A stretch of DNA of 62,639 nt, the filler included, from an uncultured Gemmatimonadota bacterium (GTDB taxonomy: Bacteria > GCA-2686955): NCBI GenBank assembly GCA_964490075.1. It is 4 parts of 4 records of this genome, joined end to end, with 100 filler letters (N's around TTAATTAATTAA, not from the genome) between each part and the next. Parts side by side here need not be neighbours in the genome. Positions count along the whole stretch, not along the records: positions 47,791 to 62,639 come from CAZBBK010000093.1; 3 more parts are not named here. One strand, 5' to 3'. A model generated the notes under the pieces. The model was not told the DNA's origin, did no database searches, and was given only the letters and a program-made list of their open reading frames with translations. How positions within the stretch are numbered: position 1 is the stretch's first letter; every line of letters begins with the position of its first letter. Made by a program: the position numbers and the translations under genes. Positions 1-62,639 of the stretch are shown here, in pieces.

Positions 1-8
1 TTGCGCTG

Positions 9-1439
9 GTGGGGCGCGTGCCCTACGAGTTCGCCAGCCGCTTCGAGATCCTGCCGGTGGCGGAGCAGAACGGAGTAGTGGTGGCGGCCACCGCCAACCC
101 CTTCGACGTGCTGGCCAAGGACAAGCTGGCGCGGCTGCTCGGCGCGCGGGTGGAATGCCGGGTGGCGCCGCGCGAGTGGGTGCTGGGGGCGGTCGATCTC
201 TACTACAAGACGGCGCTCACCATCGACGAGGACATCGAGCGCATCTTGCACCTGGGGGTCGCGGGATCGAGCTACGAAGAGAAGCAGATCGTGCGCCTGG
301 CCGATCTGTTGATCGAGAAGGCGTACCTATTGCAGTCGAGCGACATCCACATCGTGCCCGACCACAAGCTGGTGCGGGTCTTCTACCGCATCGACGGCGT
401 GCTCTACCAGCATTTCCTGTTTCCAATCCGTGTCTACCAGGCGCTGGTCACTCGCTTCAAGGTGATGGGCGACATGGATATCTCCAATCCCAACATCCCG
501 CACGACGGGCGCATTCGCTTCAAGGGCGGGGTGGGGGAGTTCGAGCTGCGAGTGTCGACCTTTCCGACGCATCTCGGGGAGACAGTCGTGTTGCGGCTCT
601 TGATCTACAGCAAAGTGGTGGGTGATCTGCGCAACCTGGGCTTCGAGGAGATCGACCTGGAGCGGGTGCGCGGGGCGATTCAGCAACCCTACGGTCTGAT
701 CCTGGCGACCGGACCGACCGGGTCGGGCAAGACGACGACACTCTACTCGGCACTGATGGAGATCAACCGGCCGGGCGTGAGTGTGATGACGATCGAGGAT
801 CCGATCGAGTTCGAGATCCCGACCTTGCGCCAGAGCGCGGTCAATCCGCGCGCCGGGCTCACCTTCGGCAACGCCATTCGCGCGGCGATGCGCCAGGACC
901 CCGACATCATTCTGGTCGGGGAGATCCGCGATCAGGAGACTGCCGAATTGGCGCTTCGAGCCTCGATCACCGGTCACCTGGTGCTGTCGACTCTGCACAC
1001 CAACGACGCTGCGTCGGCGGTCAACCGGCTGCTCGACCTGGGAGTGAGCGCCAGCATGCTGGCCTCGGCGTTGACCATGGTGGTGGCGCAGCGTCTGCTG
1101 CGGCGCCTGTGCTCGAGCTGCGGGAGCGAACGCGAAATCGAAGCGGACGAGCGCGAGCTCTTCCTGCAGCACGACATCGAGCCGCCGGAGCGGGTCCGCG
1201 AAGCGGTTGGTTGCGAGGGGTGCCACGGATCGGGCTATCGCGGTCGGATCGGCATTTACGAGCTGCTCTCGGTCGACAACGCCATGCAGGAGCTGATCTT
1301 CGGTTGCGCGCTGAAGAGCCGGATCGAGGAGGAGATGGCGTCGAAGGGGGCGCGCTTGCTCTTCCCGCAGGCGTTGCGCAAGGCCCAGCAGCAGCTGACG
1401 ACCATGGAGGAGGTCTACCGGGTCGTCGCGCATGGCTGA
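9..1439 (+). CDS. GspE/PilB/MshE family secretion/pilus assembly ATPase (5' end probably cut by the window edge)
   Basis: SSDIHI motif, Walker A GPTGSGKTTT, TIEDPIE Asp box, MRQDPDIILVGEIRD, TGHLVLSTLHTN His box, CxxC...CxxC zinc motif. Confidence 0.95.
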   Translation: MGRVPYEFASRFEILPVAEQNGVVVAATANPFDVLAKDKLARLLGARVECRVAPREWVLGAVDLYYKTALTIDEDIERILHLGVAGSSYEEKQIVRLADLLIEKAYLLQSSDIHIVPDHKLVRVFYRIDGVLYQHFLFPIRVYQALVTRFKVMGDMDISNPNIPHDGRIRFKGGVGEFELRVSTFPTHLGETVVLRLLIYSKVVGDLRNLGFEEIDLERVRGAIQQPYGLILATGPTGSGKTTTLYSALMEINRPGVSVMTIEDPIEFEIPTLRQSAVNPRAGLTFGNAIRAAMRQDPDIILVGEIRDQETAELALRASITGHLVLSTLHTNDAASAVNRLLDLGVSASMLASALTMVVAQRLLRRLCSSCGSEREIEADERELFLQHDIEPPERVREAVGCEGCHGSGYRGRIGIYELLSVDNAMQELIFGCALKSRIEEEMASKGARLLFPQALRKAQQQLTTMEEVYRVVAHG

Positions 1440-2652
1440 TTTCCGCTACCGGGCGATCGACGTGCAGGGCAAGGTCCGCAAGGGGACGCTTTTCGCCTTC
1501 GACGAGGCCGACGTGGAGCGTCGCCTGGAGAGTCGCGGTCAGACCTTGGTCGACGCCAAGCGCAAGTCGGACCGGGCCTTCTTGAGCAGATCGGCAACCG
1601 GTGGCAAGGTGCCGCGGCGGATGCTGATCGAGCTCTACCACCGCCTGGCGCAGACCTTGGAGCTGGGGCTGCCGATGCTGGCGGCGTTGGACGAAAACGC
1701 TCGGGTACTGCCATCGAAACCGCTGCGGGCCATCTTGAGCGAGATGCGGGTGGCGATCGAAGGTGGCAACAGTCTGCACTCGGCGATGGAGCGTTTTCCG
1801 GCGGTGTTCAGCCGATTCGACTTGAGCATCATCAAGCTCGGCGAGCGCTCGGGGGTGCTGCCCAAGAGCCTGGAGGAGCTGGCGCTCTTTCTGGAGTGGA
1901 AGGAGGAGATCACCGGACTGATCCGGCGCGCGTCGATCTACCCGGCGTTCATCTTCGTGGCGATCACCGCAGTGATCGGCGTGTGGATCGGTTACGTGCT
2001 GCCGCAGATGGCTTCGGTGTTGAACGAGATGGGGATCACGCTCCCCGAAATCACCAAGCACGTGCTGGCGCTCTCCCAGTTCGTCACCGGCAACTGGATC
2101 AAGCTGGGAGCGGCGGCGCTCTCGACGGCGGCGGCGATCGCCCTGGTGTCGCGCACGCCGCGCGGGCGGGTGCTGCTGCACCGGGCGCTGCTGCGAGTGC
2201 CGATCGTCGGCAACATCGCCGGCAAGATCGCTTTCACCCGGCTGAGCCGCAACTTCGCGACGATGTACGAGTCGGGGATGCCGCTGGCGAGCATTTTCGA
2301 GCTGCTTTGTGACGACGTGCTCGGCAACAGCTACCTGGAGGATCGTCTGGGGGCCACCTTCGAGGAGATCCAGCACGGCCGCTCGCTGGCTGAGGGCATG
2401 GAGGCTGCCGGCGGTTTCCCGACGCTGCTGGTCGGGGCGGTGCGCAACGGCGAGACCACCGGCACGTTGGGGCGGGCCTTCAACCGCTTGAGCGACTACT
2501 ACGACGCCGAGGTCAAGAAAGCGGTGGCATCACTTCTTGCGGCGGTGGAGCCGATCACGATCACCCTCCTGGGCGGGGTCTTCGGGATCATCATCCTGTC
2601 GATTCTGTTGCCGCTCTACGACGTGATCAGCGAGGTGGGGAAGACCTACTAG
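1432..2652 (+). CDS. GspF/PilC/MshG family inner-membrane platform protein
   Basis: FRYRAID N-terminus, two T2SSF repeats (GERSG, GETTG), three TM segments, EP...ILLPLY C-terminus; overlaps the ATPase stop. Confidence 0.95.
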   Translation: MADFRYRAIDVQGKVRKGTLFAFDEADVERRLESRGQTLVDAKRKSDRAFLSRSATGGKVPRRMLIELYHRLAQTLELGLPMLAALDENARVLPSKPLRAILSEMRVAIEGGNSLHSAMERFPAVFSRFDLSIIKLGERSGVLPKSLEELALFLEWKEEITGLIRRASIYPAFIFVAITAVIGVWIGYVLPQMASVLNEMGITLPEITKHVLALSQFVTGNWIKLGAAALSTAAAIALVSRTPRGRVLLHRALLRVPIVGNIAGKIAFTRLSRNFATMYESGMPLASIFELLCDDVLGNSYLEDRLGATFEEIQHGRSLAEGMEAAGGFPTLLVGAVRNGETTGTLGRAFNRLSDYYDAEVKKAVASLLAAVEPITITLLGGVFGIIILSILLPLYDVISEVGKTY

Positions 2653-2670
2653 ACCGACAGCGGTGCTCGG

Positions 2671-3609
2671 TCAGTTCGGTCCGATGGCGACCTCGCTGCC
2701 GAAGGGGAGCAGCGGATCGCCCGGGTTCACCAGCAGAGACAGATCGCCCACGATGACCGCCGGAGTGTTGTCGGGAGTGGAGTTGACGTGCAGACTGGAG
2801 AGGTAGTCGATGCCGTCACGGAGCTCGAGCGCGTCGCCGTCTTCGACCTTGAAGACACCGGTCTCACCGGCCGCCACCCGGCCGCTGCAGATCAAGCGCG
2901 ACGGGAAGGTGACGTTGTGGAGGAATATCTCACGGGCGCTGGCGTTGGCGACGCTCAGGGTCCAGGTAGTGGGACCTGCGCAGCCGGCATCCGCGAAGAG
3001 CTCTCCTTCGCCTACGTAGACCACCAAGTCATCGAAGGAGTCGATCTCCGGATAGCGGATGTAGTTGGGTGAGCCATCGGTGTTGTCACCCGCCACGGCG
3101 CCATCGACCGCGTCGAAGACGTCGCTGTCGGCATCGGCGTCGCGCGGACCGGAGCTGAGCAGCATGGCGGCGACCGAAAAGGCGACCGACGCGCCGTCCA
3201 CATCGACCACCTGGGGCGCACCGCCGAGCCCGGCGCTGATAGCGTTGCAGGTGGCCTGAGCGGCGATGGCCAGCGCTGCGTTCAAGTGATACTTGAGCGG
3301 GCGGCCGTAGGCGTCGACCGGCTTGAGCTGCAGGTCGACGAAGGGCAGATAGCCCGAGGTCACGCCGGCGTCGGCGTCGCCGTCCAGGTCGCTGGAGGCG
3401 TAGGGCAGGGTGCCGTTGATGCTGGCGTAGCTGAGCAGCGAGGTTTTGGCCTGGGCCAGGTACTCCGCCGTCTGGTCACGCGCCTTCTTCTCGGTGAGCA
3501 GACGGATCAGCGACACTCCGCCGCCCGCCATGATACCGATCACGACGAGCACCACGGCGACTTCGATCAAGGTGAAGCCGCGGTGATGCCCGTCGTCGTG
3601 GCGACACAT
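2671..3609 (-). CDS. Large minor pilin/pseudopilin with prepilin cleavage-methylation motif
   Basis: G|FTLIEVAVVLVVIGIMAGGG class III signal followed by about 280 aa of globular region. Confidence 0.85.
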   Translation of the reverse strand: MCRHDDGHHRGFTLIEVAVVLVVIGIMAGGGVSLIRLLTEKKARDQTAEYLAQAKTSLLSYASINGTLPYASSDLDGDADAGVTSGYLPFVDLQLKPVDAYGRPLKYHLNAALAIAAQATCNAISAGLGGAPQVVDVDGASVAFSVAAMLLSSGPRDADADSDVFDAVDGAVAGDNTDGSPNYIRYPEIDSFDDLVVYVGEGELFADAGCAGPTTWTLSVANASAREIFLHNVTFPSRLICSGRVAAGETGVFKVEDGDALELRDGIDYLSSLHVNSTPDNTPAVIVGDLSLLVNPGDPLLPFGSEVAIGPN

Positions 3610-3645
3610 CGCTGAGTAGCTCGCTACGACTGCTTGCCGCGCGGG

Positions 3646-4215
3646 CTAGAAGCGGACGTAGAAGTAAGAGATCGTGGCGCCTTCGGTGTACTCGGCGTTG
3701 GCCGCGATCGAACCGGTGTTGTAGACGCCGTCGTCGAGCTTGGTGTCGATCTCCAGGCAGACCTCGGCGGGCAGGTTGTAGAAGCGGAAGTAGTGCTTCG
3801 AGGTCCCGGGACCGGGATCGAGCCAGTAAAGGGTGAGGTTGTCGCCGAAGGCATGCGTCGGCAGGTCGGCGCTGCCGTCGAAGCTGCCGCCGATCAGACC
3901 GGCGAGCTGCAGGTCGCGGAACAGCTCGTACTGCTCCGAGGATTCGATCTGTCCGTCGCCGTCGCCCTCGCCGTCGGTGCCCATCGGGATCGCGTCCTTG
4001 GCCTCGTCTCCCGGGTAGACACCGAATTTGTCGTAGAACGCCATGACCGCGGCGCGCAGCTCGTCGGTCTGCTTGACGACCCGCATCGTCTTGGCGTTTT
4101 GCAGCATCGCCTGTCCTTTGAGGATGCCGCCGATCAGCAGCCCAACGATCACCATGACGATGGCCACCTCTACCATGGTGAACCCCGCCTGCACTCTGCT
4201 CTTCTTGTGGTGCAC
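3646..4215 (-). CDS. Type IV pilin-like protein
   Basis: AG|FTMVEVAIVMVIVGLLIGGILKGQ; YPGD and IDTKLDDG..NTG motifs typical of this pilin family. Confidence 0.9.
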   Translation of the reverse strand: MHHKKSRVQAGFTMVEVAIVMVIVGLLIGGILKGQAMLQNAKTMRVVKQTDELRAAVMAFYDKFGVYPGDEAKDAIPMGTDGEGDGDGQIESSEQYELFRDLQLAGLIGGSFDGSADLPTHAFGDNLTLYWLDPGPGTSKHYFRFYNLPAEVCLEIDTKLDDGVYNTGSIAANAEYTEGATISYFYVRF

Positions 4216-4371
4216 GGTACTCTCCAGTTTTCGTGTCGCCGTGGGCCGGGGTGGGCTCGCTCGGGCGCCGCCTTGACGCTCTACGCTCGCCAGCCCGTCG
4301 GTCGTCTACGACCGGGGCCCTTCATCTCTTTTGATCGGCCTTTGTTACGTAGGAGTTGAGTGTGGAGTCGA

Positions 4372-5868
4372 TCAAATGCTGCGGATCGTCGGTCGCAGCA
4401 TGATCACCAGTTCGCGGTTCTCCTCTTCTCGTTCGGAATGGTCGAAGAGGCGCCCCACGATCGGCAGGCCGGACAGCAATCCGAGCCCGCTGCGGTCGTC
4501 GCTGCGGGTCTGACTGATCAGCCCCGCCAGGATGATCGATTCGCCGTTGCGAACCCGCACGGTGGTGGCGAGCTCCTGCAAGTCGATCACCGGGTTGGAG
4601 ATGGTCTGGGTGGTGGTGATCGAGGTCGGGATCTCGACGTCTTCCTGGCGCTGGATGCGGGTGATGGTGGGCACGATCTGGATCGTGATCACGCCCTCGG
4701 GGGAGACATGCGGCGTCAGGCCGAGCTGCAGCCCGAGCACCGCCCGTTTGATCGACGTGCCGTAGGTGACGAAGCCGGTTTCGGGGTCGCGATCGACACC
4801 GGTGATGTCGCCGTAGGGAAACTGGAAGCCGACCGTCATCACCGCCGGCTGGCCGTTCATCACCGCGATATGGGGGTTCGAGAGCACCGACACGTCGCCG
4901 CGGGTGTCGAGGAAGTCGAGCACGGCACTGAACTGCACCTGGTCGGAGAACACCAGCGAGGAGCCGCCGTTCATCGAGATCCCGGATCCGGTCGCCGCCA
5001 GGTCGCCACCGCCGCCCACACCCAGGTCGAGCGCGGACCAGTCGATGCCGTACTTCTGGCTCGAGAAGAGCCGCACCTCGAGGATCTTCGCCTCGATGAA
5101 CACCTGCATGCTGAGCATCGCGGAGATGCGCTCCAGCACCCGTACCATCGCGTCGACCCGCTTTGGCGTGTCTTCCATGTAGATGATGCCGGTGCCGCGA
5201 TTGACCTGCAGCGCACCCTCCTTCGACTTCAATCCGGTCAGGATCCGCTCGACGCTGTTCCAGATGTTGCCGTCTTCGGCGGCCTTGTCGACCTTGATCC
5301 GAAAAGCCCCGGAAACCCCTGACTGCTGCACGCTGGAGGCCAGCATGTCGCCACCGACCTCGATCTTGGTCTCGCCGGGGAGATCGAGCTGGTCGAGGTG
5401 GAAGATGCGCTCCTCGAAGCGAGTGACCAGGAGCTTGCGCTCTTCGATCCGCCAGGCGTAGCCGGCTGCGCCGCGGATCACCATGTCCAGCGACTCGCCC
5501 AGGGTGGCGTCGTGCAGCGTGACCGTGACCGAGCGCTCGGTTTCGATGTCGGGTCCCACCACCAGGCTCAGGGGGGCTTCGCTCAGGAGCGAGAGCACCA
5601 CCTCCAGCAGCGGCGCCGCCTTCAGCACCATCGAGTGCCGCGGTCCGGTGTCGAGCAGCTCGGCCCGTGCTGCTTGCTCTTCGAGCTCGGCCGGCTGGTG
5701 GCCGCCGAGCGGAAGGGCCGGGGTGGACCACTGCTCGGCGATGATCTCGCGCGGCGCTGGTCCTTCGAGCTCGGCGAGCTCCAGCGGCGCCGTGCGGACC
5801 GCGGCGCAACCGCAGGTCGCCATCAGTCCGAGGGTCGCCAGCCAGTCGATCCGTCCGTATCTGCTCAT
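4372..5868 (-). CDS. MshL-like outer-membrane secretin (lipoprotein signal)
   Basis: Lipobox-like LMATCGC; QVFIEAKILEV..GIDW, VLSNPHI..NGQPA, GLQLGLTP, NGESIILAGLI, LPIVGRLF..RELVIMLRP secretin motifs. Confidence 0.92.
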   Translation of the reverse strand: MSRYGRIDWLATLGLMATCGCAAVRTAPLELAELEGPAPREIIAEQWSTPALPLGGHQPAELEEQAARAELLDTGPRHSMVLKAAPLLEVVLSLLSEAPLSLVVGPDIETERSVTVTLHDATLGESLDMVIRGAAGYAWRIEERKLLVTRFEERIFHLDQLDLPGETKIEVGGDMLASSVQQSGVSGAFRIKVDKAAEDGNIWNSVERILTGLKSKEGALQVNRGTGIIYMEDTPKRVDAMVRVLERISAMLSMQVFIEAKILEVRLFSSQKYGIDWSALDLGVGGGGDLAATGSGISMNGGSSLVFSDQVQFSAVLDFLDTRGDVSVLSNPHIAVMNGQPAVMTVGFQFPYGDITGVDRDPETGFVTYGTSIKRAVLGLQLGLTPHVSPEGVITIQIVPTITRIQRQEDVEIPTSITTTQTISNPVIDLQELATTVRVRNGESIILAGLISQTRSDDRSGLGLLSGLPIVGRLFDHSEREEENRELVIMLRPTIRSI

Positions 5869-5869
5869 A

Positions 5870-6406
5870 TCACTGCTCGCCTTCGCGCCACGCAGAGAAG
5901 CCGACCTCTGGGGCCTCCACGAACCACCGCCGGCGACCCCGGGCTAGGGTGACGCCGTGTTCTTCGATCCGCTCCACCAGGTACCCGTCCACCGAGCTTC
6001 CCTCTTCGAGACCGCGTCCCCCGATCAGGGCCCGGCGGCGGCGCGTCGAGTCGGCGTCGTCGGCCCAGATGATCCCGCTGAGCTGGGGAAGCGCGCCCGG
6101 TCGTGCGCGGCGCCGCGTCTTTGGGGATGAGCCGCTCCCGCCGCGTGCCGCAGCGTGGTCCGGGGGGTCGACCACGAGACCGAAGGCTCGCGCGATCTGG
6201 TCGACATCCTCCTCGGCCAGCGCACCGCTCGTCTCGGAGGCCAGGGCCAGCGCCCGCACCAGGCTCTGCTCCAACGACGCCAGCTCGGTCGACGCCACGG
6301 GCGGGGGTGGCTCGGAGACGTCGACGTAGGAGAGTCCGCCGAGCGCCGCCAGCCCCGCGGCGGCGAGCAGGAAGGTGGCGGCCAGAAGCTGCTTCGGCCT
6401 ATCCAT
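5870..6406 (-). CDS. MshK/PilP-like pilus accessory protein
   Basis: N-terminal TM; C-terminal LSGI..ALIGG..EG..VDGY.VERI...V.L pattern; directly upstream of the secretin. Confidence 0.65.
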   Translation of the reverse strand: MDRPKQLLAATFLLAAAGLAALGGLSYVDVSEPPPPVASTELASLEQSLVRALALASETSGALAEEDVDQIARAFGLVVDPPDHAAARGGSGSSPKTRRRARPGALPQLSGIIWADDADSTRRRRALIGGRGLEEGSSVDGYLVERIEEHGVTLARGRRRWFVEAPEVGFSAWREGEQ

Positions 6407-6920
6407 CGTCCCCTCCCGACTCCAGCCGCACGTCGCAGCGGATCTCGACCTCGTAGTCGAGTCGCGCCCTCGTGCCGCTGCGCTGCGCCGCCACCGACTC
6501 CAGGCGCAGATGGGGACAGTCGCGCTCGATGCTCTCGATCAGCCCCAACCCGGCGGCCACCGGCGCCGAAAAGCCGAGCGCAACATCGATCACGGACTGG
6601 TCCGCCGATCGCAGCCGATACTCGGCGAGCGCGTCGCGAATCCCCGCCGCGCGGGCCAGATGCTGCACCGTCTCCTCGATCGTCAGCTTGGCGAGCTCGA
6701 ACGAGGGCGAATCGATGCCCAGCGTGCGACTCAGGTCGATCGCCTGCTCCATCTCTTCGGCGTGCTGGTCGACGAAGCGCGCGTTCCAGGTTCGTTCCTC
6801 GCGGGCGCGCCGGGCGCGGGTGATGCGCCCCACGGCCCCCAGGTCGAGAGCCAGCAGCGCCGCCGCGGCCCCCCACAGCAGCACCACTCCCACCCAGCGC
6901 CTGGTGAGGGGCTCGTTCAT
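6399..6920 (-). CDS. PilO/MshJ/GspM-like bitopic alignment protein
   Basis: N-terminal TM plus coiled coil and beta-rich C-terminus; coupled position in the operon. Confidence 0.55.
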   Translation of the reverse strand: MNEPLTRRWVGVVLLWGAAAALLALDLGAVGRITRARRAREERTWNARFVDQHAEEMEQAIDLSRTLGIDSPSFELAKLTIEETVQHLARAAGIRDALAEYRLRSADQSVIDVALGFSAPVAAGLGLIESIERDCPHLRLESVAAQRSGTRARLDYEVEIRCDVRLESGGDDG

Positions 6921-8329
6921 CGGATCGGGAGCTCCAGCTCGACCTCGAAAGCCTGACGCCGCGCGGCGCCGCGTTCCTCGCCTTCGCTCGGTCGGTTCAC
7001 CCGCACGTCACCCATGCCGATCCCCGCGCTCCCGGGGATCGACTCGTGCAGATCTGCCAGCAGGCGATCCAATGTCGTCCGCAGGCTGTCGATATGGGGC
7101 GCGGCGACCCTTCCGGCGAGCGTCACCTTCCCCGGTCCCTCGACCTCGACGCCCAGCTCGCGCAGCGTCATGGTGGCCGGCAAGGCGGACGCCACGTCTG
7201 ACAGGAGCACCGAGGCGCGCGGATGATCACCGCGTCGCGTCAGCCCATCGACGGCCGCTCGCAGCTCCTCCAGCCCCCGCGCCGCTCCGCTCCGCGCCCG
7301 CTCACCGGCGCCCGGCAGGTCGACCTCCAGGCTCCCGTCGATCTGCCGCAGCTCGATCTGCACACCCGCGAGGAAGAGGGCGCAGATCAGCCCTGCGGCC
7401 ATCCCGGCGCGCTGCACCGGCAGCCACTCCAGCTCGCGCAACCTGCTGCGGTGCATCAGTCCGGCCGACCGTGCGGCACGCCGGGTCGCCAGCAGCCGAA
7501 CGCTCGCCTCCAGGCAGCCGAGCGACGCCAGCTCGGCGACGCCCCCCAGCGCTTCGTCCCCGCCCCCGAGGTCGAACACTTCGCCCCCCAGCCGGCCCGA
7601 AAGCCGCTCCACCGCCGCCGCGGCGTCCGCGCGCCCGGTCAGCACGTAGACCGCCTCGATCTCGGAGCGGGCCTTCTGCGAGTAGAGGTGCAGCGACTGG
7701 GTCGCCTCGTGCACCACCTCGCTCAACCCGTCGCGGCGCCCGCCTCCCGCCTCGGGCAGCGCGATATGGCGCGAGAAGAGAAAGCGCCCGCGATCGAAGA
7801 AGTACTGGAAGCACTCGCGCTCGAGCAGGTGCAGCAGGGCCGCCCCGCGCTCCGTGAACTCCGGCAGCTCGGCCAGCCGTGCCTCCCAGAGCAGCGCCGG
7901 CGATGTCACGCGTTGGGGCGCGATTCCGGCCTCGCGGAGACGCTCGTAGAGGGTGACCGCCGCCTGCTCCTGCACGAAGGTCGCGTGCAGCCGGCGCTGC
8001 CGCTCGGTCCCCTGGAAGAAGCGGTAGCAGAAGAGATCGCCGATCCCTTCGACGGCGGCGTGGTCGTTCTGCAGCTTACGCGTCAGGAAGGCGTCGACCA
8101 CGCTCTTCTTGCGCGACTCCAGGGCGTACGACGCGGTGCCGATCCAGTAGTCGGGCACCACCAGCGCGTCGAGCTTCGCCTTGCCGATCCCTTCGAGCTC
8201 CGCGGCGCGGCTCCAGCCCTCCTCCGCCAGCACATCGCCCAGACGCAGCGCGGCGCAGCGGTCCGCTCCGGCCGTGCCGGAGGTCCGAAGGAAGAGCAGC
8301 TCGTCGTCGTCGACGGTGCACACGAGCAT
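6917..8329 (-). CDS. PilM-PilN/GspL/MshI-like protein
   Basis: Cytoplasmic domain with FLFSRHI motif, one TM near residue 310, C-terminal PilN-like segment (VTLAG...AFEVELEL); first gene of the operon. Confidence 0.6.
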   Translation of the reverse strand: MLVCTVDDDELLFLRTSGTAGADRCAALRLGDVLAEEGWSRAAELEGIGKAKLDALVVPDYWIGTASYALESRKKSVVDAFLTRKLQNDHAAVEGIGDLFCYRFFQGTERQRRLHATFVQEQAAVTLYERLREAGIAPQRVTSPALLWEARLAELPEFTERGAALLHLLERECFQYFFDRGRFLFSRHIALPEAGGGRRDGLSEVVHEATQSLHLYSQKARSEIEAVYVLTGRADAAAAVERLSGRLGGEVFDLGGGDEALGGVAELASLGCLEASVRLLATRRAARSAGLMHRSRLRELEWLPVQRAGMAAGLICALFLAGVQIELRQIDGSLEVDLPGAGERARSGAARGLEELRAAVDGLTRRGDHPRASVLLSDVASALPATMTLRELGVEVEGPGKVTLAGRVAAPHIDSLRTTLDRLLADLHESIPGSAGIGMGDVRVNRPSEGEERGAARRQAFEVELELPIR

Positions 8330-8522
8330 TCGCGAACCCGGGCTTCGTGCCTCCCCCGCCGGCTCCTGGAGCGCAAAAGGACACCGGTCGGGGACAGCGC
8401 ACGGTTCATTCCGGTATTCGGAACTCGCGCGGCGAACTTGAGTTGGGAGAGACGCGGAAGGCGGCCCGAGGACTAGGCCCCGATGCCGCTATGATCGAGT
8501 CCTCACGTCATCCGGAGCCTTC

Positions 8523-9923
8523 ATGCATCCAGCCCGCCCCCCTGCCTTCCCACTCCCATGGACCGCGATTCTGGCGCTGGCCGCGTCGGCCTGCGCGCCG
8601 CCCGGCGACCCGCCCGATCTCAACGTGCTCTTGATCACCCTCGACACCACGCGCGCCGATGCGCTCAGCTTCGACCACAACCCGCGGCCCACCAGCCCCG
8701 AACTCGAGGCGCTCGCGGACGAGTCGGTGGTGTTCGACTTCGCCATCGCCCAGGCCGCGGTCACGCCGGTTTCGCATGCTTCGATCTTCACCGGGTTGAA
8801 TCCGCCTCGCCACGGCCTGCGGGTGCTGCACGGGCTGGAGGGCAATCGGCTGGAGGAGGATCGGGTGACCCTGGCGGAGGTATGGCAACGCGCCGGCGGG
8901 CACACGGCGGCCTTTCCGAGCGCCTACCCCGCGACCTCGGCCTTCGGCCTGACGCAGGGATTCGAGATGCTCGACGAAGAGCTCCCGGGGCGCGAAGGGG
9001 CGGCTTCCGAGCTCGGCATCGTGAACACCGGCAGCAGCCAGCGCGGTGCCCGGGAGACCACCGACGCGGTCCTGGATTGGCTCTCGGGACGGGACTCGGA
9101 TCACCGGCCCTGGCTCGCGTGGGTCCACTATTTCGATCCCCACGACACCAAACTGACGCCGCCCGAGGACCAGCTGCACGCGCTCATCAACGGCCCCTTT
9201 CGACCGCGTGGTCAGGGGCGCCCGGCGCTGCTGCGCGCCGTCTACGAGAGTGAGATCCACTACATGGATCAACAGATCGGTCGTTTGCTCCATGCCGTGA
9301 AGGAAGCCGGGCTCTGGGAGCGCACCATGGTCGTCGTGGTGGGCGATCATGGTGAGGGCCTGGGGCAGCACGGGTGGTGGTCGCACGGGGTGCTCTACCA
9401 GGAGCAGATCCGCGTGCCGCTGCTGATTCGAGTGCCCGAAATGGCGACGATCCCTCGTGTGGAGTCGACGGTGCGCGGCATCGATCTGATGCCGACGATC
9501 CTGGATGTCACCGACATCTCGCGAGAGCTCTGGCCGCCGATGGAGGGAGTGTCGCTGGTCAGTGCGATGACGCGCGGCGCAACCGACACATCGCTGGTGG
9601 CCTACAGCGAGTCGGTCAATCTCATGACCTACACCAGGCCCGACCTCTCCGAGCGAGTCGACGACAAGGACGACAAGCTCTACGTGTTGATCGAGAACCG
9701 CAACAAGCTGATCTACCATCAGCTGAGGCCCGAGCGCAGCCAGCTCTACGACCTGCGCGCCGATCCGAACGAGACCCGCGATCTGGCCTCCGAGCGGCCG
9801 GCGGAACTGCGCGCCCTGACGGCGGAGTTGCTCAGCCTGAACGCTCTCTCCGACATCATGCCCGGCGCGGCGACCGATCCCGATCGTTTGCGCAGATTGC
9901 GGAGTCTGGGCTACGTGGAGTAG
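8523..9923 (+). CDS. Sulfatase-like hydrolase/transferase (alkaline phosphatase superfamily), lipoprotein
   Basis: ALAASAC lipobox; NVLLITLDTTRAD, WVHYFDPH, VGDHGE, HG..LYQEQIRVPL, LYDL..DPNE, LRSLGY. Confidence 0.9.
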   Translation: MHPARPPAFPLPWTAILALAASACAPPGDPPDLNVLLITLDTTRADALSFDHNPRPTSPELEALADESVVFDFAIAQAAVTPVSHASIFTGLNPPRHGLRVLHGLEGNRLEEDRVTLAEVWQRAGGHTAAFPSAYPATSAFGLTQGFEMLDEELPGREGAASELGIVNTGSSQRGARETTDAVLDWLSGRDSDHRPWLAWVHYFDPHDTKLTPPEDQLHALINGPFRPRGQGRPALLRAVYESEIHYMDQQIGRLLHAVKEAGLWERTMVVVVGDHGEGLGQHGWWSHGVLYQEQIRVPLLIRVPEMATIPRVESTVRGIDLMPTILDVTDISRELWPPMEGVSLVSAMTRGATDTSLVAYSESVNLMTYTRPDLSERVDDKDDKLYVLIENRNKLIYHQLRPERSQLYDLRADPNETRDLASERPAELRALTAELLSLNALSDIMPGAATDPDRLRRLRSLGYVE

Positions 9924-10209
9924 GTGGCGGCAGACCGCGGCCCCGGTTCCTCAGAAATCTGTCAGCACCAGCGACGCCCCTTCTCGATCCCGTCGGATCG
10001 ACATACGGCGTTTCCTCGCGGGCTCGCCGGGCTATTCGCCCAACCCCCTGCGTGACAGTCGGCTCCATATCGCGTGCCGGCGCGGTACGCAATTTGCGTC
10101 TCGGGTCCATCGAGCACAGGGCGGCATCTTGCGAATGGTTGCAGCAATCGCACCTCGCTGCGCCCCGGATCACCCGCGGGGATGTGGTCAATGAACGGAG
10201 AGGCTCGTC

Positions 10210-11306
10210 ATGAAACTCACTGCAGTCCAACTCGCCGCCGCGGGGGCCATCGGCATAGCGATTGGAGCATCGCGGGCACGCCCAGGGAGGCCGATTCCCT
10301 CCCGGCCCGCCGCTCCGCGCGGCCTCGATACCGCGGGCGCGTTCGTCGCCACCGGGCGCCCGGCGCCGGGCGCCGACCACGATCCCCCGAACGTGATACT
10401 GCTGATGGTCGATGACTACGATCTGGAGTCCTGGCGCAGCCTGCAGACCCGGCCCCGGCCGCTCACACTGGTTTCCTGAAGTGGGGCGGTAACGACGAGA
10501 CGAGCCGCTTCCGTGCCCTGGTCCGGCCTCCGCGGCGCTACCTGGATCTGCTCGAGAACGATCCTTTCCCGCTGCCTGAATCGCCGTCCTACAACGTGGC
10601 CGATGTATCGGACAAGCCCTGGTTCGTGCGGAATCCGGCGATAACTTCGCAGGAGGAGTCCAATCTGATCGTACAGTTCAACTCCAGGCAGGGTGCGCTG
10701 CTAGCGGTCGACGACCTGGTGGGACGGGTGGTCGAGACACTCGAGAGCCTCGATGAGCTGGACAACACTGTCATCGTCTTCACATCCGACCACGGTTACT
10801 TCCTGGGCCAGCACCGGCTCTCGCTCAAGGGCTACGCTTACGAAGAAGCGGCGCGGATTCCGCTGCATATCCCCTACCCGGGGCAGGCGGCGGAGAACGT
10901 AGAGCAGCTGGTTCTGAACACCGATCTGGCTCCCACCATCCTGGCCATGGCGGCGATGCCGGCGAATCGATCGATGGATGAGCGGTCGCTGCTGCCATTG
11001 ATCGAAGGAGTGGATCCGCCGGTCTGGCGCAAGCTCTTCTTGATGGAGTTGACCTGGTACCAGCCGGCCGGCTAACACCATGCCCTGCGGCTGCTGGATC
11101 CCGGTGGACAAGATCGTCTGTTCACGGACTACTTCCGGTCCGGTGGCGCATACCAGACAACGGAGTTCTACGATCTTCTATGGGACCCCTATCAGGAGCA
11201 GAACAGCTAAGAACGACTCGACCCCGCAACGGCCAGCGCCTATCGCGCGTGGCTGGACGCGGCCAAGGTCTGCAACGGCGCGGGCTGTCGTGATCTGGAG
11301 GAGTGA
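10210..11306 (+). pseudogene. Disrupted exported sulfatase (N-acetylglucosamine-6-sulfatase-like)
   Basis: Signal peptide plus PPNVILLMVDD, frame change at about 10446 with the CxPxR region missing; second frame carries DVSDKP, AVDDLVG, FTSDHGYFLGQH, EFYDL..DPY and has two in-frame TAA (11073, 11208). Confidence 0.85.
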
Positions 11307-11307
11307 G

Positions 11308-12313
11308 ATGTCCGTCGAGACATCGAAACCGATCGCGTTCCACCTCATGGCCAAGCCGAGCGGACCCGCGTGCAATCTCGAGTGCCAGTACTGTTTCTAC
11401 CTGGCCAAAGAGGGCATGCTACGCTCGGTCGCGGGATGGAGGATGCCGGATGCGGTCCTGGATCGTTATGTTCGGAGCTACATCCAGAGTCAGGAGGTGC
11501 CGGTCATCTCCTTCACCTGGCAGGGCGGCGAGCCGACCCGGCAGCGCTGCACGATCGCTTTCGGGCAGATCGGGGGGGCGGGGCGACGCACGCGCGAGTC
11601 TTGCGCGGCATCGAGTGTCTGCTCCGGCACTCGGTGGAGTTCAATACGTTGACCGTGCTGAACGTCGCGACCGGGGCTGCTCCGCGCGATGTGTATCGAC
11701 ACCTGGTCGACGTGGGATCCCGATGGATGCAGTTCATTCCCGCGGTGGAGCGATGCTCCGACAGCTCCCACGCTGGTCGGTCGTCGATGAAGGGCGGGGC
11801 GGAAGTCACGCCGTGGAGCATTCGACCCGAACAGTGGGGGGAGTTCCTGATCGGCGTCTTCGACGAGTGGCGCGGTCGCGACGTTGGTAGGGTCTTCGTG
11901 CAGCTCTTCGAGGCCCTGCTCGCCATGCGTGCTGGGCTGCCGGCCGGTCTATGCGTGCTGTCCAAGACCTGCGGCAAGGCTCTTGCCGTGGAGCGCGACG
12001 GGGCGGTGTACTCCTGCGATCAGTTCGTCGATCGATCTCATCGTCTCGGCAACCTGCTCCACGAAGAGCTCGGGGACATGGTGATGTCGCAGAGGCAGAG
12101 AGCATTCGGCGAGGAGAAGTGGCGGGGTTTGCCGAGTTGCTGCCGTCGCTGCGAGTTCCTCTCCCGGTGCTACGGTGAGTGCCCGCGGCACCGCTTCCTG
12201 CGCAGTGCCGACGGAGAGCCGGGGTTGAGTTGTCTCTGCTGCGAAGGTCACCGGGCGTTGTTCGCCGACAGCGAGCCCCACTTCGAAACGATGTGGCAGC
12301 TGCTCCGGCTCGG
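11308..12313 (+). pseudogene. Disrupted anaerobic sulfatase maturase (anSME/ChuR, radical SAM-SPASM)
   Basis: AKPSGPACNLECQYCFY, WQGGEPT, then deletion and frameshift at about 11535-11538; SPASM Cys motifs (C..TCG, VYSCD, CRRC..C.GECP) in the second frame; C-terminus lost. Confidence 0.9.
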
Positions 12314-12434
12314 TAATAGTGGGGAAGTCGTATCCATCCCCATGTCCAACGGTGATCGTGGCTGCCTGGGCCGGGCCGAGAGAAGCAAGAGCAAGAGCAG
12401 CGAGAAGTGCGACACAGGTAGGCATTCGCCTCAT
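12310..12434 (-). pseudogene. N-terminal remnant of a secreted (beta-helix-type) protein
   Basis: Clean signal peptide MRRMPTCVALLAALALASLGPAQA|ATITVGHGDGYDFPTI, after which the frame runs into the antisense of the anSME gene. Confidence 0.6.
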
Positions 12435-12766
12435 CGGACAACCTCGAGTGGAGAACCTGGAATGCGTCTGTCCGAGCCATCCTGGCGCGGCGGCTCATCA
12501 TGATGGACGAGATTACTCTATCGCGGAATCGGTCGGATATCAACGGCAGGGGGACAGCACGGTCCGAGCTTGCTGCGAAGCGGATTCGGCCCGGCCGGTG
12601 CGTCGCGTTGTTTCTATGTAAGAGATTCCGACACGGAGCGCTGCCGAATGTCGCCGATTCCGACGGCTTGCCCGCGAGCAGCGTTGATTTCCCGTCTTTT
12701 GCCGCGGCACGCCACTTGCGCTGGTCCAGGAAGGCATCTCGACACCAACGACCTCGGAGTCCCGTC

Positions 12767-14272
12767 ATGATCCCCGCCGTGTTGCCGCTCGCCTGCGCCC
12801 TCCTCGCCACCGCCGAGTATCAGAACTTCCAGGACCCGCTGCGCGTCACTCCCGCCGAAGAGCGCGCCCAGACGCTCCACGACTTCGCGCGTGGCCCGGA
12901 CGGCTCCTTTTACCTCGCCTACAACGCCAGCGTCGGCGCCGGAGGGATCTACATCCGCCGGTCGGGGGACGAAGGCGCGAGCTGGTCGGAGGCCATGCAG
13001 GTGTTCGGCCGGGCCTACGTCGACCAGAGCATCTCGGGCGGGCGCCTGACCGTCGACTCGGCCGATCCCAAGACCCTGTGGTGTGTGTTCGATTGTTCCA
13101 TGGAGGGGATCGTGAGCACGCGCTCCGAGGACGCCGGCGAGACCTGGAGTGAGATCGAGATCATTACTCCCGAGTTCGATGCCCTGTGGCCGACGCTGGC
13201 TCAGAATCCGCTCGACGGCACCCTGGTAGTGGTCTACAGCAACACCCATGGCTGGGGCGTCGACGAGCAACTGATCTCGCGCAGCTCCGATGGCGGAGAA
13301 TCCTGGTCGGTCCCGGAGTCGCTGCCCAAGATCCAGCCCAATCGCGACACCTTCCTCTGCGACATGAGCATCGACGCACAAGGCACGCTCCGTGTCATCT
13401 ACGTCAGCGTCGACAATCCGTACCTGATTCAATCCTCGGACAATGGCCTCACCTGGTCCTCGCCATCGAAGATCGGCGCCAGCGAAGGAGAGAACGGGAT
13501 CGGCGGCTGCCGGCTCCTGGTGGCCGACGGTTCGATCCACGTGGTCTACGCGCGGCGCAAGGCGACCAAGTACGTCTACTCAGACGACAACGGACTCACC
13601 TGGACCTCGCCAATCGTCGTCGACCGATTCAAGAGCTATCAATACGTCGAGGATCTCTCCATTGCAGCTCTGCCCGACAGCACCGGCATGGTGATCGGCT
13701 ACCTCTGTAACCTGGAGCGCTACGGGTCCTTCGATGACATCTACTACAAGGTGCTTCGTCCCGGAATCGTCGAGCCGCGGCGCCGTCTCAGCAACAACAT
13801 AGATGACGCGACGCAATTCGGCGAGTTCGTCGCCCACGACGACGGATCCCTGACGGCCGTCTACAGCGACGGCGCGTGGAGTTCACAGTACTTCACCGAC
13901 GTGGTTCTGGCCCGGTCGATTCCCGACGACCCTCTCGACTTCGGTGTCGCGATCGAAGAGGAGACGGCTCTGCGCACGGTGGACGCCGGCAGCGCCTACA
14001 CGCTGTCCTTCGACGTCGGCAACTGGACCGAGGCGTCCGGAGCGATCTCGACCTTCGTGACGGCTGAGGACCGAGACACTGGTGCTCTCTATCTGTTGGA
14101 TCAGCAGGGTCCGGTGGCGCTTGGACCGAATCAGCAAGAACGCTTGCACGCGACCCTGCGCGTGCCGGACTGGATCGACGAGGGAAGCTGGAATCTGCGC
14201 GTCAGTGTGGGGCCGGAGTTTGGGGTTGGCTACGACTCCGACGGCTTCCAGACGGGGGTGTTCAGCGACTGA
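12767..14272 (+). CDS. Secreted BNR/Asp-box (sialidase-like beta-propeller) protein with Ig-like C-terminal domain
   Basis: Repeated S-x-D-x-G-x-T/S-W Asp boxes (SGDEGASW, SEDAGETW, SSDGGESW, SSDNGLTW, SDDNGLTW); hydrophobic N-terminus after ATG 12767 with GGAG RBS. Confidence 0.85.
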   Translation: MIPAVLPLACALLATAEYQNFQDPLRVTPAEERAQTLHDFARGPDGSFYLAYNASVGAGGIYIRRSGDEGASWSEAMQVFGRAYVDQSISGGRLTVDSADPKTLWCVFDCSMEGIVSTRSEDAGETWSEIEIITPEFDALWPTLAQNPLDGTLVVVYSNTHGWGVDEQLISRSSDGGESWSVPESLPKIQPNRDTFLCDMSIDAQGTLRVIYVSVDNPYLIQSSDNGLTWSSPSKIGASEGENGIGGCRLLVADGSIHVVYARRKATKYVYSDDNGLTWTSPIVVDRFKSYQYVEDLSIAALPDSTGMVIGYLCNLERYGSFDDIYYKVLRPGIVEPRRRLSNNIDDATQFGEFVAHDDGSLTAVYSDGAWSSQYFTDVVLARSIPDDPLDFGVAIEEETALRTVDAGSAYTLSFDVGNWTEASGAISTFVTAEDRDTGALYLLDQQGPVALGPNQQERLHATLRVPDWIDEGSWNLRVSVGPEFGVGYDSDGFQTGVFSD

Positions 14273-14281
14273 GGCGTCCGA

Positions 14282-14449
14282 CTGGGTCCCGATGAGTTCG
14301 TCGAGGTGAAGCGTGGCCGGACCAGCCCGTTCGAATTCCGCTGGTTCCCATCGGTGTTCCCGCAAGCGCGGCTGACGGTCGTGGGGGCGAATCGCTTCGA
14401 GACCGATCGCATCCGGGGCGTCACGCTCGAGGATTTCCTGAGCGAGTAG
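14282..14449 (+). pseudogene. Possible C-terminal remnant of an AAA ATPase/DUF4143-type gene
   Basis: Startless frame LGPDEFVEVKRGRTSPFEFRWF...VTLEDFLSE* with an E-V-K nuclease-like motif. Confidence 0.45.
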
Positions 14450-14545
14450 TCGTCGAACGCCAGGCACCGGACACGCGCCGGAACGACCAGAATCCCCCAA
14501 CCCGACAGCCTGCACCCACGCCCTGCAACGGGAACGGGCTCACGC

Positions 14546-16144
14546 CTACAAACCCAAGTCCTCTTCCTCTTCTTCTCCCCCTTCCCCCATCCCCACCCCC
14601 GCCACCTCCCAGAAATCGGCCAAGATGTAGCCATCGGGGTCGGGCTCCAGGTCGATCACGTCGCCTTCGACGGCGAGCACGAAGCTCTGCACCGTGGTGC
14701 TGTCGTCGACCGTCACGAAGAGATCGCCGGCGCCGCTGCGCACCAGGCGCAGGGTGATCGGCATGCGGTAGGGGTTGACGCCGCCCTGCACCTGGGTGAT
14801 CTCGAGGTCGACGCGGGTCGAGTCGCCCGGCAGGGGGCTCATGTCGACCGAGTAGCGGTAATCCGGCCGTCCGGCCTCGAAGAGCCAGGGGTCGAAGAAC
14901 CAGTCGAGGTCCTGGCCGGCGACGTCGGCCGCCAGGTCGGTGAACTGGGCGGTGACCGCCGACTGGTGGGGGTAGGTGTCGCCCCAGGTGCGCAGGATCT
15001 CCAGGGCGGTGTCGCGCCCGACGATGCCGCGCAGCATGTGCAGCACCCAGGCCCCTTTCTCGTAGACCGTGCTGTTGAAGGTCCAGTTGGGGGCGTAGAT
15101 CGGACCGTCGAAATAGGAGTAGGCGATCGCCTGCATGTAGGCCAGGTAGGCGTTCTCGCCCGAGATCCCTTCGGTCCAGATCGCCTCGCCCCAGGTGGCG
15201 AAGCCTTCGTTCAGCCAGATGTCGTCCCAGGTGGCGCAGGTCACCAGGTCGCCCCACCACTGGTGGGCCAGCTCGTGGGCGGCGATCCAGTCGAAGTAGT
15301 GGGTGCCGGTGTAGAGGCCGGTGCCGTAGCTGGTCAGGGTGGCGTGCTCCATCGCCCCGCCCCAGGGGAACTCGATCTGGCCGTACTTCTCGTCGGCGTA
15401 GGGGTAGTCGCCCCATTCCGCCTCGAACACGGCGAGCATTCCGGGGATGGCGGTGACGTCCTCGGTGGCCTCGGGCACGGTCTCGGGCCAGGTGTAGTAG
15501 TGCAGCGGCAGGGTGCCGCCGGCTTGCAGCTCGTAGGAGTCTTCGATCAGCACGAAGTTGGTGGCGGTGACGGCGACCAGGTAGGTCGGGATCGGGTAGC
15601 CGATCGACCAGTCGTGGGTGCTGGTGCCGTCGCCGTTGTCGGTGACGCCGAGCAGCAGGCCGTTCGAACCGACGGTGAACATGCTGTACATGGTGACGCT
15701 GATGTCGGCGGTGGCCTTGTCGTCGGGGCGGTCCTTGCAGGGCCACCAGCTGCGCGACCCCTCGGGCTCCGACAGGGTCCAGACCACCGGCGGGTTGCGC
15801 CCCCAGTAGATGTCGAAGCCGCCGAAGCCGACCGGGATCGGGTCGCCGTGGTAGGCGACGGTCAGGGTGGTGGTCTCGCCGGGGCGCAGCGGCGGGCTGA
15901 GGGCCACGGCCAGGCGCGCCTGCGAGTGGTCGAAGGCCTGCGCGCCGACGGTGTCGCGGTCGACCGCCGTGACCGTCATGTTGGAGGCCAGGTCGAGCTC
16001 GATCTGGTAGACGGTCGGTCCGGTCGGTTGCAGGGTCAGGGCCAGGGTGCCCTCGACCACGCGCGCGCCGCCCCAGGGGTCGATGGCGATGTCGAGGGCG
16101 TAGTGCAGGGCGTCGAAGGACTCCTGGGTGGGGTCGGGCAGGGG
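14546..16144 (-). CDS. M1 family zinc aminopeptidase (5' end cut by contig break)
   Basis: GAMEH exopeptidase motif, HELAH-x18-E (AHELAHQWWG...WLNEGFA), VYEKGAWVLHMLR. Confidence 0.95.
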   Translation of the reverse strand, partial: PLPDPTQESFDALHYALDIAIDPWGGARVVEGTLALTLQPTGPTVYQIELDLASNMTVTAVDRDTVGAQAFDHSQARLAVALSPPLRPGETTTLTVAYHGDPIPVGFGGFDIYWGRNPPVVWTLSEPEGSRSWWPCKDRPDDKATADISVTMYSMFTVGSNGLLLGVTDNGDGTSTHDWSIGYPIPTYLVAVTATNFVLIEDSYELQAGGTLPLHYYTWPETVPEATEDVTAIPGMLAVFEAEWGDYPYADEKYGQIEFPWGGAMEHATLTSYGTGLYTGTHYFDWIAAHELAHQWWGDLVTCATWDDIWLNEGFATWGEAIWTEGISGENAYLAYMQAIAYSYFDGPIYAPNWTFNSTVYEKGAWVLHMLRGIVGRDTALEILRTWGDTYPHQSAVTAQFTDLAADVAGQDLDWFFDPWLFEAGRPDYRYSVDMSPLPGDSTRVDLEITQVQGGVNPYRMPITLRLVRSGAGDLFVTVDDSTTVQSFVLAVEGDVIDLEPDPDGYILADFWEVAGVGMGEGGEEEEEDLGL

Positions 16145-16244
16145 NNNNNNNNNNNNNNNNNNNNNNNNNNNNNNNNNNNNNNNNNNNNTTAATTAATTAA
16201 NNNNNNNNNNNNNNNNNNNNNNNNNNNNNNNNNNNNNNNNNNNN
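16145..16244. other. Artificial contig linker
   Basis: N run with central TTAATTAATTAA (stops in all six frames). Confidence 0.98.
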
Positions 16245-16795
16245 ACTAGGGGCCAGATCCGCCCCACCGATGAGAGAGCGGGGTGGCCTTGCTTTGTCAA
16301 CCCACGCTTCTGCGCCTCCGAGCCTCCTCCCGCTGCACAGGATCGGCGCCATCCGTTCTGCCGGAGCTTGGGTGCGTAGCTGCGGTTCAGCAAATCCGAT
16401 GCGCAGTAGCGCCGGAAGTTCTAGAGTCTGTCGTTCACTGTTTGACGTCCACTCTGCGCACACGTCGTCCGTGCTCCAGATCGGGCCATGTTGGCTCCGG
16501 CATGGATCGTCCTCGCATCGCTGTCCTGGGCGCGAACTGGACCTGGCCGCGCAGGTTGCCATTGGGCGTGTGTTTGCGCCGCCGGCAAGGTCTGACGGTC
16601 GGTCGACGAGGCGGGTTGTCGGCCGCCACCGCGTCCAGTGCCGCCTGCAGATCGCAATAGGCCGGCGGCCCGCCGCAACAGCCGGGACGGAGCCTGCAGG
16701 CGTGCCGCGTCGCGGCCGTTGTTCGGCGCGAGGTTCGACCAGCGGCTGGGCCCGGGGCCGAATACGGGACTCGAAAGCCCATACGCAACAGCCTC

Positions 16796-17245
16796 CTACC
16801 TCGAGAGGACCTCGATCTCCACCGCCACCACCCCGTCGCGCACCATCCCCAACGCCTCGGCGGCGCCGTAGGAGAGGTCGATGATCCGCCCCTCGATGAA
16901 GGGGCCGCGGTCGTTGATCCGCACGTCGATCGTCCGCCCGCTCTCCAGGCGGCGGACCCGCACTCGGGTGCCGAAGGGCAGATTGCGGTGGGCGGCGGAG
17001 ATGCCGTACATGTCGTAGACCTCGCCGTTCGCCGTGGTGCGACCGTGGAACTTCTTGCCGTAGTAGCTGGCCAAACCTCGCTGGCGCCAGCCGGGGGGCG
17101 GACCCTCTTGCTCGAATACCGGGTCGCCCGGAAAGGTGTTGCGCGTAGGCGGGCCGTAGCGCAGCGCCGGGCCGCAGGCCGCACACATCAGGGAGAGGCC
17201 GGCCACGGCGGCGAGGATGCGGAGCCTCCACGGGAGAGCTACCAC
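16796..17245 (-). CDS. rlpA: RlpA family septal ring lytic transglycosylase (lipoprotein, DPBB domain only)
   Basis: LMCAAC lipobox; GLASYYG..FHGRTTANGEVYD, AAHRNLPFGT, RINDRGPF, IIDLSY. Confidence 0.92.
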   Translation of the reverse strand: MVALPWRLRILAAVAGLSLMCAACGPALRYGPPTRNTFPGDPVFEQEGPPPGWRQRGLASYYGKKFHGRTTANGEVYDMYGISAAHRNLPFGTRVRVRRLESGRTIDVRINDRGPFIEGRIIDLSYGAAEALGMVRDGVVAVEIEVLSR

Positions 17246-19029
17246 GGCCGCAAGGTCCCCACCGCCGACTCGACGGTCGCGCAGCCCTGGGCGCGCAGCC
17301 AGGCGGCGATCCCATCGCCGATCGCCAGCGGTGCTTCGGGATCGACGAAGTTCATGGTGCCGACCGAGATCGCGCTCGCGCCGGCGACGATGAACTCGCA
17401 GGCGTCCGCGGCCGTGCAGATGCCGCCGCCGCCCAGAATGGGGATCGACACCGCCTGGGAGACCGTCCAGGTCATCGCCAGGGCGACCGGCTTCACGCCT
17501 GGGCCGGAGTAGCCGGCGGTGCCGCGGGCGATCCAGGGGCGGCGCGTGTCGAGATCGATCGCCATGCCGACCAGGGTGTTGATCAGCGAGAGGGCGTCGG
17601 CGCCGCCTTCCTCGGCGGCCTGCGCGACGGCCGCGATGTCGGTGACGTTGGGGGTCAGCTTGACGATCAGAGGGAAGGGACAGCGATCTCGGGCCCGCGC
17701 CACGAAGGCCCGGATGGTGTCGGGATCGGATGCCAGCCGCATCCCCCCGGCGACGTTCGGGCAGGAGAGATTGAGCTCGATGCCGTCGATGCGCGGATGG
17801 CCGGCCAGCCGATCGAGCAGGCGAAAGTACTCCTCCTCGTCGTGGCCGACGATGTTGACGATGAGCCGCGTGCCGATCTCGTCGAAGAAGGGCAGCTTGT
17901 CGGCGATGAAGCGCTCGATGCCGACATTCTGCAGGCCGATGGCGTTCAGCATGCCGGTCGGCAGCTCGCGGATCCGGGGCGGCGGATTGCCGGGGCGGGG
18001 CTGCTCCGACACCGACTTGGTGATCACCGCGCCGAGCCGCTCCAGGTCGACGATGCGGGCGTACTCCCCGCCGTAGCCAAAGGTGCCGCTGGCGACCACC
18101 ACCGGGCTCGCCATCTCGATGCCGGCGAAACGCACGCTCAGATCGAGGGGCTGCTCCGGCGACAGCGGAGTCGCGCGCGGCGGTGCGGAGGGTGCGAGCG
18201 CCTTCCAGTCCAGGTCGGCGGCGGAGTAGATCGTGCCCTCGTCGCAGAGCATGGTCAGCCCGCGCGGTGCTTTCGGCGCGCCGGCCGAGGGGAGGGCGCA
18301 ACCCATGCAGGCGCCCACGCCGCAGGCCATCGGGCTCTCCAGGCTGACCTGCGCCTCCAGCCCGCGCTCGGCGGCCAGCCGCGCCAACGCCGCGAGCATC
18401 GGCATCGGACCGCAGGCCTGCACCAGCAGCGCGCGCGGGTCGGCCCCCGCGACCACCGCGCGCAACAGGTCGACCGCCGTCCCCCGCGTCCCTCGCGAGC
18501 CGTCGTCGGTGGCGATCCGGAGGTCGACGCCCAGTGTGTGCAGCTCGTCGGCGAAGGCCAGCTCGGAGCCACTTTGGGCGCCCAGAATGAAGACGATCGA
18601 GCTCGGAACCCTGCCGGACTGAATCTCGCGCCAGGCCTGGAAGTAGAGCGGCGGGAAGCCGACGCCGCCGGCGACCAGCACGAGCGAGAGGCGCCGATCG
18701 GGGGTCTCCCAGGCGGCTCCCAGCGGCCCCAGCGTGCGCAGCCGATCGCCGCTCGTCGCTCGGGCCAGGCGCCGCGTGCCGCGGCCGACCTCCTTGAACG
18801 CGAACTGCACGCGACCGGTGGCCCGACCGGCGTGCAAGATGCTCATGGGGCGCGGCAGGAAGAACTCCTCAGGGTCCGCCGGAGGCAGCAGCTGGAGGAA
18901 CTGGCCGGGCCGTGCGAGGGCGGCGATCTCGGGGGCGTCGAGGGTGACGAAGCGAAAGACCCCTTGATCGAAACGCTCCACGACTTCGGCATCGCAGAGC
19001 GGAATATTGGGCGGTGTTTCGGTGGTCAT
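17239..19029 (-). CDS. pyrD: Fused PyrK (electron transfer subunit)-PyrD (class 1B dihydroorotate dehydrogenase)
   Basis: N-half: RPMS, AGGVGFPP, TDDGS, ACGP, MACGVGACMGC..C (2Fe-2S). C-half: ASGTFGYG, GNPPPRI, NAIGLQN, NLSCPN, VKLTPN, GYSG. One open frame. Confidence 0.92.
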   Translation of the reverse strand: MTTETPPNIPLCDAEVVERFDQGVFRFVTLDAPEIAALARPGQFLQLLPPADPEEFFLPRPMSILHAGRATGRVQFAFKEVGRGTRRLARATSGDRLRTLGPLGAAWETPDRRLSLVLVAGGVGFPPLYFQAWREIQSGRVPSSIVFILGAQSGSELAFADELHTLGVDLRIATDDGSRGTRGTAVDLLRAVVAGADPRALLVQACGPMPMLAALARLAAERGLEAQVSLESPMACGVGACMGCALPSAGAPKAPRGLTMLCDEGTIYSAADLDWKALAPSAPPRATPLSPEQPLDLSVRFAGIEMASPVVVASGTFGYGGEYARIVDLERLGAVITKSVSEQPRPGNPPPRIRELPTGMLNAIGLQNVGIERFIADKLPFFDEIGTRLIVNIVGHDEEEYFRLLDRLAGHPRIDGIELNLSCPNVAGGMRLASDPDTIRAFVARARDRCPFPLIVKLTPNVTDIAAVAQAAEEGGADALSLINTLVGMAIDLDTRRPWIARGTAGYSGPGVKPVALAMTWTVSQAVSIPILGGGGICTAADACEFIVAGASAISVGTMNFVDPEAPLAIGDGIAAWLRAQGCATVESAVGTLRPW

Positions 19030-20855
19030 CGGGGCTCCGGCTCGTCGTGCTCGCCGCGGCGATCGCGGGGCAGCGGCTCCCGGTCGCCAATTGGGAGCGG
19101 AGAGGAAGTCGGTCGCCCGGCGGCGGGGGCCGGGGCGGCGCTGCTGTCGGCGGCAAGGATCGGCTCGGGATCGGGAATGGTGACTGCGGGGACGGGGAGA
19201 CCGAGCGCAGCTGCCGAGACGGCGGCGGCGAGGGTTCCGGGAAAGCGCTCGGTGACCTGCCGATAGATCGAATCGGCGCGTTCCGGCTGGGCCAGGGGGC
19301 CGCGCAGAATCCATGCCATCGCCAGGTCGGAACGCGGCCGCCAGGGCGTGTCGGGAGCCTGCTCGACCAGCTCGGCGTAGGACCGCAACGAGTCGAGGGG
19401 CCGATCCTCTATCACCAGGAGATGCTCCGCCAGCAGAAAACGGGCGCGCTCCGCCGCCTCGCCCTCGGCATCCGCGGCATCGCGCTGCAGGCTGAGGTAG
19501 CGATCGAGGTCCCGCTGCTCCTCACGAGCGATCTTGGCGGCGTCGGAATCGGGGCTCTCGGCGATCAGGAGCGCCAGGGTTCGCTTGGCGCGTGCCAGAT
19601 CGCCGCCCCTCGCGCGATGCAGTCGCGCCAGCGCCAGCAACGCCTCGGCCCCCTCGTTGGTGCCGGGATAGCGCTCGATGATCCGGTGGTAGGTCTCGAT
19701 CGCCTGGGCCGGCTCTCCGCGCTCCACCTGGATTCGGGCCAGATCGAGCAAGGCCCGCGAGGCGTCGCGGAAATGGCGCTGGTCGTCCGCGATCTCGCGC
19801 AACATCGCGGTTCCTTCGTCGGGGCGCTCGGCCTCGGCCAGGGCTCCGGCCGATGCCAGGGTGGCCTCGAAGCGCTCCTCGGGCGTGAGCCGCGCGCGCA
19901 GCGCCTCGGCGAAGGCATCGATGGCTGCCCCCGGATCTCCGGCGCGGCGCAGAGCGTGCCCCAGGCGCATCGAGAGCGCGGCATCGGAGGGGCTGTCCTG
20001 GGCGAGGAGCTGGGAGAGGATCCCGGCCGCGGCGGCCGGATCGTCGTCGCCCTCGAAAGACTCCGCCAGCTCGATCCCGGCGGCGCGCCGAATCGATGCC
20101 GGGTGCGCGCCGCTCAGCAGCTCCTGCCAGATCTCGCGGGCATCCACCTTGCGCGCCATGGCGTGCAGCGCCCGCCCCTCGTAGAGCCGGGCCTCTTCCA
20201 GGAAAGGGCTGGCGCCGTAGTAGCGCCGCAGCTCCACGAACTTGGTGTGGGCGTCGGGGTAGTAACGCTTTTCGTAAAGCGCCTTGCCCATCAGGAAGAT
20301 GGCGTCGTCCCTCCAGTCGGAATCGGGATAGAGCGAGATCACCTTGGCGCACTTGGTGATGCAGGCGTCGAGCAGGCGCTCTTCGGAACCGATCACCGGC
20401 CGGAGCTCGACTTGGCGCGGCCGCCGCGGCCGCGGGTTGGGATCACGTTCCGCCTCCTCCCGCTCGGACACCCCCTTCCCGCCGGCGCGCAGCGTGGAGT
20501 CGAACCTCGCATAGGCCTTCGCCAGGGCCACCGAATCGGGCTCCGACAGCGGCAGCTCGAATCCCAGGGAATCGATCAGTACCGCCTGGAGGGAATCGGC
20601 GCGCGCCAGCGAATCGGCGGCATCGCTTTCCAGGCGCGCCAACACGTCGGCACCAGAGCCCCCGGCGGCGAGCCATTCTTGCAGCGCGCTCCAGTAGCGC
20701 TCCTCGTCCTCGGCGCGCTTCTCGATGCGTCGCTGCCGCGATTCCAACGCCTCCTGGTAGCGCGCCTGCGCGTTGTAGAAAGTGTTGTAATAGACACAGC
20801 CGCTCGCGACCGAAGTCACGACCGCCAGCGCGACCAGGCGCCGACCCTTCGCCAT
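19026..20855 (-). CDS. Tetratricopeptide-repeat lipoprotein
   Basis: Lipobox VASG|C followed by VYYNTFYNA; many TPR/BamD-like units (YPDSDWRDDAIFLMGKA, YPGTNEGAEALL). Confidence 0.85.
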   Translation of the reverse strand: MAKGRRLVALAVVTSVASGCVYYNTFYNAQARYQEALESRQRRIEKRAEDEERYWSALQEWLAAGGSGADVLARLESDAADSLARADSLQAVLIDSLGFELPLSEPDSVALAKAYARFDSTLRAGGKGVSEREEAERDPNPRPRRPRQVELRPVIGSEERLLDACITKCAKVISLYPDSDWRDDAIFLMGKALYEKRYYPDAHTKFVELRRYYGASPFLEEARLYEGRALHAMARKVDAREIWQELLSGAHPASIRRAAGIELAESFEGDDDPAAAAGILSQLLAQDSPSDAALSMRLGHALRRAGDPGAAIDAFAEALRARLTPEERFEATLASAGALAEAERPDEGTAMLREIADDQRHFRDASRALLDLARIQVERGEPAQAIETYHRIIERYPGTNEGAEALLALARLHRARGGDLARAKRTLALLIAESPDSDAAKIAREEQRDLDRYLSLQRDAADAEGEAAERARFLLAEHLLVIEDRPLDSLRSYAELVEQAPDTPWRPRSDLAMAWILRGPLAQPERADSIYRQVTERFPGTLAAAVSAAALGLPVPAVTIPDPEPILAADSSAAPAPAAGRPTSSPLPIGDREPLPRDRRGEHDEPEPR

Positions 20856-20859
20856 CGTC

Positions 20860-22149
20860 TCAGCGCCGCCCCTCGTGCACCACCGCGCCCCCGAGCACGG
20901 TCGCAACCACTTTACCGCGCAGGCGCCGGCCCTCGAAGGGGCTGTTGCGGGATCGCGAGTGGCTGGTCGCCACCGCGTACTCCTGCTCGGCATCGGGGTC
21001 CAGCAGCACCACGTCGCCGCGCAGCCCGGGCAGCAGACGGCCCCGGTCCCGCAACCCGAACACCGCCGCCGGCCCCGAGCTCAGCAGCCGAATCAGCGCC
21101 GGCAGCGACAGGTGATCGGCCAGCGTGGTGCGCGCCACCGCGAAGGCGCTTTCCAGTCCGATCACGCCGAAGGGTGCGGCACCGAATCCCATCTCTTTCT
21201 CGTCGGGCAGATGGGGTGCGTGGTCGGTGGCGATGGCGTCGACGGTGCCGTCGGCACAGGCCTCGATCAGCGCCCGGCGATCGGCGGCGCTGCGCAGCGG
21301 CGGGTTCATCTTGAAGTTGGCGTCGTAGTCGCAGGCCTCCACCTCCTGCTCATCGAGCGCCAAGTGATGCGGCGTCACCTCGCAGCTGACCGCCAGGCCG
21401 CGTCCGCGTGCTTCGCGCACTCGCTCGATCGTGGCGGCGGTCGAAACATGCGCGACGTGGTAGCGGCCTCCGGTGATCTCCAGCAGCATCAAATCGCGCG
21501 CGACCACGATCTCTTCGGCGCAAACGTGCATGCCGCCCAGACCGAGTCGGGTGGCGATCGCGCCTTCGTTCATGGCTCCGCCGTGGGTCAGCGCCGTGTC
21601 TTCCGCATGCTGCACCACCGGCAGGTCGAACTGTCGCGCATACTCCATGGCGCGGCGCATCAAGCCGGAGTCGAGCACCGGCTTGCCGTCGTCGGAGAAC
21701 GCGACACATCCGGCGGCCGCCATCTCGCCCATCGGCGCCAGCTGCTCGCCTGCCAGGCCGCATGTCAGGGCACCGATCACCTGCACCTCGGTGAGCCCGA
21801 TCGCCCGGCCGCGCTCGCGTACATAGCGCACCGATTCCTGATCGTGCAGCGGCGGCTCGGTGTTCGGCATGACGCAGACCGTGGTGAAGCCACCGGCGGC
21901 GGCACAGCGCGAGCCGGACTCGATGTCTTCCTTCCACTCCTGCCCGGGCTCGCGGAAATGGGCGTGCAGATCGATGAAGCCGGGTGCCACCACCAGACCG
22001 GCGGCGTCCAGCCGGGCAGCGTCGGCGTCGATATGAGGCGCCAGCTCGACAATCTCTCCGTCGCGGATCAACAGATCGGCCGCTGGCATTTCGCCCTTGA
22101 TGGGATCGACCACGGTGCCGCCGGATATCAACAGATTTTCACTGGGCAT
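20860..22149 (-). CDS. pyrC: Dihydroorotase
   Basis: PGFIDLHAHFREPG, MPNT, HVAHVS, EVTPHH, KMNPPLR, ATDHAPH. Confidence 0.97.
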   Translation of the reverse strand: MPSENLLISGGTVVDPIKGEMPAADLLIRDGEIVELAPHIDADAARLDAAGLVVAPGFIDLHAHFREPGQEWKEDIESGSRCAAAGGFTTVCVMPNTEPPLHDQESVRYVRERGRAIGLTEVQVIGALTCGLAGEQLAPMGEMAAAGCVAFSDDGKPVLDSGLMRRAMEYARQFDLPVVQHAEDTALTHGGAMNEGAIATRLGLGGMHVCAEEIVVARDLMLLEITGGRYHVAHVSTAATIERVREARGRGLAVSCEVTPHHLALDEQEVEACDYDANFKMNPPLRSAADRRALIEACADGTVDAIATDHAPHLPDEKEMGFGAAPFGVIGLESAFAVARTTLADHLSLPALIRLLSSGPAAVFGLRDRGRLLPGLRGDVVLLDPDAEQEYAVATSHSRSRNSPFEGRRLRGKVVATVLGGAVVHEGRR

Positions 22150-23098
22150 GGGCCGCCCTCATGGTTTGTTGCGCCAACAGGTAGGTCACCGCCATGCGGA
22201 TGGCGACACCATTGGTGACTTGCGAGAGGATGAGCCCGTCCGCGGCGTCGGCGACCCGCGAGTCGAGCTCCACGTTGCGGTTGATCGGCCCTGGGTGCAG
22301 CACCAGAATATCGCGTCCGGCCGCCGTCAGCCGTTCGGGAGTGATGCCGAAAAGGCGGGCGTACTCGCGGGTCGAGGGGAAGCGCGAGGTGCCGATCCGC
22401 TCCAGCTGGATGCGCAACACATTGATCGCGTCGGCCTCGCTCAGGGCGTCTTCGATGCGTCCATAGACCCGCACTCCCAGCTCTTCGATCCCCAGCGGGA
22501 TCAGGCTGGGCGGCCCGCAGACTCCCACCTCCGCGCCCAGCTTGCGCAGGCCGTGGATGTTGGAGCGCGCCACCCGGCTGTGGGCGATGTCGCCGATGAT
22601 CACCACCCGCTTGCCGCGCAGATCGTGCAAGACCTCCAGCAAGGTGTAGAGGTCGAGCAAGCCCTGGGTCGGGTGCTCGTGGCAACCGTCTCCGGCGTTG
22701 ACGACGTGGGCGCCGACCTGCTGGGCCAGGCGATGCGGCGCGCCGGAGTCGGAGTGGCGCATCACGATCATGTCGACCTGCATCGCCTCGATGTTCTGGG
22801 CGGTATCGCGCAGGCTCTCGCCCTTGTTCACCGACGAGGCCGCCACCGCGAGTCCGATCGAGTCGGCGGAGAGACGCTTCTGCGCCAGCTCGAAGCTCAT
22901 CTTGGTTCGGGTCGAGCTCTCGAAGAAGAGGTTGGCGACGGTGAAGCCGCGCAGCGCCGGCACGGCGCGGATCGGGCGGTCGAGCACCTCGCGGAACTCG
23001 CGGGCGGTGTCCAGGATCAGGCGGATCTCGCGTTCCTCGAGCTGCTCGATGCCCAGCAGATCCTTGCGCTCGAGGCCGGGCGCGTCGTTCAGCTTCAT
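22139..23098 (-). CDS. pyrB: Aspartate carbamoyltransferase catalytic subunit
   Basis: [41 protein letters not shown]. Confidence 0.97.
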
Positions 23099-23664
23099 GG
23101 CCTCGGCTCCACCGCGTCCGGCAGGTCGCAAACGTAGACCGCCTCCTCGCCGTCGGTCTCGCTCAGGTTGACCTGGATCGCCTCGGTCTGCGCGGTCGGC
23201 ACGTTGCGACCCACGTAGTCGGCACGGATCGGCAGCTCGCGGTGGCCGCGATCGACCAGCACCGCGAGCTGGATCGACTGCGGGCGCCCGTAGTCGACCA
23301 GCACGCTGAGCGCGGCCCGCACCGTGCGCCCGGTGTAGAGCACGTCGTCGACCAGGATGATGCGCATCCCGTTGATGTCGAAGGGCAGCCGTGTGGAGCC
23401 GATCACCGGGTGGTAGCCGATCGACTGCAGGTCGTCGCGGTAGAGAGTGATGTCGAGGTAGCCGAAGGGCAGGCGCACCCCTTCGAACTGCTCGATGCCA
23501 CGCACCAGGCGCTCGCCGAGGGGGATGCCGCGGGTGCGGATCCCGACCACCGCCAGATCGCCGGTGCCCTTGTTGCGCTCCACGACCTCGTGGGCGATGC
23601 GGGTGGTGGCCCGCTGGATGCGGTCGGCATCCATGATCAGAGACTTGCGCTTCAGGCTCGCCAA
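23095..23664 (-). CDS. pyrR: Pyrimidine operon regulator/uracil phosphoribosyltransferase
   Basis: [40 protein letters not shown]. Confidence 0.97.
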
Positions 23665-23747
23665 GGGCTTCCCTCTCGCTTCCCGGGGAGCCGAAAGAGG
23701 CGCGTTCTCCCCCCTGCCGCGGCGACGACCGCCGGACCCGGGGGCCG

Positions 23748-23780
23748 CCCTTTCCGGCCTCTCGGGACCGGGTTAAAGGG
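23748..23780 (-). promoter_or_regulatory. PyrR-binding RNA element
   Basis: mRNA CCCUUUAACCCGGUCCCGAGAGGCCGGAAAGGG matches the PyrR loop consensus (CUUUAA...GUCC.GAGAGGC..AAGG), in the pyrR leader. Confidence 0.9.
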
Positions 23781-23794
23781 AGACGTCGGCGGAT

Positions 23795-23823
23795 AGAGTA
23801 GACCGGGGGTGGACGAGGATCAA
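23795..23823 (-). promoter_or_regulatory. Putative sigma70 promoter of the pyr operon
   Basis: TTGATC-N17-TACTCT just upstream of the PyrR element. Confidence 0.6.
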
Positions 23824-25031
23824 GGAGCGGAAGGCGGCTCTTCCCGCTCCTGCAGCGCCAGCTCGTCCCCCGCCCGCCGCGCCGCCTCCAGCACCTCGAG
23901 CAGGGGCACGCCGAGCTTCCGGGCCAGCGCCGCGCAGTCCCGATACTCGGGGGCCGCGCGCCAACGGCCGTCGGGGAGCCGGGCCAGCTTGACGGCGACG
24001 CTGCCGTGCGGCGTGGTGACGCGGCGGGTCTCGCGGCTGGCGAGGTGGCGCTCGGAGTGCCGCACGCGCACCCCCAGGGTGGTGGTCTCGGCCAGCAGCA
24101 GATTCGCGCACGCGGCCTCGACCTCCGCCGGCGCGATCACCGTGAAGAGCATTGCCGGCCGGCCCTGCTTCATCACCACCGGGATCACGAAGGCATCGAG
24201 AGCACCGGACTCGAGGAGCCGCTCGATCACGAAGGGCACGATCTCTGGGCTCATGTCGTCGACATTGGCCTCCAGCACCGCCACTCGCCCGGCCGGCGCC
24301 ATGGCGTGCAAGAGCGTGGCGCGCAGCAGGTTCGGTCGCCCGCCGGGCAGCTCCCGATTGCCGGCACCGTAGGCGCTGCGCAAGGGCACACCCTGCCAGC
24401 CGGGCTGAACCGGCTTGGCGCAGGCCGCCAGGATCGCCGCCCCGGTCGGCGTCGTCAGCTCGGCCGCCAGGCCGCTGTAGACCACCGGAAAGCCGGCCAG
24501 CAGCTCCAGCGTGGCGGGTGCGGGCACCGGCATGGTGCCGTGCGCGCAATCGACCGTGCCGCTCCCCAGGTGCACGGGCGACACCCGCAGCTCGTCGACC
24601 GCCAGGAGCTCCAACGCCACCGCGACGCCCACGATGTCGATGATGGCGTCGAGCGCCCCGACCTCGTGAAAGTGAATCTGGTCGACCGCCACGCCGTGGA
24701 CCTTCGCCTCGGCCTCGGCGAGCCGCCGAAAGACCGCCCGCGCCCGCACGGCCGCCGCGCCCGGCAGCTTCCCGGCGTCGATGATCGCCTCGATGTCGGC
24801 GAGGTGGCGATGGGCGTGCTCCTCGGGGACCCTCACCCGCGCATCGGTCGCGGCAATGCCTTGGCGGCGCACCCGTCCGAGCTCCAGGCTCCAGCCCGCC
24901 ACCGGGAGGGTCTCCAAAGCCGCCCGCAGCGCCGCCGCATCGGCCCCCAGTCCGACACAGGCACCCAGCGCCATATCGCCGGCGATGCCGCTCTGCGGAT
25001 CGAAGAGCAGGAGCTGGCGCTCACCGCTCAT
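23820..25031 (-). CDS. larC: Nickel pincer cofactor biosynthesis protein LarC (full-length C1+C2)
   Basis: SGIAGDM.LGA, HFHEVGALDAIIDI, CAHG.MPVPAPAT, TTPTGAA, EANVDD, MKQGRP, ETTTLGVR, PEY.DC. Confidence 0.95.
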   Translation of the reverse strand: MSGERQLLLFDPQSGIAGDMALGACVGLGADAAALRAALETLPVAGWSLELGRVRRQGIAATDARVRVPEEHAHRHLADIEAIIDAGKLPGAAAVRARAVFRRLAEAEAKVHGVAVDQIHFHEVGALDAIIDIVGVAVALELLAVDELRVSPVHLGSGTVDCAHGTMPVPAPATLELLAGFPVVYSGLAAELTTPTGAAILAACAKPVQPGWQGVPLRSAYGAGNRELPGGRPNLLRATLLHAMAPAGRVAVLEANVDDMSPEIVPFVIERLLESGALDAFVIPVVMKQGRPAMLFTVIAPAEVEAACANLLLAETTTLGVRVRHSERHLASRETRRVTTPHGSVAVKLARLPDGRWRAAPEYRDCAALARKLGVPLLEVLEAARRAGDELALQEREEPPSAP

Positions 25032-25785
25032 CGTCGGGTCCCGAATGGTTGATCAGCGAGGCCGCATAGCCGGCGCCGAAGCCGTTGTCGATGTTGACCA
25101 CGCTGACGCCCGCCGCGCAGCTGTTCAGCATCCCGAGCAACGCGGCGATCCCGCCGAAGCTGGCGCCATAGCCGACCGAAGTCGGCACCGCCAGCACCGG
25201 GCGCCGCACCAGGCCGGCCACCACGCTGGCCAGCGCTCCCTCCATCCCGGCCACCACCACCAGCACCCGAGCGCCGCGCAGCCGCTCGTGGACCGCTGCC
25301 AGGCGGTGGATACCCGCCACCCCTACGTCGCTGATCAGCTCGGTGTCGTTGCCCATCACCTCGAGGGTCCGCACCGCCTCGGCCGCCACCGGCAGATCGG
25401 AGGTGCCCGCGGTCACCACCACCACCACCCCCTGCCCGCGCGGCGCGTCGCCGCGGTCGAGGTAGGCGATGCGCGCCGCGTCGTCCCAGCACAGCTCCTG
25501 CACTCGGCGGCGCGCCCGCTCGAAGAGCGCAGCCGTGGCCCGCGTCGCCAGCACCGAGCCGCCCTGCCCGGCGATGCGCTCGATGATCGCCGCCGCCTGC
25601 TCCTCGCTCTTCCCCTGGCAGAGCACCACCTCGGGGAAGCCGCGGCGCAGGCCGCGCTGGTGATCGATGCGGGCGAAGCCCAGGTCCTCGGCGGGGAAAT
25701 GGGCCAGACGCTCGAGGGCCGCACCGACCTCCAGCTCGCCACCGGCTACCGAGCGCAGCAGCCGCTCCAGCTCGATCCGGGTCAT
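25021..25785 (-). CDS. larB: Nickel pincer cofactor biosynthesis protein LarB (AIR carboxylase-like)
   Basis: DHQR..RRGFPEV, AGTSDLPVA.EA, DVGVAG.HRL, AGMEGAL.SVV, PTSVGYG, NIDNGFGA. Confidence 0.95.
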   Translation of the reverse strand: MTRIELERLLRSVAGGELEVGAALERLAHFPAEDLGFARIDHQRGLRRGFPEVVLCQGKSEEQAAAIIERIAGQGGSVLATRATAALFERARRRVQELCWDDAARIAYLDRGDAPRGQGVVVVVTAGTSDLPVAAEAVRTLEVMGNDTELISDVGVAGIHRLAAVHERLRGARVLVVVAGMEGALASVVAGLVRRPVLAVPTSVGYGASFGGIAALLGMLNSCAAGVSVVNIDNGFGAGYAASLINHSGPDDER

Positions 25786-25801
25786 GACGCGCCCCGCTCC
25801 A

Positions 25802-26791
25802 TCACGCCGCCGCCCGTCCCAGAGCCGCCTCGAGCACCTCGTGCACCTCGGCCAGCCCTTCGGTGGCAAAGAGCCGCGCCCGCAGCCGCGCCGCGCCCGG
25901 CAGCCCCTTGGTGTATGCCGCCAGATGGCGCCGCAGCTCGCGCACCGTGCGCCCCTCGTCGAAGCCCAGCGCCACCGCGATGCGCAGATGCTCGGCGATG
26001 ATCTCGAAACGCCGCGCCGCACCCGGCTCGGGCAGCAGCTCGCCGGTCGCCAGGAAGTGCTTCATGTGCTGGAAGATCCACGGCCGGCCGATGGCCCCGC
26101 GGCCGATCATCAGCGCTGCCACGCCGGTCTCGTCGAACATTCGCCGGGCGTCTTCGGGAGTGAAGAGGTCGCCGTTGCCGATCACCGGCACCGAGAGCGC
26201 CGAGCGCACCGCCGCGATGCGCCGCCAGTCCGCTCTTCCCGAGTGACCCTGGGCGCGAGTGCGGCCGTGCACCGCCAGCGCTGACACGCCGGCCCCTTCC
26301 AACACCTCGGCCAGACGCAGAGTCACCGTCTCGTTGGTCCAACGTTCCCAGCCCGTGCGCATCTTCGCGGTGACCGGCAGCCGCACCGCCTGCACCACCG
26401 CCGCCGCGATCTCGCCCAGCAGCACCGGGTCGCGCAGGCAGCCGGAGCCGCCGTTCTTGTCGGCGATCTTGCGCGCCGGGCAGCCGAAGTTGAGATCGAC
26501 GAAATCGGGAGCGTGGTGCTCCTCGACCAGGCGCGCCGCGCGCGCCATATCGGCCGGATCGGCGCCGAAGATCTGAATCCCGATCGGCCGCTCGGCGGCC
26601 ACGAAACGCAGCCGCTCCACCTGCTTCTCCACGTCGCGCAAGAGCGCCTGGGCCGACGCGAACTCGGTGACCAGCACATCGGCGCCGAAACGCTTGGCGA
26701 TCAACCGATAAGGATGGTCGGTCAACCCGGCCATCGGCGACAGGTAGAGCGCGCCGGAGAGATCGAAGGGCAGTGGGCGAGGGTGTGGCAC
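25802..26791 (-). CDS. dusB: tRNA dihydrouridine synthase DusB (NifR3 family)
   Basis: [41 protein letters not shown]. Confidence 0.95.
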
Positions 26792-26817
26792 GCAGCGATT
26801 GTAGCCGGATTCCCCGC

Positions 26818-28241
<1,424 letters not shown>

Positions 28242-28245
<4 letters not shown>

Positions 28246-29966
28246 CGGCTCTCCTCGGCTTCCAGCGCCCCGACCGGCAGCTCCAGGGTGGCGAGGGCCC
28301 CTCCGCCGGTTCGGCTTTCCAGGTTCAGGTCTCCTCCGTGGCGTTCCACGATGGCGTGGCTCACGTAGAGCCCGAGTCCCGTGCCTTCCTCCTTCTTGGA
28401 GAAGAAGGGCTCGAAGATCCGGGCCTGGTCCTCGTCGCGCAATCCGGGCCCGCGATCGGCGACGGAGATCACCACATGAGACGTTTCTCCACTACTGAGG
28501 TCGGCAGACGACGCGAAGCGATTGACCGCGCGCAGCTCGATCTCGATCTCGGCGCCGCGCTCGGAGACCTCGATGGCGTTCTTGACCAGGTTGATGAGCA
28601 CCTGCTGGATCTTGTCGGCGTCGACCCAGATCGGTGGAATCGTCTCCCCGGGCCGCACCACCACCGCGACCTCGTGGCGCTCGCTGAGATCGACCAGCGA
28701 GCGCAGCGCGCGCTCCACCACCTCGGCCGCGTCGACCTGCTCGCGAAAGAGCGACATCGGACGAGAGGCGGAGTAGAGGTCGACGATGATCCGGTCGAGA
28801 CGCATGATCTCGTTGATGATGAAGTGGATCGTCTCGCGCTGGGGATCTTCCTCGGGGATCCGCTTGGCCAGGTACTGAACGCCGGTCATGATGCCGGCCA
28901 GGGGGTTGCGGATCTCGTGAGCCACGCTGGTGGTGAGCCGGCCGATCGCCGCCAGCTTTTCGAGCTGGAAGATCTCCTCGTCGGTGCGGCGCAGCCGCGA
29001 AGTATCGGCCAGCTCGGCGACCACGCCGGATTCGGGGCCGTGCGCGCCGCGCAGCAGCGAAGTCTTCACCTGCAGCATCGCCTGGGAGCCGTCTGGGCGT
29101 TCGATCCGCAGGTTTTTCAGCGACTGCGCCTTGCCCTTGGCCAGGGTGAGGAGCAGCGGGTTCGGATTCTGGTCGCGGGGGCGCCACAGCTCCTTGATCG
29201 GGCGCCCCAGCGCCGCTTCGGCGGCCAGGCCCAGGAACTCGGCGGCGCGGGTGTTGATACCGGTCACCCGGGTCTGGCGGTCGATGGTGACGAGACCCGA
29301 CTCGATCGAGTTGGTGACCGAGGCGCGAAAGTGCTGTTCGCGGCGCAGCCGGCGATAGAGCACCGCGTTCTCGATGGCGATCCCGAGCTGCGCCAGGAAG
29401 AGATCGAGCGAGAGCGCCTCGTCCTGACACGGGGGCTCGCGCTCCCCGGGATCGGCGGCGACGATTCCCAGGCCCTTCTGCAGCGGATAGGTGACGAAGG
29501 GACCCAGCTCCGGCGCGCCGCGGGGTGCGGCGCCGAGCAGAGCGCGCGTGCCTTCGCCGTTCACCGCCTGGCCCTCTTTCAGCGACCGGATCAGCGCCGA
29601 GGCGGAGTCGCCGAGCTCCACTTCGACCGCCAGCGCCGCGCCCTCCTCGCCGCCGAAGAGCGCGCCGGCAAGCACGTCCTTCTGCCGGTCGTGGAGCCCT
29701 ACGAAGACCCAGGAGAGGTCGAGGCAGCGACGCAGGAAGTCGCCGACGATGCGCACCGCCTGCTGGACGTCGGGGGCGTCGGCGATCTCCACCGAGACCT
29801 CGGTCAGCTCGATCAGCCGCAGGGTGCTCTGCGCCCAGGGATCGCGCTTGCCGCGCAGCAGGCGCCGGACCCGATCGAAGGCGTGGCCGGCGGCGGCCAG
29901 AGGACCGACGTCGGAATCGGGGGGCGGCCACTGGGGAACAGCGTTGGGGTTCACCGCGGGTTTCAT
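28242..29966 (-). CDS. Cytoplasmic GAF-PAS sensor histidine kinase
   Basis: IAIENA GAF end, PAS domain, AHEIRNPL H-box, N-box NLVKNA, DRGPG, FEPFF, GTGLGL; no obvious TM. Confidence 0.93.
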
Positions 29967-30099
29967 TGCAGACACGGTACGGCGGGCGCGGGGCACGATG
30001 AGCTGAGGTTGGACCCGCGCGGCCGAAGTGGGGACTGGTGACCAGCCTAGGAAGCGGTGCCCACGCTGTCAATCATGGTCGCCGTGCACCGACGACCAC

Positions 30100-31563
30100 T
30101 CAGGGGGTCTCCGCCGAGACCATGCTGAAGCGGTCGATGCGATCGCGCAGGGTGTTGCGGCTGATGCCCAGCAGCTTGGCCGCCTGGACCTGGTTGCCCC
30201 CCGTCTCGTGGAGCGTGCGGCGGATCAGGCTCGACTCGAGGGCCGCGGTGAGCTGACCGTAGAGGTTGCCGCTGCAACGCCGGAGCAGATTGGGGAACTG
30301 TTGGTCGACGATCTGCTCGAAGACCCGCACCCAGTCGCCTTCGGTCAACCCGACCGTGCCGTCGCGGTCCTTGGTCGCCACCAGCGACGCGTCGAGATGC
30401 GCGGGCATCACCAGGTGGCCTTTGGCGCGTACCACCGCGGCCTGTACCACGTTTTCCAGCTCGCGTACGTTGCCCGGCCAGGGGCAAGCGTTGAGCACTT
30501 CGATGGTCGAGGGATGAAAACTCTGCACGTCCTTGCGGAACTTGGCGCGGTAGCGACGCAGGAAGTGGCGCGCCAGCAGCATCACGTCGTCGCCGCGCTC
30601 GCGCAACGCCGGCAGGTGGATGTTGATCACCTTGAGGCGGTAGAAGAGGTCCCAGCGGAACTGCTCCGCCTTGCTGAGCTGCAACAGGCTCTTGTTGGTG
30701 GCGGCGATCACCCGCACGTCGACCCGAATCGTCTCGTTGCCGCCGACCCGCTCGAAGGCCTGCTCCTGGATCACCCGCAGCACCTTGGCCTGGGTCGAGG
30801 CCGACATGTCGCCGATCTCGTCGAGGAAGATGGTGCCCCCGTTGCAGATCTCGAACTTGCCCAGCTTGCGGGCCTTGGCGTCGGTGAAGGCTCCCTTTTC
30901 GTGGCCGAAGAGGTCCGATTCGAGCAAGGTCTCCGGGCCGGTGGCGCAGTTCATGACCTGGAAGGGCTTGTCGGCGCGCAGACTGTTGGCGACCAGCTCG
31001 GTCGCGACCACTCCCTTTCCGGTTCCCGTTTCGCCTTCGATCAGCACCGTGGCGTTGGAGCGCGCCACCTGTCCGATGGTCTTGTAGATCTCGATCATCT
31101 CGGGGCTGTCGCCGATCAGCGCGCCGCTGGTCTCTTCCTCTTCCGGCACGCCCATCAGCTCCACCTGGTCACGGTGCTCGGCGTACGACTGGGCCGCCTC
31201 GGCAGCTCGCTGCACCTGGGCCACCAGCTTCTCGGCCAGGTGGTAGTCGGCGATGACGTCGAAGGCTCCTTCCCCGATCAGGCTGATATAGACCTGCGGC
31301 GCCACCGACTTCATCAGCACGATGATCTGGACGAAGGAGAACCTCTGGTTCATCTGCCGCACGACATCGCCATCGGGAGCGGCGGACGCGTACTCGAAGT
31401 CGATCAGCACGACCTTGATCGGGGAGCCATAGAGCGTCTCCCCCACGCCATCGAGATCGGACCGAGCCACGTACTGCAGGCCCACCCTCTCGACCGCCTC
31501 CAGCACCTTGGAGCGATGACTGGTGTCGGTATAGACGAGAACGGTTTCCATCGGGAACTCCAT
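30100..31563 (-). CDS. Sigma54-type enhancer-binding protein with degenerate receiver domain
   Basis: GETGTGK, GAFTDA, FLDEIGDM, WPGNVREL, GNQVQAAKLLGISRNTL HTH; start may be 31551. Confidence 0.9.
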   Translation of the reverse strand: MEFPMETVLVYTDTSHRSKVLEAVERVGLQYVARSDLDGVGETLYGSPIKVVLIDFEYASAAPDGDVVRQMNQRFSFVQIIVLMKSVAPQVYISLIGEGAFDVIADYHLAEKLVAQVQRAAEAAQSYAEHRDQVELMGVPEEEETSGALIGDSPEMIEIYKTIGQVARSNATVLIEGETGTGKGVVATELVANSLRADKPFQVMNCATGPETLLESDLFGHEKGAFTDAKARKLGKFEICNGGTIFLDEIGDMSASTQAKVLRVIQEQAFERVGGNETIRVDVRVIAATNKSLLQLSKAEQFRWDLFYRLKVINIHLPALRERGDDVMLLARHFLRRYRAKFRKDVQSFHPSTIEVLNACPWPGNVRELENVVQAAVVRAKGHLVMPAHLDASLVATKDRDGTVGLTEGDWVRVFEQIVDQQFPNLLRRCSGNLYGQLTAALESSLIRRTLHETGGNQVQAAKLLGISRNTLRDRIDRFSMVSAETP

Positions 31564-32043
31564 CAGACAACCGCGCGGCGGGCCGATGGCTCGCCGGTTG
31601 CGGTCGATTGCAGCCGCCTCGAGCCGGATTCCGGCATTCGCGGCTTCAATCGCCCAGTGCACACCGCCGAGGTGTGCGACATCGGGGTCCTGCTCATCTA
31701 TCGGACTCCCAATTGGGCGGAATCCACTGTGACAGGACCACGGCGCGAAACTCCTCTCCTTGGCGCTTGTAAGACTTATCGGATGCGCATGCGCTCAACG
31801 CGCACAGATGGTCAGAACCTGATCAAGGAGAGGCCGGCGGAGCCCCTTGAGGACAAGGGGTTCGGCTCAGGGTCCCGGCAAAGACGCCGGGACCAGGCCT
31901 TGGGCTTCGGGCCCGGACATCGGACATCCAGGGCGAACCGCGTGGGCGGAGGGCAAACGAGCCGCGTGCAAGCCGGCGACTTTGCCGGGACCCTGGGGTT
32001 CGGCATGCTTGACTTCACCTTGGCAGATTGGTGTTGGATCGAA

Positions 32044-32075
32044 CTGGACTCCGGCTTTCGCCGGAATGACGGAGA
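32044..32075 (+). repeat. REP-like palindromic element
   Basis: CTGGACTCCGGCTTTCGCCGGAATGACGGAGA; related copies at 54763 and 54812. Confidence 0.75.
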
Positions 32076-32177
32076 AGGAGGCGTCGACGCGTGGATCGAG
32101 CGCTGCGTCTGGCCGCGGGTGGGGCCCATGGCACCGCTCCACAGACCGGGCGTCCCTCTGGCCTCGTCTCGTCGCGG

Positions 32178-32277
32178 NNNNNNNNNNNNNNNNNNNNNNN
32201 NNNNNNNNNNNNNNNNNNNNNTTAATTAATTAANNNNNNNNNNNNNNNNNNNNNNNNNNNNNNNNNNNNNNNNNNNN
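32178..32277. other. Artificial contig linker
   Basis: N run with TTAATTAATTAA. Confidence 0.98.
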
Positions 32278-32332
32278 CGATCGTACCGACGTTGACGTGC
32301 GGCTTCGTCCTCTCGAATTTCTCCTTGGCCAT
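32278..32332 (-). CDS. tuf: Elongation factor Tu, 5' fragment (cut by contig end)
   Basis: GGAGG RBS then MAKEKFERTKPHVNVGTI; not in the ORF track. Confidence 0.95.
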
Positions 32333-32499
32333 TGCGGCAACCTCCTGGAGCGCTGGCTGATTTCCCTGCGCTCTCCGGCGTGTCGAGGCTTGCTTCGCTT
32401 ACAGACTTCAAGCCCGCATTTCTCACCGGCGCCGGTTCCGGCTCCGGCCGGCCGAAGGTCGGTGAGAAATGCGGGGCAGCCTTGGGCAGCAAAAGCGCG

Positions 32500-32528
32500 A
32501 TTATGATGGTGCCCGGGCGGGCGCGCAA
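32500..32528 (-). promoter_or_regulatory. Putative sigma70 promoter for tuf
   Basis: TTGCGC-N17-CATAAT immediately after the fusA stop. Confidence 0.55.
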
Positions 32529-32529
32529 C

Positions 32530-34608
32530 CTATTTCTTTCCGGCCATGATCTCTTCCGCAATCGGCGCCGGCACTTCGACGTAGCGGTCGAAGATCATGC
32601 TGAAGTTGGCCCGACCCTGGCTGAGGGATCGCAGGCGGGTGGCGTAGCCGAACATCTCGGACAGCGGAACCGTCGCCGTGACCACCTGGGACTCGGCCTG
32701 CGGCTCGATCTGCGAGATCTTGCCACGGCGCGCGCTCAGGTCTCCCATCACGTCGCCCAGGTAGTCCTCGGGCGTCACCGCCTCGACCCGCATCACCGGC
32801 TCCAGCAGCACCGGAGAGGCGCGCTTGACGGCCTCGCGCAGCGCCAGGGAACCGGCCACCTGGAACGCCATCTCGGAAGAGTCGACATCGTGGTGGCTGC
32901 CGTCGTAGAGCTCCGCCTTGACGTCCACCAGCGGGTATCCGGCCACCACTCCGTTGCGCATCGCCTCCCTGATCCCTTTCGCGACCGCGGGGACGTATTC
33001 CTTGGGGATCGCGCCGCCGACGATTCGATCCTCGAAGACGAATCCCTGACCCGATTCGGCGGGGCTGAAACGCAGACGGACGTCGGCGTATTGGCCGTGC
33101 CCACCGGTCTGCTTCTGGAACTTGGTGCGCTGATCGACCTCTGCGCGAATCGTCTCTTTGTAGGCGACCTGCGGCCGGCCGACGTTGGCGTCGACGTTGA
33201 ACTCGCGCATCATCCGATCGACCAGGATCTCCAGGTGCAGCTCGCCCATGCCGCTGATGATCGTCTGCCCGGTCTCTTCGTCGTAGCCGACATGGAAGGT
33301 GGGATCCTCTTCGGAGAGCTTGGCCAGGGTCTTGGCCAGGTTCTCCTGGTCGGCGCGGGTCCTGGGCTCGATCGCGACGCCGATCACCGGCTCGGGGAAG
33401 ACCATCGCCTCAAGCAGCACCGGCGAGCCCCTATCGCACAGGGTGTCGCCGGTGCGCACGTCTTTCAGACCGACGACGGCGGCGATGTCGCCCGCCCGCA
33501 CCGAGGGAATCTCCTCGCGCTTGTTGGCGTGCATGTGCAGCAGCCGGCCCACTCGCTGCCTCTTGCCGCGGCTGGCGTTGAACACCATCCCGCCGCTCTC
33601 GACCTGTCCGCTGTAGACCCGGATGAAGGTCAGCTTGCCGACATAAGGATCGTTCATCAGCTTGAAAGCCACCGCGGAGAAGGGCTCCTCGAGATCGGCC
33701 TTGCGCTCGAGGGCGGTCTCGTCGTCGTCGGGATCGAAGCCTTGCACCGCAGGCACGTCCAGGGGGGAAGGAAGCAGACGCACGATGCAGTCCAGCAAGC
33801 GCTGGACCCCCTTGTTCTTGAAGGCCGACCCGCAAAGCACCGGCACCATGTCGCCGGCGATGCAGGCGCCGCGCAGCGCCAGCACGCACTCCTCGACGCC
33901 GATCTCCTCGCCATCCAGGTAGCGCACAAGGAGCGTATCGTCCTGGTCGGCGACCGCTTCCAGCATCGCCTCTCGCGCCGCGCCGGCCGCGGCAGCGAAG
34001 TGCGTGGGGATCGCCCGCTCCTCGAACTCCGCCCCGCGGGTCTCCTGATCGTAGTAGCGGGCCTTCATCGTGATCAGGTCGATGATGCCTTCGAACTCTT
34101 CGCCGCCGCCGAGCGGGATCTGGATCGGTACCGCGTTGGCCCTCAAACGCGCGCGCATCATCTCCACCACGCGCGCGAAATCGGCGCCGACCCGGTCCAT
34201 CTTGTTGACGAAGGCGATGCGCGGCACGCCGTACTTGTCGGCCTGGCGCCACACGGTCTCGGACTGCGGCTCCACTCCGCCCACGGCGCAGAACACCGCG
34301 ACCGCCCCATCCAGCACGCGCAGGCTGCGCTCCACCTCGGCGGTGAAATCGACGTGCCCGGGGGTGTCGATGATGTTGATCTGGTGGTCGCGCCAGGCGC
34401 AGGTGGTGGCGGCCGAGGTGATGGTGATGCCGCGCTCTTTCTCCTGCTCCATCCAGTCCATGGCGGCACCGCCGTCGTGCACTTCCCCCATGCGGTGCAG
34501 GCGGCCGGAGTAGAAGAGGATGCGCTCGGTGGTCGTGGTCTTCCCGGCGTCGATATGCGCCATGACCCCGATGTTGCGGATCTTCTCCAGGGGGACGATT
34601 GCATCCAT
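32530..34608 (-). CDS. fusA: Elongation factor G
   Basis: [40 protein letters not shown]; follows rpsG. Confidence 0.98.
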
Positions 34609-34611
34609 CTC

Positions 34612-34642
34612 AAAAAAAACGATCCGGGCGCTACCCGGATCG
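34612..34642 (-). terminator. Intrinsic terminator-like hairpin plus U8 directly before the fusA start
   Basis: CGAUCCGGG-UAGCG-CCCGGAUCG-UUUUUUUU-GAG-AUG. Confidence 0.7.
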
Positions 34643-34697
34643 ACACTCCCTTTCGATGCGTGGCGAGCCTGCTCCACCCCGGCGGGGTGCGGCCAGG

Positions 34698-35168
34698 CTA
34701 CCAGCGATAATGAGCAAACGCCTTGTTGGCGTCCGCCATTCGGTGGGTGTCTTCGCGCTTCTTGGCGGCCAGCCCCTCGCCTCGCGAGGCCGCGATCAGC
34801 TCGGCGGCGAGCTTGTCCGACATCGACTTGCCGGTGCGCAGCCGGCTGAAACCGATGAGCCAGCGCAGTGCCAGCGCGGTGCGACGCTCTGGACGCACCT
34901 CGATCGGCACCTGGTAGGTCGATCCGCCCACCCGTCGTGACTTCACCTCGAGCACCGGCTTGACCTTGGCCACCGCGTCCTTGAAGACCGTCAGGCCACT
35001 CTGCCCCAGCTCTTCCTCGATTTGCTCGAGAGCTCGGTAAAAGGCTCCCTCCGCCTTGCTCTTCTTGCCATCGAGCATCAGGCAGTTGACGAATTGGGTG
35101 ACCAGCGTGCTGCCATACTTGGGATCGGGGACGATCTCTCGCTTGGCCGCTCTTCTGCGTCGAGGCAT
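34698..35168 (-). CDS. rpsG: 30S ribosomal protein S7
   Basis: [40 protein letters not shown]. Confidence 0.99.
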
Positions 35169-35318
35169 CTTCTACTCCGTCGGGGAACTCTTCGGGCCGC
35201 CGCGAAACGGCCAGCTCCCATGCAGTTCAAAAGCTGTTCCACCAGCCCGGTCGGACTCGAGCTGCCGCGAAGCGGCCAGCTCCAAGTTCGACAGCATGGG
35301 CTGCTACGTCAGCCCATG

Positions 35319-35693
<375 letters not shown>

Positions 35694-35768
35694 GCTGCCC
35701 TCCCGAACCAGATCCGCCCTCTCGGGAGGGCGGACCTAGGGTTGCCATGGAACTGGTACAGAAAGAGG

Positions 35769-35793
35769 ATGCTATCAAGCGCGATGAGCGCTG

Positions 35794-35797
<4 letters not shown>
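35769..35797 (-). promoter_or_regulatory. Sigma70 promoter of the str operon, overlapping the rpoC stop
   Basis: TTGACA-N17-TAGCAT. Confidence 0.75.
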
Positions 35798-40017
<4,220 letters not shown>

Positions 40018-40100
40018 TTGGATTCCTCCATCGGCGGCCCGTGCTGGGCCGGGCGGGAGTTCGGTCCCGAGCCGTGCCGCGCCGTGGGCGCTGGCGCGAG

Positions 40101-43100
40101 TCAGGACCGGCCGTTCTTCGACAGGAGCTGGACGTCGAGGCCCAGGGACTGGAGCTCTTTCACCAACACGTTGAAGGACTCGGGAATCCCCGGCTCGGGA
40201 GGATTCACGCCCTTCACGATCGCCTCGTAGATCTTGGAGCGGCCGCCGACGTCGTCGGACTTCACGGTGAGCAGCTCCTGGAGCGCGTAGGCGGCCCCAT
40301 AGGCTTCCAGAGCCCACACCTCCATCTCGCCGAAACGCTGGCCGCCGAACTGAGCCTTGCCGCCCAGCGGTTGCTGGGTCACCAGCGAGTAGGGACCAAT
40401 CGAGCGGGCGTGGATCTTGTCGTCGACCAGGTGCGAGAGCTTGAGCATGTAGATATAGCCGACCGTGATCTTCTCGTCGAAAGGCTCGCCGCTCTGCCCG
40501 TCGTAGAGCAGCGTGCGCCCATCGACCGGCAGTCCCGCGGCCTCGAGAGCCTCCTTGATGTCGGCCTCGCTCGGCCCATCGAAGACCGGGCAGGCCACCT
40601 TGACGCCCAGCTCGCGCGCGGCCCATCCGAAGTGGGTCTCGAGGATCTGCCCCAGGTTCATCCGCGAGGGCACGCCGAGCGGATTGAGCACGATGTCGAT
40701 CGGCGTGCCGTCGGCCATGTGGGGCATGTCCTCGATCGGCACGATCTTGGAGACCACACCCTTGTTGCCGTGGCGGCCGGCCATCTTGTCGCCCACCGAG
40801 AGGATCCGTTTGCGGGCCACGTAGACCTTGACCAGCTTGACGATGCCCGGCGGCAGCTCGTCGCCCAGGTTGGCCTTCTCGATCTCTCGCTCGAGCCGAT
40901 CATCGAGGCTCTCGAGCTTCTTGCGATAGAGCCTGCCGATCACCGCGACCTGGTGATTGATCTCGTCGCTGCCGACCAGCTGGGCATCGAGCACCAGGGT
41001 GTCGAAATCGACCGCCTTGAGCACCTCGCGACCCAGCTTCTTGCCGCGCGGAACCACGCGCCGCCCGGTGCGCGCGTCTTGCAGGTCTTGGGCGACCCGG
41101 CGATTGAGCAGCTTGATGATCTGCTCGTCGCGGATGCTGCGAATCGCCGCCACCCGCTCGTCGTGCTGCTCCTTCAAAGCGGCCACCCGGCGCCCGATCT
41201 CGCGTTTCACCCGCTCGTCGCGCTCGCGCCGCGAGAACACTCGCACGTCGACCACGGTGCCGTTCATTCCGGTGGGGGCCTTGAGCGACGCATCGCGCAC
41301 GTCGCCGGCCTTCTCGCCGAAGATGGCGCGCAAGAGACGCTCTTCCGGGGTCAGCTCGGTCTCACCCTTCGGCGTCACCTTCCCCACCAGGATGTCGCCC
41401 GGCTGGACATCGGCCCCGGTCACGATGATGCCGTCGTCGTCGAGATTGCGCACCGCTTCGTCCGAGACGTTGGGGATCTCGCGGGTGATCTCTTCCTGGC
41501 CACGCTTGGTGTCGCGTACCTGCAGCTCCATCTCGACGATGTGGATCGAGGTGAAGACATCCTCGCGGACCACTCTCTCGCTGACCACGATCGCGTCTTC
41601 GAAGTTGAAGCCGTTCCAGGGCATGAACGCGACCAGCAGGTTCTTGCCCAGCGCCAGCTCCCCGTTGTCGATCGCCTGGCCGTCGGCGATCACGTCGCCA
41701 GGCTTCACCAGGTCGCCGGGAACGACCCGCGGCCGCTCGTTGATGCAGGTATCCTGGTTCGACTTGCGGAACTTCTTCAGGCGGTACTTGTCGCGCGTGC
41801 TCCAGTTGAAGATCTCGTTCTCCGGCACCGGTTCCCGCTCGTCGATCTCGATCACGATCCGATCGGCGTCGGCCTGAACCACCGTGCCGCCGCGCTGAGC
41901 AATCAACACACTTCCGGAATCGACCGCGACTTTTCGCTCCATTCCCGTGCCCACCAGCGGCGCTTCGGTGGTCATCAGCGGCACCGCCTGGCGTTGCATG
42001 TTGGAGCCCATCAGCGCCCGGTTGGCATCGTCATGTTCCAGGAAGGGGATCAACGCGGCCGCTACCGACACGATTTGGATCGGCGCCACGTCCATGTAGT
42101 CGACCTGGTCCACCGGAGCAACGACGTACTCGCCGCGGCGCCGGGTGCGCACCAAGGGATTGCTGAAGCGGCCGTCGGCCTCCAGGGGCGCGTTGGCCTG
42201 AGCGATGGTATAGAGATCCTCTTTGTCGGCCGACAGATGCTCGATCTCGTCGGTGACGACACCGTCCGCCACCTTGCGATAGGGCGTCTCGAGAAACCCG
42301 AAGCTGTTGACTCGCGTGTAGGTACACAGCGAGGTGATGAGGCCGATATTGGGGCCTTCCGGGGTCTCGATGGTGCACATTCGACCGTAATGGGTGTGGT
42401 GCACGTCGCGCACCTCGATCCCGGCCCGATCGCGCGTCAAACCGCCGGGTCCGAGCGCCGAGAGCCGGCGCTTGTTGGTCAGCTCGCCGAGCGGATTCAC
42501 CTGGTCCATGAACTGCGAGAGCTGGCTCGAGCCGAAGAATGTCGACACCACCGAAGAGATCGTGCGCGCGTTGATCAAGTCGTAGGGCGTGATGGTGTCG
42601 GAATCCTGCAGCGCCATCCGCTCGCGGATGGTGCGCGCCATGCGCGACAGTCCGGTCGAGAGCTGCTGCGCCAAGAGCTCGCCCACCGAGCGGATCCGGC
42701 GGTTGCCCAGGTGATCGATATCGTCGATATTGCCTTCCCCGCCGCGCAGCCGCAGCAGGTAACGGATAATGGCGATCAAGTCCTCGTTGCAGAGGACCGT
42801 CTGCTCCTCGGGAACGTCGAGCGCCAAGCGGGTGTTGATCCGATGGCGTCCGACCTCTCCCAGGTGGTAACGCTTGGGATTGAAGAACAGCCGCTCCAGC
42901 AGCGCGCGCGCGGTCTCCACGCTGGCCTGATCGCCCGGTCGCAGAATGTTGTAGATCTTGATCAGCGCTTCCGACTCGTCCTCGCACGGGTCCTTGCCCA
43001 AGGTGTTCTTGAGAACCTCGAGGTCCCCCGGCGAGTCGGTGTTGAGAATCGAAACCGTCTCCACCCCGGCGTCGCGGATCAGCTTGATGGCGTCGCGGGT

Positions 43101-43901
43101 GATCGTCTCGCCCTGCTCGATCAGGATCTCGCCGGTATTGGTATCGACCACCGCATCGGTGGTGATGCGGCCGTGGAACTCCTCGTCCGGAGCTTCGCTT
43201 ACCCGCACCTCTTCGAACTCACTGAACAAGCGCAAAACGTCGTCGTCGGTCGAGTAGCCGAGCGCCCGCAGCAGAACCGTCACCGGGATCTTGCGCTTGC
43301 GGTCGATGTGTACATACATCACATCGCGCGCGTCGAGGCTGAACTCGACCCAGGAGCCGCGATTGGGAATGATCCGCCCGGAAAAGAGCCGCTTGCCGTT
43401 GGCGTGAATCTCGTCGCCGAAGTAGACACCGGGGGAACGGTGCAGCTGGCAAACGATCACCCGCTCGGCACCGTTGATGATGAAGGTGCCCTTGTCGGTG
43501 ATCAGCGGCAGCTCGCCGAGGTAGACCTCTTGCTGAATGATGTCCTTGACCCGCTTCTGGTCGTCGACGGCCTCGCGCACGATCAGCCGCAGCGCCGCCT
43601 TCAGCGGCACCGCGTAGGTCATATCGCGATCCTGGCACTCGCGGATCGAGTACTTCGGCTCGCCGACCGAGTAGCCGAGAAACTCCAAAGTGAAGTTGGC
43701 GTGCGGGTCGGAGATCGGAAAGATGTCGTTGAAGACCGCCTGCAGGCCGATGCTCTCCCTGTCCTCGGGAGCCAGATCGCGCTGAAGGAAGTCGCCGTAG
43801 CTCGAGAGCTGGATCTCGAGCAGATTCGGCATCTCGAGGATCGGCTCGATCCGCGAGTAGTCGCGGCGGCCGGTGGTCGAATCGATCTTGTAGCGTGCCA
43901 A
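40101..43901 (-). CDS. rpoB: RNA polymerase beta subunit
   Basis: [42 protein letters not shown] start with GAGGGGG RBS. Confidence 0.99.
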
Positions 43902-44114
43902 GGCATCCCCCTCAGTGGGAGAGAATCGAGCAGTATACACCGCATAGCGAAAGGCCGGCGAGCGAAAGGTCGCCCGCCGCGGAGTCGGTCGCCACGGGCC
44001 ACGCCGGCCGACCCGGAGACGGCACGCGCCGAAACGCGCGCGGCCGCCGGCCGATTGCGGCGCTCGGGTCGGGGAATCGCCGACCCGGCATCGGGGCAGA
44101 TCGGAGGGTCCGGA

Positions 44115-44507
44115 TCACTTGATCTCGACGCCCGCGCCGACCTCCTCGAGCTTGCCCTTGATCTCGTCGGCCTCGTCCTTGGAGACCGCCTCTTTCACCG
44201 GCTTCGGCGCGTTGTCGACCAGCTCCTTGGCCTCTTTCAGCCCGAGACCGGTGATCGCGCGCACCTCTTTGATGACCTGGATCTTCTTCTGGCCGGCCGC
44301 GGTCAGCACGACGTCGAACTCGGTCTGTTCCTCCGCCGCCGCGCCGTCGCCTTCACCGGCACCCATTGCGGCCATCGGAACCCCCGCCATCGGCACCGCG
44401 GCGCTCACCCCGAACTTCTCCTCGAAGTCCTTGATCAGGTCCGCCAGCTCCAGTGCGGGCATCTCCGCGATCGCGTCGATGATTTGGTCTTTGGTCAGCG
44501 TAGCCAT
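44115..44507 (-). CDS. rplL: 50S ribosomal protein L7/L12
   Basis: [34 protein letters not shown]. Confidence 0.99.
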
Positions 44508-44616
44508 CGTATTCAACTCCTTGATTCCCTGCCCACGCGTGCCTCCGAACGGGACCGCGAGGGCCTTCTGGGACGGTTTCGGCGCCAAGCGCGCCGCACG
44601 ATCCGACCGGTGTCGG

Positions 44617-45144
44617 TCAAGACTCTTTTTGCTCTTTGATCTGGGTCAGCACGGTCGCGAAGCCGCTCAGCACCGCCTGCAGCGCACCGGCGAAGCCGGT
44701 GAGCGGTGCCGAAAGCGCACCCGCCAGCTGCGCCAGGAGCTGCTCCCGACTCGGCAGCCTGGCGATCCGCAGAACTTCGTCGTGGTTGACGAAGCGGCCC
44801 GAAACCACCGCTCCCTTGATGACCGGCAGCTCCTTCGCGTGCTTCTTGCTGAAGTCGGTCAAGACCCTCGCCGGCGCCACCGCGTCGCTGCGGCCGAAGG
44901 CCACGGCGGTGGGTCCCACGAAGAGCTCAGAGATGTCCTCGTTGACTCCCGCCTCGCTCGCGGCTCTGCGCGCCAGGGTGTTCTTGACCACCCGGTACTC
45001 GACGTCGGCCTCTCTGAGCAGGCGCCGCAGGGCGGTGGTATCGGCGACGTTCAAGCCGGTGAAATCCGCCAGGTAGGCGTTGTCGTGGGTCCTGAACTTC
45101 TCAGCGAGCTCAGCGACCGCTTGTGCTTTCTCTGGGCGTGCCAT
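44617..45144 (-). CDS. rplJ: 50S ribosomal protein L10
   Basis: [26 protein letters not shown]. Confidence 0.97.
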
Positions 45145-45182
45145 CGGTGCTCCGATGCCAGGCTCTCGGGGGAACCCCGAGC

Positions 45183-45884
45183 TCACTTGGCGAGGTTGAG
45201 AATCTCTTGGGTGTCGAGGCGGACGCCAGGACCCATGGTCGAGGCCAGGGTCGCCGAACGAAGATAGGTCCCCTTCACCGATGAAGGACGAGCCCGCGCC
45301 AGCTCGCGCAGGAAGGTCAGCGCGTTCTCGCGCAGCTGATCCTCGCCGAAGGAGATCTTGCCGATCGGCACGTTGACGTTCGAGCCCCGGTCGACGCGGT
45401 ACTCGATCTTGCCCGCCTTGAAGTCGCCGACCGCCTTCGCGACGTCGGTGGTGACCGTGCCGACCTTGGGGTTCGGCATCAGGCCGCGGGGACCGAGGAC
45501 CCGGCCCAGGCGCCCCACCTTCGGCATCATGTCGGGAGTGGCGATCGCGGCATCGAACTCCAGCCAGCCGTCCTGGATCTTCTTCACCAGGTCGTCGTCG
45601 CCGACATGGTCGGCGCCCGCGTCGAGCGCCTCCTGGGCCTTTTCCGCCACCGCGAACACCAGCACCCGCACCGACTTCCCGGTGCCGTGCGGGAGCACCA
45701 CCGTGCCCCGAACTTGCTGGTCGGCGTGGCGCGGGTTGACTCCCAGGTGGGTGCAGACTTCGACCGTCTCGTCGAACTTGGCGAACGCCAGGGACTTCAC
45801 CAGGCCGATGGCGTCGGCGAGGGGGTAAGGGCTCAGCGCATCGACACGGCCGACCGCGTCGCGATAGTGCTTGCCGTGCTTCAT
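45183..45884 (-). CDS. rplA: 50S ribosomal protein L1
   Basis: KFDETVE, DQQVRG...[26 protein letters not shown]. Confidence 0.99.
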
Positions 45885-46315
45885 CCGCTCTCCCCCTTCG
45901 ACAAGATCCCCATGCTGCGGGCGGTGCCCTGGATCATCGCCACCGCCGCGTCCATGTCGTTGGCGTTCAGGTCCTCCCACTTCAGCTTCGCGATCTCCTC
46001 GCACTGGGCACGGGAGATGGTCCCGACCTTGGTGCGGTTCGGTTCCGGCGAGGCCTTGGCCAGCCCCACGGCACGCTTGATCAGGATCGCGGCCGGCGGA
46101 CTCTTGGTGATGAACGAGAACGAGCGGTCGGCATGGATGCTGATGACCACCGGGATCACCAGTCCTTGCTGCTGCTGGGTCTTGGCGTTGAACGTCTTGC
46201 AGAACTCCATGATGTTGACCCCGTGCTGTCCCAACGCGGGACCGACCGGGGGCGCGGGTGTGGCGCCTCCGGCGGGGATCTGGAGCTTGATCTGCCCGAC
46301 GACCTTCTTGGCCAT
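45881..46315 (-). CDS. rplK: 50S ribosomal protein L11
   Basis: [32 protein letters not shown]. Confidence 0.99.
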
Positions 46316-46407
46316 CTGTGGCTCCTATCGTTTCCGGTGCAAGCGGCCCGAAGGCCTCCCGGTTCTGTGAATCCTGCGCCCCACCGCGCAATGCGCGGCG
46401 TGAGGGC

Positions 46408-46980
46408 TCAGGCGATGCTCTTGACCTGCCGGTAGTCCAGCTCGACCGGCGTGGGGCGGCCGAAGATCGACACCAGCACCTTGACCTTCATGCGCTCGTG
46501 GTTCACCTCTTCGATCACCCCCTGGAATTCGGTGAAGGGACCGTCGATGACGATCACGCTCTCGCTCTTGCGGAAGGGAACCGACACCCGGGCGCGCTCG
46601 GTCTCGCTCTCGATGCGGTGCAGAATGCGGTCGACCTCGTGCCGGGGCACCGGGCGCGCCTTGCCCCCCTGGCCGACGAAGTCGGTGACGCCCGGCGTGT
46701 TCTTCACCATGCGTTGGGTGTCGGGAGTCAGCCGCAGCTCGATCATGATGTAGCTGGGAAAGAGCTTGCGCTGGGTGGTGCGTTTCAGCTCCACCACCTC
46801 TTCGGTGGGGATCAGCACCCGGCCGATGTCGCCATCGAGCCCCTGCAGGCGCGCCTCGCTCTCGATCAGGGTCTTGACCTTGCTCTCGTGCCCCGAGTAC
46901 GTGTGCACGACGTACCAGGCGAAAGGCCGCTCGGTGGGCTCTTCCTCGTGCTCGGTCGTGTTCAGTTGATCGGGCTCCAC
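46408..46980 (-). CDS. nusG: Transcription termination/antitermination factor NusG
   Basis: WYVVHTYSGHE.KV, TPGVT.FVG, KOW (DGPF..F.G), VSIFGR.TPVEL. Confidence 0.97.
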   Translation of the reverse strand: MEPDQLNTTEHEEEPTERPFAWYVVHTYSGHESKVKTLIESEARLQGLDGDIGRVLIPTEEVVELKRTTQRKLFPSYIMIELRLTPDTQRMVKNTPGVTDFVGQGGKARPVPRHEVDRILHRIESETERARVSVPFRKSESVIVIDGPFTEFQGVIEEVNHERMKVKVLVSIFGRPTPVELDYRQVKSIA

Positions 46981-47047
46981 GGGTCTCTCCCTCGGGATGA
47001 TGCGGGGCGCCTTCGCGCCCGGCTCCGGTCGTTCGGCCGCCGCTTCC

Positions 47048-47245
47048 TCAGGCGCCCAGCAGACCGTGCAAGGCGTTCATGATCGACGAGAGCGCGATGT
47101 CGACTCCGCCGATGAAGATGGTCAGGATGAAGGTGACCACGAAGACCAGAACGGTCTGGCCGCGAAGCTCTTCCGGCTTCGGCCAGGTCACTTTCTGCAT
47201 CTCGGCGGTGACGTCCTCGATGTACCTCTTCGCGTTGTCGATCAC
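47048..47245 (-). CDS. secE: Preprotein translocase subunit SecE
   Basis: EM.KVTWP...EL plus one TM; between tRNA-Trp and nusG. Confidence 0.93.
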   Translation of the reverse strand: MIDNAKRYIEDVTAEMQKVTWPKPEELRGQTVLVFVVTFILTIFIGGVDIALSSIMNALHGLLGA

Positions 47246-47311
47246 GACCGCTGTTCCGTTTTGCGGCGGCCCGCCGGACACCGGATGAGGCGTCCGGCGG
47301 GGCCGGTGTGC

Positions 47312-47388
47312 TGGCAGGCCAGGAGGGACTCGAACCCCCAGCCCCCGGTTTTGGAGACCGGTGCTCTGCCAAATTGAGCTACTGGCCT
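47312..47388 (-). tRNA. tRNA-Trp (CCA)
   Basis: AGGCCAG acceptor stem, anticodon loop CTCCAAA, GGTTCGAGTCC T-arm, encoded CCA end. Confidence 0.97.
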
Positions 47389-47425
47389 GGGTTTTCTGGA
47401 GCGCGCCTGGTTCGCTGGCGCGAGC

Positions 47426-47584
47426 TCAGCGCGTCTCCTTGTGGATGGTGTGGCTGCCGCACCAGCGGCAGTAGTGCCGGTGCTGCAGACGATCGGGATG
47501 GTTCTTCTTGTTCTTCGTGGTCGTGTAGTTGCGCCGCTTGCACTCGCTACAGGCCAGAATCACCTTGGTGCGTGCCGATGCCAA
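47426..47584 (-). CDS. rpmG: 50S ribosomal protein L33 (zinc-binding C+ type)
   Basis: [52 protein letters not shown]; below the ORF-track size cutoff. Confidence 0.95.
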
Positions 47585-47635
47585 GGAATCTATCTCCCGC
47601 GTGGGGTGGGAGGCGCCGCTCCCCGCCCCGCGCTG

Positions 47636-47690
47636 CTACTCGTGGATCTCGGTGATCACGCCGGCGCCGACCGTGCGCCCGCCTTCGCGG
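47636..47690 (-). CDS. tuf: Elongation factor Tu, 3' fragment (second tuf copy)
   Basis: REGGRTVGAGVITEIHE*. Confidence 0.95.
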
Positions 47691-47790
47691 NNNNNNNNNN
47701 NNNNNNNNNNNNNNNNNNNNNNNNNNNNNNNNNNTTAATTAATTAANNNNNNNNNNNNNNNNNNNNNNNNNNNNNNNNNNNNNNNNNNNN
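47691..47790. other. Artificial contig linker
   Basis: N run with TTAATTAATTAA. Confidence 0.98.
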
Positions 47791-47930
47791 CACGAGCGCT
47801 TCGCGCCCCTCGATGCGGCCGAGGCGCGGCGCCGCGGCGGCCTGCACCAGACCCTGGAGCGTCCTGTGCACGTGGCCCCGGGGACCCAAGAAGCGGCGAT
47901 CGCCCATGTGGAGCTGCTCGTGGAGCGGTC

Positions 47931-48132
47931 GTAACTCGCGACTCCGATCGAGGAGCTGAGGGTTGCGGCCAGATTCTGGTCACAACTCGCGACTCTCGAT
48001 CGAGAGTCGCGAGTTACGGCGCGAATACGGTCGTGGCTCCGGTTTCATCGCGATGAGTGACGAGTTGTGACGGATATACGGTCGTAGCTCCGCACTCTCG
48101 ATCGAGAGTGGCGAGTTGTGTCGCGAAACGGC
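47931..48132. repeat. Degenerate 51-bp-period palindromic repeat array
   Basis: AACTCGCGACTC at 47933 and 47984; CGAGTT at 48010, 48061 and 48112; perfect 32-bp palindrome 47984-48015. Confidence 0.8.
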
Positions 48133-48899
48133 GTCATGACTCGCGGTTCCGGGCGCGGAGCTGGGCTTTGTGTCGGGGCAGCGCGCGGGGATCGTGGAGC
48201 CTCGCGTGGGCTGGATGGAAAGAGGGCGCGCACCCCGTGGATGGGGCCTCTGGCCGTCCCATCCGGCGGGAGCCCCGCGGCGCGGCGCCGGGTCGGTCGT
48301 GTAGGCGGAGGCCCTTTCGGCGAAAGGGACTACGGGGCTGCAACAGATGCCGCGGTTGCCCGAGCAGGTAGGCATGCTCTCGAGCATTCCATCTGTCCAG
48401 CCGCCGGTGCCGTGCCACCGCCCGCGACCTGCCCCACCGCCCGAAGACCATCCCCCTCTAGAAGGCGTCCGGGGTCACAGCCCCGGAGTTTTTCGTTGCC
48501 TGATGGTGAGGAGTCCCTGCCCGACTCCGTTGTCCGAATCGGGCATGGGCAGGGGCATGGGCACGCGAAGAGGTCCAGTCGAGACCGCCCCCCCGGGCCG
48601 CGCATGGAGCCCCGTTGGCCGGCGGACTCCCGCTGGGCCCGCGCTTCTTCGCGAAGGGCGTCGCTCGAGAAGCGCTATATCGAAACGCCAGGTGGCCTCT
48701 TCGACCGAACCCGCGGCGCCGGCACCCGGGATCCTCGGGCAGAAGCTCGGCGGTCATTTCGCACGTCTGAGCCACCTCAGACGGCCACTTGGACCTCTCA
48801 GCGGTCGATTCGGGCTCTTGACCAGCCTCAGGCGGCGGTTGGGGTCGCTTCTTTGTCAGTCTTGGCGCCTGAATCGGCTCAGAAGCCGGTCGTGGTCGC

Positions 48900-50635
48900 T
48901 CATGGGTCGTTCTTCGCGCCCGAGTCCCCCTCCTCAACACCGCCCCAGAGCATCTCCAGGAGCCGTTGGGCGGCCTCGATCCGCGCCTCCTTCTTGGTGC
49001 TGCCCGAGCAGGGTTCGGTCTCGATTCTCCGTCCCCGCTCCTCCGCCCAACCGACCACGACGAATCTGGGCGAGTGAGAGGGGCCCTCGCTGGCGAGCAG
49101 ATCGAATCCGTGCGCGCCGATCTCACGGCGCCGCTGCATCTGGTTCAGACGCGGCCGGGGATCGGGGCGCGGGCGCGGCAGAGCATCTGGAGGGGCGGGG
49201 GATGCGGCGCTCGGTGAATCCTCCGGCTCGCTCCGCAACGCCTCGAGCCGCTCCAGCAGCTCAGCCGCCGCGGCCTGCTCGGCGCTCTTGCGGGCCGGCG
49301 CGCGATAGAGATTGGATTCGATCGCCCCCCGTCCGCCCAGGGCCACCGCGCCGCGTAGCCCAGCGGCAGCACGTCGACCTCGAAATGGGGCTCTCTGAGC
49401 TTCCGCTTCGCGCAGAGCTCGAAGAGGGCGGTCTTCGGGTTGCCCCTCTTCAGCTCCGCGAGCCGCTCCTCGCTCAGCTCGATCGCCGCGGATCGATCGG
49501 CACCGCCCCCGCTCAAACGCAGGAGCAGCTCCTCTGCCGCCATCTGCTCGGCCAGGCGGTGGCTCGACTCGGCCGTGGCGCTCACGTCGATCGGGTCGCC
49601 GCCGACGCTCGCCGATACCTGCACGACGAAACGATGGCGCTCGTCGCGGGAGCGCTCGAAACGGGGCGGCTCGAGCCCACGGCGCTGACAGTAGGTCGTC
49701 AGGGCGCCCTTCGGGTTCGCGTCCGTGAGCCGCCTCGCCAGCGCTTCCTCTTCCTCGCCGGCCGGCGCGTGCTTCACTTCGGACCAGATCATTCCGCGCC
49801 GATGATCGTCTCTGCGAGCGAGACCGCGGCGCTCCAGCTCGTCGACGAACACCGGCACGTCGGGCAGTCGGCCCTCCAGCCGGGCGCGCTGCAGGATGAG
49901 CAGAACCTCCTGGGCTCGGCCGATGGCGAAGGCGGGGATCAGCACCCGGCCGCCCCCCTCGAGCACGGCACCCACGCTGCCCAAGAGGCGCTCCTCGGCA
50001 GCCTGGCGATCGGAGTGCATCCGGTCGCCGTAGGTGCTCTCGGTGACCAGGATGTCGACCGGCAGCCGCGGCGGTGCGAGCGCGGGCACGCTGCGCTGCG
50101 CGCTGACGCTGTAGTCGCCGGTGAAGAGCAGATGGCCGCCGGGGGTCTCGAAGTGGATCATCGAGGCGCCGAGGATATGAGAGGCCGGCAGCCAGGTGGC
50201 GCGCAGCGTGCCGATCTCGACCGACGAGCCGTGGTGCACCGGCCGGATCGCCGCCAAGAGCGCTTCGACCTGTCTCTCCGCGTAGAGCGGAATCTCGCCT
50301 TCGGCCGCCTCGCCGGCTGCCATGATGCGCAACGCGTCCCGTTGCAGAATCGCCACCAGGTCGGCCGTGGGCGGCGTCGTGTAGATCGGCGCGTCGGGGA
50401 ACGCCTCGTGCAACAGCGGCAGAGCACCGCTGTGGTCGGAATGGGCGTGGGTGAGGACCACGGCGTCGATCCGCCGGCCGCTCAGCATGTCCAGGTCGGG
50501 CAGGTTGCGCTCCGCGCGAAAGCGGACTCCGCAGTCAACGACCACCGCGGTGCCGGCGACCTCGAGCAGCGCGCACGACGCACCGATGCCCCCGGCGCCG
50601 CCGAGGAAGCTCAGCTCGATGGGTGGGTGAGACAT
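48900..50635 (-). pseudogene. Beta-CASP-family MBL-fold nuclease domain fused to three dsRNA-binding domains (frameshift near 49345-49325; beta-CASP/RMMBL part absent)
   Basis: FLGGAGGIGASC, DCG, THAHSDHSG, HILG, TGDY, ESTYG, IPAFAIGRAQE; then NPK..L..YCQ, NPK..L.ELC and GPSHSPRF...GSTKKEA dsRBD signatures. Confidence 0.75.
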
Positions 50636-51107
50636 TCTGGTGCCAGGATGTCCGAGGAGGAGGTCGGTCGGCCGCGGTGCGCCGGTTTCATCGCGACGAT
50701 GATAGAAGACCCAGGCGTGGCGCCGAGGTCGACTCGGCGCGTGCTCGGAGCAGAGTGCCACCTCAATCGCTTGCTACAAGGGATGTGAGATCACATCTGT
50801 CGAGACCCTCGAGACCTTCGGGCTTCGCGAGTCGGGCAGGGGCATGGACATGGGCACGATTCGTCATGATCCGGTCGCTCGCTGCGTAGAGACCCGCCAT
50901 ATCGGAACCTCAGCGACGAATCGCCCCCTTGTGACACCAAAATCCGCCCCTTACTCTCTTCTCATACGTCGCACCTCGCCCCCCCCGCGTGCCGGAGCGG
51001 CGCGGATCGGGCAATCGAGCGCGGGGCGGGGAAGCGCCTGTGAACCTGCGAAAGGGAAGCTCGGCAAAGCGAAACGAGCGCATGCTCTCACGCACGGGGA
51101 TGATCTC

Positions 51108-52160
51108 ATGAACGATCTCGAGGGAAGCCGCGCCCTGGTGCTCGGCGGCGCCGGCTTCATCGGCTCCGCCGTGGTCCGCCGGCTGCGGGCCGCGCGCACG
51201 GAAGTGGTGGTATTCGACAACTTCCTGCACGGGCGGCGCGCCCATCTCGCCGGCCTCGGGGAAGGCGTTCGCGTGGTCGAAGGGGATCTGCGCGATCTTC
51301 CGGCGCTGCACGAGACCCTGTCGGATGCGCGCCCCGACTTCGTCCTCAACTGCTCCGGGGACACCTATGTGCCCTCGGCCTACGAGCTCCCCGAGCGCTT
51401 CCTCTCGATCAATGCCCTGGGCACCCTGCACGCTCTGCAGGCGGTGAAGGCTCGGGGAGTCGCGCGCATGGTCCAGCTGTCGTCCGCGGAGGTCTACGGG
51501 CGTGCCGGGGCGCAGCCGCTCTCCGAGGATGCTGCGCTACGCCCGGTGAACACCTACGCCGTCACCAAGCTCGCCGCCGACTGTCTCTGCTCGACCTTCT
51601 TCGTCGAGCACAGCGCTCCGGTGGTCGTCGCCAGGATCTTCAACGCCTACGGTCCGCGCGAGACCCACCCCTACGTGGTGCCCGAGATCATCACCCAGCT
51701 GCGCCGCGGGACGAGCGCCGTGGAGCTCGGCAACATCGCCGCCACCCGAGATCTGACCTACGTCGACGACACGGCCCGCGCGGTGGTGGCGCTGCTCGCC
51801 AGCGACGTACCGCAGGGCGCGGTGGTCAACGTCGGATCGAACAACGCTCACAGCATCGAAGCGCTGGTCGGCATGATCGCGGAGCTGGCAGGTGTGCCGG
51901 AGGTGCGGATTCGACAGGATCCGCGCCGCCTGCGCGCGAGGGATATCGACGCCTTCCGCTGCGACAACTCCCGGCTCCGAGAGCTGACCGGGTGGGCGCC
52001 GGAGATCGACATCCACACCGGCCTGAAGAAGACCCTCGAATGGTACGACGAGCACGGCGGCCGTTGGTGCTGGGAGGACGACTCGGCCGACGTGCGGGCC
52101 TGGAGCGCGCCCGGGGCCGAGGGGCAGACACGGAGCGAGTTGCTCGATCAGACCGGCTGA
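51108..52160 (+). CDS. NAD-dependent nucleotide-sugar epimerase/dehydratase
   Basis: GGAGFIG, SSAEVYG, YAVTK, RIFNAYGP, RDLTYV.D. Confidence 0.95.
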   Translation: MNDLEGSRALVLGGAGFIGSAVVRRLRAARTEVVVFDNFLHGRRAHLAGLGEGVRVVEGDLRDLPALHETLSDARPDFVLNCSGDTYVPSAYELPERFLSINALGTLHALQAVKARGVARMVQLSSAEVYGRAGAQPLSEDAALRPVNTYAVTKLAADCLCSTFFVEHSAPVVVARIFNAYGPRETHPYVVPEIITQLRRGTSAVELGNIAATRDLTYVDDTARAVVALLASDVPQGAVVNVGSNNAHSIEALVGMIAELAGVPEVRIRQDPRRLRARDIDAFRCDNSRLRELTGWAPEIDIHTGLKKTLEWYDEHGGRWCWEDDSADVRAWSAPGAEGQTRSELLDQTG

Positions 52161-52166
52161 GCTGCG

Positions 52167-53417
52167 ATGACGATCCGAATCGCGTTCCCGATCCACATGC
52201 AGCCCTGGGGGACCGCCACCCACGGGATCGGACGCTACATGGCCGACCTGGCGCAAGCGGTCCACCGCTTCGGCGCGGACCACGATGTCGCGCTGTCGGT
52301 CTTCCAGGATTCGTACCGTGCGTTTCACGGCTTTGAAGGGCTGCCGATTCGTCGCTTCCCATCACTGCCCGACCGGCTGCGCATCCCCTCCCACACGACC
52401 GAGCGCAAGGTCGCGGCCTCGGCGCGAGAGCGCCTGACCTGGGGGGACGACGACTCTCCATCGCTCTCCCATCGCCTGATGAACCGCGTCCGCGACCGGC
52501 GCCGCGAGCGCTTTCTGGAACGAAGCGACATTTCGTTGGTGCACTACGGATTCCACCTGGGAAGACCGCTTTCGCCGCGCAACGCCCCCCTGGTCGTCAC
52601 CATGCACGACCTGGTGCCGCATCTGCTGCCGGAGACCACCACAGCCGACGTGGCCTTCGGGTGGCGCACCATTCTGCGTCACCTGAAATCGGTCGACCAT
52701 TTCATCGCCATCAGCCGCACCACCGCGGCCGACCTGGAACGCTGTCTCGGAATCCCCAAGGAACGGATTACCACCAGCTACCTGGGCGTCGACCCGAAAT
52801 TCCGACCTCTGGCGGACCCGGTCACGACCAAGGCGACGCTGGCCCGCGAGTACGGCATCGCCTCTCCCTACGTTCTGCACGTGAGCGCCGTAGAGCCGCG
52901 CAAGAACCAGATCATGATCGCGAAGGCGCTCTGCGAGCTGCCGAGCGAAGTGCAGTACGTGATCGTCGGCGGCGCGGGATGGCGTTCGCAAGCCCTGCAC
53001 CAGACGATCCGGGACTTCGATCTGCAGCGCCGGGTCATCTTCACCGGCTTCGTGCCGGACGAGCATCTGCCGCTGCTCTACGGCTGCGCCGCGGTGTTCG
53101 TCTACCCCTCCCTCTACGAAGGCTTCGGATTTCCGATCCTGGAGGCGATGTCGTGCGCCTGTCCGGTGCTGAGCTCCAACCGCGGCAGCCTGCCGGAGGT
53201 ATGCGGCGATGCGGCGTGGATGCTTCCGCCCGACGATCGCAAGGCCTGGGTGGAAGCGTTGCGGCGAGTGATCTATCACCAAGAAGACCGCGAGCCGCTG
53301 GTGAAGCGTGGGCTCGACTGGGTGCAGCGCTACACCTGGAAGCGTTGCGCCGAGGAGACCATGGAGACCTACCGACAGGTCGTGGAGCGCTGGCGCAGCG
53401 AGCGGGGTCGATCTTGA
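52167..53417 (+). CDS. GT4 glycosyltransferase (WbaZ/MtfB-like)
   Basis: TMHDL, EPRKN, FVYPSLYEGFGFPILEAM. Confidence 0.93.
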   Translation: MTIRIAFPIHMQPWGTATHGIGRYMADLAQAVHRFGADHDVALSVFQDSYRAFHGFEGLPIRRFPSLPDRLRIPSHTTERKVAASARERLTWGDDDSPSLSHRLMNRVRDRRRERFLERSDISLVHYGFHLGRPLSPRNAPLVVTMHDLVPHLLPETTTADVAFGWRTILRHLKSVDHFIAISRTTAADLERCLGIPKERITTSYLGVDPKFRPLADPVTTKATLAREYGIASPYVLHVSAVEPRKNQIMIAKALCELPSEVQYVIVGGAGWRSQALHQTIRDFDLQRRVIFTGFVPDEHLPLLYGCAAVFVYPSLYEGFGFPILEAMSCACPVLSSNRGSLPEVCGDAAWMLPPDDRKAWVEALRRVIYHQEDREPLVKRGLDWVQRYTWKRCAEETMETYRQVVERWRSERGRS

Positions 53418-54676
53418 GCGCGCGCGTCGATCGGGGGCAGCCGGAACTGTTGCGGGTGCTGCACGTCACCAATCGCTTCACGCCGATGGGCGGAGCCGAG
53501 AAGGATATCGAGAATCAGATCAGCGCGATCGAGTCCGAAGGGCACACGGCCTTCATCGCCACGGCGCAGCGGGTCGAGGGCTTGGACGATGCGCGGGTGC
53601 ACGTGCTTCCGAAGCGGATGGGAATGCGCGACTGTCTGGACGGGGCGCGGCGAGTGCTGGAGCTGGCGTCGACGCTGCGCATCAACGTGCTGCACCTGGC
53701 CAACACCATCGACTTCCTCGGCAGCCGCGCGCTGGCCCCGATGATCCGCGCCTACCCGATGGTCCGCACTCTGGAAGACGTGCGCCCGACCTGTCTCAGG
53801 GGAGCCAGGATCCATCCCCATAGCAACATACTTTGCGAACGCCCCCAGGGAATCGGCTGTCTCGTGGGCGGATGTGTCGACTGGCGCAGAGCGCGCTTCG
53901 ACGTCGAGGCAGATTTACGGCGCTGGATCGACAATCGCTTCGGGCTCCACACCATGCGCCGCACGCCGATCGTGCTGGCCGCCTACAGCGAGCATTCCAA
54001 GCGGCTCTTGGAGAGACACGGGATCGACGGCCGGCGGGTGCGGGTGATCGTCGAGTCGTGCCCGGTGCCGGGCCGCCTCCGTGACGACCCGCGCCCTCCC
54101 GAGCCGCCGGCCGAGCCGCGCACCGCCTTGACCGTCGGCCGGCTGGACGAGGCCAAGGGCCAGCGCGACATGATCGGCATCGGCCGCATGCTGAAGGAGC
54201 GCGGCGTCAAGCTCGACATCGCCGGCAAGGGCCACCTGGCGGATCAGATGGCGACGATGATTCGCGACCACGATCTCGAGGGCTGGGTGCGGCTGCTGGG
54301 GCGGCCGACGGACGAGGAGCTGGGACGACACATGGAGCGCGTGGGGATGGTGGTCACGGCGTCGCGGGTGATGGAGACCTTCGTGCGCACCGGAGTGGAG
54401 GCCAACATGGCCGGACGTCCGGTGGTGGCTTTCGACCTCGGTGGCAACCGCGAATGGCTCTCACACGGCGTCAACGGGCTGCTGGTGCCATACGGAGACG
54501 ACGCGGCGCTGGCGCGAGCCGTCGCCGACCTCGCGGACGACCCCGAGCGCGCCGCCGCCATGGGGCGCACGGGCCACGAGCGCCTGAGCGAGCTCTACAC
54601 ACGCCCGCGCATGACCGCCAACATCATCTCGGTCTACCGCGACGCGATCGGGCTGTGGCGGGAGGCGCGGGGCTGA
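53414..54676 (+). CDS. GT4 glycosyltransferase with Cys-rich insert
   Basis: GGAE, VGRL..AKG, E-x7-E motif (ETFVRTGVEA), GGNREW..HGVNG; TTG start overlapping the previous stop. Confidence 0.88.
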   Translation: MSARVDRGQPELLRVLHVTNRFTPMGGAEKDIENQISAIESEGHTAFIATAQRVEGLDDARVHVLPKRMGMRDCLDGARRVLELASTLRINVLHLANTIDFLGSRALAPMIRAYPMVRTLEDVRPTCLRGARIHPHSNILCERPQGIGCLVGGCVDWRRARFDVEADLRRWIDNRFGLHTMRRTPIVLAAYSEHSKRLLERHGIDGRRVRVIVESCPVPGRLRDDPRPPEPPAEPRTALTVGRLDEAKGQRDMIGIGRMLKERGVKLDIAGKGHLADQMATMIRDHDLEGWVRLLGRPTDEELGRHMERVGMVVTASRVMETFVRTGVEANMAGRPVVAFDLGGNREWLSHGVNGLLVPYGDDAALARAVADLADDPERAAAMGRTGHERLSELYTRPRMTANIISVYRDAIGLWREARG

Positions 54677-54762
54677 GGGTGAGCGACGAATCCCGCCGCT
54701 GCCCGTGCGCCGGCCCGCGCCCGATCCCAGGACCGTGACGGGGGCGGACCGTCGTGCAGGAG

Positions 54763-54840
54763 TGGATTCCGTCTTGCGCCGGGATGACGGAGAGTGAGCG
54801 CCGTCAGGATTCGTCATTCCGGCGCAAGCCGGAATCCAGT
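54763..54840. repeat. Inverted pair of REP-like elements between convergent genes
   Basis: TGGATTCCGTCTTGCGCCGGGATGACGG ... CGTCATTCCGGCGCAAGCCGGAATCCAG. Confidence 0.75.
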
Positions 54841-54879
54841 TCGCTCGAATAGCGTCCGTCGATGGCGCGAGCTCCGGCG

Positions 54880-55974
54880 TCACCCCCCAATCGTCTGCAA
54901 CACCTTTTCCAGCGCCCCCTCGATGCTCCCCAGCACCCAGTCCGGGGGACGCCAGCGCGGCAGATACTCGTTGGCGAGGAACGAAGCATCGAGGATGCCG
55001 CGGTCGAGCAGGCACCAGTCGATCCGCGCCCGACCGGGTTCCGAGCTGTCGCTTCCGGCGGCCGCGGCGTAGGACTCGAGGGCTTGCTCCAGGAGCCGCG
55101 GGGGCAGTCCCTTGGCGAGCGAGACCAGGTCGGCCTCGGGCCAGCCCAGTCCGCACCACTCCCAGTCGACCAGCTTCATCTCTTCCGCGTCGTCCAGCGG
55201 CCGGTGGATGTTGCTGCGGTTGCAGTCGCCGTGGATCGGCACCAGCTCCGCCGCCGGCGGTGCGCCGCCCTGGTGCCGCTCCTCGACGGCGGGCCAGGCC
55301 GCGACCACCCGGCGCCCGAGATCGGAGCGGGTGGTCTCGGTGTAGCGTTCGATCGCGGCTCGGGCGTAGCCCCGCAGGCGCCGCGCGTAGTGCTGGTCGA
55401 ACACCGGGAGCGCTGTACGGTCCGCGGGCCCGGCCCATGCGGCCAGCGCGGCGTGCAGGCGCGGCAACCGGGCCGCTGCCCAGACCACGGCCGGGGCCGG
55501 ATCCTGGTCCCCCGGCAGGGCGCGGTGGGTCGCCCCCAGATCCTCGAAGAGGTACTCGTAGGCCCGCCCCGCCTCGATCTCGCGGCAGACGAAGCGGCGC
55601 GGCAGGAAGGGCTCCAGCGCGGCGACGCGCGACCGGTAGATGCGGTGCTCCGGGGGGCCCGGCGCCAGCGGGAAGCCGATCAGGGCCGGGGTTTCGGCCG
55701 CGTCGTAGACCGCGCGCTTGTAGACCAGGCTGCGCTCGCCGCCGCCCGGGTCGCGGATCCACAGCCGATAGGCGCCCGCGCTCTTCCAGCCCGAGAGGTG
55801 TTGGTGCCGCAGCGACTCGACCCCCTCCTCTCCACGTTCGCGCAGCCACCGATCGATGGTGCCGATCGCCAGCGCCGGGGGCGGACCCGGGCGCACGCCG
55901 GCGCGCTCCTCGGCGGGCCGGAAGCGCCGCCCGAATCTGCGGTTCAGCTCTCGCAAGGACGACAGTGGATCCAT
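54880..55974 (-). CDS. APH/choline kinase-like phosphotransferase
   Basis: LVYK, LFEDLG hinge, Brenner motif IHGDCNRSNI, KLVDWEW. Confidence 0.85.
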   Translation of the reverse strand: MDPLSSLRELNRRFGRRFRPAEERAGVRPGPPPALAIGTIDRWLRERGEEGVESLRHQHLSGWKSAGAYRLWIRDPGGGERSLVYKRAVYDAAETPALIGFPLAPGPPEHRIYRSRVAALEPFLPRRFVCREIEAGRAYEYLFEDLGATHRALPGDQDPAPAVVWAAARLPRLHAALAAWAGPADRTALPVFDQHYARRLRGYARAAIERYTETTRSDLGRRVVAAWPAVEERHQGGAPPAAELVPIHGDCNRSNIHRPLDDAEEMKLVDWEWCGLGWPEADLVSLAKGLPPRLLEQALESYAAAAGSDSSEPGRARIDWCLLDRGILDASFLANEYLPRWRPPDWVLGSIEGALEKVLQTIGG

Positions 55975-56025
55975 CGATTCGACTATCGTAGGGCTCCCCG
56001 CGGAAGAGATGCGAGTCTTCGATCG

Positions 56026-58275
<2,250 letters not shown>

Positions 58276-58302
<27 letters not shown>

Positions 58303-59184
58303 CCGCCACACCAGCTTCCCGGCCTCGCCCCAAACCCGGCCGCGCCGCAACCCGGCCGGGAGCAGCCGCGCCAGAGCCCGGCACGCCCCGCCCAGATCCC
58401 CGCGCGCCCGCAGCTGGTAGCAGAGGTCGAAGTGGAGCCGCTCCCGGTGCTCGGCGATGGCCCGCCGATGCGTCGCCCCGGCGGCCGCTTCCCAGCGCTC
58501 CAGGATGCCGAGAGTCTGCTCCGCCACCAGGCGCGGATTCGAGGTGGCGCTGCCCGGCGCCACTCGGTAGCGCGCCAGCGGCGCGTCGAGGTAGAGGAAG
58601 CGCGTGCCGCGGTCCGCCATTCGCAGCCAGAGCTCGTAATCCTCTCCGACCCGCAGCCCGGCCCGCTCGTCGAAGCCCCCGGCCGCGACCAGCGCGTCGC
58701 GCCGCGCCAGCACCGAGCTCAGGATCACGAAGTTGCGGCGCAGCAGATCGCCGAGGGTGTCGGCCCCGCCTGGCGGGCGCTGCGGCAGACGGCGCTGCTC
58801 GCTCAGCTCAGGACCGAAGGCCCAGGCGGCGCTGCAGACGAGGCCGACTTCGGGCGCGGCGGCCACCGCCGCGAGCTGCCGCGAGAGCTTGCCGGCGCTC
58901 CACAGATCGTCGGCGTCGAGGAAGGCCACCCAGTCGCCGCGGCAGCACTCGAGCGCCGCGTTGCGCGCCGCGGCCGCGCCGGCGTGCTCGCGCCGGAGCA
59001 GATTCACGCGCGGGTCGTCGAAGCCCTGCGCGATCGCGGCGCTGGCGTCGGTCGAGCCGTCGTCGACGATCCAGTGCCGCACGTCATCGATCCCTTGCGA
59101 GAGCACGCATTCGATCGCCGCGCCCAGCGTCGCGGCGCCGTTGTGCACCGGCGTGATCACATCGACGCCGGGCTCGCCGCTCAC
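58276..59184 (-). CDS. GT2 glycosyltransferase
   Basis: VITPVHN, VDDGSTD, AARN, FLDADD, EDYELW. Confidence 0.92.
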
Positions 59185-60116
59185 CGATCGAGCTCCACCG
59201 GCGAGCGCTGCCGGGGGCTCCGCCCGAGGCTGCTCCGAAGGGCCTCTTTGAGGTCGATCTCCAGCCGCCACCGATTGCGGACCACCCAGGGCAGGAGCGA
59301 GGCGAGGGCGGCGCGCTTCTCGGCGCCGCGGATCGGCACGCGGCGGATCGAGCGCACGTACTCGATGCCGGTGCGCCAGAAGGGGAAGACGATGCGCCCG
59401 CTGAGCCTCGGATCGAACCACGCGGCCCGGGCACGAATGTCGATCGCCCGGATCGAACGATCGGGATGATCCCGGGAATGGAAGAGGATGCGCGGATTGC
59501 GCAGGAACTTGCCGCGCAAACCGAGCTCGGCCAGCAGCACCCGATCGGAGCCGATGAAGCTGCCGATCAGCGGAGTCTGGGCCAGCGCCGCGCGGCGCAT
59601 CACGCCGAAGATGTCGATGCACCAATGCTCGCCGAGAATCAGGTCGCGAAAGCGCACCGAGGGGATCTCGGAGTCGACCCGGTTCAGCTCTTCGTCGCGC
59701 GGACCGAGCGGAGCGCCGGCATCGTCGATGAGGTCGATGCCGGTGTTGCAGAGGACCGCGCCCGGCTCCGAGTCCAGCATCTCCACGCAGGCTTCCAGGT
59801 AGTCCGGATCGAGCAGGTCGTCGTGGGCCGCCCACTTGAAGTACTGCCCGGCCGAGCGCGCGAAGGCCAGATTGAAGTTCGGTCCGGCGCCGATGTTGCT
59901 CTCGTTGCGGCCGTAGCGGATGCGCGAGTCGGAGGCGGCGAGCTCCTCGCAGATCTCAGCGGTGCGATCGGTCGAGGCGTTGTCGACGATCACCAGCTCG
60001 AAATCTCGCAGAGTCTGGTCGAGAATCGACCGAATCGCCTGGCCGACATGACGCTCGCCGTTGTGGACCGGCAGACCGATGCTGACTTTGGGACGAATCG
60101 CCCGCATGGCTGTCAC
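59181..60116 (-). CDS. GT2 glycosyltransferase
   Basis: VSIGLPVHNG, DNASTD, N.GA..NFN, YFKWAAHDD. Confidence 0.93.
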   Translation of the reverse strand: MTAMRAIRPKVSIGLPVHNGERHVGQAIRSILDQTLRDFELVIVDNASTDRTAEICEELAASDSRIRYGRNESNIGAGPNFNLAFARSAGQYFKWAAHDDLLDPDYLEACVEMLDSEPGAVLCNTGIDLIDDAGAPLGPRDEELNRVDSEIPSVRFRDLILGEHWCIDIFGVMRRAALAQTPLIGSFIGSDRVLLAELGLRGKFLRNPRILFHSRDHPDRSIRAIDIRARAAWFDPRLSGRIVFPFWRTGIEYVRSIRRVPIRGAEKRAALASLLPWVVRNRWRLEIDLKEALRSSLGRSPRQRSPVELDR

Positions 60117-60188
60117 GCTGCTCCCGCTCGGGAAGGGCCGCCGGGGCGTCCGGCGCGCAGCTGAGATGATAGTCGATTCCGCGCTGGC

Positions 60189-61577
60189 TCAGTCGAGCCA
60201 CCCGGCCATCCCCGGTCCACCGTAGGCCCCGAGGTCGGGCGCCTGGGAGTTGAACTGGCAGTACTGGGCGTGCAGCGAGCACCAGTCGAGCCCGTCGTCA
60301 CCGCCCGTGCCCGCATCGATGCAGGGAGAGGCCGGGGCCAGGATGAAGTCGTACTGGCCGTAGTCTCGGAAGCGCGGGTTGGCATCCATATTCTGCTCGC
60401 CGCTCCAACCGTCTTCGACATCGGAGTAGCTCACCGTCAGCGCCGCCGGAAACACCAGGTGGTTGTAGATCTGCTCGGGCGTGTTGCCCCACAGGATCGA
60501 GTTGGTGACCGTGACCGGCTCCCACCAGGCGGAGTAGATCCCGCCTCCCTGGGTCGCCGCCGAGTTGTCCGCCATGACGCAGTTCAGCAATGTGGAGGTC
60601 GATCCCGTGGAGACCGCGGCGCCGCCGCGGAATCCGGCCGAGTTGCGGGCTACGATGCAGTGGGTCAGGGCGGAGCTGGAGTTCCACACGTAGAGGCCGC
60701 CGCCGGAGCCGAGTGCGTCATTGTCGTTGATGACGCAGTTGCTGGCCTGCAGGTCCGAGTTGGGGCGCAGGTAGACGCCGCCGCCGTCGACGTCGGTGTT
60801 GTTGAGGGCGATTTCGCAGCGAAGGAGGGTTGCGGAGGCCGCCTGTACGTAGAGCCCGGCGCCGGAGTCGAGCGCCTGGTTCGACTCGATGACGCAGTCG
60901 GTGAGCTGCAGATCGGCCCCCGAGAGGGCCAGCAGCCCGCCGCCCCAGGTGGCGGAGTTGGCTTGGATGGTGCAGCCCTCGAGCGACGGAGTCGAGAGGC
61001 CGGTGGCGAACACGCCCGCGCCGCGCGGTGCGATGTTGTCGTCGATCGAGCAGCTCTCGATCGCCGGCGACGCATCGGAGCAGTAGAGCCCACCACCATC
61101 GAGCTGTGCCGAGTTGAGCGTGACGGTGCAGCCCGAAATCGTGGGGCTCGACGCGTTGCAGCGCAGGCCGCCCCCGTAGCCGTCGGCGAAGTTCAAGGTC
61201 AGTGCGCAGTCGCGGATCAGCGGGCTCGATCCGTTCTCGCAGACGATGCCGGAGCTGCCGCCGGTGACCGTGAAATCGGCCAGCACGGTGCCCGCCGGCT
61301 CCCCCAGGGCAAAACGCACGGTGGGATCGACGCCGTTGCCCGAGAGCGTGGTCGACGCTGAGCCCGAGCCGAGCACCACCACGGCCGACCCGCGAAACTG
61401 AACCGCTTCGGAGTAGGTCCCGGAGCTCACTCGGACGGTATCGCCGGCCGCGCTGAGGTCGATCCCGGCCTGCACGGTCGGGGCGTCTCCGGGGACGTGC
61501 CAGGTAACCGCAAGGGCCGAGCCGGGCAGCGCGAGGGCGAGCAGCGATGCGAGGATGCGGGGGGGAGCTGGGTTCAT
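60189..61577 (-). CDS. Secreted right-handed parallel beta-helix repeat protein
   Basis: Signal peptide, HVPGD.PTVQAGID, repeated N.A..GGG..C...SP.I..C, SPCIDAG...DLGAYGGP tail. Confidence 0.9.
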   Translation of the reverse strand: MNPAPPRILASLLALALPGSALAVTWHVPGDAPTVQAGIDLSAAGDTVRVSSGTYSEAVQFRGSAVVVLGSGSASTTLSGNGVDPTVRFALGEPAGTVLADFTVTGGSSGIVCENGSSPLIRDCALTLNFADGYGGGLRCNASSPTISGCTVTLNSAQLDGGGLYCSDASPAIESCSIDDNIAPRGAGVFATGLSTPSLEGCTIQANSATWGGGLLALSGADLQLTDCVIESNQALDSGAGLYVQAASATLLRCEIALNNTDVDGGGVYLRPNSDLQASNCVINDNDALGSGGGLYVWNSSSALTHCIVARNSAGFRGGAAVSTGSTSTLLNCVMADNSAATQGGGIYSAWWEPVTVTNSILWGNTPEQIYNHLVFPAALTVSYSDVEDGWSGEQNMDANPRFRDYGQYDFILAPASPCIDAGTGGDDGLDWCSLHAQYCQFNSQAPDLGAYGGPGMAGWLD

Positions 61578-61662
61578 GGGTCTACCTCGTTGTGGGTGGC
61601 CGGTGAGCTGCCTTCGAGTCGACGCGGCCGAAGCGAGTTCCGCGACCTCTCTTTCCAGATTG

Positions 61663-62535
61663 TCACCAGTTTCTGAGATGCGTGACCACGGGAATCGTCT
61701 TGAGCAGGATCGCGAGATCCCTTCGGATCCCGCAGGAGCGCACGTACGCCAGGTCGTAGCCGATCTTCCTGCGGAACGAGTCGAGATCGTGGTCGTAGCC
61801 GTTTTCGAGCTGGGCCAGACCGGTGATGCCGGGCCTGACCTGAAATCTCCCCTGGAAGCCGGGGATGCGTTCGTAAGCGGAGTGGATGAAGTAAGCGCGT
61901 TCCGGGCGCGGGCCGACCAGGCTCATCTCGCCCTTGATCACGTTGAAGAGCTGCGGGATCTCGTCGATACGGAACTTGCGCAGCAGTTTGCCGACCGGAG
62001 TCGCGCGCGGATCGTCGTCCGCGGCCAGGACCGGGCCGGTCTCTTCCTCGGCCGAGGCGTGCATGGTCCGGAACTTGTAGATCTCGAAGGGGCGTCCGTG
62101 CTGATTGCGACGCCGGCGTTCGAGTCCATCCGGCCCCTCGCCCCCCGCGAGTCCGCGGCTGTTCTGCCCGATTCGCTCCTGGCGGAAGATCGCCGGGCCC
62201 GGGGAGCCGATTCGGATCAGCAGCGCGACGAAGACGAGGCCGGGGGCCAACAAGACGAGGGCGGCGAAAGAAAGGAGAAGGTCGAGGATGCGCTTCGCGA
62301 CAGGGCGCAAGAGCCGTTTGATCGCGCCGCTCCGGAGCCACCAAGGAGCCCGTACAGCACGGAGTCCGGGCCGCGAGTCCCGCGGCCGACCGCCCGCTGC
62401 CGAGCGGCCCTCCGAGAAGGAGACCAGGCTGAGATCAAAAGGCCGATCCGCCGCCCTGCGCGAATCCGGCTCCTCGCTTGCCGACTCTTGGGCCCTGGGA
62501 CTCACTCCCGCGGCCACTCGCTTGAACAAGATCAC
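61663..62535 (-). CDS. Bacterial sugar transferase (initiating phosphoglycosyl transferase); start uncertain
   Basis: [52 protein letters not shown]. Confidence 0.92.
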
Positions 62536-62639
62536 GGGCGATCCCCCCGGAAGCGTGACGCGATAAAGGATAGTGGCCTAGATAGTTCCCGTCCACGAAG
62601 TCAGCCGCGGCCGCGTGAGATGTAGCCCCGGGGCCCGGG

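Follow-up and report, generated by a model that had tools for sequence, protein, structure and literature searches.

A gene in which the motifs of a CPSF73-type nuclease are followed by several double-stranded RNA-binding domains (dsRBDs), in an uncultured Gemmatimonadota bacterium, raises two questions: is this copy still functional, and what would such an enzyme do in bacteria? The gene occupies positions 48900..50635 on the minus strand of the window (the whole 62,639-nucleotide stretch of DNA that was analysed). The CPSF73-like nucleases known from bacteria are for the most part bare cores (TTHA0252, for example), and, to our knowledge, dsRBDs outside RNase III have been little studied in bacteria. 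An earlier reading of the sequence (hereafter the original prediction) knew of no characterised bacterial beta-CASP–dsRBD fusion, and our literature search agrees, having found neither a description nor a characterised example of a beta-CASP–winged-helix–dsRBD family. We propose that the gene is a pseudogene and that its intact relatives would be duplex-tethered RNases acting on cellular RNA, an explanation to which, taken as a whole, we give a probability of roughly 0.7.

The Remnant Gene and Its Domains

All features described here lie on the minus strand, and the coordinates of motifs are given in the gene's own direction. The remnant begins with an ATG at 50635, ends with a stop at 48902-48900 and is read in two frames (ORF A, then ORF B); in alignments, it is colinear with full-length relatives save for one deletion and one frameshift. 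The motif strings quoted in the original prediction are all present where it had placed them. In the N-terminal part these are DCG (50536-50528), HAHSDH (50449-50432), HILG (50179-50168), TGD (50122-50114), ESTYG (50041-50027), PAFAIGRAQE (49936-49907), and PVFVD (49855-49841).

The assignment of the first 265 residues or so to the MBL part of a CPSF73/YSH1-type beta-CASP enzyme was upheld. Over this region (49841..50635), Pfam, NCBIfam, and BLASTP all indicate an MBL/beta-CASP nuclease of the CPSF73/aCPSF1 type: Lactamase_B matches residues 17-181 (E = 1.6e-15), the NCBIfam aCPSF1 model matches residues 5-265 (E = 1.9e-58), and residues 7-267 of the relative P0003 align with 61% identity (BLASTP). 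The window copy keeps motifs 1-4 and A (D34, H63xHxDH68, H153, D174, and E199). It lacks the histidines of beta-CASP motifs B and C, whose segment is deleted, and a Pfam scan of this copy detected neither Beta-Casp nor RMMBL. Immediately downstream, a winged-helix remnant that comprises the third helix and the wing (ELERRGLARRDDHRRGMIW, 49784..49840) aligns with an RRDD...LW block that is nearly invariant in nine full-length relatives.

Three tandem dsRBD modules follow, as had been predicted. Module 1 (49511..49720, residues about 306-375 of ORF A, with NPKGALTTYCQ at 49717-49685) is recognised by Pfam dsrm over residues 308-374 (29.0 bits, gathering cut-off 23) and by DND1_DSRM (29.1 bits, cut-off 25.7). 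The frameshift divides module 2: its N-terminal half (NPKTALFELCAK...LGYAAR, 49346..49441, the first string at 49441-49406) lies in the frame of ORF A and its C-terminal half (ALGGRGAIESNLYRAPARKSAEQAAAAELLERL, 49242..49343) in that of ORF B, and in alignments with nine full-length relatives both halves are colinear with the second dsRBD. Module 3 (48936..49163) includes DPRPRLNQ (49163-49140), EGPSHSPRF (49088-49062), and GSTKKEARIEAA (49004 onward), and it contains both the canonical GPxH loop and the KKxA helix start that had been attributed to it. It matches dsrm over residues 67-133 of the ORF B product P0002 (31.3 bits, same cut-off) as well as the C-terminal part of an NCBIfam RNase III model (E = 7.4e-6). 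Like the Lactamase_B and aCPSF1 matches, the two dsrm matches are much stronger than chance would give. Together, the C-terminal half of module 2 and module 3 are 46% identical to residues 603-720 of the relative P0004. ORF A itself runs on out of frame past the frameshift (49145..49345, from WPWADGGRS... to a stop at 49147-49145); this tail has no counterpart in any relative and is not genuine coding sequence.

Two Lesions in the Window Copy

The first lesion is an in-frame deletion whose junction lies inside TTCGTCGAC (Phe-Val-Asp, 49841..49849). It is delimited by alignments and by two BLASTP segments, in which residues 6-265 of the window product P0001 correspond to residues 7-267 of P0003, and residues 263-427 to residues 503-669. 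About 235-240 residues (~0.7 kb) are thus missing relative to full-length proteins, including the remainder of Beta-Casp, RMMBL and its motif B and C histidines, and helices one and two of the winged helix. The original prediction had recognised this loss of most of the beta-CASP domain and of the RMMBL histidine, and the jump after PVFVD is real; it had the sequence pass straight to a C-terminal region, and what comes next, ahead of the dsRBDs, is the winged-helix remnant. The second lesion, a frameshift that had also been anticipated and is evident in both translations, lies inside dsRBD2 at 49343..49351, where one base is missing with respect to a continuous reading (a -1/+2 frame change) and the frame switches between ...LGYAAR, which ends at 49346, and ALGGRGAIES, which starts at 49343.

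Both lesions recur outside the assembled genome. Three other samples from the study that produced this genome (runs X2, X3, and X4) yielded contigs that span the deletion junction with 0 differences, and those of X2 and X3 span the frameshift with 0 differences and 0 gaps; the bridging contigs cover 49212-50800 (X2), 49268-49531 and 49642-49973 (X3), and 49590-50178 (X4). In addition, the exact 496-aa product of the window gene is on record from five contigs. It is barely credible, then, that the deletion and the frameshift are assembly errors or chimeras of a single metagenome assembly: the window is indeed a metagenome record and depth is low, but independent contigs from other samples repeat the junctions exactly. 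All four runs with the lesions belong to one study, at a depth of about 3-10x, so that a minority intact allele may exist. A search of metagenome contigs for a close orthologue predating the deletion returned only three distant loci, with 24-61% identity over short pieces.

Could the shortened gene nevertheless work, perhaps as a dsRNA-binding protein devoid of catalytic activity, with the frameshift being a sequencing error or bypassed by programmed frameshifting? The deletion is in frame, dsRBD1 and dsRBD3 are each intact, and in GC3 (0.86) the ORF does not fall below the neighbouring genes. Such a composition indicates only that decay is recent, however, and the frameshift, besides being repeated without differences in two further samples and in the recorded product, cuts dsRBD2 in two and separates the canonical dsRBD3 from the rest. 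Since the deletion interrupts the MBL fold as well as the winged helix, folding of the N-terminal half is unlikely, and no second protein of the shortened layout occurs among the matches listed. We therefore regard a working shortened gene as highly improbable. The gene at 50635..48900 is very probably a pseudogene of the beta-CASP/winged-helix/dsRBD family; the original prediction of a damaged copy of a longer gene is borne out by the alignment with full-length relatives and by the recurrence of the lesions. The locus would be a recently dead gene, properly annotated as a pseudogene rather than as a 496-aa 'MBL fold metallo-hydrolase.'

The course of decay may be sketched as follows. The ancestor would have been a stand-alone bacterial ribonuclease of ~800 aa, made of an MBL, beta-CASP, and RMMBL core, a small winged helix, and three dsRBDs. 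A deletion between two Phe-Val-Asp codon triplets, perhaps caused by slippage or microhomology, would have stripped it of the beta-CASP lid, the last MBL strands, the motif B histidine, and the zinc-ligand histidine of motif C, and a one-base deletion would have interrupted dsRBD2. The suggestion of microhomology is based on FVD repeats observed at the protein level in relatives.

The Intact Family

The family from which this remnant descends is real: its members combine a CPSF73-type core, a winged helix, and two or three dsRBDs. Full-length relatives measured 705-746 aa in one search and 800-852 aa in a search with the tail, and those with all seven catalytic motifs range from 715 to 870 aa. 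Beta-Casp and RMMBL were detected by Pfam in 8/8 relatives scanned, one relative (P0125) has three dsrm stretches, and a comparison of 15 members at ten motif residues (motifs 1-4, A, B, and C) showed every one of these residues to be invariant. The original prediction had allowed for a chance fusion of neighbouring genes. Because Lactamase_B, Beta-Casp, RMMBL, and dsrm occur together in one intact ORF in many genomes, chance joining of neighbouring genes does not account for the fusion.

The C-terminal modules are also predicted to have the alpha-beta-beta-beta-alpha fold expected of dsRBDs, so that neither of the two outcomes named in the original prediction as refuting it was observed. In the AF2 model of the full-length relative P0123 (pLDDT 83.4), three such modules are present, with helices (H) and strands (E) at H551-561/E568-574/E577-586/E589-598/H601-624, H641-652/E658-664/E667-676/E679-683/H692-711, and H741-750/E754-765/E772-781/E786-794/H797-816, respectively. 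An ESM Atlas look-up with the C-terminal 363 residues of this protein gave no usable match. AF2 models and alignments place a winged-helix domain between the core and the dsRBDs of intact relatives. In a fold search with this isolated linker domain, the top matches were all winged helices (NtcA/CRP, MarR, cullin WHB, DAI Z-beta, and SelB WH), none of them reaching E <= 0.001; in the models, the domain is winged-helix-like, and we leave it without a family assignment.

The family is rare and patchy, being found in about 0.3-7% of sampled genomes. Among the 80 best genome loci, 10 carry a full-length gene (Entotheonella, Planctomycetota, Gemmatimonadota, Myxococcota, Fibrobacterota, and others), and 15 of 150 listed representatives span the 808-position profile end to end in a single stretch. 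The winged-helix–dsRBD tail was present in 14/201 Fibrobacterota genomes sampled, in at least 3/301 genomes from the phylum of the Myxococcota locus, and in at least 1/301 from the phylum of a Planctomycetota locus (the query genome itself); the counts from these last two, high-GC samples may be too low, as six first-look candidates per genome were scored. These prevalences come from genome and profile searches, a region-restricted word search with the P0004 tail having returned eight proteins and missed many members. In the Fibrobacterota clade, open frames of roughly 810-870 codons were found at 10/10 loci examined, and at one family locus (L010) the gene is split. A phylogenomic study of archaeal beta-CASP proteins presents bacterial-related clusters in its supplementary figures, which might be relevant to the naming of this clade (PMC3553952).

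Comparison with Known Nucleases and dsRBD Proteins

The closest solved structures are all RNA enzymes: aCPSF1/FttA, CPSF73/CPSF3, INTS11, Ysh1, Cas14, and TTHA0252. The best sequence matches were 2xr1 (2e-91), 3af5, 2ycb, 6q55, and 9bct, and the best fold match was 3af5 (E = 1.8e-37, rmsd 2.5 A over 476 columns). With aCPSF1/FttA, CPSF73 (CPSF3), Ysh1, and INTS11, the family shares the MBL, beta-CASP, and RMMBL core, and its intact members have the seven motifs. The appendages differ: aCPSF1 has two N-terminal KH domains, whereas the family has none and instead bears a C-terminal winged helix and two or three dsRBDs, which take the place of the C-terminal domains that serve partner subunits in CPSF73 and INTS11. 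The aCPSF1/FttA model TIGR03675 scored 198.2 bits on the window copy, below its cut-off of 580.2, and the match covered profile positions 174-439 only, without the KH region. The TTHA0252 protein of Thermus thermophilus (431 aa), which is also a stand-alone bacterial RNase with a beta-CASP core, falls in the same clade (profile E = 1.5e-63; fold TM-score 0.88-0.89 on the target) but, unlike the family, it is a bare catalytic core without an RNA-binding appendage.

Cas14, the effector of type VII CRISPR-Cas, has a homologous beta-CASP core (NCBIfam NF045584 on residues 7-266, E = 1.2e-54; PDB 8yhd, 3.9e-74), and its model gave 185.7 bits, below the cut-off of 800. Cas14 is guided by a crRNA complex and not by dsRBDs. 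No partner gene is conserved at 11 family loci, and no CRISPR-like tandem array was detected in the window. The RNase J model TIGR00649 scored 52.2 bits (cut-off 400) over the N-terminal 90 residues only.

On the dsRBD side, the fold is the one found in RNase III, ADAR, TRBP/Loquacious, and Staufen, with the GPxH and KKxA contact motifs present in module 3, and the family profile matches the dsRBDs of ADAR1, Loquacious, TRBP, ILF3, ADAR2, and Staufen. The family has no RNase III catalytic domain; only positions 146-219 of the RNase III model TIGR02191, which correspond to the dsRBD, were matched (18.9 and 25.6 bits, cut-off 166.25), and the chemistry would be that of beta-CASP enzymes, of the ssRNA-cutting rather than the dsRNA-cutting type. 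A precedent for a bacterial nuclease domain other than RNase III in company with a dsRBD is provided by the HEPN–RNase III–dsRBD 'two-headed RNases' of cyanobacteria, which are predicted to act on RNA duplexes; unlike the family, they are described there as having a HEPN fold and a single dsRBD that comes with the RNase III domain (Anantharaman et al., 2013, PMC3710099).

Possible Role of the Intact Enzymes

A role in antiviral defence had been one option of the original prediction, and the tests run gave it no support. Under this hypothesis, the intact family would be an anti-phage or anti-mobile-element nuclease whose dsRBDs sense viral dsRNA, such as replication intermediates or convergent transcripts, and activate or direct the beta-CASP RNase, and the window lineage would have lost it. 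Defence genes are often lost from lineages; a rare and patchy presence across at least five phyla, together with the decayed window copy and the split L010 copy, fits such turnover, the core is as close to Cas14 as to CPSF73, and one neighbour at locus L008 resembles the ZorD/DpdE defence helicases (1.9e-125). Against this, no conserved neighbour was found at 11 family loci or at 10 Fibrobacterota loci, and 19/20 flanking genes inspected have metabolic, housekeeping or unknown functions and are not defence-like. None of the four family proteins searched (P0123, P0001, the 805-aa gene at L007:10001-12418, and the 813-aa gene at L009:10010-12451) matched PADLOC-DB 2.0 (5027 models, E <= 0.001), and neither a match over at least 80% of the query nor a full-length copy was found in phage (50,697) and plasmid (72,556) records. 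Moreover, the uniformly intact Fibrobacterota gene, at about 810-870 aa, looks like vertical retention. We consider defence unlikely. Equally doubtful is a bolder version, in which the triple-dsRBD array and the winged helix position the CPSF73-type cutter as a bacterial counterpart of eukaryotic dsRNA-directed nucleases, sensing long dsRNA, whether replication intermediates of phages or antisense pairs, and destroying the attached RNA; if true, it would be an immune or silencing enzyme that stands alone, is triggered by dsRNA and does not belong to the RNase III/Dicer lineage. This version is compatible with the patchy distribution and with the decay of the gene in some lineages. The rarity and patchiness of the family suit an accessory or conflict-related gene no less than a housekeeping one, and one neighbour at locus L003 is a transposase. 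Around the locus itself, an Rfam search of positions 44000-53000 identified only tRNA-Trp.

The substrate might also be an RNA:DNA hybrid or DNA, the enzyme serving, for example, to remove R-loops or primers or to repair DNA, as in the SNM1/Artemis branch of beta-CASP enzymes; the winged helix and the dsRBDs would then bind hybrids or duplex DNA. The beta-CASP group includes DNA nucleases, some dsRBDs and winged helices bind hybrids or DNA, and the nearest folds of the linker domain are DNA-binding winged helices (NtcA/CRP, MarR), albeit none at E <= 0.001. Yet the Pfam RMMBL segment, associated with 'RNA specificity,' is present in 8/8 relatives scanned, RNA enzymes account for all the best matches in sequence and in fold, the model for ligase-associated DNA exonucleases scored only 58.8 bits (cut-off 325), and module 3 carries canonical dsRNA-contact motifs. 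Action on hybrids or DNA thus appears improbable.

The likeliest role, to which we give an even chance on the basis of domain content, is that of a duplex-tethered RNase acting on cellular RNA. The lack of a conserved neighbour at the loci examined and the mostly metabolic flanking genes suit a housekeeping-type setting. A conserved family in which such a core is followed by a winged helix and by two or three dsRBDs suggests how an RNase that cuts single strands could be directed to RNA that is structured or paired. Binding of dsRNA by module 3 is predicted from its GPxH and KKxA motifs, and RNA cleavage from the catalytic domains. The dsRBDs, above all the canonical third, and the winged helix would anchor the enzyme to an A-form RNA duplex, and the two-metal beta-CASP site would then cut, or trim 5'->3', the single-stranded RNA beside it. 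Stem-flanked precursor RNAs or sense/antisense pairs would be the likely substrates. Modules 1 and 2 have no clear GPxH loop in alignments, and may therefore mediate protein contacts rather than RNA binding.

The enzyme would act as an accessory RNA-processing or decay factor alongside RNase III. Replacement of RNase III by the family was considered and rejected: RNase III scored above its cut-off in 5/5 host genomes tested, so the family is an addition to it.

A decayed gene with two genuine lesions

The remnant gene lies on the minus strand (50635..48900) and is read in two frames: ORF A (P0001, 496 aa) runs from an ATG at 50635 to 49145, and ORF B (P0002, 148 aa), in a second frame, from 49346 to a stop codon at 48902–48900. 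The original prediction of an MBL nuclease fused to dsRBDs is borne out, as all the motif strings on which it was built are in place on this strand, and Pfam detects Lactamase_B at P0001 residues 17–181 (E = 1.6e-15) and dsrm at P0001 308–374 (29.0 bits) and P0002 67–133 (31.3 bits; cut-off 23 bits). Similarly, in NCBIfam, P0001 5–265 aligns to positions 174–439 of the 631-position aCPSF1 model (E = 1.9e-58) and P0001 7–266 to positions 2–258 of the 612-position type VII Cas14 model (E = 1.2e-54), with both scores far under the curated cut-offs.

The predicted jump after PVFVD and the predicted frameshift both hold. Against the best BLASTP relative, P0003, the remnant is colinear in two blocks (P0001 6–265 with P0003 7–267, 61% identity; P0001 263–427 with P0003 503–669, 40% identity) flanking an in-frame gap, and the residues without counterpart number about 235 relative to P0003 and about 240 relative to the 838-aa relative P0122 (alignment A2). 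The deleted segment holds most of Beta-Casp, the RMMBL segment in which the histidines of motifs B and C lie, and the first two helices of the small post-core domain. The junction falls, in frame, in TTC GTC GAC (Phe-Val-Asp; 49849–49841). In the relatives P0006 and P0007, Phe-Val-Asp occurs at both edges of the missing segment (PVFVDGMVR, RFVDAL), so that the segment may plausibly have been lost between short direct repeats; a search for close pre-deletion DNA of the remnant found none. The second lesion is a frame switch between ...LGYAAR (ending at 49346) and ALGGRGAIES (starting at 49343), within dsRBD 2 near its first strand, where one base is missing, since the two frames differ by +2/−1. 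No further lesion was seen in the alignment: both ends of the gene agree with the relatives, as does the order in which the remaining blocks follow one another.

The remnant stretch is present in four runs of one marine-metagenome study (X1–X4), and the identical 496-aa product, including its out-of-frame tail, is recorded from five contigs. X1 is a possible source of the window, and the lesions were tested on contigs of the other three runs. One X2 contig (49212–50800) spans both lesions, X3 contigs cover the frameshift (49268–49531) and the junction (49642–49973), and an X4 contig (49590–50178) covers the junction, all with 0 differences and 0 gaps. Both lesions are genuine, and it is very unlikely that they are artefacts. 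Depth is low (~3–10x) and all samples come from one study, so an intact allele may exist at minority frequency. We consider the remnant a pseudogene, with a probability of about 0.9, and residual function of the shortened product highly unlikely; the locus is a dead copy of the family described below.

Architecture and distribution of the intact family

The original prediction called for full-length homologues, and intact MBL–dsRBD proteins encoded in one ORF were found in several phyla. Word-index searches yielded relatives of 705–746 aa and of 800–852 aa, whose precomputed Pfam lists contain Lactamase_B, Beta-Casp, RMMBL and dsrm, some under the JGI name 'Cft2 family RNA processing exonuclease/dsRNA-specific ribonuclease'. 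Automatic annotation thus already picks the family up, but it is uncharacterised: full-text searches found no paper describing a bacterial beta-CASP–dsRBD protein. HEPN–RNase III–dsRBD fusions are described in an excerpt of PMC3710099, and the available excerpts of PMC8501993 and PMC3553952 make no mention of a beta-CASP–dsRBD fusion.

The ten catalytic residues examined are invariant in 15/15 aligned members (D, H-H-D-H, H and D of motifs 1–4, then E, H and H of motifs A, B and C). An AlphaFold2 model of the full-length relative P0123 (817 aa; 15-row alignment; mean pLDDT 83.4) comprises the core, which ends near residue 448, a domain of three helices (466–473, 483–491, 497–509) and a hairpin (strands 513–515 and 522–525), and three alpha-beta-beta-beta-alpha modules, which supports the predicted dsRBD fold; disordered linkers lie at 530–535, 618–623 and 714–738. 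The top fold matches of the core are archaeal aCPSF1 (3af5, E = 1.8e-37), FttA, CPSF3/CPSF73, Ysh1, INTS11, TTHA0252 and Cas14, and sequence profiles rank its matches in the same way. The core thus belongs in the CPSF73-like clade of beta-CASP enzymes; its identity as aCPSF1, Cas14, RNase J or RNase III was ruled out by their curated NCBIfam models.

In sequence-profile searches, the tail matches the dsRBDs of ADAR1, Loquacious, TRBP, ILF3, ADAR2 and Staufen. Module 3 has canonical GPxH and KKxA motifs in the alignment; in modules 1 and 2, the NPKG...E and K-x-AEQ-AA helices are retained but a clear GPxH loop is missing. The linker domain, modelled separately (pLDDT 85.1), was likened by fold search to the winged helices of NtcA/CRP, MarR, cullin WHB, DAI Z-beta and SelB, with 0 matches at E <= 0.001; its most conserved part, the RRDD...LW block, is also what the deletion spared in the window. 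Members of 715–746 aa have a winged helix and two dsRBDs, or three dsRBDs without a winged helix, and those of 800–870 aa have a winged helix and three dsRBDs, the layout to which the window's ancestor is assigned on sequence. A larger sister group of bacterial beta-CASP proteins (P0153–P0272; 750–1400 aa) represents a further uncharacterised architecture: it shares with the family the core and some of the winged-helix region, but its long C-terminal tails differ (in 6/6 examined, Pfam detects nothing outside the catalytic core).

When one genome per species was scanned, 10 of the 80 loci kept matched the 817-aa query over residues ~1–810, the other 70 matching in the core only. The ten hosts are Candidatus Entotheonella palauensis, two Planctomycetota, a Pirellulaceae, a Gemmatimonadota, a 'Deltaproteobacteria' MAG, a Myxococcota, a Chitinispirillaceae, a Fibrobacteres MAG and an unclassified bacterium. 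Among the best 150 hits of an 808-position family profile in a 1.84-billion-protein representative library, 15 match end to end in a single stretch and 7 more in two stretches. A tail-only profile (winged helix and dsRBDs, alignment A5; E <= 1e-10) was found in 14/201 genomes of the Fibrobacterota, the phylum of the Fibrobacteres MAG (L009), and in 3/301 and 1/301 genomes (the latter the centre genome itself) of the phyla of the Myxococcota and Planctomycetota loci; the last two tallies may be low because only six first-look candidates were scored per genome. All ten Fibrobacterota-clade loci taken out have open frames of roughly 810–870 codons. One Fibrobacterota genome (G394) holds two full copies (C8:56210–57265 and C97:20505–21560). 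One Planctomycetota copy (L010:10001–12465) is split into two overlapping ORFs (10001–11650 and 11587–12465), which could mean another decayed copy or an indel error of a long-read assembly.

Possible function and genomic setting

Enzymes of the CPSF73 type cleave single-stranded RNA both as endonucleases and as 5'-3' exonucleases. On this basis, we propose, at roughly even odds, that the tail (winged helix and dsRBDs) would hold the enzyme to an RNA duplex and that the beta-CASP site would cut, or trim 5'->3', the adjoining single strand. The analysis itself establishes the domain architecture, the conserved two-metal site, the predicted dsRBD folds and a stand-alone setting in genomes that keep a normal RNase III, which scores above its curated cut-off in 5/5 family-carrying genomes tested. 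That the intact enzymes act instead on RNA:DNA hybrids or DNA is quite unlikely.

The original prediction also raised a dsRNA-sensing defence nuclease, which we regard as unlikely. Among the points in its favour is one neighbour, an SNF2 helicase with DUF3670 (L008:6196–8865) about 1 kb upstream of the Chitinispirillaceae copy, which matches the ZorD/DpdE models of PADLOC (E = 1.9e-125) and is the only defence-like gene among 20 flanking genes examined. Against it, the window and the ten full-length loci revealed no common neighbour, and 0/4 family proteins match PADLOC models. Sixteen of the 20 flanking genes have Pfam hits and four have none; besides the SNF2 helicase, the sixteen are a DDE transposase, subtilase, PPDK-like kinase, glutamate dehydrogenase, DUF7309/DUF6930, DJ-1, BNR protein, OprB porin, glutamine synthetase, small GTPase, ferritin, GNAT, P-type ATPase, MFS transporter and sulfatase. 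Across ten Fibrobacterota loci, the sole recurring neighbour is a P-type ATPase (4/10). A tblastn search of 50,697 phage and 72,556 plasmid records with P0123 gave no locus that reached 80% query coverage, the matches being core-level only and below 60% identity.

Surroundings of the remnant

In the joined stretch, the remnant has on one side an epimerase/glycosyltransferase pair (50844–53417, plus strand, named from translations) and on the other a minus-strand cluster of rpmG (47426–47584, from its translation), tRNA-Trp (47312–47388), rpoB (40101–43940, from the Pfam domains of its hits) and rpoC (35794–40626, from position and size only). The secE/nusG/rpl genes are assumed, from position and size only, to lie between rpmG and rpoBC. 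RpoB is 82–88% identical to five other proteins and only 63–64% identical to named Latescibacteria, Eisenbacteria, Zixibacteria and Gemmatimonadota (FCB-group) proteins, which places the host in an uncultured, poorly sampled lineage belonging broadly to that group.

The ~1.3 kb separating rpmG from the stop of the remnant (47585–48899) contain no convincing gene and no Rfam family, but do contain a 51-nt tandem repeat (x2.8, 47992–48131, 72% matches) and two masked 44-N stretches. Such 44-base N runs, presumably the product of masking, form three pairs, 12 bases apart within a pair and with pairs ~16 kb apart (16145–16244, 32178–32277 and 47691–47790), and ORFs across them read X.
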